Origin: Escherichia coli
Lineage (GTDB): Bacteria > Pseudomonadota > Gammaproteobacteria > Enterobacterales > Enterobacteriaceae
NCBI RefSeq assembly: GCF_003334405.1
Contig: NZ_QOWM01000003.1
Reading direction: 5' to 3' (one strand)
DNA length: 64,000 nt
Shown here: positions 1 to 64,000 of the stretch, in pieces
Layout of the letters: each line of letters begins with the position of its first letter
How positions within the stretch are numbered: position 1 is the stretch's first letter
Translations under genes and position numbers: made by a program
The notes under the pieces: generated by a model
Told to the model about the DNA's origin: nothing
Database searches by the model: none
The model's input: the letters and a program-made list of their open reading frames with translations, nothing else

Positions 1-64
1 TTTTTCTGCTCATTATTAGCTCCTTCTGATGCCATTCTATTTCAGGAAGGAGTGTCCGTTAAAC

Positions 65-1194
65 TCAGGCTACCTCATCTTTATCCAGCATGTTGAATTT
101 GTATGCAGTATAAACGTTCATGTTCTTATTAAAGTAGTACCAGGTACCAACTTCAATGTAGTTCACACGGTCAGCGTCAACATATCTATGTCCGGGTACC
201 CCTTTGATATCTTTACCTTTAGAGTACACATAACCTAAGGACGGACGCAGACCAAAGTCGAATTGATACTGAACAACCGCTTCAAAGTTCTGGGTTTCAT
301 TGATAAGTTGATCACGCATTATTGTATTGCCTTCTCGATCGGCAACACCTGTATCAATAGAACCCGGAGTCATATTACGAGTTTCGCCGTACATTACAGC
401 TGCGTAGACATTTTTCGCGTCATACTTTGCAGCCAATGACCACAGTTCAGCATTTGAACCGTTTCCATCGGCAACTTGATCGTTGGTGCGATCAGATTTG
501 CTATATGCACCAACGATACCAAAACCATTGATGTTATAGTCTACAGACAACGCATAGCCGTCACCATTTTGTTTCTTAGTGCTACGGTTGCTGTTTTTGC
601 CTTGGTACTGAATCGCAAAATCAAGACCATCAACCAGGCCAAAGAAATCATAGTTACGGTAGGTTGCAACACCGTTGGTACGACCATTCATGAAGTTGTC
701 AGCGGAAGCCCAGGAATCGCCACCCCATTCAACTAACATATCGGTATAAGCTGCGGCATCATAAGCAACACCGTAGTTACGGCATAGTCAAATGATCCTA
801 ACTCGTTATATTTCAAACCGGCGAAGGTTAAACGGGTTTTTTCTTGGTTTTCACCTTCGGGCTTGCTGGCGTCGAGGTTGTATTCAAACTGACCAAAACC
901 AGTCAGTTCGCTGGTGATTTGGGTTTCACCTTTAACACCGAAACGAGCATAGGAGGTATCTTCGTTTTCGCTGTTATTATCATCAGTATTTGACCAGATG
1001 CGTTCGCCAACCATCTTGCCGTAGAAATCAACTTTATTGCCATCTTTATTATAAATTTCAGCCGCATTTGCTGCGCCAGCAACTAATAACGCCGGGACCA
1101 GCATTGCCAGAACTTTTCTTTTCATTATGTATTCCCTTGTGATTATAATCTTCATGAATATATCAATAAGTGCCGTTATCCAAAAAAAGCACAT
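65..1194 (-). pseudogene. yedS: OmpC/PhoE-family general porin, disrupted (YedS-like)
   Basis: Minus-strand ORFs 733..1194 (signal peptide [21 protein letters not shown]) and 65..739 ([23 protein letters not shown] porin motif) form one porin split by a 1-base frameshift near 783-786; C-terminus ends ...MLDKDEVA without the usual terminal Phe. Confidence 0.8.
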
Positions 1195-1434
1195 TTGGAT
1201 ACTATTCTATGAAGTTCATTTTATTTTAAGGATTACATGTAACAAATGTATTTAAAAGATTTCAAAATGTTTCTAATCTATTTAATATAATTCAGAATTA
1301 TGAATTCTGAATATAAGCATTCATGAAAATTATGAATTTATATCAATAAGTTATAAGTTGAGCGGAAAGATAGGGAGTATCAATGATTGTTACGCCAAAC
1401 ACCTGGTGTGATCACGCGCACATTAATGAAGGCA

Positions 1435-1530
1435 TAAAAAAAGCCGGCATCATGCCGGCCCAAAAAATATAAACAAGACGATAAAAGGCTAATAACGGAG
1501 GCATCATGACACAGAAAAATAAAAAGGTAT
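1435..1530 (-). ncRNA. Candidate small RNA ending at a strong intrinsic terminator (position matches RseX of K-12 as recalled)
   Basis: Minus-strand hairpin GCCGGCATGATGCCGGC (1443..1459) followed by a T8 run, in the yedR-yedS intergenic region; 5' end not determinable from sequence. Confidence 0.3.
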
Positions 1531-1689
1531 AATTGTATTCAGTGCTAATATATTGATTAAATGAATTAATAAAGCCGATATCAAAGATAAATAAAATCGC
1601 TCAAAACGATTTTTACTGTATTCACTGCCGTTGCGCAAAATTTATCTATTTGTTCAAAAAATGATTGAGTCTTGACTGGCTCATTCAAT

Positions 1690-2055
1690 GTGGAAAAATG
1701 TGACTTTTATCACATAATAGTACTAAGTCTGAATTTTCCGGGTTATCTCAAAATGGAATACGGTTCGACAAAGATGGAAGAGAGACTCTCTCGCAGCCCT
1801 GGCGGCAAACTGGCTCTGTGGGCTTTCTATACACGGTGTGGCTATTTCGTCTGGGCAATGGCGCGTTACATCTGGGTGATGAGCCGGATCCCCGATGCCC
1901 CCGTGTCGGGATTTGAAAGCGATTTAGGCTCTACCGCGGGAAAGTGGTTAGGGGCACTGGTCGGATTTTTATTTATGGCTCTGGTCGGGGCATTGTTAGG
2001 CAGCATTGCCTGGTACACCCGACCTCGTCCCGCACGTAGCAGACGCTATGAATAA
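1690..2055 (+). CDS. yedR: Inner membrane protein YedR
   Basis: ORF with two hydrophobic segments; start ambiguous (TTG 1672, GTG 1690, ATG 1753); synteny next to yedJ. Confidence 0.65.
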   Translation: MEKCDFYHIIVLSLNFPGYLKMEYGSTKMEERLSRSPGGKLALWAFYTRCGYFVWAMARYIWVMSRIPDAPVSGFESDLGSTAGKWLGALVGFLFMALVGALLGSIAWYTRPRPARSRRYE

Positions 2056-2094
2056 AAACTGCTAAGGTGGCGACTCTTTGGCAACGGAGCGCGT

Positions 2095-2790
2095 ATGGAC
2101 TTACAACACTGGCAGGCACAGTTCGAAAACTGGTTGAAAAACCATCATCAGCACCAGGACGCGGCCCATGACGTGTGTCATTTTCGCCGCGTCTGGGCTA
2201 CGGCACAGAAGCTGGCGGCAGATGACGATGTCGATATGCTGGTGATTTTAACCGCCTGTTATTTTCACGATATTGTGAGCCTGGCGAAAAATCATCCGCA
2301 GCGGCAGCGTTCTTCAATCCTGGCGGCAGAAGAGACGCGTCGCCTGCTCTGTGAAGAGTTCGAGCAATTTCCGGCGGAGAAAATTGAGGCCGTTTGTCAT
2401 GCCATTGCCGCTCACAGTTTCAGCGCGCAAATCGCCCCCTTAACAACGGAAGCTAAAATCGTCCAGGATGCGGATCGGCTGGAAGCCCTGGGGGCGATTG
2501 GCCTGGCGCGCGTGTTTGCCGTTTCAGGGGCATTGGGCGTGGCGCTGTTTGATGCCGAAGATCCGCTCGCACAGCATCGCCCGCTTGATGATAAACGCTA
2601 CGCGCTGGATCATTTCCAGACTAAGTTGTTGAAGCTACCGCAAACCATGCAAACCGTAAGAGGCAAGCAGCTGGCGCAGCACAACGCGCAATTTTTAGTC
2701 GAGTTTATGGCGAAGCTCAGTGCCGAACTGGCGGGGGAGAATGAAGGTGTCGATCACAAGGTGATAGATGCGTTTTCACCCGCGGGCTAA
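2095..2790 (+). CDS. yedJ: HD-domain phosphohydrolase YedJ
   Basis: 231-aa ORF with HD-type motifs (CHFRRVW, FHDIV); synteny upstream of dcm. Confidence 0.85.
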
Positions 2791-2856
2791 GCGCGTGGCC
2801 CTAAATGGCTGTAATTATGTTAACCTGTCGGCCATCTCAGATGGCCGGTTAAATCT

Positions 2857-4275
2857 ATGCAGGAAAATATATCAGTAACCGATTCATACAGCACCGGGAA
2901 TGCCGCACAGGCAATGCTGGAGAAACTGCTGCAAATTTATGATGTTAAAACGCTGGTGGCTCAGCTTAATGGTGTGGGTGAGAATCACTGGAGCGCGGCA
3001 ATTTTAAAACGTGCGCTGGCGAATGACTCGGCATGGCACCGTTTAAGTGAGAAAGAGTTCGCCCATCTGCAAACGTTGTTACCCAAACCACCGGCACATC
3101 ATCCGCATTATGCGTTTCGCTTTATCGATCTATTTGCCGGAATTGGCGGCATCCGTCGCGGTTTTGAATCGATTGGCGGACAGTGCGTGTTTACCAGCGA
3201 ATGGAACAAACATGCGGTACGCACTTATAAAGCCAATCATTATTGCGACCCGGCGACGCATCATTTTAATGAAGATATCCGCGACATCACCCTCAGCCAT
3301 AAAGAAGGCGTGAGTGATGAGGCGGCGGCGGAACATATTCGTCAACACATTCCTGAACACGATGTTTTACTGGCCGGTTTCCCTTGTCAGCCATTTTCGC
3401 TGGCTGGCGTATCGAAAAAGAACTCGCTCGGGCGGGCGCACGGTTTTGCCTGCGATACTCAGGGCACGCTGTTCTTTGATGTGGTGCGCATTATCGACGC
3501 GCGTCGTCCGGCGATGTTTGTGCTCGAAAACGTCAAAAACCTGAAAAGCCACGACCAGGGTAAAACGTTCCGCATCATCATGCAGACGCTGGACGAACTG
3601 GGCTATGACGTGGCTGATGCAGAAGATAACGGGCCGGACGATCCGAAAATCATCGATGGTAAACATTTTCTGCCGCAGCACCGTGAACGCATCGTGCTGG
3701 TGGGTTTTCGTCGCGATCTTAACCTGAAAGCCGATTTTACTCTGCGTGATATCAGCGGATGTTTCCCTGCGCAGCGAGTGACGCTGGCGCAGCTGCTGGA
3801 CCCGATGGTCGAGGCGAAATATATCCTGACGCCGGTACTGTGGAAGTACCTCTATCGATATGCGAAAAAACATCAGGCGCGCGGTAACGGCTTCGGTTAT
3901 GGAATGGTTTATCCGAACAATCCGCAAAGCGTCACCCGTACGCTGTCTGCGCGTTATTACAAAGATGGCGCGGAAATTTTAATCGATCGCGGATGGGATA
4001 TGGCCACGGGTGAAAAAGACTTTGACGATCCGCTGAATCAGCAACATCGTCCACGTCGGTTAACGCCTCGGGAATGCGCGCGCTTAATGGGTTTTGAAGC
4101 GCCGGGAGAAGCGAAATTCCGCATTCCGGTTTCGGACACTCAGGCCTATCGCCAGTTCGGTAACTCGGTGGTCGTGCCGGTCTTTGCCGCGGTGGCAAAA
4201 CTGCTTGAGCCAAAAATCAAACAGGCGGTGGCGTTGCGTCAGCAAGAGGCACAACATGGCCGATGTTCACGATAA
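2857..4275 (+). CDS. dcm: DNA cytosine-5 methyltransferase Dcm (CCWGG)
   Basis: 472 aa; C5-MTase motifs FAGIGG (AdoMet), GFPCQPFS (catalytic PCQ), FVLENVKNL (ENV); 3' end overlaps vsr. Confidence 0.95.
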
Positions 4276-4726
4276 GGCCACACGCAGCAAAAATATGCGC
4301 GCGATTGCCACGCGTGATACGGCGATTGAGAAGCGCCTCGCCAGTTTGTTAACCGGGCAGGGACTGGCGTTTCGCGTTCAGGACGCCAGTCTGCCCGGAC
4401 GCCCGGATTTTGTCGTTGATGAATATCGCTGCGTGATATTTACCCATGGCTGCTTCTGGCATCATCATCACTGCTATCTGTTTAAAGTGCCTGCGACTCG
4501 AACCGAGTTCTGGCTGGAGAAGATAGGTAAAAATGTTGAGCGCGATCGCCGCGATATCAGTCGCTTGCAGGAACTCGGCTGGCGCGTATTGATTGTCTGG
4601 GAGTGCGCGTTACGTGGGCGCGAGAAGCTGACGGATGAAGCGCTTAGCGAGCGTCTGGAAGAGTGGATCTGCGGCGAAGGTGCCAGCGCGCAGATCGACA
4701 CGCAGGGGATTCATTTACTCGCTTGA
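4256..4726 (+). CDS. vsr: Very-short-patch repair endonuclease Vsr
   Basis: 156 aa starting [17 protein letters not shown] inside the dcm 3' end (20-bp overlap 4256..4275); [10 protein letters not shown] motif. Confidence 0.95.
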
Positions 4727-5635
4727 TGCGTCCTGAATAACTGGCGCAACTACGGGTTTTGCCGGAAAGAGATATTTTCCCAACGTGACCAGCACCACCG
4801 CGAAGACAATTACGCCGAGCGCCAGCCATTCAATCTTCGAAAGCGTCTCTCCACCCAGTCCCGTACCCAGCAAGACCGCGACCACCGGGTTAACGTAGGC
4901 GTAGCTGGTGGCGAGAGCCGGACTGACGTTGCGGATTAAATACATATAAGCGTTGATGGCGATAATCGAACCAAACAGCGCCAGATAGCCGACCGCAAGG
5001 AAGCCTGAAAGGGAAGGGAGCGCCGTCCGTTTTTCACCCGCAATCATCGACGCGATCATTAACACCACGCCTGCCGCCAGCATCTCAATCGCACCCGCCA
5101 TCATCCCTACAGGTAAGGTAATGTGCGAGCCATAAACTGAGCCAAACGCCCAGCTAATCGAGCCGATTAAAATCAGAATCGCGCCCCACGGATTGCCGCT
5201 TAAATTTCCACCGCTATTGAGCATGATGATTCCGGCAAGCCCAATGGCAATACCCACCCATTCCAGTTTGCGCGTTTTAATGCCAAACAGGCGGCTGAAG
5301 CACAGGGTAAAGAGGGGCACGGTTGCAACCACTACGGCGGCGATGCCGGAAGGAACATTTTGATGTTCGGCAACCGTCACCATGCCATTACCGACAGCCA
5401 GCAATAACAGGCCAATCAGCGCGGCATTGAGCAGCGGACGTAGCGGGGGGAGCTTGTGTCCGCGCAGTAGCAAAAATGCCAGCAATAAAATACCGGCTGC
5501 CAGGAATCGAACGCCCGCCATCATTAATGGAGGCCAGCTTTCCACGCCAATCCGAATGACAAAATAGGTTGAGCCCCAAATGATATACAACGCAAACAGC
5601 GCGCCAAAAAGCGGTAATAACTGGCGGAAACGCAT
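4715..5635 (-). CDS. yedA: EamA/DMT-family transporter YedA
   Basis: 306-aa polytopic membrane protein; synteny. Confidence 0.9.
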   Translation of the reverse strand: MRFRQLLPLFGALFALYIIWGSTYFVIRIGVESWPPLMMAGVRFLAAGILLLAFLLLRGHKLPPLRPLLNAALIGLLLLAVGNGMVTVAEHQNVPSGIAAVVVATVPLFTLCFSRLFGIKTRKLEWVGIAIGLAGIIMLNSGGNLSGNPWGAILILIGSISWAFGSVYGSHITLPVGMMAGAIEMLAAGVVLMIASMIAGEKRTALPSLSGFLAVGYLALFGSIIAINAYMYLIRNVSPALATSYAYVNPVVAVLLGTGLGGETLSKIEWLALGVIVFAVVLVTLGKYLFPAKPVVAPVIQDASSE

Positions 5636-5807
5636 AATCCCTCACGGTGGAAATAAAAAGGTGGTTCATAGTAAACGTGAAAATCATTCTGCTGGCGAGA
5701 GATATAATTGCACTTGATTGTTAAAAAAATGTTGACCTGTGAAGCAAGTATCAGAGCTGCCGTTTTTGCTTCATACTTACACCCTTCAACAATAAAAATG
5801 AGAGGGA

Positions 5808-6725
5808 ATGCTTTTGGCCGGGAGTAGTTTACTGACGTTGCTCGATGATATCGCCACACTGCTGGACGATATCTCCGTGATGGGCAAACTGGCGGCGAAG
5901 AAAACCGCCGGTGTATTAGGGGATGACTTATCGCTCAATGCGCAACAAGTTTCAGGTGTGCGGGCCAACCGGGAACTTCCCGTGGTCTGGGGCGTGGCGA
6001 AAGGATCGCTGATCAATAAAGTGATTCTGGTGCCACTGGCGCTGATTATCAGTGCGTTTATCCCGTGGGCGATTACGCCATTGTTGATGATCGGTGGCGC
6101 GTTTCTCTGCTTTGAAGGGGTAGAGAAAGTGCTGCATATGCTGGAGGCGCGTAAACATAAAGAAGATCCGGCGCAGAGTCAGCAGCGTCTGGAGAAGCTG
6201 GCGGCGCAGGATCCGCTGAAGTTTGAAAAGGACAAAATAAAAGGGGCGATTCGTACCGATTTTATATTGTCTGCGGAAATCGTCGCCATCACGCTGGGGA
6301 TTGTGGCCGAAGCGCCGTTGCTTAATCAGGTGCTGGTGCTTTCAGGCATCGCGCTGGTAGTGACCGTGGGCGTCTACGGTCTGGTAGGGGTTATCGTTAA
6401 GATTGATGACCTGGGGTATTGGCTGGCGGAAAAATCCAGCGCGCTGATGCAGGCATTAGGTAAAGGATTATTGATTATCGCGCCCTGGCTGATGAAAGCG
6501 TTTTCGATTGTCGGCACGCTGGCGATGTTCCTCGTCGGCGGCGGGATTGTGGTACATGGTATTGCGCCGCTGCATCACGCCATTGAACATTTCGCCGGGC
6601 AGCAAAGTGCAGTGGTGGCGATGATATTACCGACTGTTTTAAATCTGATTCTTGGATTTATCATCGGCGGCATCGTGGTGCTGGGAGTGAAAGCCGTAGC
6701 AAAAATGCGCGGTCAGGCACATTAA
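5808..6725 (+). CDS. yedI: Inner membrane protein YedI (DUF808-type)
   Basis: 305-aa polytopic membrane protein divergent from yedA. Confidence 0.85.
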
Positions 6726-6803
6726 TACTCGCACAAGCTATTATGCAAAATTCGCCATCTTCAACTAAGGTGAACAAGTTTCACTCGAAAAAAGGAGGCG
6801 AGT

Positions 6804-6986
6804 ATGAGCTTTATGGTTAGTGAGGAAGTTACGGTTAAAGAGGGCGGCCCGCGGATGATTGTCACTGGATACTCCAGCGGTATGGTTGAGTGTCGTTGGT
6901 ATGACGGTTACGGGGTCAAGCGGGAAGCTTTTCATGAAACCGAGCTTGTTCCAGGGGAGGGGAGTCGTTCTGCGGAAGAAGTTTGA
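6804..6986 (+). CDS. yodC: Small protein YodC
   Basis: 60-aa ORF with AAGGAGG Shine-Dalgarno 7 nt upstream of ATG. Confidence 0.75.
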   Translation: MSFMVSEEVTVKEGGPRMIVTGYSSGMVECRWYDGYGVKREAFHETELVPGEGSRSAEEV

Positions 6987-7156
6987 AAGGGTATCATTAA
7001 GACCAGGCCGGATCACATCCGGCCTGGTGTGCCAATGCCTGCAATGAATGATAGTCGCGTCTTATCATGCCACCATTATAAAATTATCGCTGTTTTGCGG
7101 TACGCTATCGCCAGGTTATGCCAGAATCATAAAAAAGCAGGTGGGGAGTCGTCAGG

Positions 7157-9681
<2,525 letters not shown>

Positions 9682-9861
9682 TTACCAGGATGATTCTCAA
9701 AACAGCACAAATTATCAAAGATGATTTTGTTCGGGAGCGATCCCGCTGACGCCAGAGCCACCAAGGGGTGACGTGCGTCACATTTCTATTCATAAGTAGC
9801 GTTAATCATTCATATAGCGAATATTTTCTTGTCAGCGAAAAAAATTGCGGATAAGGTGATG

Positions 9862-9948
9862 AACACATCAGATTTCCTGGTGTAACGAATTTTTTAAGTG
9901 CTTCTTGCTTAAGCAAGTTTCATCCCGACCCCCTCAGGGTCGGGATTT
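9862..9948 (+). ncRNA. dsrA: DsrA small regulatory RNA
   Basis: 87-nt sequence AACACATCAGATTTCCTGGTGTAACG...CCCGACCCCCTCAGGGTCGGGATTT recognised as DsrA, ending in a GC hairpin plus T-run. Confidence 0.9.
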
Positions 9949-9961
9949 TTTTATTGTGCAT

Positions 9962-10189
9962 TCAACGATTCACTTCAGAGACGCTGAAGTCATGAATATC
10001 CAGTTCGAAGGCATCCGCCAATTCACGCCATGTATGATATTCACGTCCATCGACGCTAACGTGTTCAGAATCGTTCTGGCTGCGATGAACTTCGCTTTCG
10101 CTAATTTCATTGATCGCCGCCAGCAGGGCATCGACATCGACGCTGACCTCACGTTTTGCGGTATCGCTGTACTCTTTTGCGGTTTTCAT
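9962..10189 (-). CDS. yodD: Stress-induced small protein YodD
   Basis: 75-aa ORF MKTAKEYSDTAKREVSVD...; synteny between dsrA and dsrB. Confidence 0.8.
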   Translation of the reverse strand: MKTAKEYSDTAKREVSVDVDALLAAINEISESEVHRSQNDSEHVSVDGREYHTWRELADAFELDIHDFSVSEVNR

Positions 10190-10261
10190 CATCTTTCCTC
10201 GCAACCGTTACTCTGTTGTTGCCGCCAGTCGTTAAGTCCGCCTGGCATCACTTAAGTATAG

Positions 10262-10540
<279 letters not shown>

Positions 10541-10583
10541 TCTTATTCAGCCTGACTGGTGGGAAACCACCAGTCAGAATGTG

Positions 10584-11207
10584 TTAGCGCATGTTGACAA
10601 AAATACCATTAGTCACATTATCCGTCAGTCGGACGACATGGTAGATAACCTGTTTATTATGCGTTTTGATCTTACGTTTAATATTACCTTTATGCGATGA
10701 AACGGTCTTGGCTTTGATATTCATTTGGTCAGAGATTTGAATGGTTCCCTGACCTGCCATCCACATTCGCAACATACTCGATTCGGTTCGGCTCAATGAT
10801 AACGTCGGCATATTTAAAAACGAGGTTATCGTTGTCTCTTTTTTCAGAATATCGCCAAGGATATCGTCGAGAGATTCCGGTTTAATCGATTTAGAACTTA
10901 TCAATAAATTTTTTCTGACCAATAGATATTCATCAAAATGAACATTGGCAATTGCCATAAAAACGATAAATAACGTATTGGGATGTTGATTAATGATGTG
11001 CTTGATGTGCTGACTGTTAGAAGCATCATGGATGAAACAGTCCTCATTAATAAACACCACTGAAGGGCGCTGTGAATCACAAGCTATGGCAAGGTCATCA
11101 ACGGTTTCAATGTCGTTGATTTCTCTTTTTTTAACCCCTCTACTCAACAGATACCCGGTTAAACCTAGTCGGGTGTAACTACATAAATCCATAATAATCG
11201 TTGACAT
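10584..11207 (-). CDS. rcsA: Capsule synthesis co-regulator RcsA (LuxR-type HTH)
   Basis: 207 aa [24 protein letters not shown]... with C-terminal LuxR-type HTH. Confidence 0.95.
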
Positions 11208-11496
11208 GGCATACCCTCACTCAATGCGTAACGATAATTCCCCTTACCTGAATATTTCATCATGACTAAACGGAACAACATGGGTCACCTAATGCGCCAC
11301 TCTCGCGATTTTTCAGGCGGACTTACTATCCCGTAAAGTGTTGTATAATTTGCCTGGAATTGTCTTAAAGTAAAGTAAATGTTGCGATATGTGAGTGAGC
11401 TTAAAACAAATATTTCGCTGCAGGAGTATCTTGGAAGATGTTCGTAGGTATTATTTTTCGGATAATCCTTAGGATAACATGATAAACGTTACGGAA
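11208..11496 (-). promoter_or_regulatory. rcsA upstream control region (AT-rich)
   Basis: 289-bp AT-rich non-coding interval upstream of rcsA; regulatory role inferred from position. Confidence 0.4.
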
Positions 11497-12282
11497 TTAT
11501 ATTAATGGCAATTCACTAATAATATCAGCCAGCAAATTAAAAATTTCACTGAATAAATGTTCGCAAAAAGGCGCAATTAACGGCATTAATGCCGCCATTA
11601 AAGAGATACCGACAGTCAGAGTTAATGGAAATCCAATAACAAAAATGGATAATTGCGGGGCCATACGATTCAGTAAACCTAATGCCAGATTCAGGGTCAG
11701 CAGCAGAGTAATGAGCGGTAACGCCAGCATCAGCCCGTTAAGGAAAATCAAACTCCCTGCTTTGGTGAGTGCCAGAAACGCATTGCTGTTCAACGGTTCG
11801 CCACCAATAGGCAGGGTGTGAAAGGTATCGACCAGCAGTGAAATCAACCATAAATGACCGTTAAATGTCAGGAACAGCAGTAACGCCAGCATATCCATGA
11901 TACGCGCTAAAACGGGCATATTGAGATGGCTGGCCGGATCGACAAACGTCGCAAATGACAGCCCCATTTGCAGACCGATAATTTCGCCAGCGGTTCGCAC
12001 AGCGGCAAAGGCAAATTGCATGGTAAAACCAAGCGCAATGCCGATCAGGATCTGCTGCACGGCCAGCCACAGAGCAAAGAACGAAAAAACAGGAACATCG
12101 TTGGCAGGTAATGATGGGGCAATGGCGAACGTGATCATCATTGCCAGCCCCAGTTTTACCCGTTTCGGCACGCTGCGTTCGCTCAGAATTGGTGCGGTAG
12201 AAATGAGCGCCAGCACGCGCAGTAACGGCCAGAAGTACAGGCTTAACCAGGAAAGCCATTGATCGCTTGTCACCTGCATCAT
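11497..12282 (-). CDS. fliR: Flagellar export apparatus protein FliR
   Basis: 261-aa polytopic membrane protein, last gene of the fliL operon. Confidence 0.95.
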
Positions 12283-12290
12283 TGTACGGC

Positions 12291-12560
12291 CTACCCGATG
12301 ATATACGGCAGGTTAGTGAACAAGGTGCGGACGTAATCCAGCAACAGATTGAGCATCCACGGTCCGGCAATAATAATGGCGATAAATACGGCGATGATTT
12401 TCGGAATAAACGACAGCGTCATTTCGTTAATCTGGGTGGCGGCCTGCAAAATACTGATGATAAGACCCGTGACCAGCGCCACCAGCAACAGCGGGGCAGC
12501 CAGTGCCAGCGCGACTTTCATCGCTTCAGTCCCCATCATCATGACCGATTCAGGTGTCAT
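12291..12560 (-). CDS. fliQ: Flagellar export apparatus protein FliQ
   Basis: 89-aa two-TM protein. Confidence 0.95.
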
Positions 12561-12569
12561 TTTGCCTCT

Positions 12570-13307
12570 CTAGCTGTAAAAGCTCTGCGCCAGCGAACCG
12601 ACCAGCAATTGCCAACCATCCACCAGTACAAACAGCATCAGTTTAAAGGGCAGAGCAATGGTGGCTGGGGGAACCATCATCATCCCCAATGCCATCAACA
12701 CGCTGGCAATCACCAGGTCGATAATCAAAAAAGGAATGAAAATCGTGAAGCCTATCTGAAATGCGGTTTTCAACTCGCTGGTCACGTAGGCCGGGAGCAA
12801 AATGCGCATCGGCACGGCTTCAGGTCCCTGCAACGGGCCGGTATTCGCCAGTCTGGCAAACAACCCTAAATCCGCCTCGCGGGTCTGACGCAGCATAAAC
12901 TCACGCAGCGGCTGCGCCCCTTTTTCCAGCGCCTCCTGCATTGAGATTTTCTCTTCGCTAAATGGCTGGTACGCATCGACATAAATTTTGTCGATCACCG
13001 GTGACATAATAAAAAAGGTCAAAAACAGTGCCAGCCCCAGCAATACCTGGTTAGGTGGCGCGGAGGGTGTTCCCAGCGCGTTACGCAATAAACCAAAAAC
13101 AATGATGATGCGGGTGAAACTGGTCATCATCAGTAAAATTGCCGGAATAAACGTCAACGAGGTGATGAACACCAGCGTCTGCACCGGGAGCGACCAGCTT
13201 TGTCCACCGCCAGGCAGCGGCTGGCTGGTGATACCCGGCAGTTGCGCGAAGGCGAGGGGCGTAATCAGCCAGAGAAGGACAGGTGCGACAGACAATAAAC
13301 GACGCAT
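12570..13307 (-). CDS. fliP: Flagellar export apparatus protein FliP
   Basis: 245 aa with signal peptide and TM helices. Confidence 0.95.
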
Positions 13308-13675
13308 CAGGATCTCCCGCTACGCTTAAGCAAATTTTTCATGACCGACTGAAAATCGGTCTGCGGTATCTCTTCTGTTGGTGCTGAAGGGGGAAGTTTA
13401 TGCAGCAGATTGATTTGCCCTGCGGTAACGCCGAGCACCAGCCGTGCATCTTCCACATCGACCACCACAACCCGTTCACGCGCGCCCAGCGAAGCACTGG
13501 CGCTAATTTTCAGACCGTTAACGCCAGTGCGTTTAGGGGCAAATCCCAGCCGTTTTATCAGCCAGGCAGCAGCGAGGATCAGGGCAATAATGGTGATGAG
13601 TGCGCCGCTCACCTGCAGCAGTGGCGCAGCAGAAACCGGCGCGGAAGATTGCACAGTAGCGTGGTTATTCATCAC
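13307..13675 (-). CDS. fliO: Flagellar protein FliO
   Basis: about 121 aa, single TM; start may be the second ATG (13672). Confidence 0.9.
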
Positions 13676-14088
13676 TAACGGCTCAGGCGACGCATTCGCT
13701 CAGACGGAGTAATGATATCGGTGATCCGCACGCCATATTTATCGGCAACGACCACCACTTCGCCCTGGGCGATTAAATAACCGTTGATCAGAATATCCAG
13801 TGGTTCGCCCGCCAGACCGTCCAGCGCCACGACGGACCCTTGCGTCAGACGCAACAGCTCTTTGATGGTCATCCGCGTACGGCCCAGTTCGACGGTCAGC
13901 TTGACCGGAATATCCATAATCAGGTCGATATCCTGCAACGTTCCGCTGACATCACCACCGCCAAATTGCTGGAACACCGCGTCGGCAGCGCTTTTGCTAC
14001 TGGTTGATTTTTGTTCGCTCAACGCTTCAGCCCACAGATCGTCCATTGCGCCGTTGTTGTCATCGGCCGGATTATTCATGTCACTCAT
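13675..14088 (-). CDS. fliN: Flagellar motor switch protein FliN
   Basis: 137 aa; overlaps fliM stop. Confidence 0.95.
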   Translation of the reverse strand: MSDMNNPADDNNGAMDDLWAEALSEQKSTSSKSAADAVFQQFGGGDVSGTLQDIDLIMDIPVKLTVELGRTRMTIKELLRLTQGSVVALDGLAGEPLDILINGYLIAQGEVVVVADKYGVRITDIITPSERMRRLSR

Positions 14089-27821: not shown

Positions 27822-28235
27822 ATGAAAAAACTCGCAATTGCAGGTGCGCTCATGTTGCTGGCGGGCTGTGCCGAAGTCGAAAACTATAACAATGTCGTGA
27901 AAACCCCCGCGCCGGACTGGCTGGCGGGCTACTGGCAGACCAAAGGGCCGCAACGTGCGTTGGTCAGTCCGGAAGCGATAGGCAGCCTCATTGTCACTAA
28001 AGAGGGCGATACCCTGGATTGCCGTCAGTGGCAGCGGGTGATTGCCGTGCCGGGTAAGTTGACATTGATGTCTGATGATCTCACTAACGTTACCGTAAAA
28101 CGTGAGCTGTACGAGGTTGAGCGTGACGGTAACACCATTGAGTACGATGGTATGACGATGGAGCGTGTGGATCGCCCGACGGCAGAGTGTGCCGCCGCGC
28201 TGGATAAAGCGCCGTTACCGACGCCACTGCCGTAA
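27822..28235 (+). CDS. yedD: Lipoprotein YedD
   Basis: Signal peptide plus lipobox LLAGC; tandem ATGs at 27819/27822. Confidence 0.85.
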   Translation: MKKLAIAGALMLLAGCAEVENYNNVVKTPAPDWLAGYWQTKGPQRALVSPEAIGSLIVTKEGDTLDCRQWQRVIAVPGKLTLMSDDLTNVTVKRELYEVERDGNTIEYDGMTMERVDRPTAECAAALDKAPLPTPLP

Positions 28236-28244
28236 TGAAATCTC

Positions 28245-28263
28245 CCCGGCTTGCCGCCGGGGA
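28245..28263. terminator. Hairpin between convergent yedD and amyA
   Basis: Inverted repeat CCCCGGC ttgcc GCCGGGG. Confidence 0.5.
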
Positions 28264-28268
28264 TGGAT

Positions 28269-29756
28269 TTAAATCACCTCTTCGATAACCCACACGCTGA
28301 CGCTGCCGCCGTTGCAAAAGAAGGTCGCTTCGCCGTTTTCGTCTGTCACTACGCTCTCTTGCCGGTTCCCCAGAAAATCACGCCAGGTTTTATTGCCGTA
28401 ATTCTCTCCCAGATGAATGGTTTTTTCGCCATCATCTCCGTTCGACATGACCACCACGCAGCCGGGATATTCGTCGGTGCCACTGCGGCTAAAGGCAATG
28501 CAGTTCGGATGGTCGAAAAATAACGTCTGTACACCGTGGGCGAAACGCTGACGGGCGAGAATTAACTCATCAAGCTGTTCGATTATTGGCATATCTATCG
28601 GATAGGTTTGCCCGTCACCACCGACATCTTCGTAATGTGCACCGTAGAGGTCCGGATAGAACACCGAAGGAACGCCATTTTCCCGCAACAAAATTAAGGC
28701 ATACGCCAGCGGTTTAAACCACGGTTCGACGGGGGCTTCGAGGGCTTGCAACGGTTGGGTGTCGTGGTTGGCAACGAGGGTTACGGCGTGAAAAGGATCG
28801 GCTTCCACCAGCGTCCCAGTGAAGATCTGCGTCATGTCGTAGTCGCGACCCATGCGCGATGCTTCATGGAATTTCATCTGCAGCGGCGCATCAAACAGCA
28901 TGGTTTTGCCTTCCACCTGATCAATATACGTTTGCAGTTTATCGACTTCATGCGACCAGTATTCAGCCACAATAAACAACGGCTTTGGCGCAACTTCCTG
29001 TACGTGTTCGATCCACTCTTTATAAAACCATGCCGGAATATGTTTGACCGCATCAAGACGAAAGCCGTCGCATTGCGTTTGTTCCATCACCCAGCGCGCC
29101 CAGTATTTAATCTCTTCCGTCACGGCATGATTGCGAAAATCGATATTCTCCCCCATCAGATAATCGAAATTACCGAGTTCATCATCAACCTGATCGTTCC
29201 AGCCTTCTCCGGTATAGTCGTTAACAATTTTAAAAATGCCATCTTCATCAGGGTTTTCGATATGGTCGATACCGCTAAAACATTTGAAATCCCAGATAAA
29301 CTGCGAGTATTGCCCGGCACGAGCGGGGAAGGTGTAACGCGTCCAGCCTTCACACTCAATGATTTCTTCGTCAATTTGCGTACGGTCATCAGCATTTACA
29401 CGCTGCACGCGAATAGCTTCTTTTTCATCCGCGCCCATTTTGTGGTTGACTACCACGTCCAGCAGCACCGCAATGTCATTACGTTTCAGGGCGTCAATGG
29501 CGGCCAGCAGTTGTGCTTTATCACCATATTTAGTAGGGATGCTGCCTTTCTGATCAAACTCACCTAGATCAAATAAATCATAGGAGTCGTAGCCGACCGA
29601 ATAGCCGCCCGATGCGCCTTTATAGGCGGGCGGCAACCAGACCATATTGATACCAATATCATTAAAACCGTCTGCGCGCTCGGCCAGTTCAGGCCAGAGC
29701 TTACCGCCTTCCGGGTAATACCAGTGAAAACATTGTAACAGCGTGGGATTACGCAT
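28269..29756 (-). CDS. amyA: Cytoplasmic alpha-amylase AmyA (GH13)
   Basis: 495 aa, no signal peptide, GH13 motifs. Confidence 0.95.
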
Positions 29757-29833
29757 TCTTCGACTCCATTCAAGGGGAATATTAGAAGCGTAGCCGTAAT
29801 CGGATTATTCGCGAGCCATCGGCTCATTAAGAT

Positions 29834-30199
29834 TCAAAAGAGGTTATCCTGCGGAGCCAGCACAAAGCCGCCCTGATCGCCATAGGCACTTAACACCGAT
29901 TTTTGCACCGATGACTGACCGACCAGTTTCGCCAGTTCATCCATCCGAATCTGTAATAACTGTTTTACCTTGCTTTCGTTGTCGAGAATCAGGCGCAGCA
30001 TCGGGCGGAGCTGCTCCTGCATCGTAGTGGACGGGGCAACCTCTTCAGTCAGGTGTGCGATCTCCTGCACCGCATTCACATACGCCATTTCGCTGGTGAT
30101 GAGTTCGTCCCATTGTTCTTCCGTTGCCAGGCGTAACATGAGCTGGCTTTTTTCGACGAGTTGTTGCCAGGCGAAATACAAATGCGGTGCATTGTTCAT
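29834..30199 (-). CDS. fliT: Flagellar chaperone and anti-FlhDC factor FliT
   Basis: 121 aa. Confidence 0.93.
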
Positions 30200-30609
30200 C
30201 AGACTGGGTCCTGAATCAAAGAAGGGGAGAGTAAAGACTCTTTCCAGGCATCGGCAATATTGCGCATTAATGCTTCCACTTCTTCGACTGCGGAGACATC
30301 GTTACGTAAATTGGCTTGCAGCAAGCGCCTGACCATATAGCTATAAAGAGCAATCAAGTTTTGGGTTAATTCGTCTTTGCTCTCTTCATCAAGACTCACC
30401 CGCAGTCCGTTCTCAATGATGTTGATCGCTTTTGATAAAGAGACGCCTTTGCCTTGCTGATTGTTGTCCTGCATAAACAGGCGCGCTCTAACCAGTGCGC
30501 TCAGCACTCCATCAAATAGCATGGTGACCAGCTGCTGTTGGCTGGCGCTCATTACGGCGCTTTCGACGCCAATTTGTGCATAGGCCTGGGTGCCTTTTGC
30601 CGCGTACAT
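30199..30609 (-). CDS. fliS: Flagellin-specific chaperone FliS
   Basis: 136 aa. Confidence 0.95.
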
Positions 30610-30624
30610 AGTCTCTCCTGAAGA

Positions 30625-32040
30625 TTATTTCGAGTTGCTATTTGAGGTGTCGAACTGCTGTGTCAGATAGCTACTAGTGGAGTTCAGCGAGTTCATTAAC
30701 ACATCTAATTGGGTGAACTGGGCTTTATAGCGCGTCATTAAGGTATCGATACGTTCACTGGCTGCGTTGTACTGGTCGGTCAAATTATTCAGCGTTTTGC
30801 TGACGCCATCTTTTGCTGCCTGGATTATCCCGGTGGAAGAGAGCCAACTGGTCAGGTTGTTACTAATGCCGGTGGTTACCCCAGTACTTTTGCCGTCACC
30901 TATAAACATTTCACCGATACCAGCGGCATCATTTTTTAGCGCCGTTTGCAGTTTGTCGGTCGCGATTTCCAGCTTGCCGGTACTGGCATCGCTGGTAATG
31001 CCAATCTGTGCCAGCGTTTTATAGTTTGAACTGCTGTGAGTATTGGCGAGCAAGGTTTTAAGCTGAGTCTGGATGGTACGCAGTGTGGAGTCACCGAGTA
31101 ATGCGCCATTACTGGAGTCCTGACTTTCAGCTCCGGCATCGACAGCGGTGTATTTGGTTAAGCTGCTGAATGTATCCTGCAATGTGTTATAGGCATCCAC
31201 CCACGCTTTAACCGCATTTTCAGCTTTGGATGTGTCTTTACTGATGGTCAGTGTCTGATTACCGGTGGTGACGTCATTCAGGTTGAGGGTGATATCTTCC
31301 AGTGAGTCGCTGATAGTGTTACTGCTGTTTTCAATCTCAACGTTATTGACTGTCAGTTTGGCGTTTTGCGCGGTGACGCTTTCAATCATGCCATTGCTGC
31401 TATCACCCGGCGTTCCGTTGTAACCCATAAAACTTTCCAGGGCGCTGTCGCCGCTGACGCTAAGTTTCATAGCGTTATTGCTGCCCGTATCGTTAGCGGT
31501 GATGGACAGACGATATTCGCCGTTTCCCACATTGATGATACTGGCGCTGACACCAGCTTTGGCGTTGTTAATGGCATCGCGAATGCCGGAAAGTGACGAG
31601 TTACCCGCGCTGATATCAATCGTGACCGGATCTTTACCGCCGCCTTGTTGGATGGTCAGTACGCTATCGCTGGTGGCGATGGCGGCTTTACTGTCTTTTT
31701 GACTATTTTTTGTTGTCAGCGTCTGTGCCTGCGCCAGTTGGCTAACGCTAATGGTGTATTTCCCAGCAATCGCGCTGCCCGTGGTGGTGGCGCTGAAAGC
31801 CGATGAACTGCTGGTGGTTGAGGTGGCGGTAAATAAATCGGCTTTATTCAGTGCTGTGTTGGCTGTCTGGAAACTCTCTAGTGCACTTTTCAGCGTCCCG
31901 TAGGCGCTCAGTTTCGCGGTGTAAGAGCTTTGCTGTTTTGATATCGGCGTCAGGGTAGATTTTTCTGCCGCCTCCAGACTGTCAAGGATGCTGCTTAAGT
32001 CCAGCCCCGACCCAACCCCAAGCGTTGAAATACTAGCCAT
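30625..32040 (-). CDS. fliD: Flagellar filament cap protein FliD
   Basis: 471 aa with conserved N- and C-terminal heptad regions. Confidence 0.95.
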   Translation of the reverse strand: MASISTLGVGSGLDLSSILDSLEAAEKSTLTPISKQQSSYTAKLSAYGTLKSALESFQTANTALNKADLFTATSTTSSSSAFSATTTGSAIAGKYTISVSQLAQAQTLTTKNSQKDSKAAIATSDSVLTIQQGGGKDPVTIDISAGNSSLSGIRDAINNAKAGVSASIINVGNGEYRLSITANDTGSNNAMKLSVSGDSALESFMGYNGTPGDSSNGMIESVTAQNAKLTVNNVEIENSSNTISDSLEDITLNLNDVTTGNQTLTISKDTSKAENAVKAWVDAYNTLQDTFSSLTKYTAVDAGAESQDSSNGALLGDSTLRTIQTQLKTLLANTHSSSNYKTLAQIGITSDASTGKLEIATDKLQTALKNDAAGIGEMFIGDGKSTGVTTGISNNLTSWLSSTGIIQAAKDGVSKTLNNLTDQYNAASERIDTLMTRYKAQFTQLDVLMNSLNSTSSYLTQQFDTSNSNSK

Positions 32041-32084
32041 ATAGTTTCCTTAATCATGCGACGTGTATAGAACGAATACCGGGG

Positions 32085-32111
32085 TTATCGGCGTAAGCGG
32101 GGTAAAGTTTA
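32085..32111 (-). promoter_or_regulatory. Sigma-28 (FliA) promoter of fliDST
   Basis: On minus strand TAAACTTT-N11-GCCGATAA against consensus TAAAGTTT-N11-GCCGATAA. Confidence 0.7.
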
Positions 32112-32184
32112 CGATTTATTTTTTGCCTTAATGGCACGAACAGCAACGAGGAAGGGGAGTATTTCGACCGCTAGAAAAAAATTC

Positions 32185-32211
32185 TAAAGGTTGTGAGTGA
32201 CCAGACGATAA
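32185..32211 (+). promoter_or_regulatory. Sigma-28 (FliA) promoter of fliC
   Basis: TAAAGGTT-N11-GACGATAA, about 77 bp upstream of the fliC ATG. Confidence 0.7.
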
Positions 32212-32287
32212 CAGGGTTGACGGCGACGAAGCCGAAGGGTGGAAGCCCAATACTTAAACCGTAGACTTGAAAACAGGAAAATGAATT

Positions 32288-33337
32288 ATGGCACAAGTCA
32301 TTAATACCAACAGCCTCTCGCTGATCACTCAGAACAACATCAACAAAAACCAGTCTGCGCTGTCGACTTCTATCGAGCGCCTCTCTTCTGGTCTGCGTAT
32401 TAACAGCGCTAAAGATGACGCCGCGGGCCAGGCGATTGCTAACCGCTTTACTTCTAACATCAAAGGTCTGACTCAGGCCGCACGTAACGCCAACGACGGT
32501 ATTTCTCTGGCGCAGACGGCTGAAGGCGCGCTGTCAGAGATTAACAACAACTTGCAGCGTATTCGTGAACTGACCGTTCAGGCCTCTACCGGCACGAACT
32601 CTGATTCCGACCTGTCTTCTATTCAGGACGAAATCAAATCCCGTCTTGATGAAATTGACCGTGTATCTGGTCAGACCCAGTTCAACGGTGTGAACGTGCT
32701 GTCGAAAAACGATTCGATGAAGATTCAGATTGGTGCCAATGATAACCAGACGATCAGCATTGGCTTGCAACAAATCGACAGTACCACTTTGAATCTGAAA
32801 GGATTTACCGTGTCCGGCATGGCGGATTTCAGCGCGGCGAAACTGACGGCTGCTGATGGTACAGCAATTGCTGCTGCGGATGTCAAGGATGCTGGGGGTA
32901 AACAAGTCAATTTACTGTCTTACACTGACACCGCGTCTAACAGTACTAAATATGCGGTCGTTGATTCTGCAACCGGTAAATACATGGAAGCCACTGTAGT
33001 CATTACCGGTACGGCGGCGGCGGTAACTGTTGGTGCAGCGGAAGTGGCGGGAGCCGCTACAGCCGATCCGTTAAAAGCACTGGATGCCGCAATCGCTAAA
33101 GTCGACAAATTCCGCTCCTCCCTCGGTGCCGTTCAAAACCGTCTGGATTCTGCGGTCACCAACCTGAACAACACCACCACCAACCTGTCTGAAGCGCAGT
33201 CCCGTATTCAGGACGCCGACTATGCGACCGAAGTGTCCAACATGTCGAAAGCGCAGATTATCCAGCAGGCGGGCAACTCCGTGCTGTCTAAAGCCAACCA
33301 GGTACCGCAGCAAGTTCTGTCTCTGTTACAAGGCTAA
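32288..33337 (+). CDS. fliC: Flagellin FliC (short allele, 349 aa)
   Basis: Conserved flagellin N terminus MAQVINTNSLSLITQNNINKNQSAL and C terminus ...QVPQQVLSLLQG flanking a short Ala/Thr/Gly-rich central region. Confidence 0.95.
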   Translation: MAQVINTNSLSLITQNNINKNQSALSTSIERLSSGLRINSAKDDAAGQAIANRFTSNIKGLTQAARNANDGISLAQTAEGALSEINNNLQRIRELTVQASTGTNSDSDLSSIQDEIKSRLDEIDRVSGQTQFNGVNVLSKNDSMKIQIGANDNQTISIGLQQIDSTTLNLKGFTVSGMADFSAAKLTAADGTAIAAADVKDAGGKQVNLLSYTDTASNSTKYAVVDSATGKYMEATVVITGTAAAVTVGAAEVAGAATADPLKALDAAIAKVDKFRSSLGAVQNRLDSAVTNLNNTTTNLSEAQSRIQDADYATEVSNMSKAQIIQQAGNSVLSKANQVPQQVLSLLQG

Positions 33338-33355
33338 TGGCCTTAACCTGCCTGA

Positions 33356-33378
33356 CCCCGCTACCGGCGGGGTTTTTT
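33356..33378 (+). terminator. Intrinsic terminator of fliC
   Basis: Hairpin CCCCGC tacc GGCGGGG followed by T6. Confidence 0.8.
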
Positions 33379-33500
33379 CTGCCCGCAATTTACCGGTAAC
33401 CCCCAAATAACCCCTCATTTCACCCACTAATCGTCCGATTAAAAACCCTGCAGAAACGGATAATCATGCCGATAACTCATATAACGCAGGGCTGTTTATC

Positions 33501-34220
33501 GTGAATTCACTCTATACCGCTGAAGGTGTAATGGATAAACACTCGCTGTGGCAGCGTTATGTCCCGCTGGTGCGTCACGAAGCATTGCGCCTGCAGGTTC
33601 GACTGCCCGCGAGCGTGGAACTTGACGATCTGCTACAGGCGGGCGGCATTGGGTTACTTAATGCCGTCGAACGCTATGACGCCCTACAAGGAACGGCATT
33701 TACAACTTACGCAGTGCAGCGTATCCGTGGCGCTATGCTGGATGAACTTCGCAGCCGTGACTGGGTGCCGCGCAGCGTGCGACGCAACGCGCGTGAAGTG
33801 GCACAGGCAATAGGGCAACTGGAGCAGGAACTTGGCCGCAACGCCACGGAAACTGAGGTAGCGGAACGTTTAGGGATCGATATTGCCGATTATCGCCAAA
33901 TGTTGCTCGACACCAATAACAGCCAGCTCTTCTCCTACGATGAGTGGCGCGAAGAGCACGGCGATAGCATCGAACTGGTTACTGATGATCATCAGCGAGA
34001 AAACCCGCTACAACAACTGCTGGACAGTAATCTGCGTCAGCGGGTGATGGAAGCCATCGAAACGTTGCCGGAGCGCGAAAAACTGGTATTAACCCTCTAT
34101 TACCAGGAAGAGCTGAATCTCAAAGAGATTGGCGCGGTGCTGGAGGTCGGGGAATCGCGGGTCAGTCAGTTACACAGCCAGGCTATTAAACGGTTACGCA
34201 CTAAACTGGGTAAGTTATAA
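33501..34220 (+). CDS. fliA: Flagellar sigma factor FliA (sigma-28)
   Basis: 239 aa, sigma-70-family regions 2-4. Confidence 0.97.
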   Translation: MNSLYTAEGVMDKHSLWQRYVPLVRHEALRLQVRLPASVELDDLLQAGGIGLLNAVERYDALQGTAFTTYAVQRIRGAMLDELRSRDWVPRSVRRNAREVAQAIGQLEQELGRNATETEVAERLGIDIADYRQMLLDTNNSQLFSYDEWREEHGDSIELVTDDHQRENPLQQLLDSNLRQRVMEAIETLPEREKLVLTLYYQEELNLKEIGAVLEVGESRVSQLHSQAIKRLRTKLGKL

Positions 34221-34265
34221 CGTCAGTAAATGCCGCACTTTAACTTTGACTACCAGGAGTTCTTA

Positions 34266-34817
34266 ATGATGGTGCAGCACCTGAAAAGACGGCCATTAAG
34301 CCGCTATCTTAAAGACTTTAAACACAGCCAGACTCATTGCGCGCATTGCCGTAAATTACTCGATCGCATTACCCTCGTTCGCGACGGCAAAATAGTGAAT
34401 AAAATCGAGATTTCCCGCCTGGACGCGCTGCTTGATGAAAATGGCTGGCAAACGGAACAAAAATCATGGGCGGCATTGTGCCGATTTTGCGGTGATTTAC
34501 ATTGCAAAACGCAGAGTGATTTTTTCGATATTATCGGCTTTAAGCAATTTCTTTTTGAGCAAACTGAAATGAGCCCAGGTACGGTGCGTGAATATGTCGT
34601 TCGTTTGCGCCGTTTGGGGAATCATCTACACGAGCAAAATATTTCCCTCGATCCGCTGCAGGACGGTTTCCTTGATGAAATCCTCGCCCCGTGGCTGCCC
34701 ACCACCAGCACCAACAATTACCGCATCGCATTACGGAAGTATCAACACTATCAGCGTCAAACGTGTACCGGACTTGTGCAGAAATCCTCCAGCCTGCCTG
34801 CTTCTGATATATATTAA
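34266..34817 (+). CDS. fliZ: Regulator FliZ
   Basis: 183 aa from MMVQHLKRRPLSRYLKDFKHSQTHCAHCRKLL. Confidence 0.93.
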   Translation: MMVQHLKRRPLSRYLKDFKHSQTHCAHCRKLLDRITLVRDGKIVNKIEISRLDALLDENGWQTEQKSWAALCRFCGDLHCKTQSDFFDIIGFKQFLFEQTEMSPGTVREYVVRLRRLGNHLHEQNISLDPLQDGFLDEILAPWLPTTSTNNYRIALRKYQHYQRQTCTGLVQKSSSLPASDIY

Positions 34818-34904
34818 ATAAGAATAAGATGTAGCGGAGTTGTTTTTGTGTTTACAAACAATGGCTCTACACTGCAAACAGACATAACAACATTCGGGGT
34901 AAAT

Positions 34905-36796
<1,892 letters not shown>

Positions 36797-36810
36797 CTCC
36801 GGAAACGCTC

Positions 36811-37479
36811 ATGCAAGAAAGTATACAACTGGTTATTGATTCCTTGCCGTTCCTGCTGAAAGGGGCTGGGTATACGCTGCAACTCAGTATCGGCGGCATG
36901 TTTTTTGGCTTACTGCTCGGGTTTATTCTCGCGCTGATGCGCCTGTCGCCGATCTGGCCCGTGCGCTGGCTGGCGCGTTTTTATATCTCTATTTTTCGTG
37001 GTACGCCGCTCATCGCACAACTGTTTATGATTTATTACGGCCTGCCGCAGTTTGGTATCGAATTAGATCCCATTCCGTCAGCAATGATTGGTCTGTCGCT
37101 CAACACTGCCGCCTATGCTGCCGAAACGCTTCGCGCCGCCATTTCTTCTATTGATAAAGGTCAGTGGGAAGCAGCTGCCAGTATTGGTATGACGCCGTGG
37201 CAGACCATGCGTCGCGCGATTTTGCCACAGGCGGCGCGGGTGGCGTTGCCGCCGCTGTCGAACAGCTTTATCAGCCTGGTAAAAGATACGTCGCTGGCCG
37301 CGACAATCCAGGTGCCGGAGCTGTTCCGTCAAGCGCAGTTGATTACCTCGCGCACGCTGGAGGTGTTCACCATGTACCTGGCGGCTTCGCTCATCTACTG
37401 GATCATGGCGACAGTATTATCGACGTTGCAGAACCATTTTGAGAATCAACTTAATCGCCAGGAGAGAGAACCAAAATGA
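36811..37479 (+). CDS. tcyL: Cystine ABC transporter permease TcyL
   Basis: 222-aa polar amino-acid ABC permease. Confidence 0.93.
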   Translation: MQESIQLVIDSLPFLLKGAGYTLQLSIGGMFFGLLLGFILALMRLSPIWPVRWLARFYISIFRGTPLIAQLFMIYYGLPQFGIELDPIPSAMIGLSLNTAAYAAETLRAAISSIDKGQWEAAASIGMTPWQTMRRAILPQAARVALPPLSNSFISLVKDTSLAATIQVPELFRQAQLITSRTLEVFTMYLAASLIYWIMATVLSTLQNHFENQLNRQEREPK

Positions 37480-38228
37480 GTGCCATTGAAGTTAAGAACC
37501 TGGTGAAAAAATTTCACGGTCAGACGGTGCTGCACGGTATCGACCTTGAGGTAAAGCCTGGCGAAGTGGTGGCAATTATCGGTCCGAGTGGTTCCGGCAA
37601 AACCACGTTGCTACGCAGCATAAATCTGCTGGAACAACCCGAAGCGGGAACGATCACCGTTGGCGATATCACTATTGATACTGCACGTTCATTAAGTCAG
37701 CAAAAATCGCTGATTCGCCAGTTGCGTCAGCACGTCGGGTTTGTCTTCCAGAACTTTAATTTGTTTCCGCATCGTACGGTGCTGGAAAACATTATTGAAG
37801 GGCCGGTGATCGTCAAAGGCGAACCGAAAGAAGAGGCCACGGCGCGCGCTCGCGAGCTGTTGGCGAAAGTTGGGCTGGCCGGTAAAGAAACCAGCTATCC
37901 ACGTCGTTTGTCTGGCGGTCAACAGCAACGTGTTGCGATTGCACGTGCGCTGGCAATGCGTCCTGAGGTGATTTTGTTTGACGAGCCAACGTCGGCGCTG
38001 GATCCAGAGCTGGTGGGCGAAGTCCTGAACACCATCCGTCAGCTGGCGCAGGAAAAGCGCACGATGGTGATTGTGACGCACGAAATGAGCTTTGCCCGGG
38101 ATGTTGCGGACCGGGCGATCTTTATGGACCAGGGGCGGATAGTCGAGCAGGGGGCCGCAAAAGCGTTATTTGCCGATCCCGAGCAGCCTCGCACCCGCCA
38201 GTTCCTCGAGAAGTTTCTGCTGCAATAA
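37476..38228 (+). CDS. tcyN: Cystine ABC transporter ATPase TcyN
   Basis: 250 aa, Walker A GPSGSGKTT, signature LSGGQQQRV. Confidence 0.95.
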   Translation: MSAIEVKNLVKKFHGQTVLHGIDLEVKPGEVVAIIGPSGSGKTTLLRSINLLEQPEAGTITVGDITIDTARSLSQQKSLIRQLRQHVGFVFQNFNLFPHRTVLENIIEGPVIVKGEPKEEATARARELLAKVGLAGKETSYPRRLSGGQQQRVAIARALAMRPEVILFDEPTSALDPELVGEVLNTIRQLAQEKRTMVIVTHEMSFARDVADRAIFMDQGRIVEQGAAKALFADPEQPRTRQFLEKFLLQ

Positions 38229-38239
38229 TAAGAAAAAAT

Positions 38240-38268
38240 CAGCCCCGACGATTCACCTGTCGGGGCTG
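38240..38268 (+). terminator. Hairpin downstream of tcyN
   Basis: Inverted repeat CAGCCCCGAC...GTCGGGGCTG; weak T tract. Confidence 0.5.
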
Positions 38269-38457
38269 GACGCCATTTCAAGCCTGATAAAACTGCTTAA
38301 CAAATCAGCATAACTCATTAATAACATAAGAGAATGCGATGGCTTGCAAAAGTAATTCATTGCCTGAATAATATAAATTATATATAAATCTTATTTATGT
38401 GATAGTTTGAATTATCATTATAAATGATACTCACTCTCAGGGGCGTTGCGGTTTACT

Positions 38458-39180
38458 ATGCAGGATAAGGATTTTTTCAGCTGGCGTCGCACGATGCTGT
38501 TGCGTTTTCAGAGGATGGAGGCCGCAGAAGAGGTCTACCATGAAATAGAGTTTCAGGCTCAGCAGCTGGAGTACGATTACTATTCGTTATGTGTTCGCCA
38601 CCCGGTACCATTCACGCGACCTAAAGTGGCTTTCTACACCAATTACCCTGAGGCGTGGGTTAGTTATTATCAGGCAAAAAACTTTCTCGCAATTGATCCG
38701 GTGCTGAACCCTGAAAACTTTAGTCAGGGCCATTTAATGTGGAATGATGACTTATTCAGCGAAGCACAGCCGTTATGGGAAGCCGCGCGCGCACATGGTT
38801 TACGCCGCGGTGTCACTCAGTATTTAATGCTGCCAAACCGGGCGCTGGGCTTTTTGTCCTTTTCCCGTAGCAGCGCGCGCGAAATACCCATTCTTAGTGA
38901 TGAACTGCAATTAAAAATGCAGTTACTGGTGCGCGAAAGTCTGATGGCTCTGATGCGTTTAAATGATGAAATAGTGATGACGCCAGAGATGAATTTCAGC
39001 AAGCGCGAAAAAGAAATTTTGAAATGGACGGCGGAAGGGAAGACATCAGCAGAGATAGCGATGATTTTGTCAATCTCTGAGAATACGGTCAATTTCCACC
39101 AGAAAAACATGCAGAAAAAAATTAATGCACCAAATAAGACGCAGGTTGCCTGTTACGCGGCCGCTACTGGCTTAATTTGA
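38458..39180 (+). CDS. sdiA: LuxR-type AHL-responsive regulator SdiA
   Basis: 240 aa from MQDKDFFSWRRTMLLRFQ, C-terminal LuxR HTH. Confidence 0.95.
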   Translation: MQDKDFFSWRRTMLLRFQRMEAAEEVYHEIEFQAQQLEYDYYSLCVRHPVPFTRPKVAFYTNYPEAWVSYYQAKNFLAIDPVLNPENFSQGHLMWNDDLFSEAQPLWEAARAHGLRRGVTQYLMLPNRALGFLSFSRSSAREIPILSDELQLKMQLLVRESLMALMRLNDEIVMTPEMNFSKREKEILKWTAEGKTSAEIAMILSISENTVNFHQKNMQKKINAPNKTQVACYAAATGLI

Positions 39181-39208
39181 TCTCTTTTCTGTTCTGCGTG
39201 CCAGATGC

Positions 39209-39244
39209 AAAAACCGGCTGAAAGGCACGCTCTCAGCCGGTTTT
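39209..39244. terminator. Bidirectional terminator between convergent sdiA and yecF
   Basis: 8-bp perfect inverted repeat CCGGCTGA...TCAGCCGG flanked by A5 and T4 runs. Confidence 0.75.
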
Positions 39245-39247
39245 ATA

Positions 39248-39472
39248 TTACTGACGGTAGGCTTGTTTAATTTGCTTAACCGTTTTGGAAAATACTGCAG
39301 CCTGGGTTTCGTCTTCGATCAGCGCAAGCTGTTTTTCCATCTTTAACATCACGCGGCCCGCGTCAGCTTGTCCCATCGCCTGCAGCATCAGCGTCAGCAT
39401 CGCTTTCAGGCAGGAGACTTCATTTGCCAGTTCTTGATTATTCTCGGCAGTAGAAAAATCAGGCGTACTCAT
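39248..39472 (-). CDS. yecF: Small protein YecF
   Basis: 74-aa [21 protein letters not shown]... Confidence 0.85.
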
Positions 39473-39930
39473 TTATTTTCCTCGTCATGTTGCAATGAAA
39501 ATTTGCGGTGAAAAATGTTAAGGCGGCGGAGTATACCATAAGCTTTGCTAAAAATAGCAGTGGTTGTTTTTTGAGCGTATCGTCAACGGTGCTATTAAAT
39601 GCGTTAATATAATGACCAATAAATATTTTTATCATGAATGTTTTTTGCCCGTATTGTTTGGGTTAATTAATGTTACATATTCAGCGGGCTGATTTTCATT
39701 TTTGCTGAATAAAGGTAATTTTTGTCACATTTCGTCGCAGGGCTTACTGTGAAACGATCCGGTCAGCCGTTGGTGACGGGCGTGACCATAACTGTGGACA
39801 ATCGAATTGACAAAAACGAGAGAAAAATCGAATACCCACCATTTTTAACGTTTCAAAGTTGCAATAAAAACCGCTAATATACTAATGACTAACTATCAGT
39901 AGCGTTATCCCTATTTCTGGAGATATTCCT

Positions 39931-40587
39931 TTGATCAACGTTCTACTTGTTGATGACCACGAACTGGTGCGCGCAGGGATACGACGCATTCTGGAAGATA
40001 TAAAGGGTATAAAAGTCGTCGGTGAGGCATCGTGCGGTGAAGACGCCGTTAAGTGGTGCCGGACAAATGCCGTTGACGTGGTGCTAATGGACATGAGTAT
40101 GCCGGGCATTGGCGGTCTTGAGGCGACGCGTAAAATCGCGCGTTCCACAGCTGATGTCAAAATCATCATGCTTACCGTCCATACAGAAAACCCTTTACCA
40201 GCGAAAGTCATGCAGGCCGGTGCTGCGGGCTACCTCAGCAAAGGCGCGGCTCCGCAGGAAGTCGTGAGTGCGATTCGTTCTGTCTATTCAGGGCAGCGTT
40301 ACATTGCTTCTGATATCGCTCAACAAATGGCGTTAAGCCAGATCGAACCAGAAAAAACAGAAAGCCCATTTGCCAGTTTGTCTGAACGTGAATTGCAGAT
40401 TATGCTGATGATCACCAAGGGCCAGAAGGTCAATGAGATCTCAGAACAGCTCAATCTCAGTCCGAAAACGGTGAACAGCTACCGCTATCGTATGTTCAGT
40501 AAACTAAACATTCATGGCGATGTTGAGCTGACTCACCTGGCAATTCGCCATGGTCTGTGTAATGCGGAGACATTATCAAGTCAGTGA
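39931..40587 (+). CDS. uvrY: Response regulator UvrY (BarA partner)
   Basis: 218 aa, TTG start, receiver domain (LLVDDH...D) plus LuxR-type HTH. Confidence 0.95.
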
Positions 40588-42416
40588 GTGATCAGTTTGA
40601 CGCAAAAGCGTTTTTAAAAACCGTAACCAGCCAGCCAGGCGTTTATCGCATGTACGATGCTGGTGGTACGGTTATCTATGTCGGCAAAGCGAAAGACCTG
40701 AAAAAACGGCTTTCCAGCTATTTCCGTAGCAACCTCGCTTCGCGCAAAACCGAAGCGCTGGTCGCCCAGATCCAGCAAATTGATGTAACGGTTACTCATA
40801 CAGAAACCGAAGCGCTGTTGCTGGAACACAACTACATCAAACTCTATCAGCCGCGTTACAACGTTTTACTACGCGATGATAAATCTTATCCCTTTATCTT
40901 CCTGAGTGGCGATACCCATCCGCGTCTGGCGATGCATCGTGGTGCGAAGCATGCTAAAGGTGAATATTTCGGCCCGTTCCCGAATGGCTATGCCGTACGT
41001 GAAACACTGGCGCTACTGCAAAAGATTTTCCCCATTCGCCAGTGCGAAAACAGTGTTTATCGCAATCGCTCGCGTCCGTGTCTGCAATATCAGATAGGAC
41101 GTTGTCTGGGGCCGTGCGTTGAAGGACTGGTGAGTGAAGAAGAATACGCTCAGCAGGTCGAGTATGTGCGCCTGTTTTTGTCTGGCAAAGATGATCAGGT
41201 GCTTACGCAACTGATTAGCCGTATGGAAACTGCCAGCCAGAATCTGGAGTTTGAAGAAGCTGCACGTATTCGCGACCAAATTCAGGCGGTGCGACGCGTC
41301 ACCGAAAAACAGTTTGTTTCCAATACCGGCGACGACCTTGACGTTATTGGTGTGGCGTTCGATGCGGGCATGGCTTGTGTCCACGTATTGTTCATTCGTC
41401 AGGGCAAAGTGCTCGGCAGCCGCAGCTATTTCCCGAAAGTGCCTGGCGGTACGGAACTGAGCGAGGTGGTGGAAACCTTCGTAGGTCAGTTCTATTTACA
41501 AGGCAGCCAGATGCGCACCTTACCGGGTGAGATCCTGCTCGATTTTAATCTTAGCGATAAAACGCTGCTCGCCGATTCCCTTTCAGAACTGGCGGGACGC
41601 AAGATTAATGTTCAAACCAAACCTCGCGGCGATAGGGCGCGTTATCTGAAACTCGCGCGCACCAATGCGGCGACGGCCTTAACCAGCAAACTTTCGCAGC
41701 AATCTACCGTTCACCAGCGACTGACCGCGCTTGCCAGCGTGTTGAAATTGCCGGAAGTGAAGCGGATGGAGTGCTTTGACATCAGCCATACCATGGGCGA
41801 ACAAACCGTCGCTTCCTGTGTGGTGTTTGATGCTAACGGCCCGCTGCGTGCGGAGTATCGGCGCTATAACATTACTGGCATCACGCCGGGCGATGATTAT
41901 GCGGCGATGAATCAGGTGCTGCGTCGGCGTTATGGTAAAGCCATTGACGACAGTAAGATCCCGGATGTGATCCTTATCGACGGCGGCAAAGGCCAGCTTG
42001 CGCAGGCGAAAAATGTCTTCGCCGAACTGGATGTCTCATGGGATAAAAATCATCCGCTGCTACTTGGCGTTGCCAAAGGAGCAGATCGTAAGGCTGGGCT
42101 GGAAACGCTGTTCTTTGAGCCGGAAGGTGAGGGATTTAGTTTGCCGCCAGATTCTCCCGCGCTGCATGTTATCCAGCATATTCGCGATGAATCACACGAT
42201 CACGCGATTGGCGGGCACCGTAAAAAACGGGCGAAGGTCAAAAATACCAGTTCCCTGGAAACCATTGAAGGCGTCGGGCCAAAACGTCGGCAAATGTTGT
42301 TGAAATATATGGGCGGTTTGCAAGGTTTACGTAACGCCAGCGTCGAGGAAATTGCAAAAGTGCCGGGTATTTCGCAAGGTCTGGCAGAAAAGATCTTCTG
42401 GTCGTTGAAACATTGA
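40584..42416 (+). CDS. uvrC: Excinuclease ABC subunit C UvrC
   Basis: 610 aa, N-terminal GIY-YIG motif ([18 protein letters not shown]), C-terminal helix-hairpin-helix. Confidence 0.97.
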
Positions 42417-42472
42417 TGTCTCTGTAGCAACATAGGGGTAATCTTACTGACAACAGATAGTTACCCGTCATT

Positions 42473-43021
42473 ATGCAATTTAATATCCCTACGTTGCTTA
42501 CACTGTTCCGTGTCATCCTTATCCCATTCTTTGTATTGGTCTTTTATCTGCCTGTCACCTGGTCGCCGTTTGCCGCCGCGCTCATTTTCTGCGTCGCGGC
42601 GGTGACTGACTGGTTTGATGGTTTTCTGGCACGCCGCTGGAACCAGAGTACCCGGTTTGGTGCTTTCCTTGACCCTGTCGCAGATAAAGTTCTCGTGGCT
42701 ATCGCCATGGTGCTGGTAACCGAGCATTATCACAGCTGGTGGGTGACCTTACCGGCGGCAACGATGATCGCCCGTGAAATTATTATTTCTGCGCTACGCG
42801 AATGGATGGCGGAGTTGGGTAAACGCAGTAGCGTGGCTGTCTCCTGGATTGGGAAAGTGAAAACTACGGCCCAGATGGTGGCGTTGGCCTGGCTGCTGTG
42901 GCGTCCGAACATTTGGGTTGAGTACGCCGGTATTGCACTTTTCTTTGTGGCTGCGGTACTGACTCTGTGGTCAATGTTGCAATATTTGAGCGCTGCGCGT
43001 GCAGATTTGCTTGATCAGTGA
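42473..43021 (+). CDS. pgsA: Phosphatidylglycerophosphate synthase PgsA
   Basis: 182 aa, CDP-alcohol phosphotransferase motif ([10 protein letters not shown]...). Confidence 0.95.
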
Positions 43022-43172
43022 TCGTTTCGGTGCAATTTTCAGCAAACGATCAAAAGTGGTGAAAAATATCGTTGACTCATCGCGCCAGGTAAGTAGAATG
43101 CAACGCATCGAACGGCGGCACTGATTGCCAGACGATAATAAAATCAAGTGATTAACTGATTGCTTGATGAAT

Positions 43173-43248
<76 letters not shown>

Positions 43249-43302
43249 GTTTAAAAGACATCGGCCTCAAGCGGATGTCTGGCTGAAAGGCCTGAAGAAT
43301 TT

Positions 43303-43376
43303 GGCGCGTTAACAAAGCGGTTATGTAGCGGATTGCAAATCCGTCTAGTCCGGTTCGACTCCGGAACGCGCCTCCA
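43303..43376 (+). tRNA. cysT: tRNA-Cys (GCA)
   Basis: 74 nt, anticodon loop ATTGCAAAT, 3' CCA. Confidence 0.95.
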
Positions 43377-43388
43377 CTTTCTTCCCGA

Positions 43389-43474
43389 GCCCGGATGGTG
43401 GAATCGGTAGACACAAGGGATTTAAAATCCCTCGGCGTTCGCGCTGTGCGGGTTCAAGTCCCGCTCCGGGTACC
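43389..43474 (+). tRNA. leuZ: tRNA-Leu (TAA)
   Basis: About 86 nt with long variable arm, anticodon loop ATTTAAAAT, 3' CCA. Confidence 0.93.
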
Positions 43475-43517
43475 ATGGGAAAGATAAGAATAAAATCAAA
43501 GCAATAAGCAGTGTCGT

Positions 43518-43542
43518 GAAACCACCTTCGGGTGGTTTTTTT
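43518..43542 (+). terminator. Intrinsic terminator after the tRNA cluster
   Basis: Hairpin AAACCACC ttcg GGTGGTTT plus T-run. Confidence 0.85.
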
Positions 43543-43670
43543 GTGCCTGCAACTTGTCGTTACACCCTCCTTAATTTTTAATCACCGGCAAAGCCACTCA
43601 AAAAGTATCTCTGATACGGACCGGCATGTAAGATAGGTGCTGGCGAGTTGAGATCCACAAGGAAAAGCGT

Positions 43671-44336
43671 ATGAAAACGGGACCGTTAAACGAAAGTGAG
43701 TTGGAATGGCTGGACGATATTCTGACCAAATACAACACTGACCACGCCATCCTTGATGTGGCGGAGCTGGACGGTTTATTGACGGCGGTGTTGAGTTCTC
43801 CGCAAGAGATTGAACCGGCACAGTGGCTGGTTGCCGTGTGGGGTGGGGCTGACTATGTGCCGCGCTGGGCGTCTGAGAAAGAGATGACACGCTTTATGAA
43901 CCTGGCCTTTCAACATATGGCCGATACCGCAGAGCGTCTGAACGAATTCCCGGAGCAGTTTGAGCCGCTATTCGGCTTGCGAGAAGTTGATGGCAGCGAG
44001 CTGACGATTGTTGAGGAGTGGTGCTTTGGCTATATGCGGGGCGTGGCACTTTCTGACTGGTCAACATTGCCCGATTCGTTAAAACCAGCGCTGGAGGCGA
44101 TAGCGCTGCACGGTACTGAGGACAACTTCGAGCGGGTAGAGAAGATGTCGCCAGAAGCGTTTGAAGAGAGCGTAGATGCCATTCGACTGGCGGCGCTTGA
44201 TTTACATGCATACTGGATGGCGCATCCGCAGGAAAAAGCTGTTCAGCAACCGATCAAAGCAGAAGAGAAACCGGGGCGTAACGATCCTTGTCCGTGCGGC
44301 AGTGGTAAGAAATTTAAGCAGTGCTGCCTGCATTAA
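43671..44336 (+). CDS. yecA: SEC-C-motif protein YecA
   Basis: 221 aa ending in zinc motif [13 protein letters not shown]. Confidence 0.9.
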
Positions 44337-44397
44337 GAAGTCAAATTGGGTGTCAGCGTTAATTCTGGCACCCAATAAGGAATTTGAGGCTATCTGA

Positions 44398-45609
44398 TCA
44401 CCCCACTTCTGGTAACAACCCTGCCGCAATCAAAAATTGCACGCCAATCACAGCAATACCACAGAGAAACACCACCACCAGCGCCGGACGACCACCTTTC
44501 ACCCGGTAACCCGCCTGAGGATTGTGCTTTCTGCTTTGCCAGGTCAATAGTGAAGGGATAATCAATGCCAGTACCGCCAGCGCCACACCGGCGTAACCCA
44601 GCGCCATCACAAATCCTCGTGGATAAAACAGTGCAAACGCCAACGGCGGCAGAAAGGTAATTGCACCAGTTTGCAATCGTCCACCAACGGTATTTGAACG
44701 CTGAAACAAATCAGCCAGATAATCAAATAAGCCTAACGCAACGCCGAGAAATGACGTGGCGAGGGCTAAATCAGCAAATAAATGCACTGCCAGCTCAACA
44801 TGCGGAGAGGCCACCATTTCGCGTAACGCCTGTAACAGCCCGTTTAATCCGGCATGATTAGCCAGCAATCCCATAAAGGTTGTTGAATCAATGCTGCCAA
44901 GCGTCGCCACCTGCCAGAAAATATATGCCACCAGGGGGATCGCACTACCGGTTATAAACACCCAGCGTAGCTTACGAACGTTGCCATCCATATAGCTGAC
45001 AATACTCGGCACGCTACCGTGAAAACCAAACGAGGTAAAAATCACCGGGATTGCGGACAGAGCCAGCCCCTGTTGCAACGGCAGGGTTAAAAGATTCACT
45101 TTGTGAATATGCGGTAGCAGCAATACCAGCATCACCACCAGAAAAATAATTTTGGCGCTGAACAGAAAACGGTTAAACAAATCGACCAGCGATGTCCCGA
45201 CACAAACCACGCCACCGGCAACAAAAGTGAACAACAGCACGCCAGCGGTTGCCGACATTGAAATACCTGTCCAGTCGCTGATGCTGGAGGCCAACAATTC
45301 ACCGGCACCGCTGATGTATGCCGCAGTCAGAGCATACATTAAGAACATCATACTGAAGCCCGTCAGCCACTGACCGTAGCGTCCCAGATAGCGTTTTGCC
45401 AGCGTGCCAAGACCGGTATCTGCCGGAACATGCTGGTACACCTCCAGCAGTAATAGCGCCGTGTAGCACATCAACGCCCAAAGCCCAATCAACAAGATTA
45501 ACGTAACGCTAAAACCAACACCGGCCGCAGCCAGCGGCATTGCCAGCATGCCTGCGCCAATTGTGGTTCCCGCCACGATAAAAACACTTCCCAGAGTTCT
45601 GTTTTTCAC
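44398..45609 (-). CDS. tyrP: Tyrosine-specific permease TyrP
   Basis: 403-aa polytopic aromatic amino-acid permease. Confidence 0.95.
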
Positions 45610-45798
45610 GCTTTCTTCTGTCCTGACGATCTTTATGAGTGATATCTGCGGCGCAGGTTAAGGCATAACGGCTGCTTCGTCAAACCGACGTTACATATAG
45701 TGTAAATATAAATGTACAATAAAAGCGTTTAGTTCTGCGCTGGCGCAAAGTCTTCATAAGCGGCAATCGCTACGCTAGGCTTTTTTTGAGGAGGAACG

Positions 45799-46038
45799 AT
45801 GGACTCTATTCACGGTCATGAAGTGTTAAATATGATGATTGAATCAGGCGAGCAATATACGCATGCCAGTCTGGAAGCAGCAATTAAAGCGCGTTTTGGT
45901 GAACAGGCACGTTTTCACACCTGCTCGGCAGAAGGGATGACTGCGGGAGAGCTGGTAGCGTTTCTGGCAGCAAAAGGCAAATTTATACCTTCAGAAGAAG
46001 GTTTTTCGACCGATCAGAGTAAGATTTGCCGTCACTGA
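45799..46038 (+). CDS. yecH: Small protein YecH
   Basis: 79-aa ORF. Confidence 0.8.
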   Translation: MDSIHGHEVLNMMIESGEQYTHASLEAAIKARFGEQARFHTCSAEGMTAGELVAFLAAKGKFIPSEEGFSTDQSKICRH

Positions 46039-46075
46039 TTTGAAACGGCGGCAGAAAACCTGCCGCCTGAGAGCA

Positions 46076-46573
46076 TTAGTTTTGTGTGTCGAGGGTAGAG
46101 AGTTCTTTGTCGATAAAATACAGACCTTCGCCGCTTTTGCCTGCCAGGCTTAATTTATCAATAATCGATTTGAACAGTTTCTCTTCTTCATGCTGCTCAG
46201 AAACATACCATTGCAGGAAATTAAATGTTGGGTAGTCCTGATTGGTCATTGCAGCATGAGCCAGTTCGTTAATTTTCTGCGTGATTAATTGTTCGTGTTT
46301 ATAGGTTTCCTGGAATAATTCATCAAGTGAGGAATATTCAGCAAACGGAGATTCAACGGTATTAATACGCGGTAAATTGCCGGTATCAGTCAGGTAATCA
46401 AACAGACGCTGCATATGCGTCATCTCTTCCTGGGCGTGACGGCGCAGGAACGCGGCAGCACCTTCGAAGGTATGATAGCTGCACCAGGCGCTCATTTGCT
46501 GATAAAGCAGTGAAGAGTACAGTTCCAGGTTCATCTGCTCATTAAGTTTTTCAATCATTTCTGGTTTCAGCAT
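46076..46573 (-). CDS. ftnA: Ferritin FtnA
   Basis: 165 aa from [21 protein letters not shown] with ferritin di-iron ligands. Confidence 0.95.
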
Positions 46574-46743
46574 GATAGTGCTCCACAAAGGTTATATTTG
46601 TTGCTGTGGCGTCACTATAATTTGTTATTTTATTATTTGCAAAAGGTAAAATATAAACTTCAATTATTAAAAATACGAATGGGAATAAAACGCATTACCG
46701 CTATTTCTTTAATCAGCGAAGATCCCCTCGCTGATTAAAATAT

Positions 46744-47067
46744 TTAGAGAAAGACAGGGAAGGCGGAATGATGGCACTGATATGACAAAGTGAATTCCGT
46801 ATTCAAACATAAGGAACCCGCAAAAAGGCTACAGTTGCCTACTGGCTGACCAAAGGGGACCGCGTGGGTATAGCCTTCCTGCTGGCATGCGCGATCGGCG
46901 ATCCCGCGACTGACATAACGATCGGTATGGGCATGCTGCAAAAAAGCCTGGTCATAAACTAACCGTACAATACCTGTTGCCGCGTCAACTTCGCTCACAT
47001 GGGCCTGGCGAGTAACCGTACACCCCGCCAGCGTTATTAATGAAAGAGTCAGAATCAGAAGTCTCAT
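46744..47067 (-). CDS. yecR: Lipoprotein YecR
   Basis: 107 aa with signal peptide and lipobox LAGC. Confidence 0.85.
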   Translation of the reverse strand: MRLLILTLSLITLAGCTVTRQAHVSEVDAATGIVRLVYDQAFLQHAHTDRYVSRGIADRACQQEGYTHAVPFGQPVGNCSLFAGSLCLNTEFTLSYQCHHSAFPVFL

Positions 47068-47327
47068 GGTCCAGCCAGAAGAGTAAGAGAAAGCACTATT
47101 TTACGCGTTACAGTGCTGCGACAATGGCCGGAAAAGACGCCTGGCAGGCGCTATTTCTTGCCATCTGTAGGTGTCAGAAATAGGGGGCTGTTTTTTGATT
47201 ATCATTTTTATAACATTAAAGGGGTATTTATGTGATTTGCATCACATAAAGATTGATTTTTGTGATGGTTGTCATATTATAAGCGCAAAGACAATAACAC
47301 CTGTATAACAAATAGTCGGAGTGCCGC

Positions 47328-47414
47328 GATGAAACTGCGCAAAATCCTGAAAAGTATGTTCAATAACTATTGCAAGACGTTCAAAGACGTACCGCCAGGC
47401 AATATGTTCCGATA
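47328..47414 (+). CDS. azuC: 28-aa small protein AzuC
   Basis: ATG AAA CTG CGC AAA ATC CTG... encodes MKLRKILKSMFNNYCKTFKDVPPGNMFR; terminator immediately downstream. Confidence 0.85.
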
Positions 47415-47421
47415 ACAAAAA

Positions 47422-47444
47422 ACCTGCTCCGGCAGGTTTTTTTG
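47422..47444 (+). terminator. Intrinsic terminator of azuC
   Basis: Hairpin ACCTGC tccg GCAGGT followed by T7. Confidence 0.8.
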
Positions 47445-47529
47445 TGTCCTGATGACGGTGGATGTGACTATCGCTGAAGATGTGAAGCCGCTACTATAAC
47501 GGCTTTCAAAATGCTATCAGGAGTTTACG

Positions 47530-47781
47530 ATGTCCCAGCCGCTGAATGCCGATCAGGAACTGGTTTCTGATGTGGTTGCTTGCCAGTTGGTTATCAAACA
47601 AATTCTGGATGTTCTCGATGTAATCGCGCCCGTTGAAGTTCGTGAAAAAATGTCCAGTCAGCTGAAGAATATCGACTTTACTAACCATCCCGCCGCCGCA
47701 GACCCGGTCACCATGCGGGCAATCCAAAAAGCCATCGCGCTTATTGAACTCAAGTTTACCCCACAGGGTGAATCCCATTAA
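47530..47781 (+). CDS. yecJ: Small protein YecJ
   Basis: 83-aa ORF. Confidence 0.85.
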
Positions 47782-47859
47782 AAAAACCGCTGCTTCAAAC
47801 AGATGAGGCAGCGGTTTCTCAAAACCTTCATCGGCGCAATGCATTAGCGCCGATGATGA

Positions 47860-48363
47860 TCAATGCAGCTGGTGTGACACGACATTCAGAACATGTTGGT
47901 CGGTCTGCACAGGGCACATACCCGCAAGTTTCGCACTGCGCACTTCATCAAGAATGGTTTGCAGCAACAGACCATCATGCTGCTGTTCTTTTTCCAGATC
48001 GCGCAGGAAATTGACGGTTGAATCATCATTCAGTTCTTTCGCTTCATCGGCTAACTGTGCCAACGTACTAGAACGTTGCTCGTATTCTTCCATCGTTTTT
48101 TGGAACAGTTCTTCCAGAGAGTTCAGTTTTTCACCGGGAACATCAATGGCTTTAACGATGGGGGTAGCGCCGACACTCTTCATAAAGTTAAACATGCGCA
48201 TCATTTGGGTCACATTACTCTGTGCCTGGGCGCGAAGGAAAGTGGCGGTGCCGTTCAGACTCTGTTCAGAACACCAGTTACTCAGGTGAAGGTAGAGATT
48301 GGATGCGTAAAACTCGCGGTTCATTTGAGAGTTGAGTTTGAGAAGCATTCCAGCGGTTGCCAT
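47860..48363 (-). CDS. ftnB: Ferritin-like protein FtnB
   Basis: 167-aa ferritin-fold protein. Confidence 0.92.
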
Positions 48364-49159
48364 ACCTAATATCCTTATATCCAGAAGTGGAGAGGTGCAA
48401 GATAAATCAAAACACCATAATTACTGTTTGCAGAATAATTCCTTTCTGCCGGTCCGAAATGTGATCGTGGAGTCAATTCTGACGATGATCTGAAATAAGA
48501 ATAACGTCTGAACGGGTATAAGAAAATGCTTAAATCATCAAGTTTATATATTTTTACATTTCATTGATGAAATCAATGTAACTGCAATGAATTTTAATGA
48601 TAGTGCTTTTTGTATCTTGTTGATATTAATCAATGAATTTGAATTCATGATGAAGTGATGATTTTATAAAACGTTTTTTCATTTTTGCGAGATGGCTCTC
48701 ATTATACGTGTTCTGTTAATTAATGAGCACAGTGATAATTAATGACGAAATGAATGACGTGCATTTTCCACATCTTTGAGTTGCGGTTATTACACCATTT
48801 CAAAAACTCAACGCCAGGTAATGCGGCCTATTGACTGGTTAAAAAGAAGACATCCCGCATGGGTACCAAAGACAACAAGGATTTCCAGGCTAATCTTATG
48901 GATTAATCTGCTGTGCATTCGACAATTTGTCTGACAAATTGGCTTTCCCTTATGTCTTTTCCCGCTAAATTTATGCACGTTCTCACTGTAATTCTGCGAT
49001 GTGATATTGCTCTCCTATGGAGAATTAATTTCTCGCTAAAACTATGTCAACACAGTCACTTATCTTTTAGTTAAAAGGTAATGCTTTGTTTTCCGATTAA
49101 TTTAACGAATGTCATTCGTTTTTGCCCTACACAAAACGACACTAAAGCTGGAGAGAACC

Positions 49160-50149
49160 ATGCACAAATTTACTAAAGCCCTGGCAGCCATTGGTCTGGC
49201 AGCCGTTATGTCACAATCCGCTATGGCGGAGAACCTGAAGCTCGGTTTTCTGGTGAAGCAACCGGAAGAGCCGTGGTTCCAGACCGAATGGAAGTTTGCC
49301 GATAAAGCCGGGAAGGATTTAGGGTTTGAGGTTATTAAGATTGCCGTGCCGGATGGCGAAAAAACATTGAACGCGATCGACAGCCTGGCTGCCAGTGGCG
49401 CAAAAGGTTTCGTTATTTGTACTCCGGACCCCAAACTCGGCTCTGCCATCGTCGCGAAAGCGCGTGGCTACGATATGAAAGTCATTGCCGTGGATGACCA
49501 GTTTGTTAACGCCAAAGGTAAGCCAATGGATACCGTTCCGCTGGTGATGATGGCGGCGACTAAAATTGGCGAACGTCAGGGCCAGGAACTGTATAAAGAG
49601 ATGCAGAAACGTGGCTGGGATGTCAAAGAAAGCGCGGTGATGGCGATTACCGCCAACGAACTGGATACCGCCCGCCGCCGTACTACGGGATCTATGGATG
49701 CGCTGAAAGCGGCCGGATTCCCGGAAAAACAAATTTATCAGGTACCTACCAAATCTAACGACATCCCGGGGGCATTTGACGCTGCCAACTCAATGCTGGT
49801 TCAACATCCGGAAGTTAAACATTGGCTGATCGTCGGTATGAACGACAGCACCGTGCTGGGCGGCGTACGCGCGACGGAAGGTCAGGGCTTTAAAGCGGCC
49901 GATATCATCGGCATTGGCATTAACGGTGTGGATGCGGTGAGCGAACTGTCTAAAGCACAGGCAACCGGCTTCTACGGTTCCCTGCTGCCAAGCCCGGACG
50001 TACATGGCTATAAATCCAGCGAAATGCTTTACAACTGGGTAGCAAAAGACGTTGAACCGCCAAAATTTACCGAAGTTACCGACGTGGTACTGATCACGCG
50101 TGACAACTTTAAAGAAGAACTGGAGAAAAAAGGTTTAGGCGGTAAGTAA
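49160..50149 (+). CDS. araF: L-arabinose-binding periplasmic protein AraF
   Basis: 329 aa from MHKFTKALAAIGLAAVMSQSAMA. Confidence 0.97.
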   Translation: MHKFTKALAAIGLAAVMSQSAMAENLKLGFLVKQPEEPWFQTEWKFADKAGKDLGFEVIKIAVPDGEKTLNAIDSLAASGAKGFVICTPDPKLGSAIVAKARGYDMKVIAVDDQFVNAKGKPMDTVPLVMMAATKIGERQGQELYKEMQKRGWDVKESAVMAITANELDTARRRTTGSMDALKAAGFPEKQIYQVPTKSNDIPGAFDAANSMLVQHPEVKHWLIVGMNDSTVLGGVRATEGQGFKAADIIGIGINGVDAVSELSKAQATGFYGSLLPSPDVHGYKSSEMLYNWVAKDVEPPKFTEVTDVVLITRDNFKEELEKKGLGGK

Positions 50150-50218
50150 TTTGCCGGAAAAATTCCCCTCTGCATGATGCAGAGGGGGTGTGAACGACCA
50201 GTGATTCACGGAGACGTT

Positions 50219-51733
50219 ATGCAACAGTCTACCCCGTATCTCTCATTTCGCGGCATCGGTAAAACGTTTCCCGGCGTTAAGGCGCTGACGGATATTAGTT
50301 TTGACTGCTATGCCGGTCAGGTTCATGCGTTGATGGGTGAAAATGGCGCAGGAAAATCAACTCTCTTAAAAATCCTCAGCGGCAACTATGCGCCAACCAC
50401 GGGTTCTGTAGTGATTAATGGGCAGGAAATGTCCTTTTCCGACACGACCGCAGCACTTAACGCGGGCGTGGCGATTATTTACCAGGAACTGCATCTCGTG
50501 CCGGAAATGACCGTCGCGGAAAACATCTATCTCGGCCAGCTGCCGCATAAAGGCGGCATTGTGAATCGCTCATTGCTGAATTATGAGGCGGGTTTACAAC
50601 TTAAACATCTTGGTATGGATATTGACCCGGACACGCCGCTGAAATATCTCTCCATTGGTCAGTGGCAGATGGTTGAAATCGCCAAAGCGCTGGCGCGTAA
50701 CGCCAAAATTATCGCCTTTGATGAGCCAACCAGCTCCCTCTCTGCCCGTGAAATCGACAATCTTTTCCGCGTTATTCGTGAACTGCGAAAAGAGGGGCGG
50801 GTAATCTTATACGTTTCTCACCGTATGGAAGAAATATTTGCCCTCAGCGATGCCATTACTGTCTTTAAAGATGGACGTTATGTCAAAACCTTTACCGATA
50901 TGCAGCAGGTTGACCACGACGCGCTGGTGCAGGCGATGGTCGGGCGCGACATTGGCGATATCTACGGCTGGCAACCGCGTAGTTATGGCGAGGAGCGCCT
51001 ACGTCTTGATGCTGTGAAAGCACCAGGCGTGCGTACGCCAATAAGTCTGGCGGTTCGCAGTGGTGAAATTGTTGGGCTGTTTGGTCTGGTAGGGGCGGGG
51101 CGTAGCGAATTAATGAAAGGCATGTTTGGCGGGACGCAAATCACCGCCGGTCAGGTTTATATCGACCAACAGCCGATCGATATTCGTAAACCGAGCCACG
51201 CCATTGCCGCAGGCATGATGCTCTGCCCGGAAGATCGCAAAGCGGAAGGCATTATTCCCGTGCACTCCGTTCGCGACAATATCAACATCAGTGCCAGACG
51301 TAAACATGTGCTCGGCGGTTGTGTAATCAACAACGGTTGGGAAGAAAACAATGCCGATCACCACATTCGTTCGCTCAACATCAAAACGCCGGGCGCGGAG
51401 CAACTGATCATGAATCTCTCAGGCGGAAATCAGCAAAAAGCCATTCTGGGCCGCTGGTTATCGGAAGAGATGAAGGTCATTTTGCTGGATGAACCTACGC
51501 GCGGCATTGATGTTGGCGCTAAGCACGAAATATATAACGTAATTTATGCGCTGGCGGCGCAGGGCGTGGCGGTGCTGTTTGCCTCCAGCGACTTACCTGA
51601 AGTCCTCGGCGTTGCCGACCGGATTGTGGTGATGCGGGAAGGTGAAATCGCCGGTGAATTGTTACACGAGCAGGCAGATGAGCGTCAGGCACTGAGCCTT
51701 GCGATGCCTAAAGTCAGCCAGGCTGTTGCCTGA
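50219..51733 (+). CDS. araG: L-arabinose ABC transporter ATPase AraG
   Basis: 504 aa with two ABC cassettes ([17 protein letters not shown]). Confidence 0.97.
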
Positions 51734-51747
51734 GTAAGGAGAGTATG

Positions 51748-55100
<3,353 letters not shown>

Positions 55101-55106
55101 GAGCGG

Positions 55107-55535
55107 TTAATCTCCCGTAAGTGGAACTAACAGCACATCGACCTCACTTGAGGCAATAACTCTTTTCGCCGAGCAGGATGCTCGCGAAAAGAAACTGTGA
55201 TTGTGATTACCGCAAATCACCAAATCGAAATGATGCTTGTGACATACTTCCAGAATATGTTCGCTTAACTCACCGTAGGCAATAAACGTCTTGTCAACGG
55301 GATACCCCGCATCCTGAATTAACTTATCAAGAAAGCTTTGCGTTTCTTCCTGCATCACGCTGCGTAAATCTTCAAGCATCGGCGCAGCTAATTGATTGTA
55401 CATTTCCGGGTCGGAAGCGAGAGTAATTAAACTGATGTGTCCCTTTACTGGCCTGGCGATAGATACCGCTTTTGCCAGCAGTTGCTGACTTTCCGGTGTA
55501 ACCGCAACAGCGACAAGAATATTGCTATAGCTCAT
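55107..55535 (-). CDS. uspC: Universal stress protein UspC
   Basis: 142-aa Usp-fold protein. Confidence 0.93.
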   Translation of the reverse strand: MSYSNILVAVAVTPESQQLLAKAVSIARPVKGHISLITLASDPEMYNQLAAPMLEDLRSVMQEETQSFLDKLIQDAGYPVDKTFIAYGELSEHILEVCHKHHFDLVICGNHNHSFFSRASCSAKRVIASSEVDVLLVPLTGD

Positions 55536-56314
55536 AACCTGTTCCTTATTCTGTGAACTTCAGGTGACATTAAAGCTTTACTCCTAATGGAGAAACGACG
55601 CAATCCCAACTCGGTCAAACAGGTAAATATTAGTCTGATTATTAGTAAAGACAATTAATCAATCACTCCCGGTGATCATATAATTTCAAATGTAATTATA
55701 AGAAAATAGTGTACTGATTCTCCGCATTAAACAAGTGGTTAATATATGTAAAACATTTCATTAACATTAAGTTGATTGTTGCCTTTCTTTGTATTTAATT
55801 AGTTTGTTGTGCGGTAAGTGTCTGTTTAAAAATAGCTTATCTGGTATTGCATGAAAGTGATTATTTATAGCAGATGATTATTTACGGTGAGTTATTTTGA
55901 CTGTGCGCAACATCCCATTTCGATTATTCCTGTTTCATTTTTGCTTGCTAGCGTAGCGAAAAACTTTTTAACAGATTGAAATACACCCAAAACAAAAGTA
56001 TGACTTATACATTTATGTTAAGTAATTGAGTGTTTTGTGTGATCTGCATCACGCATTATTGAAAATCGCAGCCCCCCTCCGTTGTATGTGCGTGTAGTGA
56101 CGAGTACAGTTGCGTCGATTTAGGAAAAATCTTAGATAAGTGTAAAGACCCATTTCTATTTGTAAGGACATATTAAACCAAAAAGGTGGTTCTGCTTATT
56201 GCAGCTTATCGCAACTATTCTAATGCTAATTATTTTTTACCGGGGCTTCCCGGCGACATCACGGGGTGCGGTGAAACCGCATAAAAATAAAGTTGGTTAT
56301 TCTGGGTGGGAATA
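55536..56314 (+). promoter_or_regulatory. flhDC control region (promoter and long 5' UTR)
   Basis: 779-bp AT-rich non-coding interval with no ORF and no IS sequence. Confidence 0.8.
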
Positions 56315-56665
56315 ATGCATACCTCCGAGTTGCTGAAACACATTTATGACATCAACTTGTCATATTTACTACTTGCACAGCGTTTGATTGTTCAGGACAA
56401 AGCGTCCGCTATGTTTCGTCTCGGCATAAATGAAGAAATGGCGACAACGTTAGCGGCACTGACTCTTCCGCAAATGGTTAAGCTGGCAGAAACCAATCAA
56501 CTGGTTTGTCACTTCCGTTTTGACAGCCACCAGACGATTACTCAGTTGACGCAAGATTCCCGCGTTGACGATCTCCAGCAAATTCATACCGGCATCATGC
56601 TCTCAACACGCTTGCTGAATGATGTTAATCAGCCTGAAGAAGCGCTGCGCAAGAAAAGGGCCTGA
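56315..56665 (+). CDS. flhD: Flagellar master regulator FlhD
   Basis: 116 aa from [24 protein letters not shown]. Confidence 0.97.
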
Positions 56666-56667
56666 TC

Positions 56668-57246
56668 ATGAGTGAAAAAAGCATTGTTCAGGAAGCGCGG
56701 GATATTCAGCTGGCAATGGAATTGATCACCCTGGGCGCTCGTTTGCAGATGCTGGAAAGCGAAACACAGTTAAGTCGCGGACGCCTGATAAAACTTTATA
56801 AAGAACTGCGCGGAAGCCCACCGCCGAAAGGCATGCTGCCATTCTCAACCGACTGGTTTATGACCTGGGAACAAAACGTTCATGCTTCGATGTTCTGTAA
56901 TGCATGGCAGTTTTTACTGAAAACCGGTTTGTGTAATGGCGTCGATGCGGTGATCAAAGCCTACCGTTTATACCTTGAACAGTGCCCACAAGCAGAAGAA
57001 GGACCACTGCTGGCATTAACCCGTGCCTGGACATTGGTGCGGTTTGTTGAAAGTGGATTACTGCAACTTTCCAGCTGCAACTGCTGCGGCGGCAATTTTA
57101 TTACCCACGCTCACCAGCCTGTTGGCAGCTTTGCCTGCAGCTTATGTCAACCGCCATCCCGGGCAGTAAAAAGACGTAAACTTTCCCAGAATCCTGCCGA
57201 TATTATCCCACAACTGCTGGATGAACAGAGAGTACAGGCTGTTTAA
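56668..57246 (+). CDS. flhC: Flagellar master regulator FlhC
   Basis: 192 aa with zinc-binding cysteine cluster (CNCCGG...CSLC). Confidence 0.97.
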
Positions 57247-57271
57247 CTGATACGGTGAGGCGCAACATTCC

Positions 57272-57304
57272 AGCAGCGGTAACGACGTACCGCTGCTTTT
57301 TTTT
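57272..57304 (+). terminator. Intrinsic terminator of flhDC
   Basis: Stem AGCAGCGGT / ACCGCTGCT followed by T8. Confidence 0.8.
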
Positions 57305-57372
57305 GCCCCAATCGCGCGTTAACGCCTGACGACTGAACATCCTGTCATGGTCAACAGTGGAAGGATGATGTC

Positions 57373-58256
57373 GTGCTTATCTTATTAGGTTACCTGGTTG
57401 TTCTCGGTACAGTTTTCGGCGGTTATTTGATGACCGGTGGAAGCCTTGGAGCACTCTATCAACCCGCTGAACTGGTGATTATTGCCGGTGCAGGGATTGG
57501 GTCGTTTATCGTCGGCAATAATGGCAAAGCGATTAAAGGCACGCTGAAGGCGCTGCCGTTGCTGTTTCGTCGCTCCAAATACACCAAAGCAATGTATATG
57601 GATCTGCTGGCTCTGCTTTATCGGTTGATGGCGAAATCGCGGCAGATGGGGATGTTTTCGCTGGAACGTGATATTGAAAATCCCCGTGAGAGCGAGATCT
57701 TCGCCAGCTACCCACGCATCCTCGCGGATAGCGTCATGCTTGATTTTATCGTCGATTATCTGCGCCTGATTATCAGCGGTCACATGAACACCTTCGAAAT
57801 CGAAGCTCTGATGGATGAAGAGATTGAGACGCACGAAAGCGAGGCAGAAGTCCCGGCGAACAGTCTGGCGCTGGTCGGGGACTCACTTCCGGCGTTTGGT
57901 ATTGTTGCGGCTGTAATGGGGGTCGTTCACGCGTTAGGTTCAGCCGATCGTCCTGCCGCCGAGCTGGGTGCGCTTATCGCACATGCGATGGTGGGGACTT
58001 TCCTCGGCATTTTATTGGCTTACGGATTTATTTCCCCATTAGCGACTGTTTTACGTCAGAAAAGCGCCGAAACCAGCAAAATGATGCAGTGCGTCAAAGT
58101 CACTCTGCTTTCTAATCTGAACGGTTACGCACCGCCTATCGCCGTTGAGTTTGGTCGCAAAACGCTCTATTCCAGCGAACGTCCGTCGTTTATTGAACTG
58201 GAAGAGCATGTGCGTGCGGTGAAAAATCCGCAACAACAGACGACAACCGAGGAAGC

Positions 58257-58260
<4 letters not shown>
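57373..58260 (+). CDS. motA: Flagellar stator protein MotA
   Basis: 295 aa, GTG start, four TM helices. Confidence 0.97.
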
Positions 58261-61152
<2,892 letters not shown>

Positions 61153-61172
61153 ATGAGTAAAAAGGTAACAAT

Positions 61173-61676
61173 ATGACCGGTATGACGAATGTAACAAAGC
61201 TGGCCAGCGAGCCGTCAGGCCAGGAATTTCTGGTATTTACCCTTGGTGATGAAGAGTACGGTATTGATATCCTGAAAGTGCAGGAGATCCGTGGCTACGA
61301 TCAGGTAACACGGATTGCGAACACGCCAGCGTTTATCAAAGGCGTCACGAATCTGCGCGGCGTTATTGTGCCGATTGTTGACTTACGAATTAAGTTCAGC
61401 CAGGTGGATGTGGACTATAACGACAACACGGTAGTTATCGTCCTGAATCTCGGACAGCGGGTGGTCGGCATCGTGGTTGACGGCGTCTCAGACGTGCTTT
61501 CATTGACGGCGGAGCAAATTCGTCCGGCACCGGAATTTGCCGTGACGCTTTCAACAGAATATCTCACTGGACTGGGCGCACTGGGCGACCGGATGTTGAT
61601 TCTGGTGAACATCGAAAAACTGCTGAACAGCGAAGAGATGGCGCTGTTAGATAGCGCGGCGTCAGAAGTGGCGTAA
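61173..61676 (+). CDS. cheW: Chemotaxis coupling protein CheW
   Basis: 167 aa. Confidence 0.97.
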
Positions 61677-61704
61677 TTCTCCCGATTTCCTCAATTGAAA
61701 TGAA

Positions 61705-61731
61705 CCCGATGATCTGCGCATCGGGTTTTTT
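61705..61731 (+). terminator. Intrinsic terminator after cheW
   Basis: Hairpin CCCGATG atctgcg CATCGGG followed by T6. Confidence 0.8.
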
Positions 61732-61762
61732 ATTTCAATTTCGCGGCGGGTGGCATCAGCAA

Positions 61763-61789
61763 TAAAGTTTCCCCCCTCCTTGCCGATAA
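61763..61789 (+). promoter_or_regulatory. Sigma-28 (FliA) promoter of the tar operon
   Basis: TAAAGTTT-N11-GCCGATAA, exact consensus, about 30 bp upstream of tar. Confidence 0.85.
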
Positions 61790-61820
61790 CGAGATCAACT
61801 TGTTTTCAGGAAGGTGCCTT

Positions 61821-63479
61821 ATGATTAACCGTATCCGCGTAGTCACGCTGTTGGTAATGGTGCTGGGGGTATTCGCACTGTTACAGCTTATTTCCGGCAG
61901 TCTGTTTTTTTCTTCCCTTCACCATAGCCAGAAGAGCTTTGTGGTTTCCAATCAATTACGGGAACAGCAGGGCGAGCTGACGTCAACCTGGGATTTAATG
62001 CTGCAAACGCGCATTAACCTGAGTCGTTCAGCGGTACGGATGATGATGGATTCCTCCAATCAACAAAGTAACGCCAAAGTTGAATTGCTCGATAGCGCCA
62101 GGAAAACATTGGCGCAGGCAGCGACGCATTATAAAAAATTCAAAAGCATGGCACCGTTACCTGAAATGGTCGCTACCAGTCGTAATATTGATGAAAAATA
62201 TAAAAACTATTACACAGCGTTAACTGAACTGATTGATTATCTAGATTATGGCAATACTGGAGCTTATTTCGCTCAGCCAACCCAGGGAATGCAAAATGCA
62301 ATGGGCGAAGCGTTTGCTCAGTACGCCCTCAGCAGTGAAAAACTGTATCGCGATATCGTCACTGACAACGCAGATGATTACCGATTTGCCCAGTGGCAAC
62401 TGGCGGTTATCGCGCTGGTGGTATTGATTCTGCTGGTGGCGTGGTACGGCATTCGCCGTATGTTGCTTACTCCGCTGGCAAAAATTATTGCTCACATTCG
62501 CGAAATCGCCGGTGGTAACCTGGCGAATACCCTGACCATTGACGGGCGCAGTGAAATGGGCGACCTGGCGCAGAGCGTTTCACATATGCAACGCTCTTTG
62601 ACTGACACCGTCACTCATGTCCGCGAAGGTTCAGATGCCATCTATGCCGGTACCCGTGAAATTGCGGCGGGCAACACCGATCTTTCCTCCCGTACTGAAC
62701 AGCAGGCATCCGCGCTGGAAGAAACTGCCGCCAGCATGGAGCAGCTCACCGCGACAGTGAAGCAAAACGCCGATAACGCCCGCCAGGCCTCGCAACTGGC
62801 GCAAAGTGCCTCCGACACCGCCCAGCACGGCGGCAAAGTGGTGGATGGCGTAGTGAAAACGATGCATGAGATCGCCGATAGTTCGAAGAAAATTGCCGAC
62901 ATTATCAGCGTTATCGACGGTATTGCCTTCCAGACTAATATCCTCGCGCTGAATGCCGCGGTTGAAGCCGCGCGTGCGGGTGAACAGGGCCGTGGTTTTG
63001 CCGTGGTGGCGGGTGAAGTGCGTAATCTTGCCAGTCGCAGCGCCCAGGCGGCAAAAGAGATCAAAGCCCTCATTGAAGACTCCGTCTCACGCGTTGATAC
63101 CGGTTCGGTGCTGGTCGAAAGCGCCGGGGAAACAATGAACAATATCGTCAATGCTGTCACTCGCGTGACTGACATTATGGGCGAGATTGCATCGGCATCG
63201 GATGAACAGAGCCGTGGCATCGATCAAGTCGCATTGGCGGTTTCGGAAATGGATCGCGTCACGCAACAGAACGCATCGCTGGTGCAGGAATCAGCTGCCG
63301 CCGCCGCTGCGCTGGAAGAACAGGCGAGTCGTTTAACGCAAGCAGTTTCCGCGTTCCGTCTGGCAGCCAGCCCACTCACCAATAAACCGCAAACACCATC
63401 CCGTCCTGCCAGTGAGCAACCACCGGCTCAGCCACGACTGCGAATTGCTGAACAAGATCCAAACTGGGAAACATTTTGA
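61821..63479 (+). CDS. tar: Methyl-accepting chemotaxis protein Tar
   Basis: 553 aa; periplasmic sensor, HAMP, methylation helices, C-terminal NWETF pentapeptide. Confidence 0.95.
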
Positions 63480-63524
63480 CGAGTATTTACTAACGCGGTC
63501 ATTGCCGCCTGATGGGGAGCGTTG

Positions 63525-64000
63525 ATGTTTAATCGTATTCGAATTTCGACCACGCTGTTTTTAATTTTGATTCTCTGCGGGATCTTGCAGATTGGCAGTA
63601 ACGGCATGTCTTTTTGGGCATTTCGCGACGATTTGCAACGACTGAATCAGGTCGAGCAGAGCAATCAGCAACGTGCGGCATTAGCGCAAACTCGGGCGGT
63701 AATGTTACAGGCCAGTACCGCGCTGAACAAAGCGGGCACTCTGACGGCACTTAGCTATCCGGCGGATGACATTAAAACGTTGATGACGACGGCGCGCGCC
63801 AGTCTGACGCAATCCACCACGCTGTTTAAAAGTTTTATGGCGATGACTGCGGGCAACGAGCACGTCAGGGGATTGCAAAAAGAGACGGAGAAAAGTTTTG
63901 CCCGCTGGCACAACGATCTCGAACATCAGGCGACCTGGCTTGAAAGTAATCAACTTTCGGATTTCCTCACTGCGCCGGTGCAGGGATCACAGAATGCGTT
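63525..64000 (+). CDS. tap: Methyl-accepting chemotaxis protein Tap, 5' part (runs off window end)
   Basis: ORF from ATG 63525 MFNRIRISTTLFLILILCGILQIG... with MCP-type sensor; synteny downstream of tar. Confidence 0.85.
   Translation, partial: MFNRIRISTTLFLILILCGILQIGSNGMSFWAFRDDLQRLNQVEQSNQQRAALAQTRAVMLQASTALNKAGTLTALSYPADDIKTLMTTARASLTQSTTLFKSFMAMTAGNEHVRGLQKETEKSFARWHNDLEHQATWLESNQLSDFLTAPVQGSQNA

Follow-up and report, generated by a model that had tools for sequence, protein, structure and literature searches.

The window, by which we mean the whole 64,000 nucleotide stretch of Escherichia coli DNA analysed here, begins with the end of an insertion sequence, the remains of a porin gene (yedS, see below) and a small RNA gene, all of them on the minus strand. 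The pseudogene as a whole occupies positions 65..1125, running from an ATG at 1125 to a TGA at 65-67, and identical genomes carry at these coordinates a PGAP feature labelled 'porin, frameshifted'. The ORF listing for this region contains two minus-strand frames, 733..1194 and 65..739, which the sequence-only reading of this DNA had taken to be a single porin, and translation in two frames confirms that they are. The ATG at 1194 is a mere mechanical in-frame extension upstream of the true start at 1125 (MKRKVL...), which is also where PGAP starts the yedS pseudogene in the identical genomes. Signal peptide codons take up 1063..1125 and are followed by a mature N-terminus of the AEIYNK type, both of which match the OmpK35 precursor when aligned residue by residue, and as this segment is also identical in an intact allele of the gene the earlier claim of an intact signal peptide holds. 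The 5' fragment ORF (733..1125) encodes 114 porin residues followed by 16 out-of-frame residues and a stop at 733-735. The site at which the frame shifts is at 783..784 and the porin coding part 3' of it (78..782) lies in the -1 frame relative to the start and encodes what are residues 115-350 in the intact protein. Positions 1..77 are filled by the left end of IS600, an element of the IS3 family, and on the other side of the gene lie its upstream region with 5' UTR and promoter (1126..1435), conserved with the intact and K-12 alleles, and the rseX small RNA gene (1436..1525), which lies outside the pseudogene and serves as a locus marker.

With a view to identifying the gene, positions 1-1400 of the window were compared by megablast with 5,426 complete E. 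coli genomes. This returned a 100% match to FORC 064 (1400/1400 nt), in which the locus is annotated as 'porin, frameshifted' and then 'transposase', together with matches of ~98-99% to strains whose 'porin' CDS is intact and matches to IS600 transposase annotation. The intact allele used throughout as the reference is WP_000824355.1 from NRZ105822 (L002:4277-5392), a 371 aa protein that ends in ...AVGIVYQF and is also found in many other strains. We compared it with the solved porin structures 9hn1, 5o77, 5o78, 3hw9 and 2j1n, which cover OmpK35, OmpF, PhoE and OmpC, and it aligns end to end with solved porins, up to the last residue (VYQF) of the OmpK35, OmpF and PhoE structures. Among these it matches Klebsiella OmpK35 best (E=8.7e-145) and then PhoE, OmpF (2.2e-118) and OmpC (3e-92). 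The product of the window gene after one G is put back is 353 aa long and is recognised by Pfam Porin_1 with E=1.7e-111, over model positions 1-317 of 337 only.

Three named porins were considered and rejected as the identity of the gene, as the scores of the intact allele fall short of the NCBIfam cut-offs, with 449.9 bits against 583 for OmpF proper, 417.4 against 484 for OmpC proper and 414.4 against 599 for PhoE proper. The gene is thus a separate paralogue within the general-porin family. Beyond rseX the window continues with drpB, yedJ and dcm, and in the identical genomes hchA is found past the IS elements. As K-12 MG1655 has the pseudogene yedS annotated at the same position with the same rseX arrangement, the synteny drpB-rseX-[porin]-hchA identifies the porin gene as yedS. 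Its identity is settled by the synteny, by the intact allele at 99.6% identity and by the Pfam, NCBIfam and PDB matches: the window gene is yedS, a paralogue of the OmpF/OmpC/PhoE general porins that is called ompS1 in Salmonella. The description of the gene as an OmpC/PhoE-like porin was therefore right as to the family (OmpF/OmpC/PhoE, Porin_1) but not as to the member, given the NCBIfam cut-offs and the yedS locus. In the literature yedS has been equated with Salmonella ompS1 and named as a possible pseudogene (PMC2731931), and rseX-yedS has been handled as one unit (PMC8313858). That yedS can be a pseudogene is already known, and PGAP already labels the window-type gene 'porin, frameshifted'.

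Alignment of the window with the intact allele of NRZ105822 shows that one G is missing from TATGGCCGT at 783/784, where GG has lost one of its two bases and codon 115 changes from GGC to GCC. The deletion of this 1 bp interrupts the porin reading frame and turns GSFDYGRNYG into GSFDYAVTT..., just as the sequence-only reading had described in locating a single frame break near 783-786. In the rest of the retained part the two alleles are very similar, with 99.6% nucleotide identity and 3 substitutions, of which 1 is missense (Asn to Lys at 413, 3' of the frameshift) and the others silent (at 194, 3' of the frameshift, and at 844 in the 5' part). The shift site reads GACTAT-G(G)-CCGTAAC, that is to say a dinucleotide and not a homopolymer tract, and a search of the site (GACTATGCCGTAAC) found no slippery, repeat or homopolymer tract. 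Programmed frameshifting and phase variation were rejected as candidates on the grounds that the site has no slippery or repeat tract.

The second lesion lies at the 3' end of the gene. Positions 1-77 of the window, read as the reverse complement, are identical to nt 1-77 of the complete 1264-bp IS600 of BL21(DE3), and therefore the E-V-A codons and the TGA stop with which the distal ORF closes are IS sequence. The inverted repeats of IS600 (TGAGGTAGCC... and TGAGGTGTAC...) are of the TG...CA type; its left end starts TGAGGT..., the terminal inverted repeat in the window reads TGAGGTAGCCTGAG..., and an orfA ATG at 13-11 opens a frame that runs off the window. IS600 and the porin point the same way, the left end of the element being at window 77. 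The match to the intact allele ends at window 75 and IS600 extends leftwards from 77, the bases 75-77 (TGA) being common to porin and IS600, so that the position of the junction is ambiguous by 3 nt. Porin residues 1-350 are kept and the last 21 codons (DAAITGAAADDQFAVGIVYQF) are gone, including the last beta-strand and the terminal Phe, in keeping with the Porin_1 match, which stops at model position 317 of 337. Accordingly the distal window ORF ends in ...LDKDEVA with its stop at 65-67, in place of the ...AVGIVYQF of the intact allele, and lacks the C-terminal last strand with its aromatic end (..VYQF). The atypical C-terminus had been noticed correctly from the letters; its cause, which is the junction between porin and IS600, had been missed. 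It follows that the gene does not carry one single-base frameshift as its inactivating lesion, as had been supposed, but two lesions, the IS600 junction being the other.

As the window stops 77 nt into IS600, the structure past its edge was taken from other genomes in which the overlapping part is identical, namely FORC 064, identical over 1400 nt, and AP022215 and others, in which window 1-25000 matches full-length as a single piece with a listed identity of 100.0%. In these identical genomes the DNA that follows the right end of IS600 is found, in the intact locus, 186 bp further on, and the ~186 bp that has been replaced consists of 64 nt of coding sequence and ~122 nt downstream of it, including a terminator hairpin that is present in the intact allele inside the deleted stretch. 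No 3-bp target-site duplication was found at IS600 in the identical genomes, where the flanks are AGA and TAT. A simple insertion of IS600 with the 3' end of the porin displaced downstream can be ruled out: the right end of the element lies 186 bp on and the missing codons are absent, which means that the 3' end was deleted and not displaced. The IS600 of the identical genomes is itself split by IS30 at nt 333-335, and in VR50 and KSC64 a further IS3-family insertion of ~1.34 kb has entered the gene at a point between its frameshift and its junction with IS600. In VR50 (L005 1155-3551) the downstream IS30 is split in turn by another IS3-family element, which makes the locus a nested IS graveyard.

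The upstream side of the gene is much better preserved. The 200 nt before the ATG are the same as in the intact allele and K-12 save for a T7/T8 run at ~1183-1189, 58-65 nt upstream of the yedS start, of which the window, FORC 064 and EC101 have the T7 form and both K-12 and the strain with the intact allele the T8 form. A scan for consensus promoters upstream of yedS gave 8 sites against 6.2 expected, no better than chance, so of the earlier statement that the promoter is intact the conservation of the upstream region stands, while the consensus scan lends it nothing. Given this conserved upstream region, transcription of the yedS pseudogene may persist and, the terminator having been removed, may run into IS600 orfA. 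Directly upstream of the dead yedS, the gene for the Hfq-binding small RNA rseX appears intact; it scores 96.7 bits with Rfam RF01401, whose gathering score is 50, and has a terminator-like hairpin at 1461-1441 followed by a T-run that is T7 in the window and T8 in the intact-allele strain and K-12.

Elsewhere in the window a second pseudogene is dgcQ (yedQ) at 7157-8851 (+), which encodes a diguanylate cyclase regulating cellulose synthesis. An in-frame stop at 8090-8092 splits it into two same-frame ORFs, 7157-8092 and 8096-8851, and PGAP marks it 'internal stop' in an identical genome. Between fliE and yedF, at ~22800-26100, lies a small island that by the annotation of an identical genome contains emrE, ybcL, ybcM and an IS200/IS605 tnpA, in addition to two truncated genes for an HTH protein and an SOS-response-associated peptidase; in K-12, emrE, ybcL and ybcM belong to the DLP12 prophage. 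At the Rfam gathering threshold the window also yields the small RNAs DsrA at 9862-9948 (+) and C0465 at 61696-61773 (-) and a three-tRNA cluster at 43173-43472 (+), which in an identical genome consists of Gly, Cys and Leu, all of them ordinary for the region.

Looking at the distribution of the two lesions, the exact 80-mer covering the frameshift is present in 106 complete E. coli genomes and the 80-mer covering the porin-IS600 junction is matched in full in 110. Carriers of the frameshift and junction include 55989, many independent O104:H4 outbreak assemblies, UMNK88, VR50 and FORC strains. Two chimeric queries were then searched, one combining the frameshift with an intact 3' end and the other combining a restored GG with the IS600 junction. 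The former had no perfect match in the genomes, its best matches at 99.7% being to GG-intact genomes. The latter matched 2 genomes perfectly and 2 more with one further difference, and these four GG-intact junction genomes span 858 nt as against 857 in the others; they make up exactly the gap from 106 to 110. They are EC101, G47-1, CM194533 and OkiPb01711, and of these EC101 was read and has a continuous 353-codon ORF identical to the repaired window protein. Since the junction occurs without the frameshift in four genomes and the frameshift without the junction in none, the IS600 truncation most likely came before the frameshift, by parsimony. This order depends on the four genomes, in which reversion or gene conversion could have restored the G.

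Taken together we consider it very probable (roughly 93%) that yedS here is a non-functional, doubly hit pseudogene, truncated by IS600 with an adjoining deletion and then frameshifted by one base. Comparison with the intact locus shows that IS600 and the adjacent deletion of ~186 bp, as the first step, took away the last 21 codons together with stop and terminator, and that the porin frame now enters the inverted repeat of the IS for 3 codons and ends in ...KDEVA. One G of the GG at codon 115 would then have been lost when the gene was already dead, an order that parsimony favours, and the intact start would since then yield only a 130-residue fragment carrying the signal peptide. Later still, IS30 would have entered IS600, and in VR50 and KSC64 another IS3-family element the porin itself. 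In PhoE and OmpF the C-terminal Phe, as part of the beta-signal recognised by BAM, is needed for assembly, and closure of the 16-stranded barrel needs the last strand. With the frame broken at codon 115 and both the C-terminal strand and the Phe absent, the window allele is predicted to be unable to give a barrel-forming porin. The suspicion that even a corrected frame might not encode an assembly-competent porin gains support in that the ORF of EC101, like that of the repaired window gene, ends in IS600.

Other accounts of the locus have to be weighed against this one. Assembly often introduces single-base indels, and the missing G might accordingly be an error in a gene that is really one ORF, a homopolymer sequencing error having been raised earlier as a possible cause, but the site is a GG dinucleotide and not a homopolymer run, and the identical frameshift in 106 complete genomes from many laboratories and years excludes a sequencing artefact. 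Even with the G restored the ORF would end in IS600, and we give this explanation practically no weight. Continued function of the locus might be suggested by the intact start, signal peptide and upstream region and by EC101, whose truncated, un-frameshifted form is an ordinary 'porin' CDS in PGAP; the frame would then be restored by a programmed or phase-variable shift, or the truncated 353-aa protein would itself work as a porin. Against this we have a shift site with no slippery or repeat tract, the missing final beta-strand and terminal Phe, the deleted terminator and the extra IS in VR50 and KSC64, as would be expected in the absence of constraint, all of which make retained function highly improbable. 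A reversed order of events, with the frameshift first and IS600 arriving later in a dead gene, was implied by the sequence-only reading, and since the lesions occur together in 106 genomes the order is mostly not directly observed. Such an order seems improbable to us as it has to accommodate four genomes with the IS600 junction and an intact GG and the lack of any genome with the frameshift and an intact 3' end, and would require either that the identical IS600 junction arose twice or that the G was restored.

A separate question is whether the loss of yedS was selected, for example through escape from phages or colicins that use the porin as a receptor or through reduced antibiotic entry, or whether it reflects neutral decay of a silent gene. 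Inactivation has occurred independently at the same locus in K-12 by a TAG and a frameshift, and the K-12 80-mer around the TAG is present in 357 genomes, but many of these are laboratory derivatives and hence not independent. An active YedS reportedly contributes to carbapenem entry (a result ascribed to Warner et al. 2013, AAC 57:1935, which citing papers describe differently), and such a role would fit with selection for loss. Relaxed selection on a poorly expressed paralogue predicts the same pattern, however, and we regard selected loss as the less likely view, though one that deserves some consideration. The broader proposal, that yedS has been destroyed repeatedly and independently across E. 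coli lineages by selection against an expressed YedS porin, we consider doubtful, and slightly more so than selected loss as such. If the selection reading were true, the four genomes with IS600 only would represent a snapshot of the first step.

On the preferred reading, that of a doubly hit pseudogene, yedS in the window offers a tidy and datable case of stepwise gene decay at a porin locus already known to be prone to pseudogenes, and in itself matters little. Its practical bearing is on annotation. The IS600-truncated, un-frameshifted yedS of EC101 (NZ_CP196707.1, L007:2734-3795), which ends in KDEVA, is carried in RefSeq as 'porin' WP_061352651.1, and this porin without its last beta-strand illustrates a blind spot of annotation, in which 3'-truncated genes pass as whole when the end of an IS gives them a stop. 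Where carbapenem susceptibility is to be inferred from porins in genome sequences, the 3' end of yedS should be checked as well as its frame.

Comparison with known systems places the window allele among several related forms. The yedS of K-12 (b4496; formerly b1964-b1966) is likewise an inactivated porin gene and lies in the same place, between rseX/drpB and hchA, with its first 69 nt of coding sequence identical to those of the window and a near-identical upstream region. Unlike the window allele it is divergent after the signal peptide, with a mean column identity of 80% over the gene and other loop indels, and it carries no IS, its lesions being an in-frame TAG and a 1-bp deletion, whereas the window has IS600 and another 1-bp deletion; as the lesions differ, yedS has been inactivated independently at least twice. 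The intact WP_000824355.1 differs from the window allele in that it has both GG at codon 115 and its own terminator, runs to 371 codons and carries no IS600. OmpK35, OmpF, PhoE and OmpC are homologous to this intact allele from end to end, in contrast to the window copy, which is truncated and frameshifted. Finally, IS600 (1264 bp) supplies in its left end the whole of window 1-77, and in the identical genomes it is associated not with a duplication but with a deletion of ~186 bp and is interrupted by IS30.

Follow-up and report, generated by a model that had tools for sequence, protein, structure and literature searches.

The small RNA gene rseX of Escherichia coli, re-identified beside a frameshifted porin gene

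Several of the small RNAs (sRNAs) closest to the locus described here are linked to porins. The gene for MicF adjoins ompC and that for MicC adjoins ompN, and each represses a different porin; the idea of porin adjacency is not new for such sRNAs. RseX resembles them in being encoded beside a porin gene and in being predicted to pair with the start regions of the ompC and ompA mRNAs and not with that of its neighbor, but it is co-oriented with this neighbor, whereas MicF and MicC are divergent from theirs. RseX also has no sequence in common with MicF or MicC, and its porin neighbor is a pseudogene here. The U tail of the terminator is the 3' Hfq-binding element of Hfq-dependent sRNAs. Like RseX, the sigma-E-dependent MicA and RybB need Hfq to repress ompA and ompC, and the requirement for sigma-E activity is relieved when RseX, or either of these two, is over-expressed; RseX differs from them by its sigma-70-type promoter, the lack of a known link to sigma-E, and its silencing by H-NS. 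Finally, SdsR and ArrS repress fepA through their terminator loops, as does the 3' terminator region of RseX (PMC11979758), although the sequence of RseX is unrelated to theirs and its response to the fepA StemComp mutant is different (PMC11979758).

RseX itself is described from work in K-12. There, it represses ompA and ompC through Hfq, as cited in PMC8313858 and PMC7648144, and it was found in published experiments to bind and repress fimB and ihfB directly. A sigma-70 promoter and 5' RACE are cited for the K-12 gene in PMC8313858. H-NS, backed up by StpA, silences rseX, with a published H-NS motif at about -42 to -32; the RNA is undetectable in wild-type K-12 and is seen in hns mutants or when expressed from plasmids, Northern blots of the hns mutants giving a band of about 91 nt and a shorter one of about 75 nt (PMC8313858). 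As for fepA, it is repressed by the segment of RseX that runs from nt 52 to the 3' end; Hfq, RNase E, and the nucleotides of the terminator loop are required, mutations in the loop impaired repression, and direct pairing to fepA does not appear to be involved (PMC11979758). RseX has been published as a variable sRNA that was lost in several lineages.

The stretch of DNA analyzed here (the window) covers 64,000 nucleotides of an E. coli contig (NZ_QOWM01000003.1). An earlier note, made from the sequence alone, had pointed to a minus-strand hairpin upstream of a porin gene as the possible end of a candidate sRNA in the yedR-yedS interval, with RseX in mind. This candidate is indeed RseX: we are highly confident that positions 1436-1525 of the minus strand are rseX, a 90-nt trans-acting sRNA gene that would have its own sigma-70 promoter, an Hfq module, pairing to ompC and ompA, and silencing by H-NS (features in Table 1). 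The Rfam model RF01401 (rseX), whose gathering score is 50, aligned to this interval over all of its positions (1–94 of 94) with 96.7 bits (E = 4.9e-12 with the whole window searched). In the K-12 MG1655 record, the "small regulatory RNA RseX" (rseX, b4603, 2033649-2033739) is flanked by drpB, once called yedR, and by the yedS pseudogene, and the RNA gene of the window likewise lies between drpB and a yedS-type porin gene, on the strand of the porin.

Table 1 Features of the rseX locus in the window
Feature	Position	Strand	Basis and remarks
rseX small RNA gene, 90 nt	1436..1525	-	Rfam RF01401 and alignment to K-12 b4603
Terminator hairpin GCCGGCA-UGA-UGCCGGC	1443..1459	-	7 bp, 3-nt loop; sequence scan and fold
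U7 tail of the terminator	1436..1442	-	Counted; A-run on the plus strand; U8 in K-12
U/A-rich stretch UUGUUUAUAUUUUUU, nt 50-64	1462..1476	-	Unpaired in MFE and centroid folds
Invariant block CGUUAUUAGCCUUUUAUCGUC, nt 29-49	1477..1497	-	Predicted target-pairing region
5' stem-loop of the Rfam model, nt 14-38	1488..1512	-	Weak; greatest variability in loop nt 24-28
-10 hexamer TACAAT	1532..1537	-	-12 to -7 from the RseX 5' end; same in K-12
Weak -35-like TTAATC, 3/6, 17-bp spacer	1555..1560	-	Sequence geometry
yedS-type (OmpS1-type) porin gene	65..1125	-	Frameshift near 733-739
drpB (formerly yedR)	1753..2055	+	Divergent neighbor; K-12 and FORC 064 annotation

Alignment to the K-12 reference, the check that had been proposed for the candidate, bore out the identification. 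The two genes differ by two substitutions and one indel over 91 nt (88 of 90 aligned bases identical), and both ends coincide: the RNA begins where the K-12 gene is annotated to start and finishes on the final U of the terminator tail. The flanks are about 98% identical. The differences are an A in K-12 that is a U in the window at nt 9, a U that is a C at nt 26, and a tail shorter by one U (U7 instead of U8). The drpB-rseX-yedS locus, its strand relationship, the ends, the terminator hairpin with its loop, and the -10 hexamer are otherwise the same, and the orthology with the experimentally defined b4603 thus holds in identity and in ends. A segment of 631 bases that spans the drpB-porin intergenic region (1130-1760) is 100% identical to strain FORC 064. 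The feature is therefore an already known sRNA gene, present as a common natural allele. The NCBI PGAP pipeline leaves rseX unannotated in most RefSeq genomes, which is why the gene looks like an orphan terminator. The present analysis shows which gene this is and where it lies, its terminator and promoter geometry, how far it is conserved, and its complementarity to the targets. That the RNA is transcribed, depends on Hfq, represses its targets, is silenced by H-NS, and acts through its loop is taken from published K-12 work; the window allele would be expected to behave like K-12 RseX. Two other Rfam RNAs were detected in the window, DsrA at 9862-9948 on the plus strand (RF00014, 102.5 bits), whose terminator lies at about 9922, and C0465 at 61696-61773 on the minus strand (RF00116, 111.6 bits), as well as a cluster of three tRNAs at 43173-43475 on the plus strand: Gly(GCC), Cys(GCA), and Leu(TAA).

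The hairpin that had drawn attention to the locus proved to be a genuine Rho-independent terminator at the 3' end of RseX. The minus strand reads GGGCCGGCA-UGA-UGCCGGCUU followed by a T-run, and the core stem (GCCGGCA/TGCCGGC) contains seven perfect pairs, six of them G-C, which lengthen to nine (1441-1461) when two G-U pairs are added. The T-run was counted as T7, not the T8 first reported, which is the K-12 length. A strict census of terminators on both strands of the 64-kb window, requiring a stem of 7 bp or more without mismatches and with five or more G/C, a loop of 3–6, and a T-rich tail, yielded only four loci, that of DsrA among them; the rseX hairpin is thus not a chance feature. The statement that no minus-strand coding sequence lies upstream of it also stands, since only mechanical ORFs of 44 and 35 amino acids are listed there and none is annotated in the K-12 or FORC 064 records. 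The models for RyhB (21.7 bits) and STnc430 (21.9 bits) also gave hits that overlap the terminator; these were rejected, as both fall far under their gathering scores and are driven by a generic hairpin and U-run. Because the rseX hairpin, loop included, has the K-12 sequence, it probably carries a regulatory role beyond termination in the window allele as well.

The minus-strand sigma-70 promoter looked for at 1525-1560 was found in part: the -10 hexamer lies exactly at -12 to -7, whereas the -35 matches the consensus at only three of six positions. A consensus promoter scan of the window did not call the rseX promoter, for this best -35 (TTAATC) is so weak. It should be noted that this -35-like element overlaps the H-NS motif, whose position was carried over from K-12 by sequence identity. 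The drpB-porin intergenic region has a GC content of 29.7%, against 49.9% for the window, and such AT-richness fits the published silencing of rseX by H-NS and StpA. On the opposite strand, at 1506-1533, lies the site that comes closest to the sigma-70 consensus in the first 4 kb (11/12, ATGACA-16-TATAAT); its -35 falls within RseX nt 15-20, a segment that does not vary between species, and its -10 shares 2 bp with that of RseX. This predicted site would start a divergent transcript near 1540, toward drpB. It was rejected as the drpB promoter, as the mapped one corresponds to 1690-1753 (PMC7648144); the drpB start is published as ATG-22 (PMC7648144).

On the other side of rseX, the porin gene is split into two minus-strand ORFs in different frames (733-1194 and 65-739), and its start codon (A of the ATG at 1125) lies 310 nt downstream of the terminator. 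The FORC 064 record labels it "porin, frameshifted", and yedS is a pseudogene in K-12. Just past window position 1, fragments of IS600, IS30, and other transposases adjoin the porin pseudogene in FORC 064 (L002, 1-1884), indicating that the far side of the porin was disrupted by insertion sequences. A 10-nt inverted repeat without mismatches (ATTCAGAATT-ATG-AATTCTGAAT) was observed at 1290-1312, in the very AT-rich stretch (about 24% GC) that separates rseX from the start of the porin gene, with AATTATGAATT motifs nearby at 1296 and 1328; a regulator of the porin promoter may bind this repeat. Past drpB, yedJ (HD phosphohydrolase, 2095-2790) and dcm (DNA-cytosine methyltransferase, 2857-4275) follow on the plus strand in the order found in K-12, with an orientation reversed relative to the K-12 record.

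An in silico search of complete E. coli genomes revealed the 90-nt RNA in 4877 of 5426, about 10% being devoid of it, which agrees with the published description of RseX as a variable sRNA. The window allele, at an identity of at least 99%, was carried by 852 of the 4877 rseX-bearing genomes. Beyond E. coli, species-representative genomes were scanned with a 23-base pattern and the hits were scored with Rfam, which led to homologs over the threshold in E. albertii, E. whittamii, two more Escherichia species, and Citrobacter amalonaticus. In the latter, the gene order (yedJ-drpB-rseX-porin) is the same as here and the porin homolog (L006, 2291-3457) is intact. The 23-base pattern had no match in a representative genome of Salmonella, although RF01401 is listed for S. 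Typhimurium in a TraDIS paper, where RseX is reported as required. Across eight sequences from seven species-level genomes, nt 12-20, nt 29-49, and the terminator stem were invariant, while differences were seen in the flanks, at the 5' end, and in nt 24-28, which form the loop of the first hairpin. One compensatory change (G-C to A-U) was noted at the base of the terminator stem in Citrobacter.

The overall fold of RseX was not unusually stable compared with shuffled sequences (z = -1.5), and no covariation supported the 5' stem-loop among the aligned homologs; this hairpin is neither supported nor contradicted, because it never varies in an informative way. The UUGUUUAUAUUUUUU stretch just 5' of the terminator, which was unpaired in the folds, is probably part of the Hfq-binding module, going by the general features of Hfq-dependent sRNAs. 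Target pairing was predicted with a windowed, accessibility-corrected method, as full-length RNAduplex hybrids with the ompA and ompC leaders were over-extended and barely beat shuffled sequences (8% of which equaled them for ompA and 3% for ompC) and were rejected. With the windowed method, the conserved single-stranded region was complementary to the translation-initiation regions of both targets: RseX nt 30-44 with ompC -15 to +1, a segment that includes the Shine-Dalgarno sequence as well as the start codon, and nt 37-50 with ompA -21 to -7, which includes the Shine-Dalgarno sequence. Only 1 of 200 shuffled sRNAs equaled RseX for the local ompC hybrid, and 0 of 200 for that of ompA. No complementarity was detected with the start region of the neighboring porin, for which 177 of 200 shuffles were as good or better. 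Both substitutions relative to K-12 lie outside the nt 29-49 block used by the two pairings. The change from U to C at nt 26 turns the first loop into CCUCC, with an alternative predicted pairing to ompC -28 to -9, to which we give little weight since this loop is the least conserved part of RseX.

These observations fit a mechanism in which a primary RseX transcript would start from its own sigma-70 promoter (-10 at 1537 to 1532) and would end at the Rho-independent terminator from which the locus was spotted. The U7 tail, together with the U-rich stretch before the hairpin, would form the Hfq-binding module, and the single-stranded nt 29-49 would pair with the Shine-Dalgarno and start-codon regions of ompC and ompA, blocking translation and lowering the levels of these mRNAs; fimB and ihfB would be further targets, as published. 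Repression of fepA would take a separate route, through the 3' part (nt 52 to the end in K-12) by means of the terminator loop, Hfq, and RNase E. The gene would normally be off, given its AT-rich DNA and its silencing by H-NS and StpA in K-12.

Three other explanations were weighed, and all are much less likely than a functional rseX. The locus could be rseX by descent but inert, a remnant that H-NS keeps silent at all times next to a porin gene that is itself dead. The absence of detectable native RseX in wild-type K-12 (PMC8313858), a porin neighbor that is frameshifted here and a pseudogene in K-12, the weak -35 element, and the roughly 10% of complete E. coli genomes without the RNA, in line with the published losses, would all agree with this. 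We nevertheless consider it improbable, because the RNA is intact and because, where flanks and loop diverge, neither the pairing block nor the terminator changes between E. coli and Citrobacter, which points to purifying selection on the RNA. Moreover, the porin has decayed and the sRNA has not, and RseX is required in S. Typhimurium according to the TraDIS study.

Still less probable, and in our opinion very unlikely, is a cis-acting element, in which the hairpin would belong to the 5' leader of a long porin transcript and control read-through as an attenuator. Such an arrangement could account for the shared orientation, the distance of 310 nt to the porin start codon, and the linkage kept in Citrobacter, where the porin is intact. 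However, the terminator is strong (six G-C pairs, then U7), no alternative antiterminator fold was evident when the RNA was folded, and the RNA has no complementarity to the start region of the porin. Separate promoter-like sites are also present on the minus strand between the terminator and the porin (1311-1284 and 1245-1218), and published work reports both a discrete product of about 91 nt on Northern blots (PMC8313858) and the action of RseX in trans from plasmids. As for a small protein, a 31-codon ORF (1507 to 1412 on the minus strand, with its AUG at RseX nt 19) does appear in the mechanical listing and is translatable. It was rejected, and its probability is negligible: no Shine-Dalgarno sequence precedes the AUG, the ORF crosses the terminator so that the transcript would finish before the stop codon, and Citrobacter has AUU in place of the AUG, with the downstream codons lying in the variable loop.

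A functional rseX is by far the preferred explanation. The value of this result as a discovery is small: a curated E. coli sRNA was correctly re-identified from raw sequence. It is of modest use in that the allele of this strain retains the pairing block and the terminator loop relevant to fepA, that the RNA and its porin linkage reach Citrobacter, and that the sRNA is conserved although its porin neighbor has decayed. More speculatively, RseX and the adjacent yedS porin might form a single H-NS-silenced "porin-exchange" unit from Citrobacter to Escherichia, in which the sRNA, once released from silencing, would clear OmpC and OmpA for the alternative porin. The conserved linkage, the predicted pairing with ompC and ompA without pairing to the neighbor, and the invariant sRNA beside a frameshifted porin are compatible with this proposal, which we regard as possible but rather doubtful. 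If it were correct, the decay of the porin while the sRNA was kept would imply selection for the roles of RseX on fepA, fimB, and ihfB.

Follow-up and report, generated by a model that had tools for sequence, protein, structure and literature searches.

Overlapping dcm and vsr genes in an Escherichia coli chromosomal region and their conservation among Enterobacteriaceae

Genes and gene products of the locus

The window, that is the whole stretch of 64,000 nucleotides of E. coli DNA analysed here, contains on its plus strand the dcm gene (2857..4275), as derived from the ORF list and the sequence. It extends from an ATG to a TAA stop codon (4273-4275) and encodes a DNA cytosine-5 methyltransferase of 472 amino acids, predicted to act on CCWGG sites. 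The vsr gene at 4256..4726, on the same strand, begins with the ATG at 4256 and encodes the T:G mismatch endonuclease of very-short-patch (VSP) repair, which consists of 156 amino acids. Upstream of dcm lie, likewise on the plus strand, drpB (yedR; 1774-2055, from the annotation) and yedJ (2095-2790), the product of which matches PRK10119 with 458 bits. Downstream, yedA is encoded on the minus strand, and the 3' ends of the convergent genes vsr and yedA overlap by 12 nt (4715..4726), as they do in K-12. Internal stop codons or frameshifts were found neither in dcm nor in vsr and both genes have the K-12 lengths; the two reading frames proposed in the initial annotation are thus intact.

dcm and vsr share 20 nt on the plus strand, including the dcm stop codon (4256..4275), and the reading frame of vsr is shifted by +1 against that of dcm (dcm in frame 1, vsr in frame 2). 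The shared stretch comprises vsr codons 1-6 with two bases of codon 7 and, in the other frame, the last six sense codons of dcm followed by the stop, the TAA being formed within the vsr codons Asp6-Lys7 (GAT AAG). The 20-bp overlap in different frames and the position of the vsr start codon inside the final dcm codons, both claimed at the outset, proved exact when the ORF list and the raw sequence were consulted (ATG at 4256, dcm stop at 4273-4275). The PGAP annotation of a 100%-identical genome, mapped to the window, places dcm at 2857-4275 and vsr at 4256-4726. Within the dcm codons, a GAGG at 4246..4249 (plus strand) is separated from the vsr ATG by a 6-nt spacer and resembles a Shine-Dalgarno (SD) sequence that would serve vsr; its GA (alignment columns 41-42) is at least 90% conserved in 57 species.

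Dcm matches NCBIfam PRK10458 with 950 bits (cut-off 710), residues 1-469 aligning with model positions 1-471, and TIGR00675 with 349 bits. Its Pfam domains are PF00145 (E = 1.8e-76) and, at the N-terminus, PF18284 (E = 4.8e-19). The translation contains the FxGxG motif as DLFAGIGG, the PC motif as GFPCQPFS and the ENV motif as ENVKN, motifs of C5 methyltransferases of which the first binds S-adenosylmethionine (SAM) and the second provides the catalytic cysteine. The protein is identical to K-12 Dcm in 470 of 472 residues, the differences being E301G and R470C, and from this 99.6% identity it would be expected to methylate the inner C of CCWGG. No restriction endonuclease gene lies next to dcm, whose neighbours encode a phosphohydrolase (yedJ) and an exporter (yedA). 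Because no endonuclease gene is adjacent, Dcm is classified as a solitary methyltransferase and not as part of a type II (EcoRII-like) restriction-modification system.

Vsr matches TIGR00632 with 182.7 bits (cut-off 97.85; residues 1-118 on model positions 1-119) and Pfam PF03852 with E = 2e-39. The crystal structure 1CW0 matches residues 2-156 (E = 7e-106) with one substitution, T131S, which is also the sole difference from K-12 Vsr (155 of 156 residues identical). All catalytic (D51, H64, H69 and D97), zinc-binding (C66, H71, C73 and C117) and intercalating residues (F67, W68 and W86) are present. They are invariant in 81 compared sequences with the exception of F67, which is Tyr in three species that lack dcm at the locus. 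Given the identity to the K-12 enzyme in 155 of 156 residues, the Vsr protein of the window would nick 5' of the T in T:G mismatches at CTWGG/CCWGG.

Judged by how near-identical genomes are annotated, dcm-vsr is the sole DNA-modification module in the window, as had been stated in the initial annotation. Elsewhere in the window, a porin gene on the minus strand (65-1194) is split by a frameshift into two ORFs (65-739 and 733-1194) and is annotated as a frameshifted pseudogene in a near-identical genome. The diguanylate cyclase gene dgcQ (7157-8851, plus strand) is interrupted by an internal stop codon at 8093-8095, leaving ORFs at 7157-8092 and 8096-8851; the annotation of strain FORC_069 lists it as a pseudogene. 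Rfam identifies two small RNAs, RseX (1436-1525, minus strand, 96.7 bits) and DsrA (9862-9948, plus strand, 102.5 bits). According to the FORC_069 annotation, an islet at about 22820-26091 between fliE and yedF carries emrE, ybcL, ybcM and an IS200/IS605 transposase, together with a truncated helix-turn-helix gene and a truncated gene of an SOS-response peptidase. In K-12, emrE, ybcL and ybcM are located in the DLP12 prophage. Colinearity of the whole window with FORC_069, including the P2-like prophage of that strain, was considered and rejected since it fails beyond about 43 kb; from there on the window resembles strain 537-20 and continues from yecA to tap without a prophage. otsB and otsA, on the same strand, overlap by 26 nt at about 53678-53703 (mapped from locus L085); the window thus contains a longer co-directional overlap than the 20 nt shared by dcm and vsr.

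The overlap in Enterobacteriaceae and the loss of dcm

One genome per GTDB species was scanned, which yielded 80 loci with Vsr relatives of 77-98% identity, for each of which we determined where vsr starts and where the Dcm-like frame upstream of it lies. Of the 63 enterobacterial species with an intact dcm at the locus, about 50 retain the 20-nt overlap; by residue alignment it was found in 51 loci plus the window, three of them with a GTG start. In two Raoultella loci the start is probably a GTG 3 nt downstream, resulting in a 17-nt overlap. An overlap of 17 nt was assigned to four loci, two of which, both of Superficieibacter, probably have 14 nt, and two Siccibacter loci overlap by 35 nt. 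dcm and vsr are apart in six loci, namely four of Buttiauxella, L071 with a 35-nt gap and L083 with a 12-nt gap; Enterobacter sp. Ag1 is among the loci with separated genes. In the four Buttiauxella loci (L054, L056, L060, L065; about 2035-2703) an ORF of 172 amino acids on the opposite strand, with a signal-peptide-like N-terminus, separates dcm from vsr, which are thereby uncoupled. Based on the overlap lengths across the 80 loci, it was concluded that the overlap, although not obligatory, is an ancestral and stable trait of the Escherichia-Citrobacter-Salmonella-Klebsiella-Enterobacter group.

The variation within the overlap is not evenly distributed over the two frames. Column entropy amounts to 4.17 bits at the third positions of vsr codons, 2.38 bits at the first and 1.09 bits at the second, and 37 variants of the Dcm C-terminal tail contrast with 10 variants of the Vsr N-terminus. 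These values indicate that the Vsr frame dictates which of the shared bases may change and that the Dcm tail merely follows.

In 17 of the 80 loci neither strand contains a Dcm-like sequence up to 3 kb from vsr, which nevertheless retains its syntenic position beside yedA (L029, L036-L038, L040, L042, L047, L048, L058, L059, L061, L063, L068, L070, L073, L076 and L084, with vsr at about 3001). The species concerned include Kosakonia, Phytobacter, Pseudescherichia vulneris, Klebsiella oxytoca and K. spallanzanii. In 13 of these loci vsr starts 11-18 nt past the yedJ stop codon and has an SD sequence of its own; in the remaining four (K. oxytoca, K. spallanzanii, Pseudescherichia vulneris and UBA7338) yedJ was not found upstream of vsr. 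Klebsiella indica contains a dcm remnant of 51 codons (L034:2821-3020), in which Dcm residues 297-347 are joined to the tail and which still overlaps vsr by 20 nt. This remnant indicates that dcm was lost by deletion.

The catalytic and zinc-binding residues examined are kept in the stand-alone Vsr proteins, and Tyr replaces F67 in 3 of the 17. The median dN/dS is 0.073 for stand-alone vsr vs 0.09 for dcm-linked vsr; stand-alone vsr is under purifying selection as strong as that acting on dcm-linked vsr. It plausibly stays expressed because it still follows yedJ within one transcription unit.

Transcription of the operon and translation of vsr

The initial annotation had described the methylase and its repair enzyme as a co-transcribed pair in a known arrangement, in agreement with published work in which dcm partly overlaps vsr in a shared operon (PMC4444293; PMC12907096; PMC4924334). 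In the dcm-6 mutant, which has a nonsense mutation at codon 45, vsr activity is lost too (PMC4444293), and full-length transcripts place yedR (drpB), yedJ, dcm and vsr on one E. coli transcript (bioRxiv 10.1101/262964). In the window, a promoter-like site upstream of drpB on the plus strand (1506..1533) consists of ATGACA, a 16-nt spacer and TATAAT and, judged by its 11 of 12 consensus matches only, is a candidate promoter of the extended operon. It is the strongest promoter-like site of the region, in which the pattern scan returned 6 sites vs 4.3 expected from shuffled sequences, and it coincides in part with the 5' portion of rseX, which is encoded on the minus strand. A sigma-70 promoter serving vsr from within dcm was also considered and dropped; the pattern scan of the plus strand within dcm gave no match, which constitutes weak negative evidence. 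The lack of a site inside dcm and the strong site upstream of drpB are consistent with co-transcription from upstream of dcm and do not prove it.

The spacer between yedJ and dcm (2816-2856) contains a TGnTAAYCT motif (TG at 2818-2819, TAACCT at 2821-2826) and, directly before the dcm ATG, a GGCCGGTTAA block. Conservation of both the motif and the block extends from Escherichia to Enterobacter and Klebsiella, and the motif may represent a promoter of the extended -10 type. There is no obvious Shine-Dalgarno sequence for dcm. A perfect 9-bp inverted repeat, CGGCCATCT-C-AGATGGCCG, occupies 2829-2847, 10 nt 5' of the dcm start; it is present in Escherichia loci and not in those of Citrobacter, Salmonella or Enterobacter.

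Where Vsr synthesis begins determines whether the overlap is real. The overlap is not a product of chance or of an artefactual choice of the start codon. The next in-frame ATG, at 4295 (codon 14), lies 20 nt past the dcm stop, and if Vsr truly began there the two genes would merely abut. N-terminally truncated Vsr is able to fold and has been crystallised, from residue 21 in 1VSR and from residue 23 in 1ODG. Such a start is nevertheless extremely improbable in view of the strong conservation of residues 1-13 in 57 species, with only 10 distinct N-termini, and of the substitutions, which keep the codon phase of vsr across the whole overlap. The NCBIfam and Pfam Vsr models align from residue 1 or 2, the 1CW0 structure holds residues 2-156, and for Vsr without its first 14 residues diminished endonuclease and repair activity has been reported (PMC2715241). 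The GAGG precedes the ATG at 4256 at a distance of 6 nt, whereas only an A-rich stretch is found before 4295, and species that lack dcm at the locus use the same vsr ATG behind an SD sequence of their own, 11-18 nt after the yedJ stop. A further alternative is programmed +1 ribosomal frameshifting in the overlap, by which Vsr would be produced as a Dcm-Vsr fusion with no initiation of its own. In favour of it, the vsr frame is open upstream to 4094 and, over the few shared bases, differs from that of dcm by +1. Arguing against this mechanism, which has hardly any probability, are the SD sequence and the ATG or GTG conserved in the same column in nearly all species, the 17 species without dcm at the locus in which a conserved vsr keeps the same start, and the activity of Vsr when expressed alone, as the 18-kDa enzyme known from the crystal structures.

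Initiation at the ATG at 4256 could in turn be controlled by the structure of the mRNA. According to this proposal, a conserved RNA hairpin masks the vsr ribosome-binding site and is melted by ribosomes that finish dcm, so that translation of the two genes is mechanically coupled. A hairpin is indeed predicted for 4225-4285 of the window, in which part of the SD sequence is paired and the 3' arm contains the dcm stop; the fold energy of 120 nt is -41.1 kcal/mol (z = -2.08), the central 72 nt reach z = -3.97, and the abolition of vsr activity by the dcm-6 nonsense mutation (PMC4444293) would fit. That polarity, however, is explained equally well by Rho-dependent transcriptional polarity or mRNA decay. 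In the hairpin of the window the AUG resides in the loop and the SD-AUG stretch has a mean unpaired probability of 0.64. RNAalifold applied to 57 species did not recover the hairpin; in the named structure 67.8% of the cells were paired vs 67.9% in shuffles, pairs altered on both sides numbered 5 vs 5.2 in shuffles, and the covariation score was only marginally high (33 of 500 shuffles). Per-species folds had z < -1.5 in only 12.5% of the cases, with a median z of -0.49. Since alignment fold, pairing, covariation and per-species z were all unsupportive, a conserved hairpin device over the vsr start was rejected and the coupling mechanism is regarded as unlikely. From these tests it follows that the 4225-4285 hairpin is confined to E. 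coli and the species nearest to it. A literature search on translational coupling or gene overlap of vsr and dcm found nothing.

In the preferred model, the GAGG and the ATG of vsr would act from within the last dcm codons on an mRNA shared by both genes. Translation of vsr would start either afresh, at an SD-AUG of its own that is mostly unpaired, or through ribosomes that terminate 17 nt downstream and then re-initiate. Because the ribosome-binding site and the ATG of vsr lie inside dcm, the nuclease would be made from the transcript of the enzyme that creates its substrate.

Function, relation to K-12 and implications

Dcm methylates CCWGG, and Vsr corrects the T:G mismatches that deaminated 5-methylcytosine leaves behind; VSP repair and mismatch repair are reported to be separated in time, VSP repair operating mainly in the stationary phase (PMC2715241). 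In the strain studied here, a deaminated 5-methylcytosine in CCWGG would give rise to a T:G mismatch, and after a nick by Vsr 5' of the T the C would be restored through DNA polymerase I and ligase, which amounts to very-short-patch repair. Relative to dinucleotide-preserving shuffles of the whole window, CTWGG is about six-fold under-represented (31 vs 181 +/- 12 expected) and CCWGG 1.8-fold over-represented (165 vs 92 +/- 10 expected), a bias that is consistent with long-term VSP repair and that is confounded by codon usage and general CTAG avoidance. Bhagwat and McClelland reportedly proposed in 1992 that VSP repair has shaped the oligonucleotide abundance of E. coli. Within dcm-vsr there is 1 CCWGG site in 1870 nt vs about 4.8 expected from the density in the window, a deficit too weak statistically to be interpreted.

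The module of the window is almost certainly the chromosomal dcm-vsr module of E. coli. The region 2700-4800 was found in 5359 of 5426 complete E. coli genomes and is 100% identical in several E. coli chromosomes, including those of O104:H4 strains. In K-12 MG1655 (b1961/b1960), dcm is located at 2030899-2032317 and vsr at 2030448-2030918, with the same 20-nt +1 overlap. Common to both are the gene order drpB-yedJ-dcm-vsr followed by the convergent yedA, protein lengths of 472 and 156 amino acids, the SD sequence, the start codon and the 12-nt overlap with yedA. The two differ in three amino acids in total (E301G and R470C in Dcm, T131S in Vsr). Inside the overlap they differ in a single base, a C-to-T change at 4264 that is silent at Asp3 of Vsr and converts Arg470 of Dcm to Cys. 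Of 5308 E. coli genomes, 148 carry the exact 56-nt junction allele of the window. Descriptions of the dcm-vsr overlap date back to 1990. In every feature that can be tested by sequence, the module is a member of the K-12 dcm-vsr type and already known; the same layout is annotated in K-12 and reported in the literature, so the earlier judgement that the arrangement is not novel holds.

Vsr proteins of restriction-modification systems, e.g. those of Neisseria, are likewise encoded beside a C5 methyltransferase whose deamination products they repair (PMC12907096). Unlike these systems, the window has no restriction endonuclease gene adjacent to the pair, the neighbours being yedJ and yedA. Caulobacter crescentus combines a cytosine methyltransferase, the solitary ScmA, with a Vsr-like nuclease, VsrA, and thus exhibits the same pairing (PMC12907096). 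The vsrA and scmA genes, however, lie nearly opposite to each other on the Caulobacter chromosome, whereas the genes of the window overlap and would be on one transcript. The enterobacterial vsr loci without an adjacent dcm are closer to the Caulobacter situation than the window is.

The practical value of these results lies in the confidence of the annotation: as predicted from its sequence, the strain should be Dcm+ and Vsr+. This phenotype bears on Dcm-sensitive restriction sites in cloning, on CCWGG C-to-T hot spots and on 5-methylcytosine signals in sequencing. The comparative data add small refinements, namely that the Vsr frame dominates the overlap, that no conserved hairpin couples the two genes, and that dcm has been lost recurrently with retention of vsr. 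A literature search on CCWGG methylation in Kosakonia found nothing. Repeated loss of dcm from the yedJ-dcm-vsr-yedA locus with maintenance of vsr would, if the genomes concerned encode no CCWGG methyltransferase elsewhere, point to a selectable role of Vsr that is independent of Dcm, an interpretation that we put forward tentatively and with some doubt. If it is true, such a role may consist, for example, in shaping the CCWGG/CTWGG content of the genome or in the repair of other T:G mismatches.

What the first reader, a model, noticed from the sequence alone, without database searches (positions are those of the whole stretch)
32288..33337. Short flagellin allele (349 aa) with a compact variable domain
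The conserved N and C termini are standard, but the central serotype-determining region is only about 85 residues and is Ala/Thr/Gly-rich. This is much shorter than the K-12 flagellin (498 aa as recalled), so the strain carries a different H-antigen allele. FliD is also slightly longer (471 aa versus 468 as recalled).
Basis: partly seen in the sequence, partly recalled or inferred. Interest (0 to 1): 0.3.

Follow-up and report, generated by a model that had tools for sequence, protein, structure and literature searches.

The report
Known E. coli H4 flagellin allele

Summary
The ORF at 32288..33337 (+) is real and encodes a 349-aa flagellin. It lies between divergent fliD-fliS-fliT and fliA-fliZ and has a sigma-28 promoter motif and an intrinsic terminator. 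It is 100% identical in DNA to fliC of strains labelled O104:H4, O78:H4 and O25:H4-ST131. A copy at 99% identity or better is present in 741 of 5426 complete E. coli genomes. Published work (Beutin 2005) gives fliC-H4 as 1050 bp, 349 aa and 36.3 kDa, against 498 aa and 51.3 kDa for K-12 H48. These match my computed values exactly. The termini are 90-96% identical to K-12. The 85-residue core (177-261) is 49% Ala+Thr+Gly and does not align with H48. It is predicted to form one small beta domain. FliD is 471 aa but only 79% identical to K-12 FliD, so it is a distinct allele class and not just a 3-residue length variant. A roughly 12-kb H4 haplotype is shared almost unchanged with phylogroup-B2 ST131. 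Side note: this haplotype lacks the REP-containing fliC 3'UTR that encodes the K-12 sRNA FliX. Verdict: already known, low interest.

The parts
32288..33337 (+). fliC, H4 allele: 349-aa flagellin (1050 bp including the stop codon)
   Evidence: ORF. NF005294 at 497 bits, above the cut-off of 387. 100% nt identity to fliC of O104:H4 and other H4 strains. Length and mass match published fliC-H4.
32288..32815 (+). Conserved N-terminal part (residues 1-176; D0/D1 helices and the beta-hairpin)
   Evidence: 158/176 identical to K-12. Helices 5-39, 45-100 and 106-129 in the model.
32816..33070 (+). Variable, serotype-determining core (residues 177-261, 85 aa): a small all-beta surface domain
   Evidence: No meaningful alignment to H48. 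A+T+G = 49%. Strands at about 199-252, pLDDT 80-92. The domain-only model has mean pLDDT 83.6.
33071..33337 (+). Conserved C-terminal part (residues 262-349; D1/D0 helices) plus the stop codon
   Evidence: 88/92 identical to K-12 over the last 92 residues. Helices 261-312 and 318-348.
32185..32211 (+). Sigma-28 (FliA) class-3 promoter motif of fliC: TAAAGGTT-N-GACGATAA
   Evidence: Pattern match: 3 in the window against 0.44 expected, all upstream of flagellar or chemotaxis genes. The block is conserved with K-12.
33354..33380 (+). Intrinsic terminator of fliC (9-bp GC-rich stem followed by a T run), only about 17 nt after the stop codon
   Evidence: Terminator scan. The hairpin is conserved with K-12, but the ~150 nt between stop codon and hairpin in K-12 (two REP elements, the FliX region) are absent.
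30625..32040 (-). fliD, filament cap, 471 aa, from a divergent allele class
   Evidence: NF005955 at 685 bits. 372/471 identical to K-12 FliD. This allele class is in 1323/5426 genomes and gives no megablast match in the rest.
32085..32111 (-). Sigma-28 promoter motif of fliDST: TAAACTTT-N11-GCCGATAA
29834..30609 (-). fliS (30199..30609) and fliT (29834..30199), the flagellin and FliD export chaperones
   Evidence: ORFs. Same order as in K-12.
33501..34220 (+). fliA (sigma-28), 239 aa, immediately downstream
   Evidence: ORF. The region is 100% identical to K-12.
21000..33400 (.). Approximate extent of the H4 haplotype shared with ST131 strain 81009 (99.2-100% identity; no mismatch between 30861 and 33361), with flanks at 97-98%
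   Evidence: Sliding identity and mismatch list.

Best explanation
This is the chromosomal fliC gene in its H4 allelic form. It encodes the major filament subunit. The conserved N- and C-terminal helices (D0/D1) build the filament core and carry the export and polymerisation signals. The 85-residue centre folds into a single small beta domain on the filament surface and carries the H4 epitopes; there is no D3-like second outer domain. Transcription is from a FliA (sigma-28) class-3 promoter and stops at an intrinsic terminator just after the stop codon. The allele travels with its neighbour fliD as a haplotype that homologous recombination has spread across E. coli phylogroups. Shown here: the ORF, family membership, identity to H4 strains, domain boundaries and composition, the promoter and terminator motifs, and the shared haplotype. 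Taken from the literature: H4 serology and the ability to form filaments. Inferred: the fold of the surface domain (a predicted model) and actual expression in this strain.
For: ORF and locus order fliT-fliS-fliD <> fliC-fliA-fliZ. NCBIfam FliC/FljB hit above cut-off. 100% nt identity to fliC in records named O104:H4, with 741/5426 genomes at 99% or better. 24-kb context 100% identical to O78:H4 APEC strains and 99.8% to O104:H4. Same protein accession WP_000079759.1 in ST131 81009 and O104:H4. Beutin 2005: fliC-H4 is 1050 bp / 349 aa / 36.3 kDa, is expressed and assembles into filaments when cloned in K-12. Computed mass 36.3 kDa. Conserved termini and an unalignable centre. AF2 model with a confident central beta domain. 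The best Foldseek hit is Salmonella FliC with D3 deleted (9iwq). Sigma-28 motifs and terminator. ~12-kb tract shared with ST131 at 99.2-100% against 97-98% in the flanks.
Confidence: 0.97

Rival explanations
1. The strain carries fliC-H4 but expresses a different flagellin (for example H17 from flnA on a genomic islet elsewhere). In that case the H4 gene would be a silent or phase-variable second antigen, as in reference strain P12b.
For: Beutin 2005 and Liu 2012 describe H17 strains that all carry a fliC-H4 gene. The window covers only 64 kb, so other loci are unseen.
Against: The closest genomes over 24 kb are labelled O78:H4 and O104:H4. P12b's fliC differs from the H4 type strain at 7/1050 nt, whereas this allele is identical to the common H4 form found in hundreds of genomes. 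No flagellin-repressor or islet genes were seen in the parts of the window examined. This covers K-12 collinearity for 7.2-56.5 kb except 22.6-25.7 kb, and ORF lists for the two ends.
Confidence: 0.03
2. The short gene is a recent internal deletion derivative of a longer flagellin (a degenerate or laboratory-like truncation) rather than a native allele.
For: It is 149 residues shorter than K-12 FliC, and all of the loss is central. Engineered central deletions of flagellin remain functional (Kuwajima 1988, cited in PMC7018530; PDB 9iwq).
Against: The same 1050-bp sequence is present in 741 complete genomes. Compact flagellins of 349-365 aa in Pluralibacter, Pantoea, Enterobacter and 'Enterobacteriaceae bacterium FGI 57' align end to end with it. 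Their variable cores alone are significantly similar to this one (75% identity, E 2e-40; 46%, E 2e-14). The core folds confidently as one compact domain.
Confidence: 0.01

Closest known systems
E. coli fliC-H4 (type strain U9-41, AB028472; RefSeq protein WP_000079759.1 in O104:H4 and ST131)
   Same: Length 1050 bp / 349 aa and mass 36.3 kDa. 100% nt identity to fliC in O104:H4, O78:H4 and ST131 genomes. Same locus.
   Different: Nothing detected. The type-strain sequence itself was not available for a direct alignment.
E. coli K-12 fliC (H48), 498 aa, PDB 8cxm
   Same: Same locus and regulation. N-terminal 176 residues 90% identical and C-terminal 92 residues 96% identical.
   Different: The central region is 149 residues longer in K-12 and does not align. 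K-12 also has a ~195-nt REP-containing 3'UTR (FliX) that is absent here.
Salmonella FliC with domain D3 deleted (delta 204-292; PDB 9iwq)
   Same: Best Foldseek match to the full-length model (E 2.8e-24, 53% identity). D0-D1 plus a reduced outer part.
Compact FliC/FljB flagellins of other Enterobacteriaceae (Pluralibacter gergoviae, Pantoea spp., Enterobacter hormaechei, 'Enterobacteriaceae bacterium FGI 57')
   Same: 349-365 aa with end-to-end alignment at 73-89% identity. Homologous variable core.
   Different: Different species. The core diverges to 33-77% identity.

Membership tests
Bacterial flagellin (FliC/FljB family) | Conserved N-terminal and C-terminal helical regions (Pfam PF00669 and PF00700; NCBIfam FliC/FljB model above cut-off) | tested here: met
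   NF005294 at 497.1 bits against a cut-off of 387. Near-identical cluster representatives carry PF00669 + PF00700. phmmer to PDB flagellins gives E 2e-134.
Bacterial flagellin (FliC/FljB family) | Chromosomal position between fliD (divergent) and fliA, with a sigma-28 class-3 promoter | tested here: met
   Gene order. Sigma-28 motif at 32185-32211.
Bacterial flagellin (FliC/FljB family) | Polymerises into a filament | not testable with these tools
   Literature only: cloned fliC-H4 forms filaments in K-12 JM109 (Beutin 2005).
E. coli H4 fliC allele | Coding length 1050 bp / 349 aa | tested here: met
   One search compared with Beutin 2005. Mass 36.3 kDa in both.
E. coli H4 fliC allele | Sequence identity to fliC of strains of serotype H4 (published within-type range 97.6-100%) | tested here: met
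   100% over 1050 nt to O104:H4 FDAARGOS_348/349 and many others. The context matches O78:H4.
E. coli H4 fliC allele | Direct match to the type-strain sequence (U9-41, AB028472) or to a curated serotype database | not tested
   The reference sequence and the SerotypeFinder/ECTyper databases are not available through these tools.
E. coli H4 fliC allele | Reaction with H4 antiserum | not testable with these tools
   This requires wet-lab serology.
E. coli H48 (K-12) fliC allele | Central variable region homologous to K-12 FliC; 498 aa | tested here: not met
   349 against 498 aa. The centre does not align, with 149 gap columns.
K-12-type FliX sRNA (fliC 3'UTR) | ~195-nt 3'UTR with two REP elements ending at the fliC terminator | tested here: not met
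   Only the terminator hairpin and a few nucleotides upstream of it are conserved, and ~150 nt are absent. Full-length FliX is found in 3503/5426 genomes. Whether the seed survives could not be determined, because the seed coordinates are given only in figures.

The most novel reading that the evidence does not exclude
The H4 haplotype, carried by the pandemic lineages ST131 and O104:H4, has a REP-less fliC 3'UTR of about 45 nt. It therefore lacks most or all of the Hfq-dependent sRNA FliX, which in K-12 represses flagellar and S10-operon genes. H4 strains would then run their flagellar regulon without this negative feedback. Separately, the H4 variable core has clear homologues in other genera. 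This conflicts with the published statement that no E. coli variable-region form has significant similarity in any other species.
Probability: 0.25. Interest if true: 0.35.

Novelty: already known. Interest (0 to 1): 0.07.

Why it matters
The main result has practical value only. It assigns the window's strain to flagellar genotype H4, and the closest genomes are O78:H4 avian-pathogenic and related strains. H4 is the flagellar type of medically important lineages (O104:H4, O25b:H4-ST131), but the allele, its size and its functionality were described two decades ago. The only points with possible research value are side observations: the H4 haplotype lacks the K-12-type FliX region, and the H4 surface domain is shared with other enterobacterial genera.

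Full report
OBSERVATION. A mechanical ORF list shows an ATG-initiated ORF of 349 codons at exactly 32288..33337 on the + strand. A 471-codon ORF lies divergently at 30625..32040 (-), followed by 136- and 121-codon ORFs. A 239-codon ORF lies downstream at 33501..34220 (+). The 349-aa product scores 497 bits against the NCBIfam FliC/FljB flagellin model NF005294 (cut-off 387). The 471-aa product scores 685 bits against the FliD equivalog (cut-off 387). The order fliT-fliS-fliD <> fliC-fliA-fliZ-tcyJ-dcyD is that of E. coli K-12.

IDENTITY OF THE ALLELE. The 1050-nt sequence is 100% identical to fliC in many complete genomes, including records named O104:H4. 741 of 5426 complete E. coli genomes carry a copy at 99% identity or better, and 761 carry one covering at least 80% of the gene. 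Over 24 kb the window is 100.0% identical to O78:H4 avian-pathogenic strains and several others, and 99.8% identical to the O104:H4 outbreak lineage. ST131 strain 81009 and O104:H4 FDAARGOS_349 encode the same protein accession, WP_000079759.1. Beutin et al. 2005 (PMC548302) sequenced fliC from H4 reference and field strains. All were 1050 bp and encoded 349 aa (36.3 kDa), against 498 aa (51.3 kDa) for K-12 H48. The cloned genes produced H4 flagella in K-12. My computed masses are 36.3 and 51.3 kDa. This is therefore the known H4 allele.

REGULATORY SIGNALS. A sigma-28 motif (TAAAGGTT-N-GACGATAA) lies at 32185-32211 (+), 76 nt upstream of the fliC ATG. A second lies at 32085-32111 (-) upstream of fliD. 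The pattern has 3 matches in the window against 0.44 expected, and the third is upstream of the ORF at 61800. An intrinsic terminator (9-bp stem followed by a T run) lies at 33354-33380. The gene has no frameshift or internal stop. Expression in this strain is inferred, not shown.

FliD AND THE HAPLOTYPE. FliD is 3 residues longer than in K-12, but more importantly it is only 372/471 (79%) identical. At the DNA level the window is 72-76% identical to K-12 across fliD, against 97-99% in the flanks. This fliD class occurs in 1323/5426 genomes (994 at 99% or better), and the remaining genomes give no megablast match at all. So fliD exists as deep allele classes, and this one is associated with H4 but not exclusive to it. 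Against ST131 strain 81009 (annotation), the window is 99.2-100% identical from about 21 kb to 33.4 kb, with no mismatch between 30861 and 33361. Identity is 97-98% on both sides, and the right-hand boundary lies just after fliC. This is the signature of a recombined fliC-fliD haplotype shared across distant backgrounds. It is consistent with established views of H-antigen exchange (Hu and Reeves 2020, PMC7018530).

RELATIVES IN OTHER GENERA. Compact flagellins of 349-365 aa that align end to end with H4 (73-89% identity) occur in 'Enterobacteriaceae bacterium FGI 57', Pantoea, Pluralibacter gergoviae and Enterobacter. The 85-residue core alone is significantly similar to them: 75% identity (E 2e-40) to the FGI 57 protein, 46% (E 2e-14) to P. 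gergoviae, and a weaker local match (E 1e-6) to E. hormaechei. This rules out a recent internal deletion. It also sits awkwardly with the statement in Hu and Reeves 2020 that no E. coli variable-region form has significant similarity in any other species.

SIDE OBSERVATION: fliC 3'UTR. In K-12 the 195 nt after fliC are annotated as the sRNA FliX. They contain two REP elements, and the active ~100-nt form FliX-S includes one of them (Melamed 2023, PMC10578931). In the window the terminator hairpin begins about 17 nt after the stop codon. Only the hairpin and a few preceding nucleotides are conserved with K-12. Full-length K-12-type FliX is found in 3503/5426 genomes. The short junction seen here is found in 826 genomes, close to the 761 with fliC-H4. 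The REP-less 3'UTR is thus largely a property of the H4 haplotype. I could not determine whether the FliX seed survives.

VERDICT. Observation confirmed and interpretation supported. The feature is the already-known H4 flagellin allele, so interest is low.

Noticed in passing
window 33338-33500 (fliC-fliA spacer): The fliC 3'UTR is about 45 nt here, and the fliC-fliA spacer is 163 bp against 320 bp in K-12. The two REP elements that make up most of the K-12 sRNA FliX are absent, and only the terminator hairpin is conserved. Full-length FliX is in 3503/5426 complete genomes. The short form is in 826, close to the 761 H4 genomes.
   Followed up: partly
window 30625-32040 (fliD): fliD belongs to a deeply divergent allele class: 79% aa and about 74% nt identity to K-12. 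It is present in 1323/5426 genomes and gives no megablast match in the others.
   Followed up: yes
window ~21000-33400: A tract of about 12 kb is 99.2-100% identical to ST131 strain 81009 while the flanks are 97-98%. This indicates a recombined H4 haplotype shared between distant backgrounds.
   Followed up: partly
window 48001-56512: About 8.5 kb is 100.0% identical to K-12 MG1655, although the rest of the window is 97-99% identical. This suggests a recent shared or recombined segment. By collinearity with K-12 this is the araFGH-otsBA-uspC-flhD upstream region.
   Followed up: no
window 56010-56017: The IS1H element that sits upstream of flhD in K-12 MG1655 is absent here. The two K-12 alignment blocks abut, with an 8-bp overlap that is consistent with the target-site duplication.
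   Followed up: no
window 7157-8851 (+): dgcQ (yedQ, a diguanylate cyclase that regulates cellulose synthesis) is interrupted by an in-frame TAG at codon 312 (8090-8092). This splits it into 311- and 251-aa ORFs. The O104:H4 record also annotates dgcQ as a pseudogene with an internal stop.
   Followed up: partly
window 65-1194 (-): An OmpF/PhoE-like porin gene next to rseX is split by a frameshift into 153- and 224-aa ORFs, so it is probably a pseudogene. From memory, the K-12 gene at this position (yedS) is also a pseudogene; this was not checked here.
   Followed up: no
window 22623-25654: This segment has no counterpart in K-12. In the ST131 and O104:H4 records the equivalent position carries emrE, ybcL, ybcM, an IS200/IS605 transposase and a truncated yedK, where K-12 has yedL, yedN' and intG'.
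   Followed up: no
window 43173-43475: The tRNA cluster Gly(GCC)-Cys(GCA)-Leu(UAA) is present. In ST131 strain 81009 a prophage with an integrase is inserted directly after tRNA-Leu, but the window continues collinearly with K-12, so no prophage is inserted here.
   Followed up: no
P0032, P0040 and related proteins: The H4 variable core has significant homologues in other genera (75% identity to an unnamed enterobacterium, 46% to Pluralibacter gergoviae). This is at odds with the published statement that no E. coli variable-region form has significant similarity in any other species.
   Followed up: partly

What the first reader, a model, noticed from the sequence alone, without database searches (positions are those of the whole stretch)
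50165..50187. Perfect palindrome between araF and araG
CCCCTCTGCAT-G-ATGCAGAGGGG forms an 11-bp-arm stem-loop directly after the araF stop and upstream of araG. An intercistronic hairpin in this position would be expected to stabilise the upstream araF message or attenuate read-through. The sequence is clear; the function is inferred.
Basis: partly seen in the sequence, partly recalled or inferred. Interest (0 to 1): 0.15.

Follow-up and report, generated by a model that had tools for sequence, protein, structure and literature searches.

The report
Conserved hairpin between araF and araG
The palindrome is real: it is E. coli's version of a conserved RNA stem-loop after the arabinose binding-protein gene, most likely protecting that message from decay, and on the opposite strand it ends a weak antisense RNA, so it is an ordinary, known kind of element.

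Summary
The palindrome CCCCTCTGCAT-G-ATGCAGAGGGG is at window 50165-50187, 15 nt after the araF stop and 31 nt before the araG ATG (50219). It is single-copy and not a chance match. All 81 Enterobacteriaceae araF-araG spacers examined carry a strong stem-loop. In the non-REP spacers it starts 10-32 nt after the araF stop. The stem sequence drifts with compensatory changes and sense-strand G.U pairs. Six Citrobacter loci and one unclassified Enterobacteriaceae locus have REP/BIME-like elements at that position. A U-tract follows the stem on the sense strand only in Atlantibacter. Canonical intrinsic termination of araFGH transcripts is therefore unlikely. The best reading is a 3' protective stem-loop of the malEFG type, which lets araF mRNA outlast araGH mRNA. 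Arabinose RNA-seq fold changes fall from araF to araG to araH, which fits this but is indirect. On the minus strand the element therefore looks like a canonical terminator. Published Term-seq (Adams et al. 2021) maps a weak antisense 3' end 8 nt after the stem (window 50157, minus strand), listed three times, apparently once per growth condition. No sense-strand 3' end could be checked because araFGH was uninduced in those media. Verdict: real, functional, ordinary.

The parts
49160..50149 (+). araF coding sequence (periplasmic arabinose-binding protein); stop codon TAA at 50147-50149
   Evidence: ORF list. RefSeq annotation of identical K-12 sequence, NC_000913.3 1985139-1986128(-), mapped by y = 50149 + (1985139 - x).
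50150..50218 (+). 69-nt araF-araG intercistronic spacer
   Evidence: The spacer is 57-115 nt in 80 of the 81 sequences and 259 nt in L056.
50158..50164 (.). A5T2 run (AAAAATT) directly 5' of the stem on the sense strand. On the minus strand it is the AAUUUUU tract that follows the stem.
   Evidence: Sequence. The terminator scan calls the site on the minus strand only. The run is conserved in the Escherichia loci L001-L004 and partly in Citrobacter L008/L012/L015, and is absent in the other non-REP spacers.
50165..50187 (.). Perfect palindrome forming a 10-bp GC-rich stem with a 3-nt loop on either strand
50157..50157 (-). Experimentally mapped 3' end of an antisense RNA, 8 nt after the stem (...GGGGAAUUUUUC-3')
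   Evidence: Adams et al. 2021 Term-seq, Supplementary file 1: MG1655 1985131(+), listed three times with average read counts 1565, 1137 and 1414. Coordinates mapped. The RNA ending there folds with a terminal hairpin and an unpaired tail, z = -3.75.
50210..50221 (+). araG Shine-Dalgarno (GGAG, 50210-50213) and ATG start (50219-50221); not part of the hairpin
   Evidence: Sequence and annotation. GGAG and ATG are invariant or nearly so across the 69 aligned spacers.
50219..51733 (+). araG coding sequence (ABC transporter ATPase), the downstream cistron

Best explanation
The palindrome encodes a stem-loop in the araFGH mRNA that belongs to a conserved class. This class is a stable hairpin placed shortly after the stop codon of the promoter-proximal binding-protein gene of an ABC-transporter operon. 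On the sense RNA it has no U-tract, so RNA polymerase is expected to read through it. After the araGH part of the transcript is cut by an endonuclease or ended prematurely, 3'-to-5' exonucleases (PNPase, RNase II) would degrade back to the hairpin and stop. That leaves a stable, translatable araF-only mRNA, so that AraF is made in excess over AraG and AraH. What is shown: the hairpin, its conservation by covariation, its sense-strand bias, the missing U-tract, and the decline of induction along the operon. What is inferred: the exonuclease block and the stability difference. In Escherichia the same hairpin has a second property. The A5T2 run before it makes it a canonical intrinsic terminator on the opposite strand, and a low-abundance antisense RNA that starts somewhere inside araG ends there in vivo. 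The 3' end is shown. Whether this is selected or incidental is not known.
For: 1. All 81 araF-araG spacers (the window plus 80 species-level loci) hold a hairpin of dG -18 to -33 kcal/mol. In the non-REP spacers the core helix starts 10-32 nt after the araF stop. There are 55 distinct 5' arms.
2. The spacers fold better than their own dinucleotide shuffles. The median z is -2.3, 97.5% have z below -1, and only 331 of 8100 shuffles are as stable. They also fold better than same-length coding windows from the same loci: mean -29.0 against -20.2 kcal/mol, with 124 of 2430 windows as stable.
3. I set the pairing register from conserved flanking motifs rather than from the predicted structure. In that register, 34 distinct spacers by 9 pairs are 95.8% canonical. 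Column shuffles give a mean of 86.1% and a maximum of 89.5% in 2000 trials, and slid registers give 38-62%. Double compensatory changes occur at pairs 3, 5, 6, 8 and 9.
4. The sense strand is the more stable strand in 64 of 72 distinct non-REP spacers and in 19 of 23 identity clusters, against a coding baseline of 60%. G.U pairs number 137 on the sense strand and 47 on the antisense strand. An E. coli SNP, 50170 C>T, keeps a sense U.G wobble but would make an antisense C.A mismatch.
5. Only Atlantibacter has a U-tract after the stem on the sense strand. The scan does not call a sense-strand terminator in E. coli.
6. In six Citrobacter loci and in L056 (Enterobacteriaceae bacterium RIT691), REP/BIME-like elements occupy the position and the CCCC-type hairpin is absent. 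A protective RNA structure between malE and malF stabilises malE mRNA (PMC5927463). That this structure is a REP pair is from my memory of Newbury et al. 1987, not checked here.
7. Dar & Sorek 2018 found the substrate-binding gene stabilised in five E. coli ABC-transporter operons. They describe 3' protective structures as the mechanism when the 5'-most gene is the stabilised one, as in malEFG.
8. In the Adams Term-seq data the paralogous mglBAC operon has a strong sense 3' end 5 nt after its mglB-mglA hairpin, and oppA has one 9 nt after a hairpin with no adjacent U-tract.
9. Arabinose-induced log2 fold changes fall along the operon: araF/araG/araH are 9.71/6.72/5.07, 4.55/4.02/3.19 and 2.55/0.95/0.18 in three of four conditions. 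araB/A/D do not fall in the two 28 C conditions (PMC12299780 Table S1).
10. For the antisense side: the minus-strand terminator call, the Term-seq 3' end at 50157(-) listed three times, and the fold of that RNA.
Against: No direct measurement of a sense-strand 3' end at the hairpin, or of araF versus araG half-lives, could be retrieved. The Term-seq lists contain no sense 3' end here, but araFGH was not induced in those media. The RNA-seq evidence is fold change, not coverage. It could be distorted by different uninduced baselines, including antisense reads in araG if the libraries were unstranded. A 5'-to-3' decline along an operon also arises from ordinary polarity or decay without any hairpin. 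The Escherichia stem shows no strand bias, so the sense-strand argument rests on other genera. The sequences are related, so the counts are not independent events. My recollection that Horazdovsky & Hogg (J Mol Biol 1987) found an abundant araF-specific mRNA could not be checked, because the paper is not held.
Confidence: 0.6

Rival explanations
1. The hairpin is a leaky transcription terminator (attenuator) on the sense strand. A fraction of RNA polymerases stop right after it, producing araF-only transcripts by termination rather than by decay.
For: The position is right and the stem is strong. Induction steps down from araF to araG. Atlantibacter L076/L077 have a U-run after the stem. The mglB-mglA hairpin is followed by UUAUU and has a strong 3' end. 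In Clostridia, stem-loops after 5' SBP genes terminate with 20-96% efficiency, some with few U residues (PMC9045158).
Against: The E. coli sense tail is GUGUGAAC, with 2 U in 8 nt. The scan finds no sense-strand terminator. Seventy-nine of the 81 spacers lack a U-tract. In the Clostridium reporter, a hairpin with its tail removed gave only the read-through transcript. From established knowledge of E. coli RNA polymerase, a U-rich tract is needed for efficient hairpin-dependent release.
Confidence: 0.15
2. In E. coli the element's working role is on the minus strand only. It is an intrinsic terminator that stops antisense transcripts arising inside araG before they enter araF. Any effect on the sense mRNA is incidental.
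For: This orientation alone fits the terminator consensus. A Term-seq 3' end lies 8 nt after the stem and is listed three times. The Escherichia stem is a perfect Watson-Crick palindrome with no strand bias. The stem and the A5T2 run are invariant across L001-L004 while the loop varies between 3 and 9 nt. Antisense transcription in this region is real: there is a Rho-dependent antisense termination region in araF and another antisense 3' end in araG.
Against: The hairpin is conserved in dozens of genera that lack the T-run, with sense-strand G.U pairs. The antisense RNA is weak, at about 1100-1600 average reads, near the lowest counts visible in the parts of the table read, which are about 830-850. 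E. coli lineages tolerate one SNP that breaks the U-tract (50161 A>G) and another that makes an antisense mismatch (50170 C>T). No antisense promoter was identified beyond weak consensus matches.
Confidence: 0.1
3. The hairpin protects the downstream message, as in papBA. RNase E cuts in the A/U-rich stretch just upstream (GAAAA|AUU fits the RN|WUU motif). This leaves araGH mRNA with a 5'-terminal stem-loop that resists further RNase E attack.
For: In Escherichia a match to the RNase E motif quoted in PMC5927463 lies 2-3 nt before the stem. 5' protective hairpins are documented in about 30% of decay-regulated operons.
Against: This would remove the hairpin from araF and lower AraF relative to AraG and AraH. 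That is the opposite of the stoichiometry seen for binding-protein transporters and of the induction gradient. The A/U-rich motif is absent upstream of the stem in most genera.
Confidence: 0.07
4. It is a DNA-level feature or has no function: a palindromic protein-binding site, a decayed REP-like or mobile-element remnant, or a chance palindrome.
For: It is a perfect palindrome. REP elements occupy the same spot in six Citrobacter loci and in L056. One E. coli strain has an IS200/IS605-family element inserted next to it.
Against: The stem sequence changes freely between genera while pairing is kept, which is not how a protein operator behaves. G.U pairs only make sense in RNA. It is single-copy and has no resemblance to the REP-like GCCGGATG...CATCCGGC core seen in the Citrobacter spacers. 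The chance expectation is about 4e-4 per spacer. No Rfam family matches.
Confidence: 0.03

Closest known systems
malE-malF intercistronic protective structure in malEFG (Newbury et al. 1987; re-measured by Dar & Sorek 2018, PMC5927463)
   Same: It is a stable stem-loop in the spacer right after the promoter-proximal binding-protein gene of an ABC importer. No terminator U-tract is needed. It is expected to block 3'-to-5' exonucleases so that the binding-protein message outlasts the membrane-component message.
   Different: From memory, the mal element is a pair of REP repeats belonging to a multi-copy genomic family. The ara hairpin is a unique, single-copy sequence. Differential decay has been measured for mal (half-lives of 3.5 versus 1 min), but I could not retrieve such data for ara.
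mglB-mglA intercistronic hairpin of the paralogous galactose transporter operon mglBAC
   Same: It belongs to the same transporter family and has the same gene order (binding protein, then ATPase). A GC-rich hairpin lies a few nucleotides after the stop codon. A strong sense 3' end is mapped 5 nt after it by Term-seq.
   Different: The mgl hairpin is followed by UUAUU, so leaky intrinsic termination is more plausible there. For ara the sense tail has no U-run, and the sense 3' end has not been seen in the data available here.
Internal stem-loop terminators after 5' SBP genes of ABC importers in cellulolytic Clostridia (PMC9045158)
   Same: A stem-loop immediately downstream of the 5' binding-protein gene sets the SBP:translocator transcript ratio. 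The folding energy of the stem-loop contributes to the stability of the monocistronic SBP transcript.
   Different: In Clostridia these elements were shown to terminate transcription and generally carry U-rich tails. The RNA polymerase and the RNase set also differ. The enterobacterial ara hairpin lacks the tail.
Canonical and bidirectional intrinsic terminators of E. coli
   Same: On the minus strand the element has every sequence feature: a 10-bp GC-rich stem, a 3-nt loop and five U within 8 nt. The mapped 3' end is 8 nt after the stem.
   Different: It is not at the end of a gene pair. It sits inside an operon and faces against it. It has the U-tract on one side only, so it is a one-way terminator for antisense transcripts and not a bidirectional one.

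Membership tests
Intrinsic (Rho-independent) terminator, sense strand (araFGH mRNA) | GC-rich stem-loop | tested here: met
   10-bp stem with 7 G-C pairs and a 3-nt loop; dG -18.2 kcal/mol.
Intrinsic (Rho-independent) terminator, sense strand (araFGH mRNA) | U-rich tract immediately 3' of the stem | tested here: not met
   The tail is GUGUGAAC, with 2 U in 8 nt. The scan does not call it a terminator. A U-tract is absent in 79 of the 81 spacers.
Intrinsic (Rho-independent) terminator, sense strand (araFGH mRNA) | Transcript 3' end 7-9 nt after the stem in vivo or in vitro | not testable with these tools
   The only 3'-end maps retrieved are from uninduced cells in LB or M63-glucose. They list no sense 3' end.
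Intrinsic (Rho-independent) terminator, antisense strand | GC-rich stem-loop followed by a U-rich tract | tested here: met
   CCCCUCUGCA-UCA-UGCAGAGGGG followed by AAUUUUUC. It is called by the scan on the minus strand. The fold shows a terminal hairpin with an unpaired tail.
Intrinsic (Rho-independent) terminator, antisense strand | Mapped RNA 3' end 7-9 nt after the stem | tested here: met
   The Term-seq 3' end at MG1655 1985131(+) equals window 50157(-), 8 nt after the stem. It is listed three times.
Intrinsic (Rho-independent) terminator, antisense strand | Independence from Rho | tested here: inconclusive
   The bicyclomycin table, searched by gene name only, lists a Rho-dependent antisense region 323 bp further on (1985454(+), window 49834) and nothing closer to the hairpin. 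No Rho score for this 3' end was retrieved.
3' protective stem-loop of a differentially decaying operon (malEFG type) | Stable structure in or near the spacer directly downstream of the gene needed in excess (the binding protein) | tested here: met
   The stem starts 15 nt after the araF stop. In the non-REP spacers the core helix starts 10-32 nt after the stop.
3' protective stem-loop of a differentially decaying operon (malEFG type) | Structure conserved in related species | tested here: met
   z-scores, flank-anchored covariation and sense-strand bias.
3' protective stem-loop of a differentially decaying operon (malEFG type) | More upstream-gene mRNA than downstream-gene mRNA at steady state | tested here: inconclusive
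   Only fold changes were available: araF > araG > araH in three of four conditions. No absolute coverage was available.
3' protective stem-loop of a differentially decaying operon (malEFG type) | Upstream-only RNA species ending at the structure, with a longer half-life that depends on 3' exonucleases | not testable with these tools
   This needs a Northern blot, 3' RACE or rifampicin decay on induced cells. The 1987 araFGH mRNA paper is not held.
REP / BIME repeat | Match to the REP consensus and many copies per genome | tested here: not met
   There is no GCCGGATG...CATCCGGC core of the kind seen in the Citrobacter REP-like spacers. It is single-copy in the window and occurs at a median of one place per E. 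coli genome. REP-like elements do occupy this position in L005-L007, L009-L011 and L056.
Any curated Rfam RNA family | Covariance-model match | tested here: not met
   There is no hit over the hairpin, even at E <= 10 with permissive filters.

The most novel reading that the evidence does not exclude
The element is a two-strand device inside an operon. On the sense RNA it sets the AraF:AraGH ratio by protecting araF mRNA. In Escherichia it has additionally acquired an upstream A-run, so that the same hairpin terminates pervasive antisense transcripts coming out of araG. That would insulate araF and the araFGH promoter from antisense interference.
Probability: 0.25. Interest if true: 0.3.

Novelty: already known. 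Interest (0 to 1): 0.15.

Why it matters
It matters little beyond annotation. It is one more clear example of how bacteria make more binding protein than membrane subunits from a single operon. The comparative data show neatly that any stable hairpin will do, whether a unique stem or a REP element. The antisense 3' end is a useful caution: a palindrome between co-directional genes can be terminator-shaped for the opposite strand. Term-seq peaks at such sites should therefore be read strand by strand.

Tried and rejected
RNAalifold on a MAFFT alignment of 69 spacers predicted no pairs. The stems drift in register, so I replaced it with alignment-free z-scores and a flank-anchored pair count. 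The first anchoring run mis-anchored three loci and was redone.

Rfam gave nothing at the hairpin.

Literature searches for araFGH mRNA work returned mostly human ARAF papers. Horazdovsky & Hogg 1987, the 1989 J Bacteriol paper, Thomason 2015 and Stringer 2014 are not held.

Several supplements were unusable. Dar & Sorek NAR 2018 and Choe 2022 have no supplements held. The TERMITe tables have no araF entry. The Cappable-seq TSS table is truncated and uses older coordinates. As a result, the antisense promoter remains unidentified. Only weak consensus matches were found, at 50320-50292(-), 50504-50474(-) and 51279-51251(-).

I considered and rejected the in-frame ATG-ATG in the loop (the 50174 ORF of 519 aa) as an alternative araG start. 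It has no Shine-Dalgarno sequence, it lies inside the stem-loop, and the loop is not conserved. The annotation starts araG at 50219.

RNase III processing was considered and set aside on general knowledge, because a 10-bp stem is too short.

Full report
**Observation.**
The locus is the E. coli araFGH operon. A 2.8-kb stretch is 100% identical to K-12 strains and is annotated araF, araG, araH. Mapping onto NC_000913.3 uses y = 50149 + (1985139 - x). This gives araF 49160-50149, araG 50219-51733 and araH 51748-52734. The stem begins 15 nt after the TAA stop and ends 31 nt before the araG ATG. The araG Shine-Dalgarno GGAG lies at 50210-50213, outside the hairpin.

A 1-nt loop cannot form. The predicted RNA structure is a 10-bp stem with a UGA loop and a core dG of -18.2 kcal/mol. 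The window has 10 perfect hairpins with arms of at least 10 bp, against 0.37 expected from dinucleotide shuffles. Such hairpins are therefore a real, enriched feature class, and one in a 69-nt spacer is not a chance event. The 23-mer is single-copy and matches no Rfam family.

**Polarity.**
The simple terminator scan does not call the site on the sense strand, where the stem is followed by GTGTGAAC. It calls the site on the minus strand, where the stem is followed by AATTTTTCC. On the sense strand the element is therefore an A-run followed by a hairpin, with no U-tract.

**Comparative evidence.**
A scan of one genome per species with AraG returned 80 Enterobacteriaceae loci with 87-99% AraG identity. 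I extracted every araF-stop to araG-ATG spacer.
- All 81 spacers, including the window, contain a strong hairpin of dG -18 to -33 kcal/mol.
- In the non-REP spacers the core helix starts 10-32 nt after the stop codon and ends 21-70 nt before the ATG, mostly 21-43 nt.
- The stem sequence is not conserved. There are 55 distinct 5' arms. Examples are CCCCTCTGCA in Escherichia, GCCCCTCA in Enterobacter, GCTCCCCGC in Kosakonia, GGGCCTCTTGC in Klebsiella and TCTCCCTTCGC in Kluyvera.
- The spacers fold better than their own shuffles. The median z is -2.3, and 331 of 8100 shuffles are as stable.
- They also fold better than coding windows of the same loci: -29.0 against -20.2 kcal/mol, with 124 of 2430 windows as stable.

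RNAalifold on a plain MAFFT alignment found nothing, because the arms drift in register. I therefore fixed the register from the conserved flanking motifs (TTGY before the stem, CWGNNGT after it), which does not use the structure. In that register, 34 distinct spacers by 9 pairs are 95.8% canonical. Column shuffles never exceed 89.5% in 2000 trials, and slid registers give 38-62%. Double compensatory changes occur at five of the nine pairs. The sequences are related, so these are not independent events, but the direction is unambiguous.

**Which strand is selected.**
- The sense RNA is the more stable strand in 64 of 72 distinct non-REP spacers. The mean difference is -3.2 kcal/mol, against -1.2 for coding windows.
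- The same holds in 19 of 23 clusters at 80% identity.
- The hairpins contain 137 G.U pairs on the sense strand against 47 on the antisense strand.
- The Escherichia cluster is the exception. Its stem is a perfect Watson-Crick palindrome with no bias.

Within E. coli the 131-bp junction is at least 99% identical in 5386 of 5417 genomes. Two sampled variants are informative. The change 50170 C>T gives a sense U.G wobble but an antisense C.A mismatch. The change 50161 A>G interrupts the antisense U-tract.

**What the sense hairpin is not.**
Only the two Atlantibacter loci have a U-run after the stem. A structure conserved in about 75 species without a U-tract is unlikely to work as a canonical intrinsic terminator. 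It is not a REP element, being single-copy and lacking the consensus. However, in six Citrobacter loci and in L056 (Enterobacteriaceae bacterium RIT691) the position is occupied by REP/BIME-like elements, and the unique hairpin is gone. This suggests that any stable stem-loop satisfies the requirement.

**What it most likely is.**
This is the arrangement described for malEFG and generalised by Dar & Sorek 2018. A structure just downstream of the gene needed in excess blocks 3'-to-5' exonucleases after the distal part of the polycistron has been cleaved. In five E. coli ABC-transporter operons the stabilised gene was always the substrate-binding subunit (PMC5927463). Stem-loops after 5' SBP genes also set transporter stoichiometry in Clostridia, where they act as leaky terminators and stabilisers (PMC9045158).

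In the Adams et al. Term-seq tables the paralogous mglBAC operon has a very strong sense 3' end 5 nt after its mglB-mglA hairpin. oppA has one 9 nt after a hairpin with no adjacent U-tract. For araFGH itself I found only indirect expression evidence. In an arabinose RNA-seq study the log2 induction falls along the operon. The araF/araG/araH values are 9.71/6.72/5.07, 4.55/4.02/3.19 and 2.55/0.95/0.18 in three of four conditions. The largest step is at the araF-araG junction in three of the four conditions. araB/A/D do not fall in the two 28 C conditions (PMC12299780 Table S1). These are fold changes rather than coverage, and they could be affected by different baselines.

From memory, Horazdovsky & Hogg (J Mol Biol 197:27, 1987) reported an abundant araF-specific mRNA besides the full-length transcript. 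I could not retrieve that paper, so it is a lead and not evidence here.

**The antisense 3' end.**
Supplementary file 1 of Adams et al. 2021 (PMC7815308) lists a 3' end at MG1655 1985131 on the + strand, which is antisense to araFGH. It is listed three times, with average read counts of 1565, 1137 and 1414. From the file layout these appear to be the three growth conditions: LB at OD 0.4, LB at OD 2.0 and M63-glucose. The assignment of counts to conditions is inferred from sheet order.

The listed sequence is the reverse complement of this hairpin. I checked the table's convention on the SgrS row, which showed 50 nt upstream, then the 3' end, then 10 nt downstream. By that convention the RNA ends ...CCCCUCUGCAUCAUGCAGAGGGGAAUUUUUC-3'. 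That is window 50157 on the minus strand, 8 nt after the stem. An RNA ending there folds with a terminal hairpin and a free tail, z = -3.75.

The signal is weak, close to the lowest counts visible in the parts of the table I read. The same tables show another antisense 3' end inside araG (window 51123) and a Rho-dependent antisense termination region inside araF (window 49834). Low-level antisense transcription across the operon is therefore real. I could not identify its promoter.

The tables list no sense-strand 3' end here.

The A-run that creates the antisense U-tract is invariant in the four other Escherichia loci, while the loop varies from 3 to 9 nt. It is partly present in three Citrobacter loci and absent from the other non-REP spacers. 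It is therefore a lineage-specific addition to an older sense-strand element, selected or not.

**Verdict.**
'Stabilises araF mRNA' is the best-supported mechanism (confidence about 0.6) but is not directly shown. 'Attenuates read-through' by intrinsic termination is unlikely on the sense strand.

The element belongs to a long-known class in one of the most studied operons. RefSeq annotates nothing in the spacer, but nothing here is new in kind. Interest is low.

Noticed in passing
L084 (E. coli ECSC054, NZ_AP024112.1 2290678-2291370); corresponds to window ~50157/50158: An IS200/IS605-family element (tnpA annotated) is inserted immediately 5' of the A-run, separating araF from the hairpin. 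The element's end carries its own hairpin, CCCCCAGC-CTA-GCTGGGGG followed by TTTTCT.
   Followed up: partly
L005-L007, L009-L011 (Citrobacter) and L056 (Enterobacteriaceae bacterium RIT691), araF-araG spacers: REP/BIME-like elements (GCCGGATG...TATCCGGC) occupy the position of the unique hairpin. L056 has a 259-nt spacer with several repeated units.
   Followed up: partly
window 51123 (-), with promoter-like site 51279-51251 (-): Adams et al. Term-seq lists a second antisense 3' end inside araG (MG1655 1984165(+), listed once). It lies about 120 nt downstream of the best sigma-70-like match on the minus strand, TTGTCG-17-AATAAT, which suggests a short antisense RNA.
   Followed up: no
window ~49834 (-), inside araF: This is a Rho-dependent (bicyclomycin-sensitive) antisense termination region at MG1655 1985454(+), 323 bp beyond the hairpin. 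Antisense transcripts that read through the hairpin appear to be stopped by Rho.
   Followed up: no
window 50174-50218 (+): ATG-ATG in the hairpin loop is in frame with araG, so mechanical ORF calling gives a 519-aa ORF instead of the annotated 504 aa. It has no Shine-Dalgarno sequence, lies inside the stem-loop and is not conserved in other genera.
   Followed up: yes
window 50170 and 50161; L082, L083: These are natural E. coli SNPs in the element. C>T at 50170 (strain 472) gives a sense U.G wobble. A>G at 50161 (APEC 102026) interrupts the antisense U-tract. Their frequencies in the population were not measured.
   Followed up: partly
L076, L077 (Atlantibacter), araF-araG spacers: These are the only loci where the sense hairpin (GGCGAGCGC...GCGCTCGCC) is followed by a T-run (TTTTTGG). 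It looks like a true sense-strand intrinsic terminator.
   Followed up: no
window 52772-52799 (+): A hairpin ATAGCCAACCG-CCATAA-CGGTTGGCTGT with a weak U-rich tail lies just after araH. It is presumably the operon's terminator, ahead of otsB.
   Followed up: no
window 47417-47442, 7002-7028, 10552-10577, 26167-26193, 46708-46739: These are other perfect hairpins with arms of at least 10 bp. 47417-47442 is AAAAAACCTGC-TCCG-GCAGGTTTTTT, with the A-run and T-run shape of a bidirectional terminator.
   Followed up: no
araF-araG spacers of most loci: The stems have a consistent polarity, with a C-rich 5' arm and a G-rich 3' arm (for example GCCCCTC...GAGGGGC). A conserved CCAGACGT motif follows the stem in the Enterobacter, Kosakonia, Lelliottia and Leclercia group. 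The meaning of that motif is unknown.
   Followed up: no

Follow-up and report, generated by a model that had tools for sequence, protein, structure and literature searches.

An uninterrupted, IS-free uspC-flhDC regulatory region in a non-K-12 Escherichia coli genome

Introduction

In Escherichia coli K-12, insertion sequences (IS) upstream of the flhDC master operon raise motility (PMC5100188, PMC4183435, PMC11237407). The part of PMC5100188 that reviews the work of Barker 2004, Lee & Park, and Fahrner & Berg places activating insertions at -99/-96, -166, -303, -315 and -476. A thyA cassette at the IS sites activates motility as the ISs do, so that neither the sequence nor the location of the insert matters for the activation, which has been attributed to the displacement of upstream-bound repressors (PMC4183435). 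Strains free of the IS show poor motility but better survival of an acid shock (PMC11237407). The locus has also been described to encode an antisense RNA, AsflhD (PMC9600491).

In the present work, we examine the uspC-flhD interval in a stretch of 64,000 nucleotides of an E. coli genome, called the window in the following, and compare it with the IS-bearing and IS-free alleles of K-12, with other E. coli lineages, and with Salmonella enterica. We will argue that the segment 55536-56314 is, almost certainly, the ancestral, uninterrupted uspC-flhDC regulatory region of a non-K-12 E. coli. It is important to point out that an IS-free flhDC upstream region is already known and extensively characterised, and that it is the default state of the species.

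Results

The interval between uspC and flhD had been described in an earlier note as 779 bp of AT-rich DNA, and this description is accurate. The coordinates are exact, and the G+C content is 35.2%, compared to 49.9% for the whole window, with values down to 28.5% in 200-bp windows inside the interval. The flanks are the divergent genes uspC and flhD (Table 1), as judged by their open reading frames (ORFs), by the RefSeq annotation of matching records and by protein identity to K-12. UspC is 99.3% identical to the K-12 protein, with one substitution (Q62 here, H in K-12). The ATG of flhD is at 56315, and the older annotation, of 119 aa, corresponds to the in-frame GTG at 56306. Over its full 779 bp, the interval is 100% identical to that of strain Y5.

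Table 1. Features of the uspC-flhDC region, in window coordinates; negative positions are relative to the flhDC transcription start site (TSS).
Feature	Position	Strand	Remarks
uspC (universal stress protein C) CDS	55107..55535	-	ORF; divergent from flhDC; annotated uspC in matching records
uspC-flhD intergenic interval, IS-free	55536..56314		779 bp, 35.2% G+C
Distal AT-rich upstream zone	55641..56021		-476 to -96; K-12 activating IS1/IS3/IS5 insertions map here; uninterrupted here
Empty IS1 target CATTTATG	56010..56017		-107 to -100; occupied by IS1H in MG1655
Empty IS5 target TTAA	56018..56021		-99 to -96; 1195-bp IS5 there in W3110 and the laboratory derivative gb37
CRP-cAMP site TTGTGTGATCTGCATCACGCAT	56035..56056		Core 56038-56053, centre -71.5; identical to K-12
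flhDC class-1 sigma-70 promoter (putative hexamers)	56082..56110	+	-35 TTGTAT 56082-56087, 17-bp spacer, -10 TACAGT 56105-56110
flhDC TSS and 198-nt 5' leader	56117..56314	+	Start G at 56117; leader 100% identical to K-12
AsflhD-equivalent antisense RNA	56117..56336	-	MG1655 b4839, 1978176-1978395, transferred by 100% identity
flhD	56315-56665	+	Intact; FlhD 100% identical to K-12
flhC	56668-57246	+	Intact; FlhC 100% identical to K-12

The absence of IS1 and IS5 from the interval, which the earlier note had stated, is confirmed both by BLAST against real IS copies and by collinearity with MG1655, and the two approaches agree. The IS library consisted of the MG1655 copies of IS1A/H, IS2A, IS3B, IS5A, IS30A, IS186A and IS911A. 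In a blastn-short search of this library, the interval gave only chance matches of 10-11 nt, with E values of at least 1.3, and the library copies of IS1, IS2, IS3, IS5, IS30, IS186 and IS911 were found nowhere in the 64-kb window. Inverted repeats of an IS and transposase fragments were also looked for in 55536-56314, and none is present. A search for IS terminal repeats that allowed up to 4 mismatches found nothing in the interval except one 14/18 chance match, a repeat search returned no inverted repeats of at least 12 nt and, as direct repeats, only two chance pairs of 12-13 nt, and the ORFs of the interval do not exceed 40 aa. There is no target-site duplication either, as CATTTATG and TTAA are both single-copy in the interval.

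The alignment to the flhD upstream region of MG1655, which had been proposed as a check, is gap-free once IS1H and an 8-bp duplication are removed, and it contains one SNP in 779 bp. BLAST against the MG1655 interval gives two blocks, with identities of 481/482 for positions 1-482 and 305/305 for positions 475-779. The MG1655 interval corresponds to that of the window plus the 768-bp IS1H and the 8-bp duplication of CATTTATG. The lengths are accordingly different, with 779 bp here, 1555 bp in MG1655 and about 1978 bp in W3110. No insert of at least 750 bp is present between about -476 and -96, and the allele is hence not an IS-activated one. The companion statement, that K-12 stocks often carry an IS at flhDC, is also correct: IS1 is found in MG1655, and IS5 in W3110, MC4100, DH10B and others, the associated rise in motility being taken from the literature.

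We also searched 72,556 plasmids, a collection in which IS elements abound, with the interval, using sensitive blastn. Matches were obtained in 13 records, with no IS match among the ten that were listed. The listed matches comprise large E. coli records that resemble chromosomes, two weak promoter-proximal matches in Salmonella, and one apparent contamination by E. coli DNA in a Bacillus record. The latter, a Bacillus thuringiensis CT-43 plasmid record (HM037272.1), is 99.6% identical to the E. coli interval over 490 bp (68388-68877); the match ends where K-12 laboratory strains have their IS5 inserted, and it looks like cloning-host DNA.

The promoter, the CRP site at -71.5 and the 198-nt leader are present and unaltered. 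The promoter-proximal 305 bp (56010-56314) are 100% identical to MG1655, and the CRP site, promoter, leader and AsflhD region therefore carry over unchanged. Three lines of evidence place the TSS at 56117. First, this position, which lies 198 nt upstream of the ATG, is equivalent to coordinate 1978395 of MG1655, where the annotation of AsflhD ends. Second, with +1 at 56117, the IS5 target of W3110 falls at -99 to -96, in agreement with the published site (PMC5100188). Third, the same numbering centres the palindrome TGTGA-N6-TCACG (56038-56053) at -71.5. This we take to be the position of the CRP activator site of flhDC reported by Soutourina et al. 1999.

The -35 and -10 hexamers in Table 1 were assigned from the published TSS position and are to be regarded as putative. 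They match the consensus at 4/6 + 4/6 positions, that is 8/12, and such weak hexamers fit an activator-dependent promoter. A consensus scan of 55400-56450 (at least 9/12 for promoters) returned 0 promoters and 0 terminators; it missed the flhDC promoter because the hexamers score only 8/12. The flhDC leader is a target of CsrA and of several Hfq-dependent sRNAs, and GGA motifs occur in it at +7, +50 and +193. The AsflhD equivalent starts 22 nt inside flhD and spans the entire leader.

From the empty interval, the earlier note had gone on to state that the strain has native flhDC regulation. This holds for the cis region only, which has no private SNPs and is identical to K-12 over the proximal 305 bp. 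Of the trans regulators, lrhA, hns, ompR, rcsB and csrA lie outside the window, whereas rcsA, uvrY, sdiA, fliZ, fliT and fliA are located within it and are all full-length. In an alignment of eight alleles, comprising the window and seven others (K-12, BL21, O157:H7, ATCC 25922 and three more), the window allele has no private variant, and its C at 55652 is the majority state, shared by five of the seven. The variable columns of this alignment amount to about 9-10 per 100 bp in the distal part, compared to about 5 near the promoter. At 56053 (-64), in the downstream CRP half-site, the window has G (TCACG), as do K-12 and BL21, while O157:H7, ATCC 25922 and the three other alleles have the consensus A (TCACA). 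The window allele is of the phylogroup A type, with the non-consensus half-site TCACG.

These polymorphisms bear on a different interpretation, namely that the cis region is intact but that flhDC regulation is nevertheless not native, having been reset by changes in trans or by lineage-specific promoter polymorphisms such as TCACG at -64. The G at this position does differ from the consensus A of other lineages, a motility-changing C-to-A substitution has been reported at -63 (PMC5100188), and the window contains a diguanylate cyclase gene, dgcQ, with an in-frame stop. However, the G at -64 is a common natural allele of phylogroup A-like strains and not a private mutation, and the regulators inside the window are full-length, as listed above. 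We therefore consider a reset of the regulation unlikely. That natural variation in the interval, rather than IS insertion, sets the motility levels of the different lineages appears to us distinctly improbable. If lineage differences do tune CRP dependence and silencing, the window allele would define a 'low set-point' class of flhDC promoters.

Turning to the rest of the window, a K-12 origin was considered and rejected, as the identity to MG1655 is 97.7% over the fli region and fliC is different; the flhDC-tap end alone is 99.9% identical to MG1655. Over 25 kb, the window matches the clinical blood isolate 537-20 best, with 99.9% identity. None of the flagellar genes in the window is truncated, whereas 537-20 lacks part of fliK-fliM; the flagellin of 537-20 is only 349 aa long. 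The fliC/fliD segment (30649-33340) is strongly diverged from K-12, with a FliD protein that is 79% identical and a fliC that aligns at its termini only, and the H antigen type therefore differs from that of K-12.

A number of further observations were made outside the flhDC region. Between fliE and yedK (~22624-25651) there is a segment of roughly 3 kb that is absent from K-12. It contains an emrE-like SMR gene, ybcL, an AraC-type regulator, and an IS200/IS605 tnpA (24836-25405, minus strand) together with an N-terminal TnpB fragment (25371-25712), the tnpA/TnpB DNA being the only IS-related DNA found in the window. The gene yedK is truncated to 142/222 aa, and yedL is missing. The dgcQ (yedQ) gene (7157-8851, plus strand), for a diguanylate cyclase that controls cellulose synthesis and motility, is interrupted by an in-frame TAG at about codon 312 of its 564 codons and is probably a pseudogene; the annotation of 537-20, a close relative, also records an 'internal stop' in this gene. 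A general porin gene (yedS/OmpC/OmpF-like; 65-1194, minus strand) is split into an N-terminal part (733-1194) and a C-terminal part (65-739), which suggests a frameshift. The first ~615 bp of the window have no match in 537-20.

We next consider how common the uninterrupted interval is. The full 779-bp interval matches 5422 of 5426 complete E. coli genomes, with a median of one place per genome, although this query cannot separate IS1-bearing alleles because pieces up to 889 bp apart are joined. For the IS-bearing alleles, a 500-bp query over the insertion zone and junction-specific queries were used. The 500-bp zone matches 5420 of the 5426 genomes at 5587 places, and therefore at most 167 genomes (3.1%) have it split by an insert of at least 750 bp. 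The zone is uninterrupted in about 97% of complete E. coli genomes.

Most of the split-zone genomes that could be attributed carry K-12 laboratory alleles. The W3110-type IS5 junction is present in 63 complete genomes, and those among the matches listed are mostly recognisable K-12 laboratory strains (W3110, MC4100, DH10B, HMS174). For the MG1655-type IS1 junction, the single-piece matches among those listed are MG1655 or K-12-sized laboratory genomes, while the total count of 74 is inflated by two-piece joins from pig isolates. In a non-K-12 genome like this one, the site is expected to be empty by default, as is the rule in the species, and its emptiness is not a notable property.

Three individual genomes from these searches deserve mention. 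In EK2009 (NZ_CP040663.1, 'chicken', 4.6-Mb genome), the uspC allele is that of K-12 and IS1 is inserted where MG1655 has it, but 7 bp (window 56003-56009) are missing, and so is the uspC-side target duplication; this is probably a K-12-derived allele with a small IS1-adjacent deletion. In the pig faecal isolates L019 (NZ_CP062895.1) and L020 (NZ_CM149868.1), IS1 is located at or inside flhD, and yecT/argS come immediately after it, as if an IS1-associated deletion had removed flhDC and the downstream che/flh genes as far as flhE. Such a deletion would be inactivating and would abolish motility, making it a natural counterpart to the activating laboratory insertions.

Discussion

On the basis of the K-12 literature, a mechanism can be proposed for the interval. 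The weak sigma-70 class-1 promoter (TTGTAT-17-TACAGT, TSS 56117) would depend on CRP-cAMP bound at -71.5, and the 198-nt leader, together with the overlapping antisense AsflhD, would allow post-transcriptional control. The ~400 bp of AT-rich upstream DNA would keep transcription low, probably via bound repressors and nucleoid proteins, such that the distal zone may act as a silencer to which both kinds of proteins bind. In K-12 laboratory lines, an IS1 or IS5 at -107/-96 or further upstream raises flhDC expression and motility, which it would do by separating the silencing DNA from the promoter.

Both IS targets are empty in the window, and the cis part of flhDC control is therefore in its native arrangement. 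The upstream zone is contiguous with the promoter and, judging from the K-12 studies, this arrangement should therefore be the repressed, regulated one. The literature likewise suggests that silencing would be accompanied by a modest, environmentally regulated motility. By extrapolation from the K-12 work (PMC4183435, PMC11237407), flhDC expression would be low and regulated by the environment, and motility on soft agar poor.

The distal 400 bp might instead hide a gene missing from the annotation, for example for a small protein or an sRNA, or what is left of a mobile element, for example a MITE. For a spacer between two genes the region is long, and two 40-aa ORFs overlap the interval (55532-55654 and 56049-56171), the first of which starts within the interval and ends 4 bp into uspC. 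On the other hand, an Rfam search of 54500-58500 at E <= 1 gives no match, and at the gathering threshold the whole window yields only C0465, DsrA, RseX and three tRNAs, none of them in the interval. Moreover, the interval contains no noteworthy inverted or direct repeat, nothing is annotated there in MG1655 or in the RefSeq records inspected, and the distal part is the most variable one and is not conserved in Salmonella. A hidden gene is thus very improbable, and this option was rejected.

A secondary origin of the empty site, in which an ancestral IS was removed by precise excision or an IS-free allele took its place through recombination, is barely conceivable and was rejected as well. K-12 stocks are reported to lose IS5 on restreaking and to occur as mixtures of IS+ and IS- cells (PMC11237407), but the present strain is not K-12, CATTTATG and TTAA occur once each and show no footprint, the site is empty in about 97% of genomes, and unrelated isolates such as Y5 have exactly the same allele.

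With the interval taken as the ancestral uninterrupted region, its IS-free state is of little significance in itself, and the value of the result lies mainly in the annotation. The sequence predicts a strain with intact flagellar genes and a master operon that is not derepressed. On soft agar, hypermotile mutants would be expected to arise by IS insertion at the empty targets (~56010-56021) and further upstream. The strain would then be placed among the IS-free ones, which pay with a lower motility for surviving acid shock better (PMC11237407).

Comparison with Known Systems

The closest known counterparts are the IS-free K-12 strains, i.e. BW25113, C600 and the poorly motile MG1655 stocks, which share the flanks and the 779-bp architecture of the interval and, like it, have their IS1 and IS5 targets empty. 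The 500-bp insertion zone aligns without interruption to BW25113 and C600, at 99.8% identity. The promoter, the CRP site, the leader and the FlhDC proteins of the IS-free K-12 allele are identical to those of the window, and the difference between the two is the SNP at 55652 (-465), where the window has C and K-12, like BL21, has T.

In the sequenced stock of MG1655 (CGSC 7740), the flanks are identical except for one SNP, but IS1 and the target duplication are present in MG1655 only. The allele of the W3110/MC4100/DH10B type also has the same flanks, and differs by the 1195-bp IS5 that those strains carry at TTAA and that is absent here. The flhDC region of Salmonella enterica is more distant. 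Salmonella has been described to use several flhDC promoters. Its promoter-proximal part and leader are recognisably homologous to the window interval (query 500-777) with about 72% identity, whereas the distal 500 bp have no similarity to it that sensitive blastn detects in the plasmid collection.
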